Virus record (IMG/VR): IMGVR_UViG_2548876852_000004
Location: 1 to 8,279 of that record
Direction: 5' to 3' (one strand)
Source: a virus
Taxonomy: Duplodnaviria; Heunggongvirae; Uroviricota; Caudoviricetes
DNA: 8,279 bases
Shown: one piece after another, positions 1 to 8,279 of the stretch
Layout of the letters: every line of letters begins with the position of its first letter
How positions within the stretch are numbered: position 1 is the stretch's first letter
The notes under the pieces: model-generated
Told to the model about the DNA's origin: nothing
Database searches by the model: none
Seen by the model: the letters and a program-made list of their open reading frames with translations, nothing else
Position numbers and translations under genes: made by a program

Positions 1-8
1 CCCGCACG

Positions 9-287
9 TTACCTCCAGATGCGTTGCTGGAATGTGCGGGACGGACGCGGTGGGCGTTCGGAGTAAGGAAGCCTGACGGAGATTATCCAGTGACGATAAT
101 CGAGACTGAGGGCTTTCTTAACCTCGTATCCGCGCCTGCGGTAATACTGAATCAGCCATTCAGCCTGTTCTTCGGTGCAGGGGTCGTGCTGATACCAGTC
201 AGATTTGAATGCATGAGAACGCCGCCCGTGCCTGCTGGCAGGGGCGGCAGAGTTATCCGAATTGTAAAATTTGGTATCGTGCGCCAT
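9..287 (-). CDS. hypothetical protein (~92 aa), start and strand uncertain
   Basis: Minus-strand ORF with ATG at 285-287 and stop at 9-11; W/Y/R-rich composition and E. coli-like codon usage. The longer 9..416 version reads through an intrinsic terminator and is unlikely. SD is weak (AGAGAAAA) and no convincing promoter was found. An overlapping plus-strand ORF (24..413) cannot be fully excluded. Confidence 0.3.
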   Translation of the reverse strand: MAHDTKFYNSDNSAAPASRHGRRSHAFKSDWYQHDPCTEEQAEWLIQYYRRRGYEVKKALSLDYRHWIISVRLPYSERPPRPSRTFQQRIWR

Positions 288-357
288 CTGTTTTCTCTGC
301 TGGCGCAGCAGGTGCCAGTTGTTCAGGCTGACGGATGGATTGTAAACCAGAACGACC

Positions 358-386
358 AGAAAAAACAAAACCCGCCGAAGCGGGTT
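358..386 (-). terminator. rho-independent terminator downstream of hok
   Basis: On the minus strand: stem AACCCGC / GCGGGTT (7 bp, plus coords 369-375 and 380-386) with loop TTCG, followed directly by TTTTGTTTTTT (A-run 358-368 on plus). It lies about 70 nt past the hok stop codon. Confidence 0.7.
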
Positions 387-454
387 AAGTGCGGGTGCGT
401 TGAGGATGCCTGACACATCAGCGGTGGCGAGGGATTTCTCCCCCGCCTGGTCTC

Positions 455-610
455 TTACTCCTCAGGTTCGTAAGCTGTGAAGACAGCGACCTCCGTCTGG
501 CCGGTTCGGATTCGTACCTCGCAGAGGTCTTTCCTCGTTACCAGTGCCGTCACTATGACGGTTAAACAGATGACGATCAGGGCGATTAACATCGCCTTTT
601 GCTGCTTCAT
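455..610 (-). CDS. hokD: Hok/Gef-family type I toxin (51 aa, single transmembrane helix)
   Basis: Translation MKQQKAMLIALIVICLTVIVTALVTRKDLCEVRIRTGQTEVAVFTAYEPEE matches the Hok/Gef family and, as I recall it, HokD (RelF) in particular. ATG at 608-610 is preceded by AGGAG with 8-nt spacing; stop TAA at 455-457. The tracked ORF 455..649 begins at an upstream TTG with no SD. Family call is firm; the paralog name is from memory, and the K-12 relBE neighbours are absent here. Confidence 0.8.
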   Translation of the reverse strand: MKQQKAMLIALIVICLTVIVTALVTRKDLCEVRIRTGQTEVAVFTAYEPEE

Positions 611-624
611 AACCTGCTTCTCCT

Positions 625-1830
625 GTGTAAGTTCACAGAGATATTGCAATTGCCTCCGGATAAGTAAGGGGAGATTGCACTATGCAAATGCAGCATCTGA
701 TGGTTGGCTATCCTAAGTACTACCAAACGGCCGATTATGCGTTGAGGCTTTCAGTGATGGCTGATATAGCAACAATGAGAATGAAGGCTCTGCACTTCTG
801 GGATAAACACGGTATTTCTGCAGCTTCTGAAGCCTTTGGCGTGTCCTGCCGCACGCTTTACTGGTGGCGTCAGTTACTGAACAAGGAAGGACCTGAGGGG
901 CTAATCCCGCACAGTAAGGCACCTCTGGTGCGACGAAAAAAACACTGGCATCCCGATGTGCTGAAAGAGATTCGACGCCTCAGGACAGAGCTGCCGAACC
1001 TCGGTAAAGAGCAGATTTTTGTTCGCCTGAAGCCCTGGTGCGAACAGCGCTATCTGGCCTGTCCGAGTGTTTCCACCATCGGCAGAATGATCGCTGCCGC
1101 ACATGATAAAATGCGGATGATACCTGTGCGTCTGGGATCGCGGGGGAAGGCACTGCTTGTCAAAAAGCGGTCTGCCAAACCCCGCAGGCCAAAGCACTAC
1201 CGCCCGGTAAAGACAGGTGAGCTCATTGGGATGGACGCCATTGAGCTCAGAATGGGCGAACTGCGTCGCTATGTCATCACCATGATCGACGAATGCAGCA
1301 ATTACGCGCTGGCGCTGGCTGTGCCGTCACTCAACAGTGATATCGTCAATCACTTCTTCAGCCGCGCAGCCCGGTTGTTCCCGGTCGGTATCAGCCAGAT
1401 AATCACAGATAACGGAAAAGAGTTCCTGGGAAACTTCGACAAAACGCTGCAGGAAGCCGCTATCAAACACCTCTGGACCTATCCCTACACGCCAAAAATG
1501 AACGCTATCTGTGAACGTTTTAACCGGACGTTAAGAGAGCAGTTTATTGAATTTAATGAGATTTTACTCTTTGAAGATCTGGCGCTATTTAACCAGAAGC
1601 TGGCGGAATATCTGGTGCTGTATAACAGCAAAAGACCCCACAAGGCGCTCGCACTAATGACGCCCGTGGAATATATTTTAAAAGAGAATAAAAATTGCAA
1701 TATGTGGTGGACCCATACATCTCCTTGCCTTTCGGCGCGTAAGAGGCTAACCTACGTTTGTGAAGCATAGATTGGGCCTCAGATTAATGTTAAGCGTCTT
1801 GCAGGACGCGTAATGTTAACTGGGGCTTTT
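625..1830 (+). mobile_element. putative insertion sequence carrying the DDE transposase; boundaries not resolved
   Basis: Single transposase ORF wedged between hok and phage genes. Terminal inverted repeats could not be identified confidently by eye: only a shared TTCACA/TGTGAA motif near 633-638 and 1759-1764. The extent given is approximate. Confidence 0.3.
682..1770 (+). CDS. DDE transposase with N-terminal HTH and rve integrase core (IS481-family-like)
   Basis: 362-aa ORF. N-terminal HTH-like segment (ALHFWDKHGISAASEAFGVSCRTLYWWRQ). Catalytic triad candidates D (GMDAIE), D (ITDNGKEF) and E (NAICERFNRTLREQ), with about 35 residues between the second D and E, followed by KRPHKAL. SD AAGGGGAG sits 8 nt upstream of ATG 682. 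Confidence 0.8.
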   Translation: MQMQHLMVGYPKYYQTADYALRLSVMADIATMRMKALHFWDKHGISAASEAFGVSCRTLYWWRQLLNKEGPEGLIPHSKAPLVRRKKHWHPDVLKEIRRLRTELPNLGKEQIFVRLKPWCEQRYLACPSVSTIGRMIAAAHDKMRMIPVRLGSRGKALLVKKRSAKPRRPKHYRPVKTGELIGMDAIELRMGELRRYVITMIDECSNYALALAVPSLNSDIVNHFFSRAARLFPVGISQIITDNGKEFLGNFDKTLQEAAIKHLWTYPYTPKMNAICERFNRTLREQFIEFNEILLFEDLALFNQKLAEYLVLYNSKRPHKALALMTPVEYILKENKNCNMWWTHTSPCLSARKRLTYVCEA

Positions 1831-1954
1831 CTCTGTCTGCCTTACGGTGGCATGCCCGAGGCAGACAGCCTCAAGCACCCGCAGCAATTCTACTTAACTC
1901 TCGCTTTACAGCAAACCGTTTTGCCCGATATGGGAATTCCCATACGGAATGAAT

Positions 1955-2059
1955 TCAGTTCCCCAGGCGCTCCATCAAAAACACAACCAGGCAGTAAACA
2001 CCCACAACAGCAATAACAGCCAGAGCGCCTTCCATTACCAGTGAAATATCATCCGACAT
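1955..2059 (-). CDS. candidate small hydrophobic peptide (34 aa, one predicted TM helix)
   Basis: Not in the ORF track (below its length cutoff). ATG at 2057-2059 is preceded by a strong SD AAGGGAGGG (spacer about 3-4 nt). Translation MSDDISLVMEGALAVIAVVGVYCLVVFLMERLGN has acidic/charged ends and a hydrophobic core. Stop TGA at 1955-1957. An AT-rich possible promoter lies at 2060-2168. Confidence 0.3.
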   Translation of the reverse strand: MSDDISLVMEGALAVIAVVGVYCLVVFLMERLGN

Positions 2060-2168
2060 ATTCCCTCCCTTGGTGTGAATCCCGGCGAACGTTTTTACCC
2101 CCACCGACAAATAACATATACTAGAAAAGCAATAGCTATAGCAACGCCTGCAAATGCATCTGGCCGGC

Positions 2169-2732
2169 TCATTGGTTCTCCCCCTGTGTCGCTTCTACTG
2201 CGATCTGACTGGCGTATTCGTTAATGGTAACGATAAGTTCTTGCTCGGCCTCATCCAGACAACTACCGATACCTCGCCTGTCCACTTCAGAAGCATCGAA
2301 ATCTGCACGAAGCCTGGCGACCTTCAGGATTGCGGACAACACCTCATCAGGGATTGCCGGAGAGTTGGTTGACGTTTCCGAGATTATCCGAAAATTATTG
2401 GTTGACGAACCCTTATTTTCCCGAAAGTTTCCAGCCTGAAGCATGGCGGCGCGGTGACACCAGATAATCCAGCCAAGCGCCATATCCCATGCCATGTATT
2501 CTCTATCGCCATTTTTTGCTCTGCGGCGATCTACAGATTCCCCGAAACGCTTCTCCATAAATAATTCATAGGCTGCCCGTTCATCCGATACTGATGCCAG
2601 TGATGCCAGTGCAATTTTTAATGCGGTAAGCATGTTGTTTTGATCTTCATCGAGTCCGAACGGTATTTCATCCCGTGATGACTCAATTCCGGTAATCGTG
2701 TACTGTAGCCATTCTTTGGTTAATTCAGTCAT
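2169..2732 (-). CDS. hypothetical protein (187 aa), orphan gene with its own upstream region
   Basis: ATG at 2730-2732, stop at 2169-2171. A 126-bp AT-rich gap (2733-2858) separates it from the upstream gene. No recognisable domain motif by eye. Confidence 0.6.
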   Translation of the reverse strand: MTELTKEWLQYTITGIESSRDEIPFGLDEDQNNMLTALKIALASLASVSDERAAYELFMEKRFGESVDRRRAKNGDREYMAWDMALGWIIWCHRAAMLQAGNFRENKGSSTNNFRIISETSTNSPAIPDEVLSAILKVARLRADFDASEVDRRGIGSCLDEAEQELIVTINEYASQIAVEATQGENQ

Positions 2733-2766
2733 TTTTCACTACCGCCCTTTCGGGCGGTCTCCTGAT
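2733..2766 (-). promoter_or_regulatory. 5' UTR stem-loop placed between the SD and the start codon of the 187-aa gene
   Basis: Minus-strand RNA reads ...CAGGAG-ACCGCCC-GAAA-GGGCGGU-AGUGAAAA-AUG. The stem is a perfect 7 bp (plus coords 2741-2747 / 2752-2758) with a GAAA tetraloop. The SD AGGAG (2759-2763) is 26 nt from AUG in linear sequence but about 8 nt if the hairpin folds. No U-tract follows on either strand, so it is not a terminator. Confidence 0.45.
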
Positions 2767-2858
2767 GTTCTGAGGGTGCAGGAATCCCTCCGGTTAAGGA
2801 TTTAATAAAAATCATTTCTGATTTAAATTTTCAGTGTTTAGTTGTTGGTTTATAGCCT

Positions 2859-3170
2859 TTATGCTTCGGCCTTATTTCTCAGCCATACACAAACAGGACC
2901 ATCTTCGGTGTCATGTATCGAACCGATAAACCATCCCTCACCTTCTGGTCGCTCAGGTTCCCATGCTGAAATATCAGGGCCATCTGCGTCCAGATTAAAA
3001 TCATCTTCATCCATACTACGGATAGCCCACTGAAGATTATTTTTCTCCATCCAGGCGTTAAACTCTTCCGTTGAAATATATTCCCGACCATCACAGAATT
3101 TTTCATATTCAGGATGCGTCCAGCAGCCATATTCATTACGTTCCACTGGCATTTCTTTAATTGCGCTCAT
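2859..3170 (-). CDS. hypothetical phage protein (103 aa, acidic)
   Basis: ATG at 3168-3170 is preceded by a G-rich SD (GGGGGGG) and directly follows the upstream gene stop (TAAATG). Part of a run of tightly packed minus-strand genes. Confidence 0.6.
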   Translation of the reverse strand: MSAIKEMPVERNEYGCWTHPEYEKFCDGREYISTEEFNAWMEKNNLQWAIRSMDEDDFNLDADGPDISAWEPERPEGEGWFIGSIHDTEDGPVCVWLRNKAEA

Positions 3171-3356
3171 TTACCCCCCCTTATTTAATTTTCTACGACA
3201 CTTTTTACAATCATCTGGACTTTCGAATGTATCCGGCTCACGCTCATTGCCAAAATACATCCACCCACCGCAAGTACTTGTTATTTCACCTTCAGCAAAA
3301 TAATGATGCTTTTTCGCCATAAGTGGCCTTGCCCAGCCCGGATTCGTTTTACTCAC
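3171..3356 (-). CDS. small Cys-containing protein (61 aa), possible zinc-ribbon-like
   Basis: GTG start at 3354-3356 is preceded by a strong SD AAGGAGG (spacer 6). GTGA overlap with the upstream gene stop. Cys residues at TSTCGG and CKKC. Confidence 0.55.
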   Translation of the reverse strand: MSKTNPGWARPLMAKKHHYFAEGEITSTCGGWMYFGNEREPDTFESPDDCKKCRRKLNKGG

Positions 3357-3709
3357 TTGTTGCCTCCTTTGCGAAGCTCTGCGACTAACTCGTCACATAT
3401 GTGCGTCAAAGAGCAAAGTTTGATTGCTGGATGTTCGCGCACCATCTCCACACCCTGCGCCCGCAATTCTGCCAGAAAAGCGTAGGGGTCAGTTTTTTCA
3501 CTGTGGTACATGGCATCATAGATAATCATTGCAGCGACACCTGCCTGTCCTGCATCTGTGACGGATATATGCTCAAGGGCTACGGCCATTGCGTGTTTCA
3601 ACCTCTCATTTTCCACCTCAAGCACCACACGATTAGCCTCCAGCTCTTCTATGCGTTTTTTTGCTGCTCCCAGCTCAACACGCAGCTCCTGATAGTTAAT
3701 CTCGCTCAT
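3353..3709 (-). CDS. hypothetical phage protein (118 aa) with N-terminal coiled-coil-like segment
   Basis: ATG at 3707-3709 is preceded by GGGAGGAAGGAGA. ATGA overlap with the upstream 74-aa ORF stop. N-terminal heptad-like region ELRVELGAAKKRIEELEANRVVLEVENERLK. Confidence 0.6.
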   Translation of the reverse strand: MSEINYQELRVELGAAKKRIEELEANRVVLEVENERLKHAMAVALEHISVTDAGQAGVAAMIIYDAMYHSEKTDPYAFLAELRAQGVEMVREHPAIKLCSLTHICDELVAELRKGGNK

Positions 3710-3930
3710 TCTCCTTCCTCCCGCACTGCTGTTTTATATGCCCGAAGCACATGCGATGTTTTTCCTGACACAGTGCTTCTCAGAAAGAAAATTCCACTGG
3801 TGTTTATTACCAGATACGGGTCAGCAAGACGCAGCATATCCAGTATGTGATTATGTTTTCTTGTTTCCAGCACCGTACTGGAAATAAGCATATGTGACAC
3901 GGGGCCGAAATCATGATATCTGATTTTCAT
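3706..3930 (-). CDS. hypothetical protein (74 aa)
   Basis: ATG at 3928-3930 has a modest SD (AGGGTG). Its stop overlaps the next start (ATGA), indicating translational coupling within the operon. Confidence 0.5.
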   Translation of the reverse strand: MKIRYHDFGPVSHMLISSTVLETRKHNHILDMLRLADPYLVINTSGIFFLRSTVSGKTSHVLRAYKTAVREEGE

Positions 3931-3951
3931 ATCATCACCCTGCTGTAAAAA

Positions 3952-4707
3952 TTACCCGTTATCTCCTGTCGTTATTTTCTGTATGACATCACGATGCTTA
4001 TTAATTTCCCGCAGCGCGGCGCATAAGCGCTCCCACTTCTGAACCTGACCTTTTGCCCGGCGCAGCTCGCGGTTAGCCACATGCAGCGATGGTAAAATCA
4101 GACCATCCGGATGCTTTCTGATGAACGACGACTGTGACTGCACTGTGACCGCCACACTTTCAGTTTTAATTTCTTCCTGTGTTTCCGCTTCCCGGACTGG
4201 TAACGCAGCACCTGCTGGCTGAGGAAAGGCCTTACCATCATTTTTCGTTACCGGCGCGGCTTTCGGATCTGCTGGTAAATTCCCCCCCGACATGCAGTAA
4301 CGAAATTTACCGTTCTGATTAACGCGTGCCAGCCGCCCCGTTGCGGTTACCACCGCCAGCGTGGAAGCAACCTTGCGAGTACTGACGCCGAACTTACCCG
4401 CCAGTTCCTCACACGTTTTAGCACCATCCTGACCGATAAACTCAACCATCATGTCTGCGGTAACTTTTGGAGCGACCTCTTCGGTTACCACATCCGGCGC
4501 TTCAGGTTGTAGTGCCTGCCCTTCGGTTACCCCGGCTTCACCTTCGACAGCCAGAAACCAGGTGTGACCCGTTTTATCAACAACGCCATTTTTTTTGAGT
4601 TCCCACAGTTCGTTAAGAACTTCTTCACGGCTGATATCAAGCCGCGCCGCCAGTTCAACAGAATTGGCTTTTCCCATCGCTTTCAGTGCATGCAATACAG
4701 TTTCCAT
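3952..4707 (-). CDS. hypothetical phage protein (251 aa) with two winged-helix-like segments separated by Pro/Ala/Glu-rich linkers
   Basis: ATG at 4705-4707 is preceded by SD GAGGT (spacer about 9). Two HTH-like segments: N-terminal (SVELAARLDISREEVLNELWELKKNGVV) and central (KTCEELAGKFGVSTRKVASTLAVVTATGRL). Sits immediately downstream of the replication genes. Confidence 0.65.
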   Translation of the reverse strand: METVLHALKAMGKANSVELAARLDISREEVLNELWELKKNGVVDKTGHTWFLAVEGEAGVTEGQALQPEAPDVVTEEVAPKVTADMMVEFIGQDGAKTCEELAGKFGVSTRKVASTLAVVTATGRLARVNQNGKFRYCMSGGNLPADPKAAPVTKNDGKAFPQPAGAALPVREAETQEEIKTESVAVTVQSQSSFIRKHPDGLILPSLHVANRELRRAKGQVQKWERLCAALREINKHRDVIQKITTGDNG

Positions 4708-4732
4708 CGAAAATTTACCTCGTCAAAAATTC

Positions 4733-5464
4733 TCACATACCCTGACGTCCAACGTTTGACCGCCAGCTCTCCCAGTTAAAATTCACCCAACGACCACCAT
4801 TCATGGTCATACGGTCCATCACCCGATCTCCGAGGAGTGTGCTCATCGCTGCGTGATTCAGGTTCGTCAGCATTCCGACACTACGCATCGAAGCCGTTCT
4901 GCGGTCGACTATCTGGTTCAGCGTGACCTGCTCGTTGCGCGTATCCCGCTGCATGCCAATTTCATCAAGGACCAGAAGGTCAACTCCACAAAGCTCCTGT
5001 AAAAATTTTTCCCCGGACTGGCCGTTGTCGTAGCCGTCATGCAACACGCTCATGACATCGGACACGGTGACGATAATCACGCTTCTCCCCTTCGCCATCA
5101 GCCGATTGCCAATCGCTGCTGCCAGGTGATTTTTACCGGTACCAGGTTTACCGCTGAACACGAAGTTTGTACATCCGGTCATCAATTCATCGGCAATGGA
5201 TTTCGCCTGGCTCAGAGCATGGCGCTGACCGTCGTTCTGCACCCGGTAGTTCCCGAATGAGCACTTCCTGTGAAGCGGCTGGATGCCCGCACGGTTCAGG
5301 ATTTTTTCAACCCGCACCTGATGATTCAGGCGGTTAATCTCCTCGCTGCGTTTTCGTCCTTCAGCAAGTTGCCATTCCCGCCACTCCTCCACCGTCCGGT
5401 ACGGTGGAACCGCCCCCCTGTGGTGCAAGTCTGCGAATACGTTCAAGAACCCCAACTGCCGCAA
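4733..5464 (-). CDS. DnaC-like replicative helicase loader (AAA+ ATPase, IstB/DnaC family)
   Basis: Walker A GKPGTGKNHLAAAIG and Walker B LLVLDEIG. N-terminal region aligns with the DnaC N-terminus as I recall it (IQPLHRKCSFGNYRV...GQRHALSQAK). First in-frame start is TTG at 5462-5464 with no strong SD, so the exact start is uncertain. Confidence 0.85.
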   Translation of the reverse strand: MRQLGFLNVFADLHHRGAVPPYRTVEEWREWQLAEGRKRSEEINRLNHQVRVEKILNRAGIQPLHRKCSFGNYRVQNDGQRHALSQAKSIADELMTGCTNFVFSGKPGTGKNHLAAAIGNRLMAKGRSVIIVTVSDVMSVLHDGYDNGQSGEKFLQELCGVDLLVLDEIGMQRDTRNEQVTLNQIVDRRTASMRSVGMLTNLNHAAMSTLLGDRVMDRMTMNGGRWVNFNWESWRSNVGRQGM

Positions 5465-5480
5465 TGTTTTTCATGACACG

Positions 5481-6443
5481 TCACCCCCTGAATCCCGGCG
5501 GTATTTCAGTGTCCGGTTCAGAAATGTGATTCACGCAACGCTGCGCGGGCGAACGCCCCAGGCGGATAACCAGTTCATCCCATTTTTCCCGGAGTTTTGC
5601 CGGACTCATGATGTTTTTTACCCAGAACGAATCCCGCTGGAGACGCCCAAACATTTCACAAATTTGTCTGTGAGTTCTGCCATCCAGCATCCGCATTGTC
5701 CGCACGTCATTGGCCCATGCAGTCCAGTTGGGTTCTTTCGGTCTCGTGATCTCGCCATCATCGCTGGCCGCCTGCTCGTAAAGACTCACGATTCGTCCCC
5801 AGATCCACTGTGCGCACACCAAATCTTCCTGACTTCCCCACTGGCGTTTTTTCGCACTGAACACAACCGCGTCAGGGTGTCGGGTTAAAAAATCCTGTTC
5901 AGCCGTCTGCGGGTCCGGTTGCGAAGCGTCCGGACAAGAAGATCTTTTATCTGACGGATCAGGTTTTAATACTGACGGATCGGGGTCAATCATCGCCCCC
6001 CTAATCGGCAGTTTGTTATCAACAGTTGATCCATCAAAATTTGACGGGTCAACCGTTGAGGGGGCAATATTTGACGGGTCAACTGTTAACGGGTCATTTT
6101 TTGCCGGGCTAATTTTTCTTTTCGGTTTATATGACTCACGCGCCGCTGCCGCAGCTGCTTCGAGTTTTTCCACATTAAGCCGATAGATATTGCTTACATT
6201 ACGCCCACCGACCTTACGCTCTTCCTTCGTCAGCCAGCCCTCTTTCGCCAGTTCTGCAATAGCCGATTTCACTGTGGATTCACTTCTTGCACCGATCTGA
6301 CGCCGGATAGTTTCAATGGCAGGCCATGACACGCCCTCGTCATTGCTGTAGTCTGCAAGACGGGCCATAACCGCCACCCTGGATAAGATCATGCCGGTGA
6401 AGGCGCACCCTTCCCAGACAAGACCATGAAGCTTGCTGCTCAT
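5481..6443 (-). CDS. lambda O-like replication initiator
   Basis: C-terminal domain matches the lambda O C-terminus as I recall it (WANDVRTMRMLDGRTHRQICEMFGRLQRDSFWVKNIMSPAKLREKWDEL vs lambda WANDIRLMRERDGRNHRDMCVLFRWACQDNFWSGNVLSPAKLRDKWTQL). N-terminal HTH region and a repeat-containing linker. ATG at 6441-6443 is preceded by GGGGG; the tracked ORF starts at an upstream GTG (6458). Confidence 0.85.
   Translation of the reverse strand: MSSKLHGLVWEGCAFTGMILSRVAVMARLADYSNDEGVSWPAIETIRRQIGARSESTVKSAIAELAKEGWLTKEERKVGGRNVSNIYRLNVEKLEAAAAAARESYKPKRKISPAKNDPLTVDPSNIAPSTVDPSNFDGSTVDNKLPIRGAMIDPDPSVLKPDPSDKRSSCPDASQPDPQTAEQDFLTRHPDAVVFSAKKRQWGSQEDLVCAQWIWGRIVSLYEQAASDDGEITRPKEPNWTAWANDVRTMRMLDGRTHRQICEMFGRLQRDSFWVKNIMSPAKLREKWDELVIRLGRSPAQRCVNHISEPDTEIPPGFRG
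6017..6133. repeat. putative phage replication origin inside the O-like gene: three 11-bp palindromic iterons at 30-bp spacing plus an AT-rich tract
   Basis: TCAACAGTTGA (6019-6029), TCAACCGTTGA (6049-6059) and TCAACTGTTAA (6079-6089), the last two each preceded by TTGACGGG, followed by the AT-rich stretch 6094-6133. On the coding strand they encode repeated TVDPSN peptides, matching lambda's ori-within-O arrangement. Confidence 0.55.
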
Positions 6444-6465
6444 AAAACCCCCGAACACCGTGCTT

Positions 6466-6891
6466 TTAGTGCATCACCACAGCATTCCCTGCCGGGCCGC
6501 CGCGATTCATCTGGTCATACAAAACAACCGCTGACGCAACAAAATCATCGACATCCTTCACCAGCCGATCCCTCCGTTCGACGATCTCACGGTAATATTC
6601 AGAACTGTGGCTGCGCATACGGGCCACCAGCAAAGGCGGCATCGCCTTTTCGATCGCCGGTAACAGAGCCTGCATTTTTTCAACAGCATCAGGGGTGTCT
6701 TTATCCAGCCAACGGAAAATTTTCTGGGTATTACGGGCCAGGGCTTCCGGATGGCTGTCGTCATACAGTTCCGGGAACGTCATTCCCAGCTCGAAATACG
6801 CTTTGGTAATTTTCGCAGCCGGTACTTTTTCGCCGTCCGGATGCGCCCAGACATTCATCGCCATGCGGATGTGTTCATGCTTGATTTTCAT
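6466..6891 (-). CDS. YdaT-like (CII-position) early regulatory protein
   Basis: 140-aa ORF sitting between the Cro-like gene and the O-like gene, the position held by YdaT in Rac-type prophages. ATG at 6889-6891 is preceded by SD GGAG (spacer 8). It overlaps the Cro-like stop by 17 nt. Family assignment is from memory and position. Confidence 0.55.
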   Translation of the reverse strand: MKIKHEHIRMAMNVWAHPDGEKVPAAKITKAYFELGMTFPELYDDSHPEALARNTQKIFRWLDKDTPDAVEKMQALLPAIEKAMPPLLVARMRSHSSEYYREIVERRDRLVKDVDDFVASAVVLYDQMNRGGPAGNAVVMH

Positions 6892-7156
6892 GAATCAAGC
6901 TCCTAGAAAGTGGTTGTGTTAACGTTTTGGTATCTTCCAGCTCGGGCCAAATATTCATCCAATCAAAAGGCCTTAGTTGCTGACGTGTAACTTCACCATT
7001 ACTGGCTCGCTCAATAAGGACACATAACGATGCCCCTAACACTTGACCTTTACTCAATGCCTTTCTTAGATAACCGATGCTGGTACCACACTCGCATGCA
7101 AACATACGCTGTTCATCTGACGAAAGAGAATTGAGAAATATTCTTAATTCTTCCAT
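6875..7156 (-). CDS. Cro-like HTH regulator (YdaS-like)
   Basis: 93-aa ORF divergent from the repressor. HTH-like segment CGTSIGYLRKALSKGQVLGASLCVLIERASNGEV. Consensus SD AAGGAG sits 5 nt upstream of ATG 7154-7156. Confidence 0.7.
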   Translation of the reverse strand: MEELRIFLNSLSSDEQRMFACECGTSIGYLRKALSKGQVLGASLCVLIERASNGEVTRQQLRPFDWMNIWPELEDTKTLTQPLSRSLIHENQA

Positions 7157-7181
7157 AGCTACTCCTTAGTAAACACAGCAA

Positions 7182-7250
7182 AGAATACCCACAGGTAAAT
7201 AAAAGTCAATACCCACAGGTTGTTTACCTTGCGGTAATCGCATCTATTAT
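7182..7250. promoter_or_regulatory. OR-like divergent promoter/operator region
   Basis: Two copies of ATACCCACAGGT(A/T) at 7185-7198 and 7209-7222, 24 bp apart. Candidate rightward-early promoter on the minus strand: -35 TTGACT (7204-7209), 16-nt spacer, -10 TATTCT (7182-7187). Candidate repressor promoter on the plus strand: -35 TTTACC (7223-7228), -10 TATTAT (7245-7250). The repressor ATG at 7257 has no SD and lies about 7 nt past the -10, suggesting a leaderless mRNA. Confidence 0.55.
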
Positions 7251-7256
7251 TTACCT

Positions 7257-7676
7257 ATGGACAAATATGAATTTAGACGACAGCAACTCATCAAAATTCG
7301 TGATGAGAAATGCGATGGTAAAGCGGTTAACGTGGCCAGAAAGATCGGGCGCGAGCCTTCTTATGTATCAAGAATGTTGTACCCAGAGGGGAAAAAGGGA
7401 AAAAAACGGATCGCTGATGATATGGTGGAGATTATCGAAGAGTCCTTTGGGTTACCCCGGGGATGGATGGATGGTATCGTTTCATCATCAACGAACACAG
7501 CCTCCAGTTATGAAACAAGGGTTCTAACGCCACGACAACGTATTTTTTTAGATCTCTTAGACGAACTGCCAGAAAGTGAAGCGGATAAATTATTAAAAAC
7601 TCTTGAAGAGAAAAAACAGTATTACAATATGATCTACGAAGAAATCCGTAAAAAGAAAGCACAAAACGCATCATAG
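7257..7676 (+). CDS. CI-like prophage repressor, short form without a peptidase domain (RacR/DicA-type)
   Basis: 139-aa ORF with N-terminal HTH (AVNVARKIGREPSYVSRMLYPEGKK). C-terminal LDELPESEADKLL resembles the DicA C-terminus as I recall it. Divergent from the Cro-like gene and flanked on both sides by the same operator motif. Confidence 0.7.
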   Translation: MDKYEFRRQQLIKIRDEKCDGKAVNVARKIGREPSYVSRMLYPEGKKGKKRIADDMVEIIEESFGLPRGWMDGIVSSSTNTASSYETRVLTPRQRIFLDLLDELPESEADKLLKTLEEKKQYYNMIYEEIRKKKAQNAS

Positions 7677-7718
7677 CTCACCAAACAACTAGTCACCAGT
7701 TAAGACACTGCAAAAAAG

Positions 7719-7760
7719 TTACCCATGGGTATTTACTTTTTAAATACCTATGGGTATTCT
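7719..7760 (+). promoter_or_regulatory. OL-like operator pair overlapping a leftward-early-type promoter
   Basis: TTACCCATGGGTAT (7719-7732, core TACCCATGGGTA is a perfect palindrome) and ATACCTATGGGTAT (7744-7757). Overlapping promoter candidate: -35 TTTACT (7732-7737), 17-nt spacer, -10 TATTCT (7755-7760). Same motif as the OR-like sites. Confidence 0.55.
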
Positions 7761-7941
7761 TCTTTTCATACCAACCCACCCCGCCCCACAGAATGCAGGG
7801 CAATACTTTGAGTTACCAGGCAGTGGTCAGGGGTTAAGTAGCCAGCCCGAGGCGTATGAACATGACGGCGGGAACACTTTGTATAACAGCGCAGCAGGTT
7901 TTTAGTTCCGCGACCCGGCGTTAAGGGTAAATGAGGTCAAC

Positions 7942-8094
7942 ATGGATATGCTCAATCTTGGCAACAATGAATCTCTGGTGTGCGGAGTATTCCCCAACCA
8001 CGACGGCACGTTTACCGCGATGACGTATACCAGAAGTAAAACGTTTAAAACCGAAGCTGGCGCGCATCGCTGGTTAGCAAGAAACGCTAACTGA
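7942..8094 (+). CDS. small protein (50 aa), first gene downstream of the OL-like promoter; possibly YdfA/YdaF-like
   Basis: Not in the ORF track. ATG at 7942 is preceded by SD GAGG (spacer 5). Translation MDMLNLGNNESLVCGVFPNHDGTFTAMTYTRSKTFKTEAGAHRWLARNAN. Its size and position after the repressor match the small DUF1391-type genes of Qin/Rac prophages; the family assignment is from memory only. Confidence 0.45.
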   Translation: MDMLNLGNNESLVCGVFPNHDGTFTAMTYTRSKTFKTEAGAHRWLARNAN

Positions 8095-8279
8095 TTAGCG
8101 CCAGTAAAAACAGGTTTCCACAGGTTAATTTACCCTGAAAAGTCAGGGCATAACACGAAAGCGCACGGCGAGATCCCTTTGCATATAAGTCTTGTCGTTA
8201 AATTTCTTCGACCGTGCGCTTCTGGTTGTGGCAATCCGCGAAATGGCGCGGCGGTAAGTATGGCGGGGTTATTCCTTCC

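Follow-up and report, generated by a model that had tools for sequence, protein, structure and literature searches.

A prophage hok/mok/sok locus split by an ISKpn28-like insertion sequence, with hok probably disarmed and sok orphaned

The stretch of 8,279 nucleotides analysed here (the window) very probably carries a hok/mok/sok locus of the hokD/hokW type that was split by an ISKpn28-like insertion sequence (IS), leaving hok disarmed and sok orphaned. The IS separates the hok coding sequence (CDS), the fbi (fold-back inhibitory) element and the terminator from the hok promoter, the tac element, the mok start and the sok gene, and the locus is a disrupted hok/mok/sok member, not an intact one. 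An earlier note on this DNA had seen no recognisable mok/sok partner beside hok; however, the "missing" partner is intact past the IS, because the 1.1-kb insertion cut a complete prophage hok/mok/sok locus in two. A lambdoid prophage carries the locus in its nin region, with the replication genes on one side and Q on the other, and the prophage genes at 2169-7156 are on the minus strand, the same as hok. The features are:

369-386, minus strand: intrinsic terminator of the hok mRNA, AACCCGCTTCGGCGGGTT followed by a T-run (terminator scan)
392-448, minus strand: hok 3' UTR with the fbi element, core CCUCAACGCACCC at about 394-410
455-610, minus strand: hok CDS, 51 aa, intact HokD/HokW-type toxin (Pfam HOK_GEF)
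619-623, no strand: left copy of the target duplication, TCTCC, which with base 624 forms the hok Shine-Dalgarno sequence (SD); compared with the empty site L002
624-1719, plus strand: ISKpn28-like IS of the IS481 group, 1096 bp, TG...CA termini (ends from loci L003, L004 and L005)
624-651, plus strand: left inverted repeat, TGTGTAAGTTCACAGAGATATTGCAATT
682-1770, plus strand: transposase ORF, 362 aa, 346 codons within the IS and 16 from the flank (Pfam rve, rve_3, HTH_32)
1589-1768, minus strand: truncated mok, which starts with the ATG 1768-1766 and, after about 16 native codons, runs on into the IS as far as a stop at 1589 (ORF list)
1693-1719, plus strand: right inverted repeat, AATTGCAATATGTGGTGGACCCATACA
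1720-1724, no strand: right copy of the target duplication, TCTCC; compared with the empty site L002
1725-1753, plus strand: Sok promoter, -35 TTGCCT (1725-1730), 17-nt spacer, -10 TAACCT (1748-1753) (lenient scan)
1725-1880, minus strand: 5' part of the hok mRNA, with the 5'-end tac, the mok SD and start, and the Sok target (RF01794 at 1880-1714)
1760-1830, plus strand: sok antisense RNA gene, 5' tail complementary to the mok start, long hairpin, U-run
1887-1914, minus strand: putative hok promoter, TTGCTG (1914-1909), 16-nt spacer, TAGAAT (1892-1887) (lenient scan)

The insertion sequence and the two halves of the locus

When positions 625-1725 are removed, the window is colinear with an uninterrupted prophage locus of O157:H7 strain PA20 (L002) over 3170 bp, with 99.46% identity. 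Alignment to intact loci, as the earlier note had proposed, and comparison with other copies of the IS gave the IS ends (624 and 1719) and confirmed the note's view that an IS insertion had displaced the hok leader, with the breakpoint now mapped to the base. The IS went in at the hok SD, a point within mok that precedes the -35 of the Sok promoter by 5 bp. Because the insertion duplicated TCTCC, hok keeps a copy of its SD (AGGAGA, 619-624, minus strand). The hok product matches HOK_GEF (PF01848) with 82.9 bits (cutoff 22), as a membrane peptide of about 50 aa of the Hok/Gef type I toxin kind should; it is identical to K-12 HokD and shares 46 of 51 residues with HokW. The CDS, SD and terminator are intact, as had been reported. 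The fbi element is predicted to pair with the mRNA 5' end (1880-1853) at -36.2 kcal/mol, a value reached by 8 of 500 shuffles; the long-range complementarity between 5' tac and 3' fbi is present, and the insertion moved the two partners 1.1 kb further apart. A weak isrK-like Rfam match at 365-446 overlies the same hairpin as the hok terminator.

The 71 nt between the start codons of hok and the transposase (611-681, exactly the distance and opposite orientation described earlier) and the rest of 611-700 contain nothing like a mok frame or Sok. The whole leader lies at 1720-1914, 1.1 kb away across the IS, with hok promoter, tac element, mok start, Sok promoter and Sok RNA all apparently intact. 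The Rfam model of the sok/hok leader (RF01794) gives a full-length match at 1714-1880 (111.3 bits, gathering score 59, E = 2.4e-25), whose alignment worsens only where it crosses the IS junction; the model begins at 1880, and the +1 of the hok mRNA probably lies near this position. The sokW RNA of phage 933W maps to about 1760-1830 with 95.5% identity, and the Sok fold (-33.2 kcal/mol, z = -5.3) completes the picture of a structured leader with a cis-encoded Sok antisense region. The Sok promoter is intact, begins 5 bp from the IS end, and its placement agrees with the sokW start annotated in 933W; both the Sok and hok promoters are weak against the sigma-70 consensus (7-8/12), their assignment being by homology. 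In the uninterrupted allele L002, mok is continuous and in frame with hok, encoding a 70-aa N-extended Hok (translation of L002, MokW). In the window the mok frame does not overlap hok and is not translated to the hok SD, since it stops at 1589, and its read-through inside the IS is antisense to the transposase gene.

The ends of the IS are identical in three other, unrelated contexts (L003, L004 and L005) that have their own duplications, including AACGC and TTGCC/TTGCA. Target duplications of 5 bp were found at eight sites, seven of them exact and L004 with one mismatch (TTGCC/TTGCA). If T624 is counted as target, the IS has 1095 bp and the duplication 6 bp; the base preceding GTGTAAG is T at 27 of the 28 distinct sites. 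Terminal inverted repeats, TG..CA ends and a short target duplication are features of IS481 elements, and all are present. The core of the left inverted repeat, ATATTGCAATT, is the repeat reported for ISKpn28 (PMC6101004). The transposase scores 221.4 bits with the IS481 model of NCBIfam (NF033577), just under the cutoff of 224, the next family, IS3, reaching only 98, and 43.1 with Pfam rve (cutoff 32.6); identical copies are named "IS481 family transposase" or "integrase core domain-containing protein" in RefSeq. Its gene has no stop codon inside the IS, and the TAG at 1768-1770 overlaps the opposite-strand mok ATG; the C-terminal tail of the protein differs from one insertion site to another.

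Copies of the IS occupy 28 distinct sites among 108 loci and are 99.9-100% identical at at least seven other sites, which together with the empty site marks the transposase as part of a mobile element, as the earlier note had assumed. The copy at L011 has an alignment identity of only 75%, although its left end matches exactly. The IS of the window is an Escherichia element distinct from ISKpn28; an exact left-end scan of species-representative genomes returned only two E. albertii contigs and says little about spread beyond Escherichia. A search of 5426 complete E. coli genomes found the junction between IS and hok in 55, and the uninterrupted junction in 3845. E2348/69 is one of the 55, with its junction at about 1,282,450-1,282,590 of NC_011601.1. 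ISKpn28-like sequence is present, in whatever layout, in more than 1500 Klebsiella plasmid records.

Expression of the divided locus

Judging from the sequence and by analogy with the R1 system, in which Hok is made only if Mok is translated as far as the hok SD (PMC9841398), the most likely outcome of the insertion would be the silencing of hok and the orphaning of sok. The insertion would deprive hok of its native promoter and of translation coupled to mok, the latter because the mok frame stops within the IS, about 965 nt short of the hok SD. The hok start would stay hidden in the native hairpin, and folding predicts the same sequestering hairpin with or without the insertion. With promoter and coupling gone and the hok start still in the hairpin, the toxin gene would be effectively disarmed, although the retained SD may permit low-level translation independent of mok. 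The sok gene would still be expressed, as an orphan antitoxin, and could act in trans on the mRNAs of related hok genes. Transcription and translation of the transposase would leave the IS through the Sok promoter, stopping at the codon that overlaps the mok ATG.

The reading of the earlier note was an orphan hok that has lost mok and sok and is perhaps driven by an outward IS promoter, free of antisense control. Outward promoters are known from IS481-family elements of Bordetella, and the 71 bp beside hok hold nothing mok- or sok-like. This reading is nevertheless very improbable: mok and sok were found at 1720-1880, and strict and lenient scans revealed no consensus promoter toward hok in the IS left end, the best candidate matching 8/12 at 763-734. 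A silenced toxin is likelier than an uncontrolled one, because the hairpin is unchanged, mok ends inside the IS and Mok translation is mandatory in R1. The stable carriage of the allele in the 55 genomes also argues against an unrestrained toxin, and a geometry that set a lethal one free would hardly be expected to recur at 9-10 other hok loci, as this one does. An orphan hok is thus largely refuted by the Rfam match and the reconstruction of the empty site. Another reading, that the transposase is a domesticated, fixed part of a hok-locus variant and not a mobile element, was considered because ISKpn28, 76% identical, shows an equal hok-to-transposase spacing of 71 bp. It was rejected as scarcely credible in view of the empty sites in the 3845 genomes, the clean target duplications, and the 99.9-100% identical copies at unrelated non-hok sites such as the cvi/cvaC promoter.

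A further possibility is that hok is still functional and controlled by Sok, with read-through that begins at the hok promoter, or in the early-right operon when the prophage is induced, crossing the IS to give a long mRNA with Sok target, tac, fbi and hok. The terminator scan predicted no terminator on the minus strand of the IS, and therefore hok could be reached by transcription starting at its promoter or coming out of the early-right operon, which is also on the minus strand as the neighbouring prophage genes are; the hok SD is kept, and tac and fbi are both present. Against this, the mok stop so far upstream of the hok SD abolishes a coupling that is essential in R1, the untranslated antisense stretch of 1.1 kb would be a likely substrate for Rho-dependent termination, and the hok start remains in the hairpin. 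We consider a functional, Sok-controlled hok improbable and retain silencing as the preferred outcome.

Recurrence of the element at hok loci

Unexpectedly, 9-10 different hok genes have a near-identical copy of the IS at a distance of 4-24 nt from their start. All ten hok-locus insertions fall within this stretch upstream of the start codon, all ten have the same orientation, and 10-11 of the 28 distinct IS sites are associated with hok. Tentatively, and with hardly even confidence, we propose that the ISKpn28-like lineage prefers the stretch from the Sok promoter to the hok start. On prophages, plasmids and chromosomes alike, it would then act time and again as a natural "disarmer" of hok, leaving sok behind and its open-ended transposase gene facing away from hok. 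The leader loss of K-12 hokD (relF), known as a "major rearrangement", may likewise be a relic of such an insertion, since its breakpoint is the same nucleotide.

Alternatively, the recurrence could reflect selection and not a target preference of the transposase, the surviving insertions being those that inactivated the toxin or whose orientation spared hok from read-through. An insertion in reverse orientation would send the open-ended transposase transcription into hok and would probably be lethal, which could explain the 10/10 bias. The duplicated bases have no sequence consensus, with YCTCC in four hok loci and unrelated sequences at other sites, and ISKpn28 inserts elsewhere too, for instance in mgrB (PMC6101004), with 49 distinct sites in K. 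pneumoniae (PMC5343135). Insertions in the hok CDS or the hok promoter would inactivate the toxin equally, yet none were seen, all ten being confined to the 4-24 nt before the start codon. The excess at hok also appears too large for selection among random insertions, because such target amounts to only about 250 nt per 5-Mb genome, and the diverged relative ISKpn28 holds the same position. Selection by itself is for these reasons rated as less likely than not.

A possible rule, that the IS always inserts exactly 5 bp upstream of a promoter -35, fails at hokE, L004 and L106 and is kept as a lead. The duplication is followed by TTG in 8 of 11 right flanks, and promoter-like hexamers occur at the fixed offset in four hok loci, in the cvi/cvaC promoter (L067/L111) and at L051, L011 and L047. 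At hokE, by the K-12 annotation of sokE, the insertion would fall 2 nt downstream of the -35, and the right flanks of L004 and L106 have no TTG. No other small toxins were obvious beside the non-hok insertion sites; one of these sites is upstream of a HigA-like gene. Comparison of the non-hok flanks with hok loci by blastn identified L006 only, where the IS is about 30 nt past a hok terminator. A literature search combining hok with IS481 or ISKpn28 found no paper describing a general hok preference, and the sole relevant report is a descriptive one that places ISKpn28 "upstream of hokG" in IncHI5 plasmids (PMC6339943).

Where annotation shows a hok gene with an "IS481 family transposase" 71 bp away, the pair should be taken as a split hok/sok locus and not as an orphan toxin. 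Dozens of E. coli genomes have this layout, among them that of the reference EPEC strain E2348/69, and plasmid pAZ189_1 has it with ISKpn28. If the recurrent placement is target choice, the IS would be homing to type I toxin-antitoxin loci, neutralising the toxin and keeping the antitoxin. This would bear on the decay of addiction modules, on cross-protection by orphan Sok RNAs and on target recognition by IS elements. It would also give the truncated hokD locus of K-12 a concrete origin that can be put to the test.

Comparison with known systems

The closest system is hokW/mokW/sokW of phage 933W and Sakai prophage Sp5, to which the window without its IS aligns over 440 nt with 92% identity. 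Phage 933W annotates the uninterrupted homologue as mokW/hokW/sokW, and once the IS is removed mok is in frame with hok in both. The pair hokW-sokW is an experimentally shown, functional type I toxin-antitoxin system in which Sok represses Hok synthesis (PMC8621323). Both loci belong to lambdoid prophages, the 933W locus being near the end of its linear record (58.4-58.8 kb of 61.7 kb). Unlike hokW, the locus of the window has its Sok promoter parted from the hok SD by the 1096-bp IS, and its Hok has the C-terminus of the HokD variant (TAYEPEE) where HokW has VDYESEK.

The hokD gene of K-12 (relF; relB-relE-hokD, Qin prophage) encodes the same Hok and is homologous in the hok CDS and 3' UTR. 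In neither case is hok directly preceded by a leader of its own; relBE takes the place of the leader in K-12, where there is no IS, whereas in the window the leader persists past the IS. The break in homology between relE and hokD is exactly at the nucleotide of the IS insertion.

The analogy drawn earlier with K-12 hok loci that have an adjacent IS is a fair one. Pedersen and Gerdes reportedly listed these in 1999 as hokA with IS150, and hokC and hokE with IS186. In MG1655, IS186B is 19 nt downstream of hokE. In these loci, as probably in the window, a nearby IS has inactivated the hok locus without entering the hok reading frame; however, they involve other IS families, and the IS of the window sits within the leader, separating sok from hok, instead of downstream of hok, and belongs to a lineage that recurs at many hok loci. 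The nearest named element is ISKpn28 (IS481 family, about 1100 bp), with about 76% nucleotide identity and, as in the window, a single DDE/rve transposase. On plasmid pAZ189_1 it lies at a Hok gene with the geometry of the window, 71 nt between the start codons and the duplication CCTCC followed by TTGCAA.

Structure of the interrupted hok locus

The window lies in an E. coli prophage of lambdoid (Rac/Qin-like) type and represents its early/nin region; the minus strand carries repressor/cro-like, O- and P-like and nin-type genes. Its Hok protein is identical to K-12 HokD, and the hok locus is split by an insertion sequence (IS). The relevant features are as follows.

Features of the hok locus in the window
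386-369, minus strand: strong intrinsic terminator of hok
455-610, minus strand: hok coding sequence (CDS), 51-aa Hok/Gef peptide (Pfam HOK_GEF 82.9 bits, cutoff 22)
619-624, minus strand: hok Shine-Dalgarno sequence (SD) AGGAGA, retained
682-1770, plus strand: transposase ORF, 362 aa
1725-1753: Sok promoter TTGCCT-17-TAACCT, beginning 5 bp from the IS end
~1760-1830: Sok RNA, a long hairpin followed by a U-run (-33.2 kcal/mol, z = -5.3)
1768-1766, minus strand: mok ATG, right of the IS
+1 near 1880, minus strand: structured hok leader, right of the IS
1914-1887, minus strand: plausible hok promoter TTGCTG-16-TAGAAT

The hok SD, CDS, 3' UTR and terminator lie to the left of the IS, with SD, CDS and terminator intact as the earlier note had described them, and the hok and transposase start codons, on opposite strands, are exactly 71 nt apart, as it had also stated. 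The CCUCAACGCACCC element in the hok 3' UTR pairs with the mRNA 5' end (the fbi and tac elements, respectively) at -36.2 kcal/mol, an energy attained by 8 of 500 shuffles. Just upstream of the hok promoter, positions 1955-2170 of the minus strand hold short hydrophobic ORFs (for instance a 51-aa ORF at 1955-2110); the O157 prophage counterpart of this position encodes a 34-aa hypothetical protein (L002 2736-2840).

Regarding the IS boundaries, in a megablast search with the transposase region the matches from other contexts extended only to 1719, and bases 1720-1770 were found in O157 genomes without the IS. Once 625-1725 is removed, the window is colinear over 3,170 bp (99.46% identity) with an O157:H7 PA20 prophage that has an uninterrupted hokD. 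Three further copies, from a P2-like prophage, the galF-yegH interval and the neighbourhood of iss on a ColV plasmid, have their ends at the same nucleotides, and GTGTAAG is preceded by T at 27 of the 28 distinct sites. The simplest interpretation is an element of 1,096 bp (624-1719) that has TG...CA termini and is flanked by a 5-bp duplication, TCTCC (619-623/1720-1724); the alternative is 1,095 bp with a 6-bp duplication. The inverted repeats are imperfect and share the core ATATTGCAATT. On the hok strand the TCTCC duplication reads as the hok SD, where the alignment places the breakpoint. Together with the empty-site colinearity, the duplication bears out the proposal that an IS insertion displaced the hok leader.

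The transposase has rve, rve_3 and HTH domains and scores 221.4 bits with the NCBIfam IS481 model, slightly below the cutoff of 224 and far above every other family. Its ORF runs through the IS without meeting a stop codon, and so the C-terminal tail changes from each insertion site to the next. In the window, the last 16 codons and the stop are supplied by the flank (1717-1770), and this TAG and the opposite-strand mok ATG overlap. The closest named relative is ISKpn28 (~76% nucleotide identity), an IS481-family element of 1,100 bp reported with the same ATATTGCAATT repeat as the window IS (PMC6101004). One copy, L011 3921-5016, has the exact 30-nt left end yet only ~75% overall identity to the window IS; it is perhaps a mosaic, or else another relative.

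Leader, Sok and likely expression

The earlier note found no mok/sok partner; this was wrong, as the partner lies beyond the IS. The Rfam model RF01794, which spans the hok mRNA leader (+1 to the hok AUG) plus the antisense Sok region, matches over its full length at 1880-1714 on the minus strand (111.3 bits, gathering score 59, E = 2.4e-25), and the alignment weakens only at its last few positions, on entering foreign sequence. In phage 933W the uninterrupted homologue is annotated with mokW, hokW and the antisense RNA SokW; this locus is 92% identical over 440 nt to the IS-deleted window, and sokW maps to the Sok region with 95.5% identity. Experiments have established hokW-sokW as a type I toxin-antitoxin system (PMC8621323). 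Mok and hok share a reading frame in the hokC/hokD/hokW subgroup, where mok encodes a 70-aa, N-terminally extended Hok (PA20 prophage, L002 2337-2549; 933W, L110 456-668), whereas R1 mok overlaps hok out of frame. The window mok frame enters the IS and stops at 1589.

The insertion leaves the hok CDS 1.1 kb away from its own promoter, tac element, mok start and Sok target. In R1 hok/Sok, Hok synthesis requires translation of mok up to the hok SD (PMC9841398), and by analogy the mok-hok coupling would be lost in the window allele. In the predicted folds, the insertion does not alter the hairpin in which the hok start region is buried, and neither strict nor lenient scans of the IS left end found a credible promoter pointing at hok. 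Therefore a silenced toxin is most likely, with an intact orphan sok that is probably still transcribed; this is the opposite of the uncontrolled toxin, driven by an outward IS promoter, that had been suggested. The earlier observation is thus partly confirmed and its interpretation partly supported: the leader was displaced, the partner was kept and the toxin is more likely silenced. Since the IS contains no predicted minus-strand terminator and hok is co-oriented with the prophage early-right operon, read-through transcripts could reach hok, particularly on prophage induction.

Recurrent insertion at hok loci

The hok::IS junction is found in 55 of 5,426 complete E. coli genomes, EPEC E2348/69 among them. 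The uninterrupted junction is found in 3,845 genomes, and the IS itself, at a coverage of at least 80%, in 1,073 genomes. Public viral, metagenome and genome collections were scanned for the exact 30-nt IS left end; the matches and the loci already in the comparison amount to 108 loci, representing 28 distinct insertion sites. At 9-10 of the 28, different Hok-family ORFs start 4-24 nt from the IS left end (left IS junctions of L001, L003, L007, L014, L052/L083/L113, L060, L073, L084, L102 and L104; window 611-624), and the transposase is divergent from hok at all 10. The ORFs comprise HokD, two HokE-like, one HokA-like, two R1/Flm-like, one SrnB-like and three short divergent proteins; nine of them (the window HokD and eight of the nine others scanned) exceed the HOK_GEF cutoff, and the tenth reaches 20.4 bits against 22. 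At an eleventh site, on an E. albertii contig (L006, 1-271), the IS lies ~30 nt past the terminator of a hokD/hokW-type gene, hok-proximal at the 3' end and not in the leader.

At several hok sites, IS copies of 99.9-100% identity accompany hok loci of different subfamilies, which indicates independent, recent insertions. ISKpn28 occupies the matching position in a plasmid hok locus (L112, pAZ189_1, 1172-2484), with 71 nt between start codons and the duplication CCTCC followed by TTGCAA. A report on IncHI5 plasmids also places it 'upstream of hokG' and notes, for two cases, large neighbouring deletions of 25-34 kb (PMC6339943). Among the insertion sites found, none falls within a hok CDS, although this would be equally inactivating, which speaks for a choice of target and not for selection alone. 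Selection could still account for the uniform orientation, because the reverse one would send open-ended transposase transcription into hok.

The duplicated bases show no consensus; 8 of 11 right flanks consist of the duplication followed by TTG. Promoter-like hexamers stand at a fixed offset in four hok loci and in the Fur-regulated cvi/cvaC promoter, and several non-hok sites have a promoter-like TTGNNN-16/18-TANNNT 5 bp past the IS right end (L067/L111 2304-2370; L051; L011; L047). Against a fixed promoter offset, the hokE insertion would fall just downstream of the -35, according to the K-12 sokE annotation. Among these non-hok sites, the one upstream of cvi/cvaC (colicin V) is a promoter with a Fur box, and another lies just upstream of a match to the STnc100 sRNA.

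Comparison with K-12 hok loci

The K-12-type relB-relE-hokD arrangement is present in 1,173 genomes. Its homology to intact hokD/hokW loci ends exactly after ...CTTCTCCT, at the nucleotide of the IS insertion in the window (L109 1562-1577, compared with window 611-626 and L002 2493-2508); the relE-hokD junction itself carries no IS. This coincidence suggests that the same hotspot may lie behind the long-known truncation of hokD, perhaps by way of an IS-mediated event. K-12 is known to have IS elements beside hok loci: in MG1655, IS186B lies 19 nt downstream of hokE, and Pedersen and Gerdes reportedly described such neighbouring elements in 1999. The window locus is a hok locus probably inactivated by an IS, of a kind already known and in itself ordinary; the noteworthy part is that insertions of this IS lineage recur at hok loci.

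Follow-up and report, generated by a model that had tools for sequence, protein, structure and literature searches.

The 34-codon open reading frame on the minus strand at positions 1955-2059, here called ORF-B, is, judged from its sequence, a genuine protein-coding gene under purifying selection, and it very probably specifies a small membrane protein and not a type I toxin. That role at this locus belongs to hokD, which is disabled here by the insertion of an IS481-family element. The ORF-B family (ECs_5710 / XECs145 / WP_001278460) is confined to lambdoid prophages of Escherichia and Shigella and is uncharacterised. The gene itself is already known: it is present in RefSeq and UniProt, and its translation was reported in 2017. 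The finding is real but ordinary.

The window, that is, the whole 8,279-nt stretch of DNA analysed here, covers the rightward early arm (replication-to-Q) of a lambdoid prophage, which is read from the minus strand. Genes follow in the order Cro, YdaT-like, replication genes, DUF1627, Ea22-like, a 103-aa ORF, and a 187-aa orphan. Positions 1780 to 2780 match prophage DNA of E. coli O26:H11 11368 and of many O157:H7 and other STEC genomes with 100% identity. ORF-B starts with an ATG at 2059-2057, stops with a TGA at 1957-1955, and encodes MSDDISLVMEGALAVIAVVGVYCLVVFLMERLGN. Its assignment as a single-pass membrane microprotein rests on the sequence, a PGAP coding-sequence call, the ratio of nonsynonymous to synonymous polymorphism (pN/pS), a predicted transmembrane helix, and ribosome profiling of a paralogue. 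A Shine-Dalgarno sequence (AAGGGAGGG, 2063-2071, minus strand) precedes the frame, with the GGAGG core ending 4 nt 5' of the ATG. The peptide is acidic (net charge -3) and hydrophobic (GRAVY 1.40); its top 17-residue Kyte-Doolittle window, at residues 13-29, reaches 2.95. AlphaFold2 models it as a single continuous helix spanning residues 3-33 with a mean pLDDT of 91. An ATG start, a near-consensus Shine-Dalgarno, and one hydrophobic helix were the features given in the initial annotation, and the sequence, the hydropathy values, and the structural model bear them out.

The same annotation described the gene as unannotated, which is incorrect. PGAP places WP_001278460.1 (hypothetical protein) at exactly these coordinates, and the Sakai record carries the gene as ECs_5710/YP_009502606.1. 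RefSeq also holds several allelic forms (WP_001278450, WP_001278454, WP_001278459, WP_072134538, and WP_471723056). The exact ORF-B sequence is found on more than 1000 contigs, where its name is always “hypothetical” or “uncharacterized.” Of 5426 complete E. coli genomes, 732 carry a conserved ORF-B (median 3 copies each, maximum 6), and the gene is multi-copy in the prophages of O157, O26, O111, O121, and O145 strains. In one case (E. coli O55:H7 RM12579, L007 1623-1834), the whole of ORF-B is tandemly duplicated; the second copy has a TTG start and no Shine-Dalgarno, and PGAP annotates both. The distribution is narrow and covers only Escherichia and Shigella, with 5 matches among 185,579 species representatives. 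A tblastn search of phages returned only unannotated matches of about 50% identity in mEp460, Tritos, and Evi, which correspond to the second clade described below, and a protein-database search with a 51-aa in-frame extension of ORF-B returned only E. coli hypothetical proteins. Clusters at 90% identity that group ORF-B peptides with unrelated proteins of 789 and 121 aa (xanthine dehydrogenase and DUF551, respectively) were discounted, the DUF551 grouping being an artefact on inspection of the sequences. Literature look-ups by sequence or accession returned no papers, and the sole match came through the supplements of PMC5597208.

Copies of ORF-B gathered from complete E. coli genomes, GenBank phages, GTDB representatives, and IMG/VR fall into two clades. 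Clade A, to which the window belongs, has an ATG start and 34 aa. Clade B (the mEp460/Tritos/Evi type) has a GTG start and 29 aa, with the sequence MLVLKCALAI(T/A)AVMAIYCLA(I/V)VLM(D/E)RLSD. The two clades share about 50% amino-acid identity without indels. Common to both are the reading frame, a Shine-Dalgarno (AAGGAGG, AGGAGG, or GGGAGG) 4-5 nt from the start, a YCL...LM(D/E)RL core, and a position next to hok. Every clade A allele has either AAGGAGGG or AAGGGAGGG as its Shine-Dalgarno, and most clade B alleles have AGGAGG or GGGAGG located 5 nt ahead of the GTG. The ATG at 2059, giving the 34-aa form with its strong and conserved Shine-Dalgarno, is supported as the translation start; it is preferred over a longer frame because PGAP, Shine-Dalgarno conservation, and clade B agree. 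A 51-aa version with a TTG start (1955-2110) was rejected: L003 has a frameshift in the added segment and clade B lacks that segment, while the Shine-Dalgarno and ATG are conserved. A promoter scan found no consensus promoter upstream of ORF-B in either clade, and the supplements of a transcription-start-site paper on EDL933 (PMC10469882) contained no matching sequence strings.

Selection on the encoded peptide is evident within each clade. For ORF-B, the 9 clade A alleles give a pN/pS of 0.18 and the 11 clade B alleles one of 0.145, and codon position 3 holds 24 of the 34 variable sites (binomial P = 1e-5), these 34 sites being the whole basis of the statistics given the low diversity within clades. 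Between clades the ratio is 0.50, a value near saturation that discriminates poorly from some other frames. Of the six frames, ORF-B alone stays open in every one of the 9 clade A and 11 clade B alleles; each of the other five, shifted or on the opposite strand, is interrupted by a stop in some or all alleles. On the ORF-B strand, pN/pS in the two shifted frames is 0.74 to 1.8 (one is undefined, with zero synonymous change). One opposite-strand frame (frame 1) has lowish ratios (0.34 and 0.22) only through third positions that it shares with ORF-B, and it is stopped in every allele. Comparison of the frame and of its synonymous and nonsynonymous changes across homologous prophages, which the initial annotation had named as the way to overturn its proposal, favours a real gene. 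Its reading of the frame as a coding gene for a small single-pass membrane peptide stands on this selection pattern, on published translation, and on the predicted helix.

Translation of a close paralogue has been measured in E. coli O157:H7 Sakai. Hücker et al. 2017 (PLoS One 12:e0184119, PMC5597208) reported XECs145 (MCYLSVGVKTFAGIHTKGGN-MSDDISLAMEGALAVIAVVGVYCLVVFLMDRLGN) as translated, and this protein is 94% identical to that of the window, differing by V8A and E30D. After correction for a 144-nt offset between versions of the Sakai record, the coordinates of XECs145 correspond to ECs_5710, upstream of mokC/hok in the lambda-like prophage Sp6. In LB, XECs145 gave 79.1 RPKM of RNA and 346.1 RPKM of footprints, for a ribosome coverage value (RCV) of 4.35 and a coverage of 0.99; in BHI, the corresponding values were 121.3 RPKM, 150.1 RPKM, 1.14, and 0.84 (PMC5597208 S2 Table). 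All of these values belong to the paralogue rather than to the window allele, and the reads are multi-mapping, since Sakai has several near-identical copies. In exponentially growing cells, XECs145 ranks with the better-translated small ORFs, and it was predicted to be an inner membrane protein with 1 transmembrane segment (PMC5597208 S8 Table). The published call is an extended 54-aa frame that adds 57 nt upstream of the ATG, including the last 21 nt of the neighbouring ORF-A (PMC5597208).

Upstream of ORF-B is a second micro-ORF. The 187-aa phage gene (2169-2732, minus strand; phrog_14306, 1.2e-34), whose position is occupied by a DUF551 gene in other prophages, is followed by ORF-A (2095-2172, minus strand), a tiny hydrophobic ORF of 25 aa (MSRPDAFAGVAIAIAFLVYVICRWG). 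The ATG of ORF-A overlaps the TGA of the 187-aa gene (ATGA), and such an overlap with the upstream stop was seen in the contexts inspected. Across 29 DNA alleles the ORF-A frame is retained, with in-frame 6-nt indels and alternative stop codons. The pN/pS between ORF-A subtypes is 0.29, as compared to 0.76 and 1.95 in the shifted frames. ORF-A homologues of 25-27 aa (...VY.ICRWG) are conserved across diverged prophages and often lie directly before the hok promoter. The evidence for ORF-A was equivocal in the first sample and became convincing only after hok-anchored sampling; it appears to be a second genuine micro-gene. ORF-A has no PGAP annotation in the RefSeq loci inspected, and a few GenBank submissions name it “bacteriophage protein” or “hypothetical.”

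The ATG of ORF-B lies 35 nt beyond the ORF-A stop. Alignment with the many hok loci that have ORF-A and lack the intervening DNA delimits a segment of about 175-185 nt (about 1917-2089/2100, minus strand), which contains the Shine-Dalgarno, ORF-B, and a palindrome, is located between the end of ORF-A and the hok -35, and is bordered by the direct repeat GGGTAAAAACG / GGGCAAAACG, with the GGGCAAAACG copy on the hok side in the window. Relative to the loci with ORF-A only, ORF-B and the palindrome are thus an apparent discrete cassette or insertion. The palindrome, TATGGGAATTCCCATA, is a perfect 16-bp sequence at 1929-1944, after the ORF-B stop and ahead of the hok -35. Among clade A copies, 83 of 84 have it, and in most alleles it extends to 22 bp. 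It is also found at PPompW hok loci without ORF-B; clade B lacks it. Possible roles are those of an operator, an RNA hairpin, or an insulator; an intrinsic terminator was rejected, as no T-run follows.

Downstream of ORF-B, the hok/sok locus begins. The initial annotation correctly positioned ORF-B between the 187-aa orphan and the insertion sequence but overlooked the hok promoter and 5' leader in the interval between ORF-B and that element. The hok/sok 5' leader (1714-1880, minus strand) includes the hok mRNA 5' end, the mok start (1768-1766), and the Sok target region; it matches Rfam RF01794 (sok) with 111.3 bits against a gathering score of 59 (E = 2.4e-25) and is 100% identical to the leader of an intact O26:H11 hokD locus. 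A putative hok promoter, TTTGCT - 17 nt - TAGAAT, can be read from the sequence at 1887-1915 (minus strand), and a homologous promoter (TTGGCG-17-TAGAAT) was detected in the clade B locus L009. The IS481-family element, 1095 bp long (625-1719, plus strand; rve, HTH, and LZ_Tnp_IS481 matches), is inserted at the hok Shine-Dalgarno and is flanked by a 6-bp target duplication, TCTCCT, at 619-624 and 1720-1725. The hokD coding sequence (455-610, minus strand; 51 aa, annotated as hokD, WP_000813254.1, in the matching locus) is intact, and the element separates it from the promoter, leader, mok, and Sok target. The same insertion is found in about 55 complete E. coli genomes. The transposase ORF of the element (682-1770, plus strand, 362 aa) has no stop within the element and runs 51 nt past its end at 1719 into the hok leader; its C-terminus is therefore encoded by flanking DNA. 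Just downstream of hokD, at 365-446 (minus strand), a GC-rich hairpin and T-run coincide with a weak isrK-like Rfam match (27 bits, below the gathering score of 50), which is probably the 3' end and terminator of the hok mRNA and not IsrK.

The distance between ORF-B and the hok leader is fixed. In the window, the leader begins at 1880, 75 nt past the ORF-B stop. In clade A, it starts 74-76 nt after the ORF-B stop in 82 of 84 copies, and in clade B, 42 nt after it in 76 of 78, for a total of 158 of 162 copies across both clades. When loci were sampled from IMG/VR through the hok leader (119 loci, 108 with enough upstream sequence), ORF-B was found upstream of hok in 42 of the 108 and absent from 66. 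In 16 of the 108, the ORF upstream of hok is a homologue of ORF-A (MTWPEAFTTVGIAMAVALVVYSICRWG) that stops 41 nt before the leader; ORF-A or ORF-B therefore occupies the slot in 58 of 108 loci. Neither is directly upstream of hok in the other 50, which include 5 with a different hydrophobic-tailed ORF. In L194 and L222, a third, unrelated hydrophobic-tailed ORF (...LILIFGYINALFLGVFMAVMCIEYWR, then a stop) ends 89 nt before the hok leader. ORF-B without a downstream hok occurs in L005. Three hok loci (L096 1501-1566, L182, and L231) retain no more of ORF-B than its last 5-6 codons, of clade A or clade B type, joined to upstream DNA that is unrelated, which indicates that recombination junctions recur within the 3' end of ORF-B. 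In clade B phages of the mEp460 and Tritos types (e.g., L009 706-2055 and L010 663-1997, both minus strand), the divergent upstream gene encodes either PD-T7-1 (PADLOC 4e-157) or a FRG-domain protein, and these neighbours therefore mark the slot as an accessory or defence (moron) hotspot.

The reading given most weight, held tentatively and at slightly less than even probability, is that ORF-B is a partner-binding accessory factor of the “moron” type in a prophage defence/addiction hotspot, rather than a membrane-killing toxin. ORF-B is carried as a compact cassette that follows the coupled, tiny ORF-A, with 42-76 nt separating it from the start of the hok/sok leader. The peptide would insert into the inner membrane with its N-terminus out and its C-terminus in, an orientation suggested by the acidic N-terminal tail and, in clade A, by a single Arg on the C-terminal side. 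A face of small residues (A12, A14, A17, G20, and C23), small in clade B too, would suit helix packing, and ORF-B may act through helix-helix association with another membrane protein. That it should be mildly toxic or pore-forming is improbable, whether as an autonomous toxin or as a pore former.

Several alternatives are considerably less probable. One gives the peptide a role in the adjacent system: ORF-B, possibly together with ORF-A, might be a Hok/Sok partner, either modulating the insertion or toxicity of Hok or completing an abortive-infection or exclusion cassette in the nin-region defence hotspot. This proposal, to which we assign a low probability, is made because ORF-A and the ORF-B of either clade terminate 41-76 nt from the 5' end of the hok leader and because 58 of 108 loci have one or the other in the slot.

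A second alternative, similarly unlikely, makes the peptide itself unimportant and treats ORF-B as a cis-acting upstream ORF of hok that works through promoter occlusion, 5'-extended hok mRNAs, or insulation from Rho. The constant spacing in two diverged clades, with the hok promoter only 40-75 nt downstream, the conserved palindrome between ORF-B and that promoter, and the truncated remnants that retain only the ORF-B tail and the hok promoter are all consistent with an effect in cis. However, purifying selection on the amino-acid sequence (pN/pS 0.15-0.18) would be needless for a pure effect of translation, the majority of hok-anchored loci (66 of 108) do without ORF-B, and ORF-B occurs without hok in L005.

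It is also doubtful that ORF-B is translated yet functionless, with its conservation due to recent ancestry and hitch-hiking with the hok module. The narrow distribution of the gene, its low allelic diversity within clades, and the lack of any assigned family or domain are compatible with such a history. Against these stand the third-position bias and low pN/pS, which arise independently in both clades, and the maintenance of frame, Shine-Dalgarno, and core motif, without indels, across about 50% amino-acid divergence.

The initial annotation suggested a type I toxin or a small membrane regulator, and the former is now disfavoured. On the toxin reading, ORF-B would depolarise the inner membrane or make it permeable, as Hok, TisB, and Ldr do, with an antisense RNA keeping it repressed. 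It is small and hydrophobic, as such toxins are (34 aa, Kyte-Doolittle 2.95, a predicted single helix), is prophage-borne, and directly adjoins a bona fide type I locus. However, the peptide matched 0 Pfam-A families at E <= 1, nothing in PHROGs, and nothing in NCBIfam beyond a chance ATP-synthase c match (13.8 bits against a cut-off of 116), and the PADLOC defence models gave 0 families for ORF-B and ORF-A alike. These profile searches agree with the initial annotation in keeping ORF-B outside Hok, Ldr, Ibs, TisB, ShoB, and DinQ. No antisense promoter or terminator was detected on the plus strand across 1900-2090, and no Rfam family matched over ORF-B at E <= 1; the only antisense system nearby is hok/sok at 1714-1880. 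The minus-strand mRNA from 1881 to 2180 folds at -85.6 kcal/mol, close to the shuffled mean of -87.4 (z = +0.40), and the Shine-Dalgarno is strong and exposed in all alleles rather than sequestered. The acidity of the peptide, the translation of the paralogue at an RCV of 4.35 in healthy, exponentially growing cultures, and the tolerance of multiple copies per genome (median 3, maximum 6) likewise weigh, indirectly, against toxicity. Together these features argue against a potent RNA-repressed toxin, and the chance that ORF-B is a type I toxin is small. The plus-strand ORF at 1813-2016, offered initially as a possible marker of an antisense transcript, is spurious, and almost certainly neither it nor such a transcript is a real feature: although 67 codons are open in the window, the frame runs antisense across ORF-B as well as the promoter and leader of hok, it has no promoter-like site to drive it, the opposite frames that are open in some alleles have pN/pS above 1.7 in clade A and stops in other alleles, and the remaining opposite frame is stopped in every allele.

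On present evidence, ORF-B is one more prophage microprotein, and the gain lies mainly in a record to correct: the gene is annotated, it is translated, and the toxin of the locus is hokD. With its translation signals, purifying selection, multiple copies, and fixed link to hok/sok, ORF-B is a well-supported candidate for small-protein work in STEC. If a role in Hok control, phage exclusion, or prophage induction proves true, a protein component would be added to a classic RNA-regulated toxin system. Two leads are more novel: the constant linkage of two micro-ORFs to hok/sok, and ORF-A, which PGAP leaves without annotation in the loci inspected.

Among known systems, the nearest relative of ORF-B is XECs145/ECs_5710 of Sakai Sp6, which belongs to the same gene family and has the same position upstream of mok/hok; it was called as 54 aa by Hücker et al. 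(PMC5597208), as compared to 34 aa for ORF-B. The Hok/Gef toxins resemble ORF-B in being small, single-TM, and prophage-encoded at the same locus. In contrast to Hok/Gef, however, ORF-B has no PF01848 match, no mok-like overlapping frame, no Sok-like antisense RNA, and no folded leader; its juxtamembrane residues are acidic rather than basic, and it lacks a periplasmic Cys-containing tail. HK97 gp15 and T4 Imm are phage membrane proteins that give superinfection exclusion. Neither has homology to ORF-B, nor does ORF-B have a PADLOC match, and an exclusion role would be suggested by analogy only. The likeness to prophage “moron” exclusion and defence proteins lies in expression in the lysogen (from ribosome profiling of the paralogue), a variable accessory slot beside hok/sok, and the presence of PD-T7-1 in mEp460-like phages. 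The small membrane regulators encoded on the E. coli chromosome (e.g., AcrZ, MgrB, MgtS, SgrT, CydX, and KdpF) have 30-50 residues and one transmembrane helix. They have no sequence similarity to ORF-B, which differs in being phage-borne and multi-copy, yet they may serve as the working model by analogy: ORF-B is like them in size, in its one predicted transmembrane helix, in efficient translation, and in plausibly having a larger membrane partner.

Follow-up and report, generated by a model that had tools for sequence, protein, structure and literature searches.

What kind of gene occupies positions 2169-2732 of this prophage, and is it expressed on its own? The gene encodes 187 amino acids on the minus strand and is set apart from the gene upstream of it by a 126-nt gap. 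The first-pass annotation had described it as an orphan with the layout of a moron, expressed independently from the lysogen and possibly forming a two-gene accessory module with a small hydrophobic peptide encoded nearby. The gene was analysed here in the context of the whole 8,279-nt stretch of DNA from the IMG/VR record IMGVR_UViG_2548876852_000004, referred to below as the window. We consider it probable (roughly 0.6) that it is a shuffled early accessory gene of lambdoid prophages, composed of three modules (A, B, and C) and lacking the DUF551 domain in which many of its relatives end.

Genomic setting

The window covers the early-right region of a lambdoid Escherichia coli prophage, with its immunity, replication, and nin parts, read on the minus strand. 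The following features were assigned.

7257-7676, plus strand: cI-like repressor gene
6875-7156, minus strand: cro-like gene
6466-6891, minus strand: YdaT/cII-position gene
5481-6458, minus strand: O-like replication gene with an HTH_36 domain
4733-5464, minus strand: DnaC/IstB-like ATPase gene
3952-4707, minus strand: DUF1627 gene
3353-3709, minus strand: 118-aa gene with a weak Ead/Ea22 match (E = 0.004)
3171-3356, minus strand: 61-aa gene
2859-3170, minus strand: 103-aa gene, acidic product, phrog_1372; its 3' flank is the 126-nt junction
2733-2858, minus strand: 126-nt conserved and portable junction, with an AT-rich 5' half, a GC-rich 3' half, and a GAAA-tetraloop hairpin
2169-2732, minus strand: 187-aa coding sequence, ATG start, acidic (pI 4.6) mosaic accessory protein, identical to the "hypothetical protein" Sakai ECs_2756 (WP_000137957 type)
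2095-2172, minus strand: 25-aa hydrophobic micro-ORF (MSRPDAFAGVAIAIAFLVYVICRWG), unannotated in the records examined; its ATG overlaps the TGA of the 187-aa gene (ATGA)
1955-2059, minus strand: ORF of a 34-aa single-TM peptide with the Shine-Dalgarno (SD) sequence GGGAGGG (WP_001278460 type)
1714-1880, minus strand: sok antisense RNA and 5' region of the hok mRNA, directly downstream of the 34-aa ORF (RF01794, 111 bits, E = 2e-25)
455-610, minus strand: hok ORF (PF01848, E = 3e-23)

Downstream of the 187-aa gene, two micro-ORFs are thus followed by the sok RNA, then by an insertion sequence and finally by hok. Prophage Sp14 of the O157:H7 strain Sakai and a prophage of the O26:H11 strain 11368 exhibited 99% identity to the window over positions 1720-4326. 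In these loci, the 187-aa gene is annotated as the hypothetical protein ECs_2756 / WP_000137957.1 and the 34-aa ORF as ECs_2755 / WP_001278460.1. Both prophages lack the module of the window at 4326-7764 (the HTH_36 O-like gene, the DnaC/IstB-like ATPase gene, cI, and cro) and have a lambda-P-type module instead, so that the mosaic boundary is located at approximately 4326, within the DUF1627 gene. The 61-aa gene of the window is not a homologue of the 63-aa gene found ahead of DUF551 genes in other loci, and the 118-aa gene has only its first 10 residues in common with Ea22-like proteins. This comparison of synteny gave no support to the idea that the 103-aa gene is an inserted cassette. A literature search gave no mention of the locus tags ECs2756 and ECs2755 or of the protein accessions.

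Identity and distribution of the 187-aa gene

The ORF at 2169-2732 proved to be a real gene with an ATG start, and an intact copy with 99.8-100% identity is present in 344 E. coli genomes, including O157:H7 Sakai (ECs_2756). Its GC content (~49%) is at the level of the window. A large protein search gave 4,319 homologues, counted as clusters at 90% identity, and an exhaustive HMMER search gave 1,034 when clustered at 50%. Matches to PHROG profile HMMs were also obtained, namely phrog_14306 (aa 93-181, E = 1.2e-34), phrog_660 (aa 48-98, E = 9.7e-18), and phrog_60 (E = 1e-6), each of which covers only one module of the protein and none of which has an assigned function. With relatives in these numbers, the gene is not an orphan. 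In the PDB, no match below E = 0.8 was found with either the single sequence or the profile. Fold searches with the protein were not informative.

The initial impression that the protein has no recognisable domain was borne out. The Pfam hmmscan gave no family at E ≤ 0.01, NCBIfam gave no domain, and the protein did not match Ead_Ea22 (PF13935). Nothing was found by Rfam (E ≤ 1) within the gene or in the gap at 2733-2858, and sok at 1714-1880 was its one solid match. A 5'-truncated copy of the gene, annotated as a pseudogene, was observed in E. coli 2013C-3492 (locus L003, 3230-3517). PGAP names this copy "DUF551 domain-containing protein" even though its sequence is devoid of DUF551, and the label is a name transfer from mosaic relatives.

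Modular architecture and the mosaic family

The gene can be divided into three modules, a linker, and a tail.

2592-2732, minus strand: module A, aa 1-47, helical, ending in the junction motif KIALASLA (AF2 pLDDT 87-96)
2433-2591, minus strand: module B, aa 48-100, helical, ending in the near-invariant joint RAAMLQ (phrog_660; AF2 pLDDT 54-77)
2346-2432, minus strand: S/T/N-rich disordered linker, aa 101-129 (GNFRENKGSSTNNFRIISETSTNSPAIP)
2193-2345, minus strand: module C, aa 130-180, acidic helical hairpin (phrog_14306)
2169-2192, minus strand: tail, the last 7 codons (ATQGENQ) and the stop codon, of the DUF551-gene type, with the SD of the micro-ORF (GGGGGAG) and the ATGA overlap

Module A shares 93% identity with the N-terminal ends of many DUF551 proteins, and module B is found at varied positions in other proteins. 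Among the best 120 of the 4,319 matches, aa 1-100 show approximately 90-93% identity to many DUF551 proteins. Relatives with 264-299 residues aligned with 97% of the query at 52-73% identity and then continued into an extra linker and DUF551. Modules B (about aa 38-100) and C (about aa 120-181) were matched independently of each other in the 1,034 clusters of the 50% level, where they are placed N-terminally, centrally, or C-terminally in proteins of 69-463 residues. When the Pfam content of 83 module-C cluster representatives was inspected, DUF551 was present in 23 and Ead_Ea22 in 5, while a dATP/dGTP pyrophosphohydrolase domain and Lar were each present in one; 60 of the 83 are without DUF551.

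The joints conserved in the family are IALASL, RAAMLQ, and the GNFRENK…STNxP linker. The linker at aa 101-129 is the constant hinge where the family exchanges modules. The 187-aa protein has the modules and joints of the mosaic DUF551-associated family in common with its members, and its gene occupies the same genomic slot with a 3' tail coupled to the micro-ORF. Its relatives adjoin Ead/Ea22 genes and are found in both exo-xis and nin-like regions. The mosaic family is built as "beads on a string", with portable modules connected at conserved joints. For Ea22-type proteins, it has been reported that they are mosaic, that DUF551 is portable, and that domains can be split off into genes of their own (PMC10834534, PMC8614690). 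Two further variants, rearranged at the same joints, were observed in the family: an IMG/VR variant in which the linker unit NNFREISETSTN is duplicated in tandem, and a 266-aa variant in which a MazZ-like dATP/dGTP pyrophosphohydrolase domain has been swapped in.

The missing DUF551 domain and the retained tail

DUF551 (PF04448) is a domain of roughly 68 residues (…W(I/V)S…RMP…HWMPLPEPP) with no known function (PMC4776307, PMC10834534). The 187-aa protein was below the gathering score of this family, without a match, while its relatives do score for it (E = 1e-20). In the alignment with these relatives, the DUF551 domain is absent from the 187-aa protein and only the tail that follows the domain is kept. 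Specifically, the DNA alignment of module C with the full-length relatives ends at …GCAG(T/C)AGAA, where the relatives run on into the linker and DUF551. The tail of the 187-aa gene (ATQGENQ and stop) matches that of DUF551 genes (PPQEVRQ and stop) at 17 of 24 nucleotides. Going outward from this point, the identity to a DUF551 locus is 71% in the last 7 codons, 83% and then 96% in the micro-ORF, 97% in the spacer, and 94% in the 34-aa ORF. The sequence CAGAAC(C) is present at the joint in both parental contexts.

In the simplest history, the DUF551 core and the linker between the modules would have been lost through an in-frame deletion or illegitimate recombination at the CAGAA(C)C microhomology. 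The direction of this event, deletion as opposed to an ancestral short form, is read from the 17 matching bases out of 24 and the flanking homology. Retention of the tail is probably explained by the SD and the ATGA start that it contains for the 25-aa membrane micro-ORF, whose translation would be coupled to that of the gene. The SD within the tail was CAGGAGGTG, CAGGGGGAG, or CAGGGGGCG in 104 loci, 5 nt ahead of ATGA. The gene thus offers an example of rebuilding at conserved joints, with the tail apparently retained since it holds the ribosome-binding site of the next ORF. The DUF551-less tail was found on at least five N-terminal architectures (119, 129, 185, 187, and 250/277 aa) and the reading frame is open in all of them, which indicates that recombination has spread this end and that it is more than a single accidental lesion. 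A deletion that arose independently within DUF551 was observed in the relative P0238, where …SERMPDD is joined to RQEVNQ and stop.

These features raise the question of whether the gene is only a decaying remnant, that is, a DUF551-family gene that has lost its effector domain and drifts, being kept open just for its 3'-end coupling and the SD of the micro-ORF. The loss of the DUF551 core with retention of the SD and ATGA fits this explanation, as does the 5'-truncated pseudogene copy in 2013C-3492. The 187-aa protein also departs from the consensus of module C at five positions that are conserved in ≥90% of the sequences (F148S, D149E, G150V, D157S, and K172E). Five substitutions were counted within the DUF551-less lineage, four non-synonymous and one synonymous, and the resulting pN/pS of about 1, also in favour of drift, derives from only these five changes; between the 187-aa lineage and its DUF551-bearing relatives, pN/pS is about 0.5. 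Given the five changes at near-invariant residues, the 187-aa copy may be decaying. On the other hand, the ORF is intact in 344 genomes, its DUF551-less end remains open on the architectures listed above, and most module-C proteins are naturally without DUF551, so that the "loss" of this domain may not equal a loss of function.

Structure prediction also bears on this point. The AF2 model that was calculated with diverse representatives of the 50% clusters had a mean pLDDT of 77.2 and a pTM of 0.42, while an alignment of close homologues only gave a pLDDT of 52.7. Modules A and C were predicted as confident helical hairpins, module B was less confident, and aa 100-128 were disordered. The structure prediction suggested in the first-pass annotation yielded helical hairpins with a disordered linker, and the well-folded prediction for modules A and C speaks against decay. 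Overall, we regard a mere remnant as rather unlikely, and the protein without DUF551 may be a reduced or functionally drifting version within the shuffled accessory family.

The 126-nt spacer upstream of the gene

The gap at 2733-2858 was confirmed. The stop codon of the upstream gene is at 2859, and the gap is the sole large one in the minus-strand operon, where the other junctions from cro downward range from -17 to +25 nt. Its description as AT-rich applies to only part of it: the GC content is 27% in the first 70 nt and 57% in the last 56 nt, which form stable hairpins, and it is 40% over the whole gap as compared with 49% for the window. RNA folding of a 151-nt segment (2720-2870) gave -35.3 kcal/mol with a z-score of -3.4, and none of 200 shuffled sequences was as stable. 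The segment contains the perfect hairpin CCGCCC-GAAA-GGGCGG at 2742-2757. The only SD-like bases ahead of the ATG of the 187-aa gene (GGCGGT) are within the 3' arm of this hairpin. A weak SD held in such a stable hairpin suggests that translation of the gene would be low or conditional.

With a 201-nt probe spanning the gap, 1,612 matches were obtained, distributed over 851 E. coli genomes. Wherever a locus was inspected, the spacer followed a homologue of the 103-aa gene, and the gene after it was DUF7167, DUF4014, the Q antiterminator, or the 187-aa gene; in EPEC E2348/69, it is directly upstream of the Q antiterminator gene. The junction is ~90-95% conserved, and five aligned spacers were near-invariant through the hairpin, where a C-to-T change in one variant preserves the stem by a G-U pair. 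Beyond the hairpin the similarity soon stops, either right at the start codon of the downstream gene or no more than about 8 nt away from it. The occurrence of the same spacer after the 103-aa gene and before unrelated genes shows that it is a portable junction, which forms the 3' flank of the upstream cassette and travels with the 103-aa gene. Accordingly, the leader described in the first-pass annotation is structured, as claimed, but it is not the gene's own. Annotators should avoid reading this portable hairpin spacer as a gene-specific leader. The spacer could serve as a recombination linker, as a hairpin for RNA stability or processing, or as a Rho-dependent terminator ahead of Q, and may act as a terminator or processing site of the nin region.

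Several other candidates were considered for this segment. An intrinsic terminator at the hairpin was rejected because there is no U-run after it on either strand. A 28-aa uORF (ATGATTTTT…TGA) that overlaps the ATG of the 187-aa gene was rejected for lack of conservation; four of five related loci have ACG or GTG in place of its start codon, and its frame relative to the downstream gene varies. As for a REP-like repeat, there is no second copy of the hairpin in the window.

A simple consensus scan, which weak, activator-dependent, and alternative-sigma promoters may escape, detected no sigma-70-like promoter on the minus strand of the gap, and a consensus scan of 1700-4000 detected no terminator-like site. 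The only minus-strand promoter-like site near the gene is at 3226-3253 (TTGGCA-16-TACATT, 9/12), inside the 61-aa gene and upstream of the 103-aa gene. Promoter-like sites in the region numbered 7, a modest excess over the shuffled expectation of 3.5 ± 1.7.

A moron in this position would be an accessory gene transcribed independently, alone or with the 34-aa peptide, from a promoter in the gap while the prophage is repressed. The position of the gene after the sole large gap of the operon with its AT-rich 5' half, the structured leader, and the plausibility of accessory genes beside hok/sok as fitness factors are in line with this proposal. The outcome of the promoter and terminator scans is not, and the layout of a moron is therefore unsupported. 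Moreover, the gap belongs as a conserved 3' junction to the upstream gene and stands ahead of unrelated genes, Q among them. The gene does not differ from the window in GC content, and other phages have the same N-terminal module in tight coupling, as exemplified by the DUF551 gene of phage JLK-2012, which is only 2 nt from its upstream gene. We thus consider independent expression from the lysogen improbable. In the absence of a promoter and terminator of its own, the shuffled accessory gene is most likely transcribed with the delayed-early operon; transcription would proceed rightward through the pR/nin operon upon induction or infection, not from the lysogen.

Classical morons of lambdoid phages include lambda bor and lom. 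Like them, the 187-aa gene is dispensable and is embedded in an otherwise conserved phage operon. Unlike them, it has no detected promoter or terminator of its own, its composition is not deviant, and its spacer is common to other genes. The lead towards an orphan or moron is thereby removed, and the gene is seen as an everyday result of the module shuffling that goes on in the accessory regions of lambdoid prophages in pathogenic E. coli (O157:H7 and O26).

Relation to known proteins and predicted function

The closest known proteins are the DUF551 proteins of prophages, such as WP_000627694 (E. coli SJ7), gp05 (phage JLK-2012), and the "EaA protein" (phage 1720a-02); YfdS of CPS-53 consists of the DUF551 domain alone. 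Modules A and B and the linker of the 187-aa protein are 75-93% identical to those of the DUF551 proteins. The genes also share the slot directly upstream of the micro-ORF, the 34-aa ORF, and hok-sok, as well as the tail with the SD and ATGA. In contrast to the DUF551 proteins, the 187-aa protein has no DUF551 and its module C is joined straight to the tail.

A second comparison is with Ea22 of lambda and its variants in Stx phages. The mosaic, acidic, and oligomeric nature of Ea22 is documented, one Ea22 variant of a Stx phage ends in DUF551, and Ea22/L0065 of 933W represents domains split into genes (PMC10834534, PMC8614690). The likeness of the 187-aa protein to Ea22 lies in an early, non-essential, acidic protein with helical or coiled-coil structure, multiple modules, and swappable C-terminal domains. 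Further links are the relatives that adjoin Ead/Ea22 genes and the five module-C proteins with Ead_Ea22. However, the 187-aa protein has no Ead_Ea22 match, its gene is in the nin region and not in the exo-xis region, and the pro-lysogenic phenotype is that of Ea22. By these likenesses, the 187-aa protein may be called analogous to the Ea22 class and not a member of it.

The family as a whole would consist of very large numbers of recombination-shuffled, non-essential early accessory proteins of lambdoid phages and prophages, many of which end in DUF551. As to mechanism, the 187-aa protein could be a helical, acidic adaptor that oligomerises and, in early development, binds a partner from the host or the phage. 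By analogy with what has been proposed for Ea22 and exo-xis proteins, a non-enzymatic, protein-binding function is probable, although our confidence in this assignment is low. The function of the whole family, which counts thousands of proteins including those with DUF551, is a long-recognised gap.

The proteins of the region were also compared with defence systems. No family of PADLOC-DB (E ≤ 0.1) was matched by the 187-aa protein, by its 103-aa, 61-aa, 118-aa, and 74-aa neighbours, or by the 25-aa peptide, and the 34-aa peptide gave only a chance-level match to Cmr5 (E = 0.027). It is very doubtful that the 187-aa protein is an anti-defence or host-takeover protein made early in infection, for instance an acidic protein that decoys restriction or some other immunity factor of the host.

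Micro-ORFs and the hok/sok block

The 25-aa ORF at 2095-2172 had not been reported in the first-pass annotation. A 27-aa form (MIWPEAFAITGVAIAIDFLVYVICRWG), which differs from the 25-aa form by an in-frame 6-nt indel, follows DUF551 genes, and the ATGA-coupled micro-ORF in one form or the other was found in 104 loci. The small hydrophobic 34-aa ORF at 1955-2059, which had been noticed earlier, is real: its SD is strong, its few variants are conservative, and its pN/pS is about 0.07-0.2. The 34-aa ORF is under purifying selection. Of 5,426 complete E. coli genomes, 672 have it, as do about 100 prophage contigs of IMG/VR. Two conserved micro-ORFs beside hok/sok are therefore flagged here in some 670 complete E. 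coli genomes.

Neither peptide matched a Pfam family, including Hok/Gef and other small toxins. In a collection of isolated phages, the 34-aa peptide gave no match by tblastn, and blastn matched the hok side only; its exact pattern had no match among the GTDB species representatives. In the collections searched, the small-ORF block seems confined to resident prophages.

The neighbours of the 34-aa ORF were then compared in loci with enough flanking sequence. A member of the mosaic family is located upstream in 100 of 101 loci, and in the one remaining locus no ORF of ≥80 aa was recovered. These members have 110-418 residues and dozens of architectures. On the other side, sok/mok follows directly in 91 of 91 loci and hok in 90 of 91. 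Since the upstream body is variable and sok/hok is constant, the conserved unit is the tail, the micro-ORF, the 34-aa ORF, and hok/sok. Modules of the 187-aa protein are also found in exo-xis regions without the small peptides.

The proposed check on co-occurrence thus gave a divided answer: the 34-aa ORF does co-occur with a mosaic-family member upstream, but not specifically with the 187-aa gene. With dozens of upstream architectures and modules that also occur without the peptides, a two-gene module of the 187-aa protein and the 34-aa peptide finds no support, and their tie is best read as a positional linkage at the level of the family, not a specific partnership. What stands of the earlier description is a non-essential, swappable accessory gene that is physically linked to ORFs of small hydrophobic peptides.

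Very improbable is a broader partnership that would unite the mosaic protein with both coupled peptides (25 and 34 aa), and perhaps with hok/sok, in a single module for, as examples, exclusion, abortive infection, or lysis timing, with the cytoplasmic protein as sensor or regulator and the peptides as membrane effectors; the near-constant neighbours on both sides of the 34-aa ORF, the micro-ORF coupled in 104 loci, and the purifying selection on the 34-aa ORF are what such a module would predict, but the upstream body is freely exchanged with or without DUF551, family members are widespread without the peptides, no component matched PADLOC or Pfam, and a recombination boundary at the 3' tail of the gene can explain the linkage. 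If any mosaic protein, the ATGA-coupled 25/27-aa TM peptide, the 34-aa TM peptide, and sok/mok/hok did constitute one functional unit, which we hold to be just as improbable, translation of the variable cytoplasmic protein would gate the production of one or two unannotated micro-proteins of the membrane, which would modulate the Hok toxin or act together with it. Exclusion, abortive infection, and lysis timing would be possible settings, with the hypervariable protein as a diversifying sensor or decoy. Under the preferred reading of a shuffled accessory gene, the residual interest of the locus lies in the block of the micro-ORF, the 34-aa ORF, and hok/sok and in the portable hairpin junction.

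Two observations concern the distal part of the window. A sub-threshold Rfam match to isrK, the Hfq-binding sRNA of a Salmonella prophage, is located at 365-446 on the minus strand, just downstream of hok (27 bits versus a gathering score of 50, E = 0.01). An insertion sequence of ~1.1 kb occupies 625-1719; it contains an rve-type transposase ORF (682-1770) with a weak match to the IS481 leucine zipper and is flanked by a 6-bp target duplication (619-624 = 1720-1725). This element is missing from the otherwise identical loci of Sakai Sp14 and O26 11368. It sits 14 nt upstream of the hok start codon and splits hok from its promoter and the sok/mok region, and hokD is probably inactivated by it in this prophage.

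Follow-up and report, generated by a model that had tools for sequence, protein, structure and literature searches.

Ribosome binding sites (RBSs) of the type termed "noncontiguous or split" appear in textbooks as curiosities of a few genes, namely, T4 genes 38 and 25, to which thrS and rpmE were added (PMC7297116). In T4 genes 38 and 25, the effective spacing between the Shine-Dalgarno (SD) sequence and the start codon is reduced from 22 to 5 nt and from 27 to 11 nt, respectively (PMC3014915). Destabilizing mutations reduce initiation at the T4 split RBSs (PMC3014915; PMC7297116), and the split arrangement of gene 25 was confirmed using lacZ fusions and DMS probing (PMC3014915). A different kind of intergenic element, PeSL, is found in T4-type phages such as RB49 and phi1; it combines a promoter, a stem-loop, and an SD and mediates the shuffling of ORFans, and its stem-loops are attenuators (PMC2839356).

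Here we describe an element of an Escherichia coli lambdoid prophage that, judging from comparisons with related loci, is probably (probability of about 0.6) a split RBS and also a conserved homology patch at mosaic joints. The element lies in an 8,279-nt stretch of DNA (the window; Table 1), which is the early-right (pR) operon of an E. coli O157-type lambdoid prophage, carried on the minus strand. Four small ORFs follow the DUF1627 gene, the last of which is a 103-aa gene; next come a 126-nt gap containing the element and then a 187-aa gene. The latter has no assigned function, and its N-terminal part is common to Ead/Ea22/DUF551-type phage proteins. The ATG at 2732 is the earliest possible start of this ORF, with an in-frame stop 3 nt upstream, and the start assigned by PGAP in a near-identical prophage is the same. 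In that prophage the operon goes on to hokD, DUF968, RusA, and Q, and the element therefore belongs to the accessory, nin-like part of the operon. The 301-nt region around the element matches 884 of 5,426 complete E. coli genomes, Stx phages included, at a median of two places per genome and roughly 1,700 places in total.

Table 1. Positions of the element, its neighbors, and other operon features in the window
Feature	Position	Strand	Remarks	Basis
Shine-Dalgarno AGGAG	2759..2763	-	abuts 5' base of stem; anti-SD duplex -7.4 kcal/mol	
Hairpin ACCGCCC-GAAA-GGGCGGU	2741..2758	-	7 bp, GNRA tetraloop	sequence, folds, family conservation
Stem 5' arm	2758-2752	-		sequence
GAAA loop	2751-2748	-		sequence
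Stem 3' arm	2747-2741	-		sequence
A-rich spacer AGUGAAAA	2733..2740	-	8 nt, predicted single-stranded, without SD	sequence, SD scan
187-aa gene	2169..2732	-	start ATG 2732-2730	ORF list, annotation of relative
Noncoding leader (context A) AAUCCUUAACCGGAGGGAUUyCUGCACCCUCArAaCAUC	2764..2806	-	conserved, ~45 nt	
28-codon ORF MIFIKSLTGGIPAPSEHQETARKGGSEK	2729..2815	-	runs through leader and hairpin; TGA overlaps ATG of 187-aa gene (ATGA)	
103-aa gene	2859..3170	-	phrog_1372, function not known; stop 126 nt before ATG of 187-aa gene	
DUF1627	3952-4707	-	operon gene	
DnaC/IstB-like	4733-5464	-	operon gene	
O-like	5481-6458	-	operon gene	
cII-like	6466-6891	-	operon gene	
cro-like	6875-7156	-	operon gene	
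IS transposase (rve/IS481-like)	682-1770	+	just beyond 25-codon ORF	

Read directly from the window, the minus strand has the layout CAUC-AGGAG-ACCGCCC-GAAA-GGGCGGU-AGUGAAAA-AUG, followed by ACU GAA. The perfect 7-bp hairpin with a GAAA loop that a preliminary description of this DNA had placed between the SD and the start of the 187-aa gene was confirmed at 2758-2741 on the minus strand. From the last G of AGGAG to the A of the AUG there are exactly 26 nt, 8 of which lie outside the stem, in agreement with the earlier proposal that folding would leave about 8 nt between the SD and the AUG. In these features of its layout, the element matches the split RBSs of T4: the SD is more than about 15 nt away in linear sequence, the space between it and the AUG holds the whole of a stable hairpin, and the residual spacing falls within the 5 to 11 nt of the T4 sites.

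The suggested likeness to T4 gene 38 held point for point when the T4 sequence was read directly (UAA-GGAG-[AGGGGC-UUCG-GCCCUU]-CUAAAU-AUG; the 49-nt segment folds at -16.7 kcal/mol). In T4 genes 38 and 25, as here, GGAG abuts a GC-rich stem of 6 to 8 bp with a hyperstable tetraloop, followed by a short A/U-rich spacer and the AUG. The linear SD-AUG distance of 22 to 27 nt collapses to 5 to 11 nt on folding, the hairpin stability is about -13 to -14 kcal/mol, and the unit stands right after an upstream stop, as it does in one of the two contexts of the present element (context B, below). The loop differs, being UUCG in T4 gene 38 and GAAA (sometimes GGCA) in the present cassette. Furthermore, the T4 units are hosted by T-even phages and serve one gene each, whereas the present unit belongs to temperate lambdoid phages, stands before six or more unrelated genes, and undergoes reassortment; mutagenesis proved function in T4, whereas we infer it here. 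E. coli thrS and rpmE also have a stable hairpin that interrupts the ribosome binding region without blocking initiation (PMC7297116), but those hairpins are operators bound by the product of their own gene for feedback, and no binder is indicated here. In the searchable literature, which leaves subscription-only papers outside, we found neither a match to the sequence nor any account of a split RBS in a lambdoid phage. A split RBS of the T4 gene 38 type that is present in lambdoid phages, portable, and shared by unrelated accessory genes would be new.

Folding of the minus strand, proposed as a check in the preliminary description, was dominated by the hairpin in every fold tried (z = -3.5 for the 51-nt fold and -2.5 for the 101-nt fold). 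Stem pair probabilities were 0.99 to 1.0, with 0.77 to 0.87 for the outermost pair, in contexts of 121, 201, and 351 nt, and the hairpin in isolation had a stability of -14.1 kcal/mol. A perfect 7-bp stem is by itself unremarkable, and its significance comes from position and recurrence. The window contains 12 such stems, compared with 2.9 +/- 2.0 in shuffles; the present hairpin is the sole one with at least six G-C pairs, and 18% of shuffles give one or more stems of that kind.

Several familiar identities were considered for the hairpin and rejected. Neither terminator-like nor promoter-like sites covering it were detected on either strand, nor were promoter-like sites detected in 2733-2858 on the minus strand. 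No U-run follows the hairpin on either strand, as the preliminary description had also noted in setting aside a terminator, and both an intrinsic terminator and a promoter were rejected on these grounds. A known RNA family was rejected because Rfam covariance models gave no match at 2700-2860 even at an E value of <=10. A nut site comprises a boxA (CGCTCTT-like) upstream of a 5-bp boxB stem with a GNRA-like pentaloop and is promoter proximal. The lambda-type nut site was rejected because the present element has a tetraloop, a 7-bp stem, and no boxA-like sequence in the 40 nt upstream; its position, about 4.4 kb into the operon, also speaks against a nut/boxB reading.

The element recurs as a portable cassette. 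BLAST alignments to other prophages end between the hairpin 3' arm and the ATG, and the genes beyond differ. In a pattern scan of IMG/VR that was anchored upstream of the hairpin, with the hairpin itself left free to vary, the hairpin was present in 127 of 127 instances and, with fuzzy anchors, in 231 of 231. More than 220 E. coli/Shigella phage loci carry the unit of GGAG, hairpin, A-rich spacer of 5 to 10 nt, and ATG. Among the 231 instances, the pentamer before the stem was AGGAG (152), GGGAG (55), CGGAG (8), AGGAA (8), GGGAT (6), or AGGAT (2), the 4-nt SD core being retained in every type. The linear SD-to-start distance across the family is 23 to 28 nt, and about 190 of 221 instances have an ATG-initiated ORF that opens 5 to 10 nt past the stem.

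At least six unrelated N-terminal families start behind the cassette: MRKFK (DUF7167; spacer of 6 nt), MTTLF/MVTLF/MKHYL (DUF4014; 5 nt), MTELT/MAELT (the 187-aa family; 8 nt), MQEIK/MQDIK (8 nt), MLTLK (7 nt), and MGITK/MEITK (10 nt). The last family has its own GGAG after the hairpin, and bridging is therefore not needed for it. All three frames relative to the element are used, and stops lie 0 to 3 nt upstream of the starts for several families; the possibility that the element is an N-terminal extension of the downstream genes was rejected for these reasons. Two unrelated upstream contexts were observed. In context A, the core is preceded by the conserved leader of about 45 nt; in context B, it lies 5 nt after the TAA of another gene and reads ...GATTAATGTC GGGAG GCCGCCCGAAAGGGCGGT AAGAA ATG. 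Given two unrelated contexts and many downstream genes, the minimal traveling unit is GGAG plus the hairpin, the A-rich spacer, and the ATG. Pairings of upstream context and downstream gene are swapped between phages.

Exchange joints map at the cassette, with homology breaking right at both edges of the core. Two same-orientation copies, 0.7 to 1.3 kb apart and bracketing a few small ORFs, were found in 16 loci, and the same was seen in the Stx2a phage ArgO145 (L270), which has been sequenced and is inducible. The ArgO145 copies (770-803 and 1806-1874) lie in the early-left accessory region and precede genes of the DUF7167 and DUF4014 types, the second of which is annotated as "released from the phage upon host infection." The breaks at both core edges and the paired copies around about 1 kb of ORFs, together with a reverse-strand gene block directly 3' of the core in two loci (L258 and L264), favor a DNA-only element, in which the 18-bp palindrome would be a recombination hotspot, a linker, or a target of a phage nuclease or recombinase and would have no RNA function. 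Left unexplained by such an element are the fixed distance of 5 to 10 nt to the start codon, the fixed orientation with respect to transcription, the flanking GGAG, and the absence of another SD for the downstream genes. Ordinary homologous recombination at any RBS cassette that is conserved would account for the joints just as well. We consider a DNA-only role quite unlikely.

The cassette resembles PeSL of the T4-type phages in several respects: both are repeated intergenic stem-loop cassettes ending in an SD and an ATG, flank small ORFs of unassigned function in plastic regions, have joints inside or at the cassette, and occur as same-orientation copies that bracket ORFs (PMC2839356). However, PeSL has a strong sigma-70 promoter, and none was detected for the present cassette; the PeSL stem-loop is a terminator upstream of the SD, whereas the present hairpin stands between the SD and the AUG and has no U-tract.

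In a cross-genus search with the leader, matches were obtained in E. coli and Shigella only, besides two metagenome-assembled genome (MAG) contigs, and the element appears to be confined to phages of E. coli and Shigella. One of the two contigs, a 3-kb Collinsella MAG scaffold (L132), contains the complete leader and hairpin of the E. coli prophage and is probably E. coli phage contamination. The other, from a Nitrospirota MAG (L131), shares only the 20-nt search pattern, and the match looks like chance.

Of the comparative evidence, the relatives that have no hairpin argue most strongly for the upstream GGAG being the SD in use. Twenty DUF4014 genes without the hairpin read AAAGGAG-AGTGAT-ATG/GTG, with a spacing of 6 nt, and a hairpin-less homologue of the 187-aa N terminus reads TAAGGAG-AACTGAT-ATG, with a spacing of 7 nt. 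Without the 18-nt hairpin, the cassette would read GGAG-AGTGAA-ATG or, in the window, AGTGAAAA. Because the hairpin-less relatives have a contiguous GGAG located 6 to 7 nt before the start, the hairpin behaves like a discrete 18-nt insertion into an otherwise ordinary RBS. The arrangement is a specific cassette rather than a general trait of these genomes: among 3,443 distinct ORF starts in related phage DNA (about 2 Mb), 38 sequence variants fitted explicit criteria for a split RBS, 31 of which belonged to the present hairpin family, and the other seven were weak or irregular, one of them being an indel variant of the same hairpin. The same data include a possible additional split RBS with a different hairpin: at about 426 on the minus strand of one locus (L019), GAGG is followed by a 9-bp stem, CAGUAGCGC...GCGCUGCUU (-13.3 kcal/mol), 5 nt, and the ATG of a 76-aa ORF.

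The preliminary description had regarded AGGAG, 26 nt away, as the only good SD. The distance stands, and an SD scan of the spacer found none, but the claim of uniqueness does not stand unreservedly: the hairpin 3' arm contains AGGGCGGU, which would be SD-like if unfolded (predicted anti-SD duplex of -7.1 kcal/mol versus -7.4 kcal/mol for AGGAG) and lies at canonical spacing from the AUG. The typical layout of a sequestering hairpin is a C-rich arm, a loop, a G-rich arm, 5 to 8 nt, and the AUG, and the element shares this layout. These two features suit a silencer, in which AGGGCGGU, 5 to 8 nt from the AUG, would be the real SD, the C-rich 5' arm an anti-SD mimic, and AGGAG a standby or decoy site; accessory, possibly toxic genes would then be kept nearly untranslated unless the hairpin was opened. 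However, GGCGG is mismatched centrally to CCUCC, a hairpin of -14 kcal/mol with a probability of about 1 would almost never leave the 3'-arm SD free, and there is no conserved opener, the read-through ORF being available in only 13 of 113 instances. Nor does a silencer explain why GGAG is conserved directly against the stem in both unrelated contexts, or why the hairpin-less homologues have GGAG at the same relative place. For these reasons, we rank it below the split RBS and regard it as unlikely.

The structure-bridged reading put forward in the preliminary description was contradicted by none of the computational tests and is favored by the comparative evidence, because the unit travels together before at least six unrelated genes with the stem 5 to 10 nt from the ATG, hairpin-less relatives have a contiguous GGAG, T4 gene 38 has the same anatomy, and no terminator is present. 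According to the proposed mechanism, the GC-rich, GNRA-capped hairpin would fold upon transcription and loop out 18 nt; on the 30S subunit, the AUG, 5 to 8 nt past the 3' foot of the hairpin, would then be at normal spacing from the GGAG at the 5' foot. While the hairpin stays folded, the ribosome would bind at the upstream GGAG, and the 187-aa gene would be translated from an SD that lies 26 nt away in the linear sequence. A self-folding hairpin would allow the unit to work regardless of the flanking sequence, and such independence fits its reuse in early operons of E. coli lambdoid phages, where it precedes many unrelated accessory genes. The 22-nt conserved core, together with the leader of about 45 nt in one version, would also act as a homology patch for module exchange, and the cassette may thereby promote recombination.

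The same hairpin is found in another setting. An identical 18-nt sequence, (A/G)CCGCCCGAAAGGGCGGT, occurs in many unrelated environmental phage contigs (L211-L268), usually followed by a T-run; there, it has the sequence features of an ordinary intrinsic terminator, and the use made of the hairpin would depend on its flanks. The cassette family differs from these Rho-independent terminators, of which the identical hairpin forms the stem, in that it has no U-tract on either strand and has a start codon within 5 to 10 nt. Stable GC hairpins without U-tracts are common decay barriers, and the present hairpin is of this type. It could accordingly have a nontranslational RNA role, as a stabilizer or processing barrier (a block to 3' exonucleases or a protective 5' hairpin) or as an RNA polymerase pause site, with initiation largely SD-less from the A-rich spacer and the GGAG incidental. 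The plain terminators with the same 18 nt plus a T-run in unrelated phages point in this direction, as do the attenuator stem-loops of PeSL in T4-type phages (PMC2839356). Against such a role, a sense-strand U-run never follows the hairpin in the cassette family, GGAG is conserved at the hairpin foot in both upstream contexts, and the hairpin, 5 to 10 nt from the start codon, is inside the ribosome footprint, so that initiation must cope with it in any case. A purely nontranslational role thus strikes us as improbable.

In seven loci, no start codon stands behind the cassette. Inspection of two of these, L258 and L264, showed the end of a reverse-strand gene about 11 nt past the hairpin and, in L264, a second reverse-strand ORF beyond that gene. 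The SD side reads ATAAAATCAGGAA in these loci, which places a U-rich run, UUUCCUGAUUUUAU, behind the hairpin on the opposite strand, and the hairpin may therefore have been co-opted as the terminator of the reverse block.

The comparison of covariation across homologues that had been suggested earlier gave a mixed outcome. Among 73 unique sequences, 96.9% of stem cells were paired, but the shuffle controls were not exceeded and there was one double change; the covariation statistics are uninformative because the family is too shallow (94% column identity). Most stem variants are C-to-U changes opposite G, and a ratio test of transition types was not significant. We also performed targeted scans within the family, in which a nonconsensus base was forced on one side of a pair and the partner was left free. 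Pair 5-14 gave 54 U.G and no broken instances, and pair 7-12 gave 60 U.G versus 5 singleton AxG instances. At pair 4-15, uncompensated AxC variants were not rare (23 instances), versus 7 compensated A-U instances. One lineage shows the series G-C to AxC to A-U at this pair, and both states occur on one flanking haplotype, which indicates genuine within-lineage compensation. As support for the stem, this compensation is suggestive but not decisive. The common stem variants are all at or below -9 kcal/mol.

The leader of context A contains a small hairpin of its own, GAGGG (2790-2786) with CCCUC (2776-2772), whose stem is nearly invariant, the commonest change being in the loop. The leader also contains an invariant UCCUUA. 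Pairing is predicted between the AGGA of the SD and either UCCU at 2800-2797 or the loop UUCCU at 2783-2780, and the probability that AGGA is unpaired is only 0.05 to 0.3. These helices are only 3 to 4 bp long, and the leader is absent from context B. A 30S subunit could displace helices of this size, a damping of translation still being possible, and the leader may be a weak anti-SD or other RNA element.

The element is noncoding. In the window, an ORF of 28 codons is open from the ATG at 2815 to the TGA that overlaps the ATG of the 187-aa gene, and this arrangement would permit translational coupling, in which ribosomes on the ORF (2815-2729) would open the hairpin and then start again at the overlapping ATGA. 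However, of 113 related loci, just 13 have an in-frame start for this ORF, and the other 100 have no start in any frame; C7-to-U variants place a TGA in the loop, and the ORF has no SD of its own. A conserved leader ORF with coupling was rejected as a general mechanism because of the rarity of the start codon, and we consider coupling highly improbable as an explanation of the element. The 28-codon ORF is lineage specific and probably fortuitous.

If the split RBS is confirmed, the design would be present in temperate lambdoid phages, where it would be modular, with one cassette serving many genes, and widespread. Gene finders and RBS predictors that score only positions -5 to -15 would label these genes SD-less. 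The cassette would be a natural compact part for context-independent translation initiation, and its position at mosaic joints would offer a concrete, testable case of the "linker sequence" idea in modular phage evolution. A broader proposal, which we offer tentatively as possible rather than probable, is that the 22-nt core with its optional leader of about 45 nt is a portable, self-insulating translation-start "linker" of lambdoid phages. Such a linker would ensure the expression of a recombined accessory gene, would supply homology for insertion, deletion, or swapping, and would be the temperate counterpart of PeSL; extra control might be exerted through the anti-SD tracts of the leader or by a GNRA-recognizing protein.

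Two further features of the window were observed away from the element. The start codon of a hydrophobic 25-codon ORF (MSRPDAFAGVAIAIAFLVYVICRWG; 2095-2172, minus strand) overlaps the 187-aa gene's stop codon as ATGA, and this ORF may encode a small membrane peptide. On the plus strand, a 16-bp near-perfect inverted repeat at 7720-7756, TACCCATGGGTATTTA / TAAATACCTATGGGTA, followed by TTCTTCTTTTC, sits 44 nt past the stop of a repressor-like gene (7257-7676) and looks like the intrinsic terminator of that gene.

Follow-up and report, generated by a model that had tools for sequence, protein, structure and literature searches.

An apparent mosaic of accessory genes at the ren/nin position of a Rac/Qin-type lambdoid prophage of Escherichia coli

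Gene content and junctions

The window analysed here is a stretch of viral DNA of 8,279 nucleotides. Five open reading frames (ORFs) lie consecutively on its minus strand at positions 2859–4707 and encode proteins of 251, 74, 118, 61 and 103 amino acids, exactly as the first-pass annotation of this DNA had placed and sized them. The most upstream (4707..3952, minus strand, as are all features described below) encodes a protein assigned to the YdaW/DUF1627 family and lies directly 3′ of a DnaC-like helicase-loader gene. It is followed by genes for a basic 74-aa protein of a small stand-alone family (pI 9.6; 3930..3706), an acidic 118-aa protein (3709..3353), a basic 61-aa protein with a GTG start (3356..3171) and a strongly acidic 103-aa protein (pI 4.2, net charge about −16; 3170..2859). 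The same-strand string continues beyond the block with a gene for an acidic 187-aa protein (2732..2169; phrog_14306, E 1.2e-34), such that this gene and then hok/sok lie 3′ of the four small genes.

The block had been described as packed with stop–start junctions and preceded throughout by Shine–Dalgarno sequences. As read from the sequence, the packing is found at three junctions, where the 74-aa and 118-aa genes overlap at ATGA, the 118-aa and 61-aa genes overlap at GTGA, and the TAA of the 61-aa gene is followed without spacer by the ATG of the 103-aa gene; the first junction, between the 251-aa and 74-aa genes, is instead a 21-nt gap without overlap. In other words, coupling is geometrically possible at only three of the four junctions, and the 251-aa and 74-aa genes are not coupled. 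Purine-rich Shine–Dalgarno-like motifs do stand ahead of all five starts (GAGG, AGGGTGA, GGAAGGAGA, AAAGGAGG and AAGGGGGGG).

The TAAATG form of the last junction is due to a run of seven G residues, identified by sequence comparison at 3174–3180, which takes in the end of the 61-aa gene and the Shine–Dalgarno-like element of the 103-aa gene. The G7 run is present in the window and in locus L007, whereas O26:H11 11368 and 2015C-3121 have G6 and therefore an ATGA overlap at this junction; the sequence at the same position is GGGAGGTGG in locus L017 and AGGAGGTAG in locus L022. Sequencing errors in homopolymers could account for the G7 run, with its TAAATG junction, and likewise for a G6 run at about 5413–5418 by which the DnaC-like gene is frameshifted. 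Elsewhere, 61-aa homologues begin with a 4-nt start–stop overlap with unrelated upstream genes in loci L105 and L110; the overlap is of 8 nt in L124 and, by inference, of 4 nt in L102.

The small ORFs are short and without a Pfam or NCBIfam match, and PGAP disagrees on the start of the 61-aa gene, from which it might be argued that some of them are chance reading frames in spacer DNA. This view is barely credible, however, given that every small ORF has a protein family with conserved motifs and a PHROG match, and that Ka/Ks falls within 0.05–0.45. In detail, Ka/Ks against relatives is 0.05–0.13 for the 103-aa gene, 0.06 for the 61-aa gene (against L022), 0.23–0.28 for the 74-aa gene (with Ks saturated), 0.27–0.45 for the 118-aa gene and 0.28–0.48 for the 251-aa gene. 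Since all five have protein-level relatives and Ka/Ks values well below 1, the comparisons indicate that all are real genes under purifying selection. The GTG start assigned to the 61-aa gene in the first-pass annotation is likewise upheld, in that the peptide GWARP, N-terminal to an internal Met, is conserved, and locus L022 has ATG at the position of the GTG.

Genomic context and expression

The block follows O-like and DnaC-like replication genes, and in relatives the string goes on to hokD, DUF968, RusA and a Q/DUF1133 antiterminator. This is the place of ren and nin in lambda, in agreement with the nin-region position originally proposed, and the likeness to Rac-like prophages that had also been raised is borne out by a context colinear with racR-ydaS-ydaT-ydaU-ydaV-ydaW. 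The block is the ren/nin-position part of the early rightward string of a Rac/Qin-type lambdoid prophage of E. coli. The placing of the 251-aa gene directly 3′ of the loader gene is colinear with K-12 Rac and with loci L001–L003 and L136.

With the ydaS-ydaT-ydaU-ydaV-ydaW genes of K-12 Rac, the window shares both order and orientation of repressor, cro/YdaS-like, YdaT-like, initiator, DnaC-like loader and DUF1627 genes. There are two differences. K-12 YdaW ends after residue ~154, without the conserved middle and C-terminal helix, whereas the window protein is full length, and everything beyond ydaW is lost in Rac, whereas the window has the four small genes, the 187-aa gene and hok/sok. With the lambda ren–nin region (ren and ninB to ninI, between P and Q), the block shares its position in the early rightward operon and its style, that of many small, packed or overlapping genes which vary among lambdoid phages; a further link to nin is found in locus L110, where a NinB-like gene lies downstream of a 61-aa homologue. 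Terminators define the nin region of lambda, but terminator-like hairpins are not predicted inside the block. Nor does any block protein match Ren or a Nin family by sequence. As the first-pass annotation had judged by eye, none of the five matches NinB, NinD, NinE, NinF, NinG, NinH or NinI in a Pfam search at E<0.1.

A promoter-like site (TTGACT-16-TATTCT; 7209..7182) stands 5′ of the cro/YdaS-like gene and could serve the whole string as its pR, although the promoter and terminator scans give consensus matches only and promoter-like sites are no more numerous than in shuffled sequence. Between this site and 386..369, where the first terminator-like site follows hok, none is predicted on the minus strand, and an Rfam scan gives no RNA family within the block. 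After induction, a single long message would probably carry all five genes; it would begin at the promoter-like site, cross the ydaT-like, O-like and DnaC-like genes and then enter the block. From the geometry of the ATGA, GTGA and TAAATG junctions, ribosomes would probably restart there on the next gene.

The YdaW/DUF1627 protein

The 251-aa protein had been regarded as unmatched, which is not the case, since it falls in a catalogued family. Its PF07789 match scores 284.3 bits, the cut-off being 28.1 (residues 91–245, profile positions 1–155 of 155), its match to phrog_630 has E 2.9e-127, and NCBI lists the identical sequence under E. coli as a DUF1627 protein. Residues 1–154, which span both of the heads described below, are 58% identical to YdaW of K-12 Rac. 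By these matches the protein is a full-length member of the YdaW/DUF1627 family.

It is probably built of a pair of winged-helix heads and a conserved helix at the C-terminus, with two disordered linkers. For the first putative winged-helix HTH head (residues 1–52; 4707..4552), the evidence is an HTH_11 match at residues 3–52, which at 24.1 bits falls short of the cut-off of 25, together with AF2 helices at residues 4–11, 16–23 and 27–39 (pLDDT about 70–80); many close relatives of the protein carry a precomputed PF08279 match. The second putative head (residues 84–137; 4458..4297) is suggested by sub-threshold matches to HTH_PafC at 87–126 and to FeoC at 89–134, by low-confidence AF2 helices at 84–93, 99–106 and 110–122, and by an hhalign alignment in register with the first head (E 4e-4, probability 34%). 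The two winged-helix-like segments noted in the first-pass annotation are in this way weakly upheld, by sub-threshold matches at 3–52 and 87–134, by three-helix units of low confidence and by the in-register alignment. At the other end of the protein, a long helix (residues 206–247; 4092..3967), which AF2 predicts as helices at 206–237 and 239–247, makes up the core of the DUF1627 match. Whatever the head type, this helix is conserved, at a Ka/Ks of about 0.15–0.25 and a Ks of about 0.9–1.0. The AF2 model as a whole has a pLDDT of 46.6, with an alignment of relatives that are 82–92% identical.

Among DUF1627 proteins, heads of at least four types are found on the conserved tail, and Ks differs segment by segment within the gene, which points to intragenic recombination. 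By this comparison the DUF1627 gene is itself recombinant and modular, its heads being exchangeable and its tail conserved. Co-variation of head type with loader type was considered and rejected, since the same head adjoins both P-like and DnaC-like loaders. Sequence and profile searches of the PDB with the 251-aa protein gave no significant match, and in PADLOC-DB it has weak matches of a generic HTH type only. Most likely the protein would bind DNA through its two winged-helix heads, of which there are several allelic types; it would probably also oligomerise through the C-terminal helix and have the role of an exclusion factor or of a regulator specific to the phage.

The four small proteins

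All five block proteins match PHROG families, the four small ones only to families annotated as of unknown function. The 74-aa protein matches phrog_1001 (E 8.9e-24) and belongs to a family of 21 representative clusters with lengths of 73–77 aa and a common motif; it has no match in Pfam, NCBIfam, PADLOC or the PDB.

The 118-aa protein matches phrog_492 (E 6.8e-24) and phrog_368 (E 4e-19), and has a coiled-coil-like N-terminal segment and a C-terminal module in common with Ead/Ea22-like proteins of lambdoid phages. The last ~43 codons of its gene have ~90% DNA identity to genes annotated as ead/Ea22-like, and PGAP names a protein 99% identical to it an ‘eae-like protein’. Full membership of the Ead/Ea22-like family was nevertheless rejected, since Ead_Ea22 (PF13935) scores 18.1 bits, below its cut-off of 27, and over profile positions 75–138 only, such that the resemblance is partial and lies in the C-terminal module. 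The protein is moreover much shorter than that family, and its gene is located in the rightward operon, in contrast to the location of lambda ea22.

The 61-aa protein matches phrog_2358 (E 4.7e-31). Across the 13 clusters of its family KHHYF, C29, W32 and REPDTFESPDDC..CR are invariant, and the possible Cys cluster of the first-pass annotation is accordingly seen as C29, C50 and C53, including a CxxC pair, invariant together with H17 and H18 in all 13 cluster representatives. The number and spacing of these His2/Cys3 ligands are compatible with a zinc site, for which the protein is a candidate, and zinc binding would be probable. No relative of this protein was found in the PDB by sequence or by profile.

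The 103-aa protein matches phrog_1372 (E 2.3e-55). Its family comprises 160 clusters, all lacking a Pfam domain, with the motif GWF[IV]GSIHDTEDG.VC[IV]WLR, and from its distribution appears as a widespread family of Enterobacterales prophages. The AF2 model is confident (pLDDT 82, pTM 0.71) and has no fold match among solved structures; searches of the PDB by sequence and profile likewise gave no significant match. Longer relatives, considered as possible fusions with the 61-aa protein, are instead frameshift extensions or chimeras.

Distribution and independent assortment

Of 5426 complete E. coli genomes, 332 carry the four small genes together at no less than 99% identity, and in loci L002–L019 the 187-aa gene accompanies them at 98–100% identity. 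In three STEC prophages, those of O26:H11 11368 and O157:H7 Xuzhou21 and the Stx2b prophage of 2015C-3121, the small genes have 99.5–99.9% DNA identity to those of the window and are hypothetical proteins beside a DUF1627 gene, with hokD, DUF968, RusA and an antiterminator 3′. The DUF1627 heads of these prophages, however, are of types other than that of the window; the O26 and O157 prophages carry a lambda-P-type replication module in place of the DnaC type; and the STEC prophages have G6 at the 61/103 junction, as against G7, and no IS at hok.

More distant loci give a different picture. Of 80 viral loci retrieved by means of the 103-aa protein, most have 103-aa homologues without the other three small genes, and more than 30 loci have 61-aa homologues without the 103-aa gene. 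DUF977 and DUF551 genes replace the four small genes in locus L001, and unrelated genes occupy the gap in L032. Since the small genes each occur alone in distant phages and the DUF1627 gene is recombinant, the comparisons indicate a mosaic block, made up of accessory cassettes that are independent of one another, and not a five-part system. The cohesive five-gene unit that had first been described is not sustained, in that its genes assort independently in other phages.

Interpretation

The reading that we consider likely is that the block consists of Rac/Qin-type accessory genes, carried on one message, translationally coupled where the junctions permit and encoding proteins that act separately. 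Because each small gene lacks the others in other phages, the 74-, 118-, 61- and 103-aa proteins would not be parts of one machine, and most likely they would act separately on host targets, in takeover or in counter-defence. Among them the 103-aa protein, being acidic and highly constrained, would be the best candidate for a host-protein-binding inhibitor. That the five genes should instead form one cooperating system, be it for counter-defence, for exclusion or as a toxin–antitoxin-like operon, is very unlikely. The shared orientation and tight packing would suit such a system, as would the co-occurrence of the four small genes and the 187-aa gene in the 332 genomes and the finding of the 61-aa and 103-aa genes as neighbours in three backgrounds (the window type, L017 and L022). 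At greater divergence, however, each gene occurs without the others, a single DNA segment that spread recently explains the high-identity co-occurrence, and the small proteins have no PADLOC match. Within the lineage of the 332 genomes, a joint function of the four small genes is still compatible with these data.

For the YdaW-like protein, two further roles have to be weighed against that of a regulator or exclusion factor. It may be an accessory factor in replication, a partner of the O-like initiator and helicase loader that might, for instance, bind the origin or modulate loading, as could be argued from the position of the DUF1627 gene directly 3′ of every identified helicase-loader gene, whether DnaC-like or lambda-P-like; plasmid Rep initiators, too, are built of tandem winged-helix heads. 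Head type is independent of loader type, however, one head type being found beside P-like and DnaC-like loaders, and the protein has no sequence match to any replication family, such that we hold this role to be unlikely. Slightly less likely still is that the protein is a relative of lambda Ren, guarding the phage from an exclusion system in the same mode. Its gene does sit at the ren position, directly after the loader gene, and the protein matches phrog_142, ‘Ren-like exclusion protein’, but the E of 6.6e-6 is that of the whole protein, and no single stretch of the match passes alone. Similarly, hhalign aligns the second head in register with Ren (E 0.0036), but with a probability of just 9%, and a common winged-helix fold may be the whole of the resemblance. 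BLASTP of the 251-aa protein against Ren gives no match and, together with the weak hhalign result, leaves Ren as a positional analogy only. Functional evidence comes from an overexpression screen in which K-12 ydaW, which retains the two heads only, blocked the retron-Sen2 toxin RcaT (bioRxiv 10.1101/2020.06.22.160242), a result at the level of a screen and from another allele.

Returning to the reading of separately acting accessory proteins, it is rather doubtful that one or more of them represents a phage protein of a new kind, whether for counter-defence or for inhibition of the host. Were this so, the 103-aa protein would be the top candidate, as it is acidic, under very strong purifying selection, widespread in Enterobacterales prophages and confidently predicted to have a fold without a solved match. 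The two-headed YdaW would be the second candidate, on account of the retron toxin blocked by the truncated K-12 allele. Against PADLOC-DB defence-system models the four small proteins gave no match, and in a literature search by WP accession numbers no papers were found.

The DNA of the block is already present in hundreds of annotated E. coli genomes, as DUF1627 and hypothetical proteins, and the families are catalogued. As found, therefore, the block is ordinary in kind and of little consequence, and the useful outcome is a clearer map, with mosaic cassettes and a modular DUF1627 protein. Within the dark matter of the early regions of Shiga-toxin and Rac-like prophages, the 61-aa zinc-site candidate and the constrained, acidic 103-aa protein stand out as targets. 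The paper on Pas sRNAs that names DUF1627 was considered and set aside, those sRNAs being near lysis genes and outside this block.

Position, layout and coding status of the block

The five genes that follow the replication genes form a block that is of an ordinary kind and has been catalogued before; what the first-pass annotation observed is confirmed, and its interpretation is partly supported. The ORF list places the five consecutive minus-strand frames exactly where that annotation had them, at 4707..3952 (251 aa), 3930..3706 (74 aa), 3709..3353 (118 aa), 3356..3171 (61 aa, with a GTG start) and 3170..2859 (103 aa), and all five match PHROG phage protein families (phrog_630, 1001, 492/368, 2358 and 1372, respectively). 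Ka/Ks values, computed against relatives taken from viral contigs and E. coli genomes, are 0.05–0.13 for the 103-aa frame, 0.06 for the 61-aa, 0.23–0.28 for the 74-aa, 0.27–0.45 for the 118-aa and 0.28–0.48 for the 251-aa frame. Judged from sequence, all five are genes.

Ahead of the block lie a repressor-like gene (7257–7676, +) and, on the minus strand, a YdaS/cro-like gene (7156..6875), a YdaT-family gene (6891..6466), an O-like initiator (6458..5481) and a DnaC-like loader (5464..4733), colinear with the order racR-ydaS-ydaT-ydaU-ydaV-ydaW in the K-12 Rac prophage. After the loader come, in turn, the block, a 187-aa gene, an insertion sequence and hokD. Relatives reaching further downstream have hokD, then DUF968, RusA, a Q or DUF1133 antiterminator and then tRNAs, with stx2b beyond the tRNAs in one of them; in lambda, ren and ninB–ninI sit between P and Q. 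Since these two arrangements agree, the proposed placement of the block at the nin position is right. Likewise, where inspection by eye had found no lambda nin counterpart, a Pfam search of all five proteins matches no lambda Nin family.

Pfam yields nothing at E<0.001 for the 139-aa protein at the repressor position (7257–7676, +), whose gene diverges from the YdaS/cro-like gene, and relatives carry different types there (LexA-family, HTH). Within the DnaC-like gene (4733–5474, −), a G run at about 5413–5418 has six G in the window and five in two related loci, L001 and L002. As a result of the sixth G, the ATG at 5474 that starts the gene in relatives opens a frame of just 37 codons before a stop, and the main frame starts only at TTG 5464; the cause is either a genuine frameshift in the loader gene or an error in sequencing a homopolymer.

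A mosaic of cassettes

The block had been described as five translationally coupled genes. Of 5426 complete E. coli genomes, 332, O157:H7 and O26:H11 among them, carry the four small genes together at a coverage of at least 80%, nearly all with at least 99% identity; this co-occurrence is that of a single segment of DNA that spread recently. In more diverged relatives the genes come apart. Homologues of the 103-aa protein that are 84–91% identical lack the 74-, 118- and 61-aa genes in most of the 80 viral loci obtained with that protein as query, and in locus L032 unrelated genes occupy the space between the DUF1627 and 103-aa genes. Homologues of the 61-aa protein (59–79% identical) are found in more than 30 phage contigs without the 103-aa gene, one of them lying 5′ of a NinB-like gene, and L001 has DUF977 and DUF551 genes where the four small genes would be. 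Because the genes part company in this way, the block is a mosaic of cassettes that assort independently, the usual pattern in this part of lambdoid genomes.

The DUF1627 protein

The 251-aa protein is a full-length member of the catalogued YdaW/DUF1627 family, scoring 284 bits against PF07789 (cut-off 28.1), and an identical protein is named E. coli DUF1627 protein in NCBI. K-12 YdaW is 58% identical to it over residues 1–154 and lacks the remainder. For the two winged-helix segments suggested earlier (the 'heads') the evidence is weak but consistent: Pfam places HTH_11 at residues 3–52 and HTH_PafC and FeoC at 87–134, all just below cut-off; in PDB, the tandem winged-helix region of Lhr helicase is matched weakly (E 0.017); hhalign aligns the two heads in register (E 4e-4, probability 34%); and an AF2 model, with a mean pLDDT of only 46.6, contains two helix–helix–helix units (4–39 and 84–122) and, at the C-terminus, a long helix (206–247), together with two long linkers of low confidence. 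The enrichment of the linkers in Pro, Ala and Glu was correctly noted.

Alignment of 28 distinct DUF1627 homologues reveals at least four allelic head types attached to a middle part and a C-terminal helix that are conserved. Within one and the same pair, Ks varies several-fold from segment to segment, a sign of intragenic recombination; the O26 allele, for one, is 100% identical in the C-terminal helix and only 47–55% identical in the heads. Head type does not track loader type.

In the literature examined, no function is assigned to any of the five proteins, and DUF1627 serves solely as a neighbourhood marker. YdaW is listed as a predicted transcription factor of unknown function (PMC9308461), and an overexpression screen picked out K-12 ydaW as blocking RcaT, the retron-Sen2 toxin (bioRxiv 10.1101/2020.06.22.160242). 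Lambda Ren holds the same position as YdaW; BLASTP detects no sequence likeness between the two, and hhalign gives a weak match. Most likely, YdaW binds DNA through phage-specific heads and oligomerises through its tail. The small proteins are probably early accessory factors that act separately, each on the host.

The small proteins

The 74-aa family is small and stand-alone, its 21 representative clusters spanning 73–77 aa with a shared motif. The 118-aa protein has a coiled-coil-like N-terminus, and its C-terminal module shares about 90% DNA identity with genes annotated ead/Ea22-like; the protein scores below the Pfam cut-off for that family. The Cys cluster suspected in the 61-aa protein is borne out as an invariant His2/Cys3 pattern across the 13 clusters of its family (KHHYF, C29, W32, REPDTFESPDDC..CR), which suggests a candidate zinc site; no PDB relative was found. 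Against the PADLOC defence models, none of the four small proteins gives a match.

The GTG start of the 61-aa gene is upheld by conservation across the family of the peptide GWARP, encoded 5′ of the first internal Met, and by an ATG at the same position in L022, behind a different upstream gene. At the end of this gene, a G run at 3174–3180 (−) is G7 in the window and in viral contig L007 and G6 in O26 11368 and in 2015C-3121, a strain with an Stx2b prophage; with G6 the protein gains one residue and TAAATG becomes an ATGA overlap. The 2015C-3121 gene also has an extra A in an A-run near codon 15.

Junctions and transcription

A purine-rich Shine–Dalgarno-like motif precedes all five starts, in keeping with the claim of ribosome-binding sites. 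The accompanying claim of stop–start packing holds in part: reading the sequence gives an ATGA overlap (74/118 aa), a GTGA overlap (118/61 aa) and a TAA directly followed by ATG (61/103 aa), but a 21-nt spacer at the 251/74-aa junction, so that coupling is possible at only three of the four junctions. Overlapping junctions are the rule in such regions. Homologues of the 61-aa gene in L105 and L110 start 4 nt inside an unrelated upstream gene, whatever that gene is; L124 has an overlap of 8 nt and L102, by inference, one of 4 nt, and in all four loci the end of the homologue is likewise overlapped by the next gene.

A promoter-like site stands in front of the cro-like gene (7209..7182), and in a simple scan the minus strand shows no hairpin resembling a terminator before 386..369, beyond hok. 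Both are no more than consensus matches, and they would fit a single long early rightward message running from the cro side through the block. A GC-strong hairpin without a U tract (2736–2760, −; ACCGCCC-GAAA-GGGCGGT) lies in the 126 nt that separate the 103-aa and 187-aa genes, immediately 5′ of the start of the latter (2732), and could affect translation or RNA stability. On the plus strand, just after the repressor-like gene, a long perfect hairpin (7720–7756; 16-bp stem, then a T-rich tail) is likely a terminator; a weak Rfam microRNA match there is spurious and produced by the hairpin.

The hok/sok locus

An insertion sequence of 1095 bp (625–1719) lies exactly in the Shine–Dalgarno site of hokD, flanked at 619–624 and 1720–1725 by a target duplication of 6 bp, TCTCCT (AGGAGA on the strand of the gene). 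The element encodes a 362-aa transposase with HTH and rve/rve_3 domains, the ORF extending 51 nt beyond the element end. The element now stands between the coding part of hok on one side and the upstream leader and sok RNA on the other; owing to the insertion, the Hok/Gef toxin ORF (455–649, −) is now about 1.1 kb from the complete sok antisense RNA match (1714–1880, −; Rfam RF01794, 111 bits). L007, 100% identical to the window over 4304 shared bases, lacks the insertion. Downstream of hok, a stretch weakly resembling IsrK, a Salmonella prophage sRNA (365–446, −; 27 bits, gathering score 50, E 0.01), overlaps the sole minus-strand terminator-like hairpin (369–386).

Follow-up and report, generated by a model that had tools for sequence, protein, structure and literature searches.

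Palindromic repeats within an O-like initiator gene probably mark the replication origin of a Rac/Sp10-like lambdoid prophage

Introduction

An origin of replication inside the initiator gene is the ordinary lambdoid arrangement, and in annotated ori-lambda iterons and then an AT-rich region lie midway along O (PMC7466680). The locus considered here lies in an 8,279-bp stretch of prophage DNA (hereafter, the window) that spans an immunity and replication region and includes an O-like gene with internal repeats of an undescribed type. Are these repeats an origin for the initiator that the gene encodes, do they serve another purpose as DNA, or are they merely the imprint of a repetitive peptide? 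An initial annotation had proposed a lambda-like layout with the origin inside O, and our analysis bears out that layout. Sequence comparisons indicate that positions 5941-6104, within the linker-coding part of the initiator gene, probably serve a Rac/Sp10-like lambdoid prophage as its replication origin. The repeats are genuine and non-random, lie in a predicted disordered linker, are under selection as DNA, and co-segregate with the N-terminal domain of the initiator. Very probably they form a lambda-style origin in a Rac/Sp10-like E. coli prophage, as the sites to which the initiator binds.

Results

The gene carrying the repeats encodes a protein of 320 amino acids that matched PHROG 391, "replication initiation O-like" (E 2e-115). 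RefSeq annotates a 99.9%-identical copy as a coding sequence of the same length, and the longest open reading frame begins at a GTG at 6458. The gene and its parts are as follows.

5481..6443, minus strand: gene of the O-like replication initiator, 320 aa, ATG start at 6443 (open reading frame list, PHROG 391)
6132..6443, minus strand: N-terminal winged-helix domain, aa 1-104 (Pfam HTH_36, 27.8 bits, cut-off 25)
5916..6125, minus strand: predicted disordered linker, aa 107-176, holding all repeat elements (pLDDT ~30)
5553..5912, minus strand: lambda-O-like C-terminal domain, aa 178-297 (BLASTP to lambda O; model pLDDT 67-90)
5484..5546, minus strand: DnaT-like C-terminal tail, aa 300-320, ending ...VNHISEPDTEIPPGFRG (NCBIfam DnaT profile)

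AlphaFold modeled the N-terminal domain with pLDDT 73-89 and the topology H-H-H-H-beta-hairpin-H. A profile search of this domain against PDB sequences returned nothing significant (best E 0.2), and a fold search was used instead. The nearest PDB folds were dimeric winged-helix regulators of the MarR, ArsR, and PadR types (E 2e-3 to 2e-2, target TM 0.45-0.63). The N-terminal winged helix is presumed to be the iteron-binding module. The C-terminal part (aa 153-300) aligned by BLASTP to lambda O residues 145-277 with 35% identity (E 6e-26), and tblastn matched the C-terminal domain to lambda (E 1e-18) and to many O proteins. Because the N-terminal domain had no alignable similarity to that of lambda O by BLASTP and matched Pfam HTH_36 instead, the protein is a mosaic relative of O rather than a full-length orthologue. 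Its tail matched positions 159-179 of the 179-position NCBIfam DnaT profile (E 0.004), as well as the C-termini of the PDB DnaT chains 2ru8, 6aep, and 9zbt (E 0.01-0.03). The repeats had been placed in the linker of the initiator, and this placement holds, with the linker sitting between two confidently modeled domains.

Three palindromic 11-mers spaced 30 bp apart had initially been described. These sites are present at 6019, 6049, and 6079, although the third is imperfect and the full array has five to six 11-bp palindromes of the general form TCAA-NNN-TTGA with a 15-bp period.

6019-6104, no strand assigned: iteron array, six 11-bp units in 15-bp steps (repeat and motif searches)
6019-6029, plus strand: unit TCAACAGTTGA, perfect 5+1+5 palindrome
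6034-6044, plus strand: unit TCAAAATTTGA, perfect palindrome
6049-6059, plus strand: unit TCAACCGTTGA, perfect 5+1+5 palindrome
6064-6074, plus strand: unit GCAATATTTGA
6079-6089, plus strand: unit TCAACTGTTAA, imperfect palindrome with one mismatch
6094-6104, plus strand: unit TCATTTTTTGC, degenerate
5986-5996, plus strand: possible lone degenerate unit TCAATCATCGC (six-lineage alignment and unit tables)

Three units of the array are perfect 5+1+5 palindromes and two others are off by a single base. The last entry in this list is weakly assigned as a further unit within the window, and relatives carry TCAACCATTGA in its place. At position 6064, the majority allele is T (65 of 80 copies), giving TCAATATTTGA, and the window holds the minority allele G, which we call the weaker one.

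Chance does not readily generate such an array. The sites at 6019, 6049, and 6079 are the sole matches in the window to the 11-mer motif with at most one mismatch, and none of 200 shuffles of the window had at least three matches (shuffle mean 0.28, observed 3). Tandem Repeats Finder and a repeat search gave the 15-bp period in addition to the 30-bp period. The perfect 5+1+5 palindromes at 6019, 6034, and 6049 are separated by exact 15-bp steps, and an equally spaced triple of perfect palindromes occurred in 0 of 400 first-order Markov simulations. This triple test took the place of a lattice statistic based on any 4+3+4 palindrome with at most one mismatch at 15-bp steps, which was dropped as too permissive (null mean 3.4, observed 5). 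We also compared the array with iteron plasmid origins of the RepA, RepE, and pi type, as defined by direct repeats of 17-22 bp about two helical turns apart, DnaA boxes, and a tandem winged-helix Rep protein. The array differs from these in having 11-bp units at 15-bp spacing and an initiator modeled with a single winged helix. By eye, its flanking GATC repeats agree with a DnaA box at just 5 of 9 positions, and the resemblances of TATCAACAGTTGA to an IHF site and of GATCTTCTTGTCC to an oriC 13-mer were each too weak to claim.

An AT-rich stretch had also been described after the iterons. The flanks of the array hold the following elements.

5941-5984, no strand assigned: GATC-repeat, moderately AT-rich element, candidate DNA-unwinding site (repeat family and alignment)
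5951-5960 and 5972-5981: direct repeats CTGACGGATC (GATCCGTCAG in gene orientation), plus a GATC at 5941
6095-6133, no strand assigned: AT-rich stretch, T-rich on the plus strand, upstream of the array in gene orientation

The described stretch exists, and no 25-mer of the O gene is less stable than its segment 6109-6133, although the signal is weaker than in lambda (AT 76%, z = 2.4, versus AT 84%, z = 3.1). Read in the direction of the gene, however, the stretch precedes the array, opposite to lambda, and it is not conserved outside its lineage. The corresponding flank is mostly not AT-rich in other lineages (AT 0.33-0.60), and by this comparison the stretch at 6095-6133 is lineage-specific. 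The element at 5941-5984 was present in all 12 lineages examined (AT 0.56-0.67), in which two or three GATCC-initial repeats come after the TCA-N5-TGA units. Some relatives have a single GATCC repeat. Within this element, GATCCGTCAGTA is invariant in six lineages whose N-terminal domains are changed at over 50% of synonymous sites. Among 40-mers of the O gene, the least stable one (5936-5975) overlaps the element, and four GATC sites occur in 91 bp. Repeat spacing was 18, 21, or 24 bp, such that helical phase is not preserved. The element is on the side that corresponds to the AT-rich region of lambda, and 5941-5984 is a likelier unwinding site than 6095-6133. Its identity is nonetheless uncertain because both flanks are just moderately AT-rich (62-76%, versus 78-84% in lambda).

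GATC-containing repeats are found in the unwinding regions of oriC, as its 13-mers, and of P1 oriR. The locus shares with both the presence of two or three GATC-initial direct repeats in the AT-richer flank of an initiator-binding array. It differs in that the oriC 13-mer has no similarity to these repeats beyond GATC and in that the spacing is not phase-conserved.

Codon-level comparisons argue that the repeats are constrained as DNA and not as peptide. Between the window and an 87%-identical relative (L095), synonymous changes affected 29 of 98 codons in the N-terminal domain and 26 of 141 in the C-terminal domain, but only 1 of 53 in the linker (Fisher p 1e-5 and 8e-5). With the flanking domains pooled, 55 of 239 conserved codons were synonymously changed versus the single linker codon, where the altered base, at 6024, is the central N of a palindrome. 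Non-synonymous changes were commoner in the linker (9/62) than in the flanking domains (14/253). An independent lineage, represented by L004 and a Klebsiella phage, had 46/86 synonymous changes versus 4/48 in the linker (p 8e-8), with unchanged TCAAAATCTGA cores and variable 3-bp spacers. In a third lineage the depletion was weaker, having the same direction in 6 of 6 pairs and p < 0.01 in 3. It is because synonymous sites are frozen, strongly in two lineages and weakly in a third, that we attribute the pattern to DNA-level selection.

Variation among relatives was confined to the central N and the 3-4 bp spacers, leaving the unit cores invariant. Although the linker peptides diverge widely between lineages (STVD, SNFD, SKSD, SDSD), 12 lineages from Escherichia, Klebsiella, Erwinia, Serratia, Salmonella, and Enterobacter keep both the TCA-N5-TGA dyad and its 15-bp period. 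This persistence speaks for a function of the repeats as DNA rather than as a repeated peptide. As counter-evidence, polymorphism among 32 near-identical alleles showed no deficit in the linker (variable sites: 14 in 201 nt versus 16 in 315 and 17 in 447), and singletons occurred within the unit cores at 6019 and 6049. Half-site covariation across lineages was unclean, with positions 4/8 and 5/7 complementary in 57% and 40% of 47 crude units, and is not used as evidence. A scan of viral contigs recovered only copies with 99-100% identity, which are of little use for divergence tests.

The distribution of repeat types follows that of the initiator N-terminal domains. Related N-terminal domains go with related TCA-N5-TGA units, numbering from about 2 to 6 among relatives and gained or lost always in frame. 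Relatives with an unrelated N-terminal domain have their own iterons, including five copies of GGTCAAAATG at 23 bp, followed by short AT- or purine-rich repeats, and join the same C-terminal domain at approximately window position 5948. Across the sequences compared, repeat type co-segregates with the type of N-terminal domain. The idea of origin-like iterons inside the initiator gene is thereby supported at three levels, namely DNA-level selection, palindromic structure, and co-travel with the N-terminal domain, from which we infer origin activity. The combination of N-terminal domain and linker was found in 1518 of 5426 complete genomes, including O157 and other STEC strains.

Downstream of the initiator gene is a putative helicase loader, and a candidate promoter lies upstream.

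4733..5474, minus strand: DnaC-like helicase-loader gene, frameshifted (NCBIfam PRK12377, Pfam IstB_IS21)
7182..7209, minus strand: pR-like promoter candidate, TTGACT-16-TATTCT (consensus scan, 9/12 positions)

The loader scored 467.9 bits on PRK12377, a DnaC-related subfamily (cut-off 389), 298.6 bits on the DnaC equivalog PRK07952, under its cut-off of 357, and E 1.5e-19 on Pfam IstB_IS21. Alignment to intact relatives revealed an extra base in the C-run at 5413-5418 (plus strand), which causes a +1 frameshift, and the frame from the conserved MKNI start is not intact in the window. The run was shorter in 16 of 17 comparable loader copies, and RefSeq labels the near-identical copy in E2865 "frameshifted". 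The pairing of a lambda-type O C-terminal domain with a DnaC-like loader, as first annotated, is therefore present by homology but broken in the window, and it is not new. Sakai prophages Sp4, Sp10, and Sp12 of O157 have already been described with an O-type initiator followed by a DnaC-type loader (PMC2669165), a description that concerns the protein pairing. Transcripts from the pR-like candidate would cover the cro-like, cII-like, O-like, and loader genes and run across the repeats, although promoter-scan hits in the region were not above chance and the assignment is by position only.

Discussion

How does this locus compare with known origins? It shares with ori-lambda a position in the middle of the initiator gene, between the DNA-binding N-terminal domain and the C-terminal domain (PMC7466680), as well as repeats with an internal dyad, AT-richer DNA on the C-terminal side, and a homologous C-terminal domain (35% identity). 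It differs in having 11-bp units at 15-bp spacing rather than four iterons of 18 bp at 20-24 bp, and in an AT-rich part that is 62-68% AT with GATCC-initial direct repeats, compared to 78-84% AT in lambda. In lambda the partner is P; here it is a DnaC-type loader, and the initiator ends in a DnaT-like tail. The HTH_36 N-terminal domain and the dimensions of the units uphold the earlier expectation of an initiator specificity distinct from that of lambda.

The Stx-phage origins of 933W and P27 have six lambda-type iterons, and iteron number varies with O extended in frame (PMC7466680). Variable iteron number among relatives is a feature they share with this locus, but Stx iterons and O proteins are close homologues of those of lambda, and both the iteron sequence and the N-terminal domain family differ here. 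Gene 18 of phage L has six imprecise 11-bp repeats (TGTCCAACGGA), with the origin inferred from sequence alone (PMC8022706). P22 and phage L share with this locus short repeats of ~11 bp inside the initiator gene, but the repeats differ in sequence, and gene 12, a DnaB-type helicase, is the partner. Literature searches on oriJ/Rac, the Eru replication types of Stx phages, and O with DnaC-like loaders and iterons found nothing on this initiator family.

The alternative that survives best is that the repeats are a fossil, that is, an origin by descent that is non-functional in the window copy because the replication module has decayed. In agreement with decay, the DnaC-like gene has a +1 frameshift in both the window and E2865, an insertion sequence splits the nearby hok/sok locus, the allele at 6064 is the weaker minority one, and the phage collection held no isolated phage with the N-terminal domain at 60% identity or above. 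The frameshift and the nearby insertion mean that the window copy may be inactive. On the other hand, the O gene is intact in the window, and relatives lacking any loader gene (L095, L096, L098, SKA5, and L107) keep intact initiators and arrays, so host DnaC may suffice. Moreover, Sp10 is described as located at the Rac site with an intact RecE-type system, a repressor that lacks the peptidase domain, and a DnaC-type loader, and as excising, circularizing, and transferring to K-12 (PMC2669165). The locus resembles Sp10, going by that published description, in its DnaC-type loader and peptidase-less repressor. We regard a fossil origin in this copy as possible but doubtful.

It is improbable that the repeats bind the initiator yet act in regulation, such as autorepression of O at translation or transcription, copy-number control, or handcuffing, with the origin elsewhere in the prophage. 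Binding-site features alone cannot separate regulation from initiation, the flanks are just moderately AT-rich, and roles can differ among sites, as outer Stx-phage iterons can bind weakly and still be required (PMC7466680). Against regulation, the 8.3-kb window has no other sizeable tandem array, and the motif is essentially restricted to the O gene in 19 kb of near-identical prophage, clustering nowhere else. Furthermore, ori-lambda and the iteron and AT-rich blocks of sister N-terminal domain types occupy exactly the homologous position.

More remote still is another overlapping cause, whether an antisense gene (ORF 6013-6186, plus strand), a structured RNA, or a hot-spot of recombination where the modules join. 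Many relatives keep the antisense frame open throughout the array, and the junction at ~5948 is ~70 bp past the array. However, the limits of the antisense frames are not consistent, L108 has no such frame, and the palindromes automatically yield the antisense "STVDPS" peptide. We judged the ORF itself to be a by-product of the palindromes as well. An Rfam search had no match at the region, and recent recombination would lower non-synonymous differences too, yet these are raised. Finally, constraint on a repetitive linker of PSxxD pentapeptides without any DNA function would fit a 15-bp period of five codons, in-frame gain and loss of units, and the fact that homologues keeping the linker peptide necessarily keep the DNA repeat, but it is strongly disfavored by frozen synonymous sites amid amino acids that change faster than in the folded domains, by widely divergent lineage peptides over a retained dyad, by the predicted disorder of the linker, and by perfect DNA palindromes that peptide constraint does not predict.

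For the preferred reading, a replication origin within the initiator gene, we infer initiator binding, an unwinding site, helicase recruitment, and origin activity from sequence and models as follows. Expression of the O-like initiator would start from a pR-type promoter near 7200. Dimers of the winged-helix N-terminal domain would then bind the 11-bp palindromes TCAA(C/A)-N-(G/T)TTGA, palindromic units being expected for a dimeric winged-helix binder. Since the units are spaced 15 bp center to center (~1.4 helical turns), adjacent dimers would lie on nearly opposite faces of the DNA. The nucleoprotein complex would destabilize adjoining DNA, with the likeliest target being the GATC-repeat element at 5941-5984, at the position of the AT-rich region in lambda. 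The lambda-O-like C-terminal domain and DnaT-like tail may recruit host DnaB helicase, either by way of the phage DnaC-like loader or, if that loader is absent or broken, as in the window, by way of host DnaC. Counting against the preferred reading are the modest AT content of both flanks, the polymorphism of the linker among near-identical alleles, the variable numbers of units and of GATCC repeats, the unphased GATCC spacing, and the unclean half-site covariation.

A broader reading joins two parts: a widespread enterobacterial family of phage initiators whose origin layout differs from ori-lambda, with closely packed 11-bp palindromes at a 15-bp period and then GATC-initial repeats, and recruitment of host DnaB-DnaC through a portable DnaT tail. 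The tail would correspond to the last ~20 residues of the restart protein DnaT (...EPDxxIPxGFRG). It ends unrelated initiator types, is present with or without a phage DnaC gene after it, and is absent from lambda-P-paired relatives whose C-termini were inspected. We offer this joint reading tentatively and consider it rather unlikely to hold in full. The DnaT-like tail on the initiator is the part that is possibly new for helicase recruitment, and if both parts were true, the phage tail would point to the DnaT contact that hands DnaB-DnaC to DNA. The probable origin described here gives a defined and testable site for one of the commonest prophage replication modules in E. coli. It is useful for prophage annotation, for the construction of lambdoid replicons that are compatible with one another, and for deciding which "defective" prophages are still able to amplify after induction.

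Prophage setting and gene content

The DNA of the window comes from a Rac/Sp10-like lambdoid E. coli prophage, of which it is the immunity and replication region.

Features of the window (coordinates, strand, description)
455-649, minus, hok ORF
682-1770, plus, transposase ORF with an rve integrase core
1714-1880, minus, sok antitoxin RNA (Rfam, 111 bits)
3952-4707, minus, DUF1627 gene
4733-5474, minus, DnaC-like gene (PRK12377, 468 bits)
5481-6443, minus, O-like initiator
6466-6891, minus, YdaT/CII-like gene
6875-7156, minus, YdaS/Cro-like gene
7257-7676, plus, DicA-like repressor (139 aa; sole family match DicA, weak)

The O-like gene is 99.6-99.7% identical to O157:H7 copies and 99.9% identical to that of STEC strain E2865, where recE, recT, kilR, ralR, xis and int lie in its neighbourhood. 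Of 5426 complete E. coli genomes, 2647 match the gene in some part and 1518 have its N-domain plus linker at ≥ 80% coverage. The repressor had no Pfam match and no S24 peptidase domain was detected in it. The Sakai prophages Sp6, Sp9 and Sp10, which are not SOS-inducible, are reported to have a repressor without the peptidase domain (PMC2669165). Because the transposase ORF lies between the hok ORF and the sok RNA, the hok/sok toxin-antitoxin locus appears to have been split by an insertion sequence.

An array of palindromes with a 15-bp period in the initiator linker

The initial annotation had described three 11-mers 30 bp apart. A motif search recovered TCAACAGTTGA at 6019, TCAACCGTTGA at 6049 and, with one mismatch, TCAACTGTTAA at 6079; no further match was found in the window, and 0 of 200 shuffled windows contained three matches. 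The units are thus present, but repeat searches gave a true period of 15 bp, with further units at 6034 (TCAAAATTTGA, a perfect palindrome), 6064 (GCAATATTTGA, one base short of a palindrome) and 6094 (TCATTTTTTGC, degenerate). In 400 Markov simulations, no triple of perfect 5+1+5 palindromes set exactly 15 bp apart arose. The window allele at 6064 is in the minority, as 65 of 80 near-identical copies carry TCAATATTTGA. Among close relatives (loci L094, L095 and L096; proteins P0013, P0019, P0021 and P0023), whole 15-bp units have been gained or lost in frame, leaving about 2 to 5 units, which points to slippage or to unequal exchange inside the array. No account of a TCA-N5-TGA iteron family with a 15-bp period was found in the literature searched.

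As proposed initially, every repeat element lies within the linker of the initiator. A structure model predicted a confident winged-helix domain (residues 1-104), a disordered linker (residues 107-176, pLDDT ~30) and a helical C-domain (residues 178-297). The N-domain matches Pfam HTH_36, and its closest solved folds were dimeric MarR, ArsR and PadR regulators, while the C-domain aligns to lambda O residues 145-277 at 35% identity (E 6e-26). A plus-strand ORF at 6013-6186 (57 aa) was rejected as spurious: since the units are palindromes, its antisense peptide (STVDPSKFDGSTVEG...) is nearly the same as the sense peptide.

Selection acts on the repeats as DNA

Constraint on a repeated peptide was the alternative named in the initial annotation. 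We addressed it in a sharper form, using the fraction of conserved codons carrying a synonymous change in each region. Relative to L095, a locus 87% identical to the window, synonymous changes affected 29/98 codons in the N-domain and 26/141 in the C-domain, against 1/53 in the linker (p = 1e-5 and 8e-5). The sole linker change fell at the central N of a palindrome (position 6024), which is A, C, G or T among five alleles. Amino-acid changes were more frequent within the linker (9/62) than outside it (14/253). An independent lineage, comparing Shigella/E. coli L004 or SKA5 with a Klebsiella phage, gave 46/86 versus 4/48 in the linker (p = 8e-8), with variation confined to 3-bp spacers and the TCAAAATCTGA cores invariant. 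In a third lineage, from Erwinia and Serratia with lambda-P-type loaders, all 6 pairs pointed toward linker depletion, 3 of them significantly. Across 12 lineages, TCA-N5-TGA units in 15-bp steps were kept despite diverse encoded tetrapeptides (STVD, SNFD, SNID, SKSD, SKFD and SDSD). Recent recombination fails as a cause, as it cannot yield low synonymous and high non-synonymous change together. Taken together, synonymous depletion in three lineages, elevated amino-acid change and retention of the units over differing peptides indicate that selection acts on the repeats as DNA rather than through the peptide. Recent polymorphism shows no depletion in the linker.

For relatives that have another N-domain, homology stops at approximately window position 5948. 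These relatives (L005-L008, L011 and L012) have their own iterons, comprising five copies of GGTCAAAATG, a 23-bp-period array or four copies of GTGTCACT-N4-AGTGACA; between the iterons and the C-domain, which they share with the window, are short repeats rich in AT or in purines. Since different iterons accompany different N-domains joined to one C-domain, sequence comparison indicates that N-domain and repeats are inherited as a single specificity module, as likewise in lambda, phi80, P22 and phage L (PMC8022706).

Candidate unwinding element

The initial annotation had noted an AT-rich stretch after the iterons. The stretch exists (6095-6133) and contains the least stable 25-mer of the O-like gene. 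However, it precedes the array in gene orientation, whereas the AT-rich region of lambda follows the iterons, and the equivalent flank in other lineages is 33-60% AT, no different from the gene average. On the C-terminal-coding side, all 12 of 12 lineages have two or three GATCC-initial direct repeats in 56-67% AT DNA, and GATCCGTCAGTA does not vary among six lineages in which over half of the synonymous sites of the N-domain have changed. This GATC element (5941-5984) sits where lambda has its AT-rich region, and in the same place as the AT-rich repeats of sister module types. Based on the conserved repeats and equivalent position, 5941-5984 is our favoured candidate for the unwinding and helicase-entry site, at slightly better than even confidence. 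The upstream stretch is a doubtful candidate, and it is a little less probable still that neither serves. AT-richness of the candidate flanks is modest. GATCC repeats are spaced 18, 21 or 24 bp apart, so that helical phase is not kept, which argues against phase-dependent cooperative binding at the GATC element; P0019 has only one such repeat.

In two relatives from Salmonella and Enterobacter (L108:1501-2412 and L109:1501-2424), two GATC-initial repeats read (T/A)GATCCACAAG, both copies changing together in each lineage. Compared by eye with the DnaA box TTATCCACA, TGATCCACA in these loci agrees at 8/9 positions and GATCCGTCAG in the window at 5/9. Many relatives (L095, L099, L100, L101, L104 and L107) encode a Dam-type adenine methyltransferase one or two genes downstream of the initiator, which may be related to the conserved GATC repeats of the putative origin.

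Helicase loader

The gene downstream of the initiator is a clear DnaC relative, and the claimed pairing of an O-type C-domain with a DnaC-like loader is present, but the loader is frameshifted. One extra base in a homopolymer run at 5413-5418 (a +1 frameshift) puts its conserved MKNI start (5474) in a different frame from the gene body. The equivalent run is intact in 16 of 17 comparable copies, and RefSeq labels the E2865 copy frameshifted. The window's DnaC-like gene is probably a pseudogene, and its prophage copy may be inactive, although the frameshift could also reflect sequencing error or slippage. The same N-module is found with lambda-P-type loaders, DnaC-type loaders, no loader or primase-helicases; hence, the pairing is one mosaic state of several. 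It was previously described for Sakai Sp4, Sp10 and Sp12 (PMC2669165).

Proposed mechanism and the DnaT-like tail

We propose that the initiator would be made by transcription from a candidate pR-like promoter at ~7182-7209 (assigned by position only), and that its winged-helix dimers would sit on the palindromes. At 15 bp, or ~1.43 turns, adjacent dimers would lie ~150 degrees apart round the helix, a different geometry from lambda, where iteron spacing is about two turns. The initiator complex would melt the adjacent GATC/AT element, and the C-domain and tail would bring in DnaB with the DnaC-type loader. With the period and AT-rich side corrected, DNA-level selection and module co-inheritance support interpreting the linker element as a further example of the well-known lambdoid origins within the initiator gene.

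The initiator ends in 21 residues (...VNHISEPDTEIPPGFRG; 5484-5546, minus strand) that match DnaT, the restart protein, at its extreme C-terminus. This tail also occurs in L103 (POCJ13 gp16), L102 (Eeyore), L100 (SKA5) and L107, and it terminates initiators whose N- or C-domains are unrelated. It was not present at the C-termini inspected of lambda-P-paired relatives (L003, P0035 in L104 and P0037 in L105), and another relative, P0063, has the entire DnaT DNA-binding domain (PF17948). Published accounts describe the mechanism of DnaB-DnaC recruitment by DnaT as unknown (PMC11087952, PMC13377028). We consider the DnaT-like tail to be the most promising lead of this analysis.

Follow-up and report, generated by a model that had tools for sequence, protein, structure and literature searches.

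Introduction

In phage lambda, CI and Cro both bind the same sites. The operators are 17 bp long, OR1 and OR2 are 24 bp apart, OR2 and OR3 are 23 bp apart, and there are three OL sites. OR2 lies at about -42 from the PRM start, and the cI mRNA starts at the ATG. The E. coli lambdoid phage mEp043 (PV340537) encodes a cI of 228 aa, annotated as a repressor, with an S24/LexA-type C-terminus; a literature search found no published operator analysis for this phage.

Shorter repressors operate in several related elements. DicA, from the Qin cryptic prophage of K-12, is 135 aa long and represses dicBp; it is not cleaved, and its repression is lifted by the antirepressor Rem or by a spontaneous flip of the switch (PMC10448788). 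Lemire et al. assign DicA to the short repressors of Gifsy GfoR/GtgR type, which antirepressors inactivate (PMC3121763). The PaaR2/YdaS/YdaT system of CP-933P, in E. coli O157:H7, has a short CI-like repressor without a peptidase, OR and OL operators, and a Cro equivalent (PMC8630535, PMC9986795). Its paaR2 mRNA was found to be leaderless by 5' RACE (PMC8630535), and the sequence TTGATTN6AATCAA at the ydaS/ydaT junction has been footprinted (PMC9986795).

Here we describe a region within an 8,279-nucleotide stretch of viral DNA (the window, meaning the whole stretch analyzed) that very probably is the immunity switch of a lambdoid E. coli prophage, working by the scheme of operators, promoters, leaderless repressor mRNA, YdaT input and induction proposed below. 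The kind of system is already known from lambda, DicA/DicC and PaaR2/YdaS/YdaT, and the layout is an ordinary lambda-type one; what is new is the repressor and its binding sites, which have no earlier description.

Results

Gene organization of the switch region

The genes and gene-associated signals of the region are the following.

6466-6891, minus strand: YdaT-family gene, second gene of the rightward (PR) operon, CII equivalent
6875-7156, minus strand: Cro-like gene, 93 aa, HTH motif CGTSIGYLRKA; PHROG 35, E 5e-23
6881-6898: candidate YdaT operator (OM-type), TTGATTTTCATGAATCAA, at the cro/ydaT junction and spanning the ydaT start codon
7162-7167, minus strand: Shine-Dalgarno sequence of cro, AAGGAG, 5 nt before the ATG at 7156, read from the sequence
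7257-7676, plus strand: repressor gene, 139 aa; residues 1-72 HTH domain, 76-87 disordered linker, 88-139 DicA-type helical module
7942-8094, plus strand: DUF1391 (YdfA-like) gene, first in the leftward (PL) operon; Pfam DUF1391, E 1.3e-28

As in lambda, the repressor and cro genes are divergent, here with 100 bp between their start codons. The Cro-like protein had a weak match to YdaS, under the Pfam cut-off, and in 32 other loci a homologue 36-73% identical to it is encoded upstream of the repressor, in divergent orientation; the Cro of mEp043 is 73% identical. The second gene of the rightward operon matched the Pfam model YdaT_toxin over its curated cut-off (E 2.8e-10) and PHROG 163, 'CII-like transcriptional activator' (E 3e-47), so that a YdaT-family protein stands where lambda has CII. 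The site at 6881-6898 is the sole perfect match to TTGATTN6AATCAA in the window, and, as in CP-933P, a YdaT homologue in the CII role is thus paired with a perfect operator copy at the same junction. It is the expected site of PRE-equivalent control, judging by this correspondence. A consensus promoter for a PRE equivalent was not found near it, which is uninformative because such a consensus is expected to be missing from an activator-dependent promoter.

The order of a cro-like gene, repressor, two downstream operator-like dyads (recognized by eye in Qin) and a DUF1391 gene is that of Qin, where ydfA follows dicA in the matching position. In related prophages dicB comes next, again as in the Qin gene order. 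The toxin-antitoxin genes paaA2-parE2 of CP-933P are missing downstream of the repressor in the window, as are, after PL, the N gene and nut site of lambda. mEp043 also differs in this stretch, with an extra gene and a separate terminator before OL, and nutL and N after it. An IS element is inserted in the window's prophage.

Domain composition of the repressor

By homology the 139-aa repressor is a chimera, in which the DNA-binding domain of an S24-peptidase CI repressor is joined to a C-terminal module of DicA type. Residues 1-72 matched the DNA-binding domains of S24-peptidase CI repressors such as mEp043 cI, to which the identity is 65% over 86 residues, with an identical PSYVSRML helix. 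An alignment of 23 sequences over residues 1-72 contained 29 invariant columns, giving the pattern MDKYE..RR...REPSYVSRMLYPEGK..KKRIADDM...LPRGWMD. The mEp043-type family of CI DNA-binding domains has no Pfam model, and this locus has both its residue pattern and its TACC-N4-GGTA operators. Consistent with this, a Pfam search of the whole repressor returned no match, as did a search of the N-terminal domain against Pfam and NCBIfam.

By BLASTP, 46 residues of the C-terminus aligned with DicA (33% identity, E 2e-7), and positions 81-131 matched the DicA model of NCBIfam with an E value of 1.9e-5, under its whole-protein cut-off. The CI of Tritos was 39% identical over residues 21-139 (E 3e-23), and the last 50 residues of the two proteins are nearly identical. 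This module appears to be portable: it forms the C-terminus of 44 representative protein clusters, whose HTH domains are of many kinds. It could be aligned across 37 proteins, of which 29 carry HTH_3, a domain absent from the repressor studied here. With DicA itself, the C-terminus was the only part that aligned. DicA-like proteins have HTH_3, and this N-terminal domain has no Pfam match; the operators differ from those of DicA/DicC as well.

The preliminary description of this DNA held that the repressor has no peptidase domain. This agrees with the lack of any Pfam match and with its length, as homologues with Peptidase_S24 (PF00717) measure 219-242 aa. Lambda CI differs in the same respect, having the S24 peptidase and oligomerization domain that the 139-aa protein lacks. 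With an N-terminal HTH and no peptidase, it falls within the size class of DicA and GfoR/GtgR (about 135-150 aa), and like DicA it is short and has no cleavage site. It likewise resembles the small, uncleavable repressors of Gifsy (GfoR/GtgR) and of the Rep-Ant system of the Salmonella phage SPC32H (PDB 5d50), both of which antirepressors inactivate.

The AlphaFold2 model had a mean pLDDT of 86.5, with helices 23-30 and 34-40 forming the HTH. A sequence search of solved structures gave chance-level matches only (E 0.08 or worse). The best fold match of the model was the Rep chain of PDB 5d50 (E 1e-3, TM 0.44-0.46), a weak match, due mostly to the generic HTH domain.

We set this repressor apart from PaaR2 by published N-terminal residues and repeat consensus rather than by full-length alignment. 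It begins MDKYEF where PaaR2 begins MQKKE, and its operators follow TACC-N4-GGTA where the repeat consensus of PaaR2 is GTTTAGTAA; the specificity of repressor and operators would therefore differ between the two systems.

Operators and promoters

Five copies of an operator dyad with the core TACC-N4-GGTA occur in the region, three at OR and two at OL, together with three promoters and a hairpin.

7182-7209, minus strand: PR; -35 TTGACT (7209-7204), 16-bp spacer, -10 TATTCT (7187-7182); 9 of 12 in the promoter scan
7185-7198: OR1, ATACCCACAGGTAA; one mismatch to ATACCCAYRGGTAT, overlaps the PR -10
7209-7222: OR2, ATACCCACAGGTTG; two mismatches to ATACCCAYRGGTAT, right half degenerate
7223-7250, plus strand: PRM; -35 TTTACC (7223-7228), 16-bp spacer, -10 TATTAT (7245-7250); from the promoter scan
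7224-7237: OR3, TTACCTTGCGGTAA; perfect core match, overlaps the PRM -35 and spacer
7719-7732: O_L2, TTACCCATGGGTAT; one mismatch to ATACCCAYRGGTAT, adjoins the PL -35
7720-7766, plus strand: OL hairpin; 16-bp stem (7720-7756) from the two OL palindromes, then TTCTTCTTTT; from the terminator scan
7732-7760, plus strand: PL; -35 TTTACT (7732-7737), 17-bp spacer, -10 TATTCT (7755-7760)
7744-7757: O_L1, ATACCTATGGGTAT; no mismatch to ATACCCAYRGGTAT on the minus strand and one on the plus strand, overlaps the PL spacer and -10

The preliminary description had reported four 14-bp copies, two at OR and two at OL, and all four are present, with spacings of 24 bp (OR1 to OR2) and 25 bp (the OL pair). 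Both of its OR sites are real, but OR has three; OR3 had been overlooked because its central bases differ from the motif as then written. That motif, ATACCCAYRGGTAT, described genuine copies but was too narrow. The specific contacts are predicted to be with the TACC and GGTA half-sites, the center showing only a pyrimidine-purine preference (YRYR), and the dyad is better written in the 14-bp form TTACC-YRYR-GGTAA. A search of the window with the 14-mer gave 7 matches where 0.11 were expected, and TACC-N4-GGTA with at most one mismatch gave 9 where 1.61 were expected; none of 200 shuffles reached either count. A possible further OR site over the start codon, TTACCTATGGAC at 7251-7262, was not conserved in other loci and was treated as chance. 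A literature search with six operator strings returned only unrelated primer matches.

OR2 covers the PR -35, adjoins the PRM -35 at 7223, and is centered at -41.5 from the repressor ATG, which bears out the earlier observation that this site abuts the repressor -35 in the manner of lambda. The general arrangement is also lambda's: three dyads spread over about 55 bp overlap PR and PRM, OR1 and OR2 are 24 bp apart, OR2 is near -42, the repressor mRNA is predicted to start at the ATG, and OL/PL lies downstream of the repressor gene in the same reading direction. The differences are that the operators are 14 bp rather than 17 bp and of another sequence, that OL has two sites rather than three, and that OR2 and OR3 are 15 bp apart rather than 23 bp, so cooperative and steric behavior may differ from lambda.

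The candidate promoters that had been proposed to overlap the sites were recovered as well, PR and PRM by the scan and PL by eye and homology, with 8 of 12 consensus matches against a scan threshold of 9. The PL -10 is even weaker in most other E. coli alleles (TATCCT). Operator and promoter overlap at PL in the same way as at PR.

Conservation across loci

We compared 44 loci (228 kb) ranging from Enterobacterales to Neisseria, Burkholderiales and Xanthomonas. The OR layout is common to 32 of the 44, from distant taxa across proteobacterial orders, and 31 OL pairs were found in 30 loci, in keeping with the earlier proposal of operators at both places. Perfect TACC-N4-GGTA sites numbered 126 over the 44 loci, against 3.2 expected from base composition, and 113 of them (90%) sit at OR or in OL pairs. 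The repressor DNA-binding domain and the Cro family co-occur with the OR and OL sites.

Within the 32 loci the OR sites lie at about -72, -47 and -32 from the repressor ATG. OR1 and OR2 are separated by 24 or 25 bp in 31, and OR3 is 15 bp beyond OR2 in every one. The half-sites are nearly invariant, while center and flanks vary. At OR1, the four positions T-A-C-C are kept in 32, 32, 32 and 31 loci and G-G-T-A in 31, 32, 32 and 32. The left half of OR2, TACC, is kept in 32/32, and the final two positions of its right half are variable (T/G/C, then T/A/C). The CAA/TTG of the PR -35 beside OR2 is present in 31-32 of the 32. The E. coli allele VTB96937v has changes in OR1, OR2 and O_L1 that are confined to the central bases. 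mEp043 has the same OR1, OR2 and OR3 positions, an OL pair 25 bp apart, and a -10 that ends 6 nt before the ATG.

The OL pairs of the 30 loci are 25-26 bp apart and lie from 40 bp to 1.8 kb past the repressor stop codon. Most of the 31 pairs have a TTGAC-like hexamer immediately after the upstream site (GGTA|TTGAC) and, about 17 bp further on, a -10-like hexamer into which the downstream site extends (for example GGTA|TATTT or GGTA|TTCTT).

Leaderless start and OL hairpin

The repressor ATG at 7257 is 6 nt past the PRM -10 and has no Shine-Dalgarno sequence, as had been noticed earlier. The transcript is predicted to start at the A of this ATG. Among the 32 loci the gap from the PRM -10 to the ATG was 6 nt in 18 and 7 nt in 11 (29/32 in total), a geometry that fits the proposal of a leaderless repressor mRNA. 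Residues M1, K3, Y4 and E5 of the repressor are invariant, which fits the same start.

The RNA of 7677-7775 folds at -25 kcal/mol (z = -5.0), and 0/200 shuffles folded as well. The OL hairpin and its T-run probably act as an intrinsic terminator for the repressor gene. Any two similar palindromes can fold in this way, so the hairpin gives no independent argument for termination. The OL pair may have been co-opted, a DNA operator doubling as the RNA terminator of the repressor transcript. An Rfam search found nothing in the switch region; its sole match in the window was sok, elsewhere.

A model of the switch

The operator sites with their spacing and conservation, and the homologies of the protein domains, are observations; binding, activation, leaderless initiation, termination and the route of induction are what we infer from sequence and comparison, as follows. 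The 139-aa repressor would bind the 14-bp dyads, and the divergent Cro-like protein probably binds the same ones. Repressor on OR1 and OR2 would cover the -10 and -35 of PR and so keep cro, ydaT and the replication genes off. A dimer at OR2 probably activates PRM, because its center at -41.5 from the PRM start is close to the position of lambda OR2. OR3, over the -35 and spacer of PRM, would serve for negative autoregulation of the repressor and for an early shut-off through Cro. With PRM starting at, or within one base of, the A of the ATG, the repressor would be translated from a leaderless mRNA, as lambda cI and paaR2 are. At the other end, the OL sites, 25 bp apart, would cover the -35 and -10 of PL, which would drive the leftward operon, with the DUF1391 gene in this prophage and with dicB, exonuclease, xis and int in related ones. 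As RNA transcribed from PRM, the OL palindromes would form a hairpin followed by a U-run that probably blocks the repressor transcript from entering the leftward operon. YdaT acting at 6881-6898 would give a CII-like input to establishment.

Alternative explanations

AT-rich intergenic DNA often contains short palindromes, and the repeats could in principle be chance occurrences or structural elements that regulate nothing, such as a recombination site or leftover IS ends. Nothing else favors this idea, to which we give next to no probability: it is already refuted by the shuffling results, by the 126 sites found where 3.2 were expected, with 90% of the sites at two fixed positions relative to the repressor gene, and by the conservation of position, spacing and half-sites across proteobacterial orders. 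The OL pair might instead be merely the Rho-independent terminator of the repressor gene, its resemblance to OR being incidental. The scan did report a 16-pair stem followed by TTCTTCTTTT, the fold is stable, the interval from the stop codon at 7676 to the OL pair contains no other terminator, and the PL hexamers are weak and were not called. Yet a pair spaced by 25-26 bp recurs in 30 loci at widely differing distances from the repressor stop, and often it comes after other genes, where it cannot be the repressor's terminator. Most pairs also embed -35-like and -10-like hexamers, mEp043 has a separate terminator upstream of its OL pair, and the half-sites of OL are those of OR. We therefore regard a terminator and nothing more as improbable, and a dual role of the OL pair as operator and terminator as more likely.

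It is somewhat less probable still that only the Cro-like protein or another factor binds the dyads and that the maintenance repressor is not the 139-aa protein, which might be, say, a defective remnant in a cryptic prophage. The sites are accompanied by the Cro family as closely as by the repressor DNA-binding domain, so that comparison alone cannot tell which protein binds. The IS insertion points the same way, as do the frameshifts in some E. coli copies of the repressor gene and its RefSeq annotation, 'hypothetical protein'. Against this, the DNA-binding domain is close to that of cI from an infectious phage, mEp043, recognition helix included; the gene occupies the cI position relative to PRM, OR and OL; the representative cluster, with its 543 member sequences, has an intact open reading frame; and the geometry of OR1, OR2 and OR3 at PRM makes sense only for a self-regulating protein. 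We thus favor the 139-aa protein as the repressor acting at these dyads.

Induction

The preliminary description reasoned that induction by RecA-mediated autocleavage is unlikely. That reasoning is sound: RecA-stimulated autocleavage of this repressor appears very unlikely because its C-terminus is a DicA-type helical module with no S24 peptidase. The likeliest routes of induction would be a small trans-acting antirepressor, or a flip of the repressor/Cro switch that occurs spontaneously or under stress, as with DicA/DicC. For the prophage here the antirepressor route is unsupported, because we found no Rem homologue, LexA box or annotated antirepressor. A tblastn search with Rem against the window, loci L001 and L048 and the Tritos locus gave only the Qin self-match, a search that divergent small antirepressors could escape. 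No convincing LexA box was found in the window or in 70 kb of a related prophage, and neither contains an annotated antirepressor. In this the prophage is unlike Gifsy and SPC32H, whose LexA-controlled antirepressor module was not found here.

Two kinds of candidate were rejected. An open reading frame at 12-287 on the minus strand, beside hok, has the position of rem in Qin. As a positional analogue of Rem it was set aside, with no BLASTP alignment to K-12 Rem and no Pfam match. The window's only perfect copy of CTGT-N8-ACAG (623-638) is in the hok leader and has flanks unlike those of a LexA box, and in the related prophage the other such sites are either GC-rich in the spacer or situated beyond the prophage.

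Significance and distribution

The analysis gives a predicted function and operator map to a protein that RefSeq leaves without a name and Pfam does not recognize. It also defines a widespread family of CI, Cro and operators, with TTACC-YRYR-GGTAA dyads, three at OR and two at OL, that reaches Neisseria, Burkholderiales and Xanthomonas. Within this family one DNA-binding domain is fused either to an S24 peptidase or to a DicA-type tail, as if the induction module had been exchanged and the immunity specificity kept. As systems of this kind are well known, the finding supplies one more member and opens no new question.

A more speculative reading, which we hold to be possible but doubtful, is that the repressor is a natural SOS-blind version of an SOS-cleavable CI family, the S24 peptidase having been swapped for the portable DicA-type module. 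It is suggested by the recognition helix, Cro family and TACC-N4-GGTA operators shared with mEp043-type phages. If it were true, the carriers would be immune to mEp043-type phages and could keep co-resident homoimmune prophages repressed during the SOS response, and the element itself would be induced only by the trans-acting antirepressor of another prophage or by switch noise.

Of the complete E. coli genomes surveyed (5,426), 822 contain the region (~15%); O157:H7 and other Shiga-toxin-producing lineages are among them. In a related genome the prophage is integrated at ompW.

Proposed operator sites and promoters

The window covers the early region of an E. coli prophage of the lambdoid type, and carries the following genes.

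Genes of the window
455-649, minus strand: hok gene
682-1770, plus strand: IS481-type transposase ORF
4733-5464, minus strand: DnaC-like ATPase gene
5481-6458, minus strand: replication-initiator-like gene
6466-6891, minus strand: YdaT-family gene
6875-7156, minus strand: Cro-like gene
7257-7676, plus strand: 139-aa repressor ORF
7942-8094, plus strand: DUF1391 gene

The preliminary description had placed four copies of a 14-bp dyad around the repressor gene, and we found them at those positions (OR1, 7185-7198; OR2, 7209-7222; O_L2, 7719-7732; O_L1, 7744-7757), with 1, 2, 1 and 0-1 mismatches to the motif ATACCCAYRGGTAT and with the claimed pair spacings of 24 and 25 bp. A search with this motif gave 7 matches where 0.11 were expected, a number attained in none of 200 shuffles. 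The informative core was TACC-N4-GGTA, which gave 9 matches at ≤1 mismatch against 1.61 expected (0 of 200 shuffles attained 9); five of these nine fall within 7186-7756. One of the perfect core matches is a fifth site, OR3 (TTACCTTGCGGTAA, 7224-7237), which had been overlooked because it departs from the written motif in its central bases. The preliminary observation was real and correctly interpreted, but OR has a third site, the motif rests on its half-sites, and the OL pair can form a terminator-like hairpin.

Predicted promoter elements and ribosome-binding site
7223-7228 and 7245-7250, plus strand: PRM, promoter of the repressor gene, -35 TTTACC, 16-bp spacer, -10 TATTAT (promoter scan)
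7209-7204 and 7187-7182, minus strand: PR, promoter of cro/ydaT, -35 TTGACT, -10 TATTCT (promoter scan)
7167-7162, minus strand: cro Shine-Dalgarno AAGGAG (sequence reading)
7732-7737 and 7755-7760, plus strand: PL, promoter at OL, -35 TTTACT, 17-bp spacer, -10 TATTCT (read by eye)

OR1 overlaps the PR -10 and OR2 the PR -35. OR2 also adjoins the PRM -35, ending at 7222 where the hexamer starts at 7223, as had been proposed; its centre lies 41.5 bp upstream of the repressor ATG. OR3 covers the PRM -35 and spacer. PL matches the consensus at 8 of 12 positions, one under the scan threshold, and its overlap with the operators is that seen at PR: at each promoter, ...GGGTAT closes the upstream operator, and its final base is the first base of the -35, and the downstream operator ends in ...GGGTAT followed by TCT, giving TATTCT. 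Within E. coli, the PL -10 is TATCCT in four other aligned alleles versus TATTCT in the window (position 7758), and the PR -35 is TTGGCT in one O157:H7 strain (position 7206).

Two further sequences recall operators. TTACCTATGGAC, over the repressor start codon (7251-7262), resembles an operator whose right half is damaged; we did not find it conserved in related loci. TTCCACAGGTTAATTTACC (8096-8148) recalls the OR2/OR3 junction and precedes a small hairpin, CCCTGA-aaag-TCAGGG. It sits at a mosaic junction that the related prophage locus L001 lacks, and may be either the degenerate remnant of an operator or a chance resemblance.

Conservation of the operator layout

The first 86 residues of the repressor are 65% identical to cI of mEp043, an infectious lambdoid phage. 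The layout of mEp043 matches that of the window: its OR comprises TTACCTGTAGGTAA, ATACCCATAGGTTA beginning 25 bp after the start of the first, and TTACCGGCAGGTAA a further 15 bp on; its -10, TAGAAT, ends 6 nt 5' of the ATG; and downstream there is a pair of sites 25 bp apart, then nutL and N. We scanned one genome per bacterial species and obtained 42 loci encoding relatives, which with the window and mEp043 made 44 loci.

The three-site OR layout was present in 32 of the 44. In these 32 loci the OR2-OR3 spacing was always 15 bp, that of OR1-OR2 was 25 bp in 27 loci and 24 bp in another 4, and OR3 started 32-35 bp 5' of the ATG. The OR1 half-sites T-A-C-C and G-G-T-A were kept in 31-32 of the 32, with four central positions favouring Y-R-Y-R and variable flanks. 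The left half of OR2 was always kept, the CAA before it belonging to the PR -35 on the opposite strand, and its right half was degenerate in every locus. At OL we counted 31 site pairs, distributed over 30 loci; the two sites of a pair lay 25-26 bp apart, and the pairs 40 bp to 1.8 kb past the repressor stop codon. In most pairs the upstream site was followed by a TTGAC-like hexamer and the downstream one overlapped by a -10-like hexamer. Perfect sites across the 44 loci numbered 126 (3.2 expected from base composition), 113 of them at OR or within OL pairs. Divergently upstream in 32 other loci lay a gene of a Cro family marked by the motif CGTSIGYLRKA, its products showing 36-73% identity to the window Cro. 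In the E. coli allele VTB96937v (96.5% identical), the operator differences were confined to the centres of OR1, OR2 and O_L1, and the half-sites were unchanged. Together these comparisons provide strong footprint-type evidence for the dyads as operators of the repressor/Cro pair, without assigning sites between the two proteins.

The two OL palindromes can also form a stem of 16 bp, with TTCTTCTTTT directly after it, as found in a terminator scan. The RNA fold of 7677-7775 reached -25 kcal/mol (z = -5.0), no other terminator was found after the repressor gene, and the operon that PRM read-through would enter includes dicB in related prophages, so a terminator is plausible. However, any two similar palindromes fold in this way, and in many loci the OL pair is distant from the repressor gene; termination would therefore be at most a secondary role of the operator pair.

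Predicted start of the repressor mRNA

The repressor ATG (7257) has no Shine-Dalgarno and lies just past the -10, which ends 6 nt 5' of it, confirming the preliminary description. The best -10 hexamer ended 6 or 7 nt 5' of the ATG in 29 of 32 loci, and the start codon is fixed by the invariant residues M1, K3, Y4 and E5. Lambda PRM has the same start geometry. The geometry also matches that of paaR2 of CP-933P, for which leaderless translation was proved by 5' RACE and N-terminal sequencing (PMC8630535). A leaderless repressor mRNA is a prediction well supported by comparison. A second, leadered transcript would also be expected. The YdaT operator known from footprinting, TTGATTN6AATCAA, recurs without mismatch at the cro/ydaT junction (6881-6898), spanning the ydaT start codon, the position occupied by the PRE equivalent of CP-933P.

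A two-domain repressor

The repressor is a two-domain chimera. Residues 1-72 had no match in Pfam and are common to hundreds of 219-242-aa Peptidase_S24 proteins (~65-82% identity); other relatives of this DNA-binding domain bear yet other short tails. Residues 88-139 are homologous to the DicA C-terminus (33% identity, E 2e-7; E 1.9e-5 against positions 81-131 of the NCBIfam DicA model) and closer still to CI of phage Tritos. No Pfam family matched this C-terminal module in these scans. An exhaustive search found it at the very C-terminal end of 44 representative clusters, whose full-length members were mostly ~120-180 aa, beside varying N-terminal domains (of 37 proteins, 29 had HTH_3 and 7 Phage_CI_repr).

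The AlphaFold2 model (mean pLDDT 86.5) had a helical HTH domain joined by a disordered linker (76-87) to a helix-turn-long-helix tail. Its best fold match, a weak one (E 1e-3, TM 0.44-0.46), was the Rep chain of the Rep-Ant complex of Salmonella phage SPC32H; the remainder were generic XRE-type HTH proteins.

The tail (7518-7673) is a portable module with the motif L-x-P-R-Q..LL.LF..LP.SEQD.L...LEEKK..YD.L.EEL, ending many short HTH repressors whose DNA-binding domains are unrelated. In some E. coli copies the repressor gene is frameshifted: proteins P0010, P0016 and P0019 begin at an out-of-frame ATG (7267) and re-enter the repressor frame in A-runs at ~7393-7410, which would destroy the DNA-binding domain.

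Induction and relation to known switches

Since the repressor lacks an S24 domain, induction by RecA-stimulated self-cleavage is very unlikely, bearing out the earlier proposal. The antirepressor Rem relieves repression by DicA, whose switch also flips without RecA, either spontaneously or under stress (PMC10448788). Gifsy repressors are inactivated by LexA-controlled antirepressors able to act in trans (PMC3121763), and PaaR2 does not respond to mitomycin C. We found no Rem homologue, convincing LexA box or annotated antirepressor in this prophage. A 92-aa ORF directly downstream of hok (12-287, minus strand; PHROG 1212, function unknown), where rem lies beside hok in the Qin prophage, had no detectable similarity to Rem. 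A perfect CTGT-N8-ACAG palindrome, CTGTGTAAGTTCACAG (623-638, just 5' of the hok start), fits the skeleton of a LexA box but was rejected because of its place in the hok leader and its flanks, which are unlike a LexA box.

The system would work like the lambda switch and group functionally with two previously characterised short-repressor lambdoid switches, DicA/DicC and PaaR2/YdaS/YdaT. Lambda CI differs in having a peptidase domain, DicA in its N-terminal domain, and PaaR2 in both repressor and operator sequence. By sequence the system is a three-part mosaic of mEp043-type operators, DNA-binding domain and Cro, a DicA-type C-terminal tail, and a CP-933P/Rac-type CII module. A literature search found no paper describing these operators; the system is a very common yet uncharacterised example of a kind that is already well known. 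Of most interest, one and the same immunity specificity would exist both with and without the SOS-cleavable domain.

Distribution of the prophage

The 631 bp from OR to OL were found in 822 of 5,426 complete E. coli genomes (coverage ≥ 80%), with identity mostly > 95% among carriers; one O157:H7 strain was checked directly. The 139-aa protein is a 'hypothetical protein' in RefSeq. In one carrier genome the prophage occupies ompW, with dicB, an exonuclease gene, xis and int in its left arm and Q, lysis and lambda-like structural genes in its right.

In the window, an IS of ~1.1 kb encoding the IS481-type transposase is inserted in the hok/sok locus (625-1719). It parts sok (111 bits in Rfam) and its upstream region (1714-1880, minus strand) from the hok reading frame (455-610, minus strand). 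L001 lacks this IS, and the IS flanks overlap by 6 bp, resembling a target duplication.
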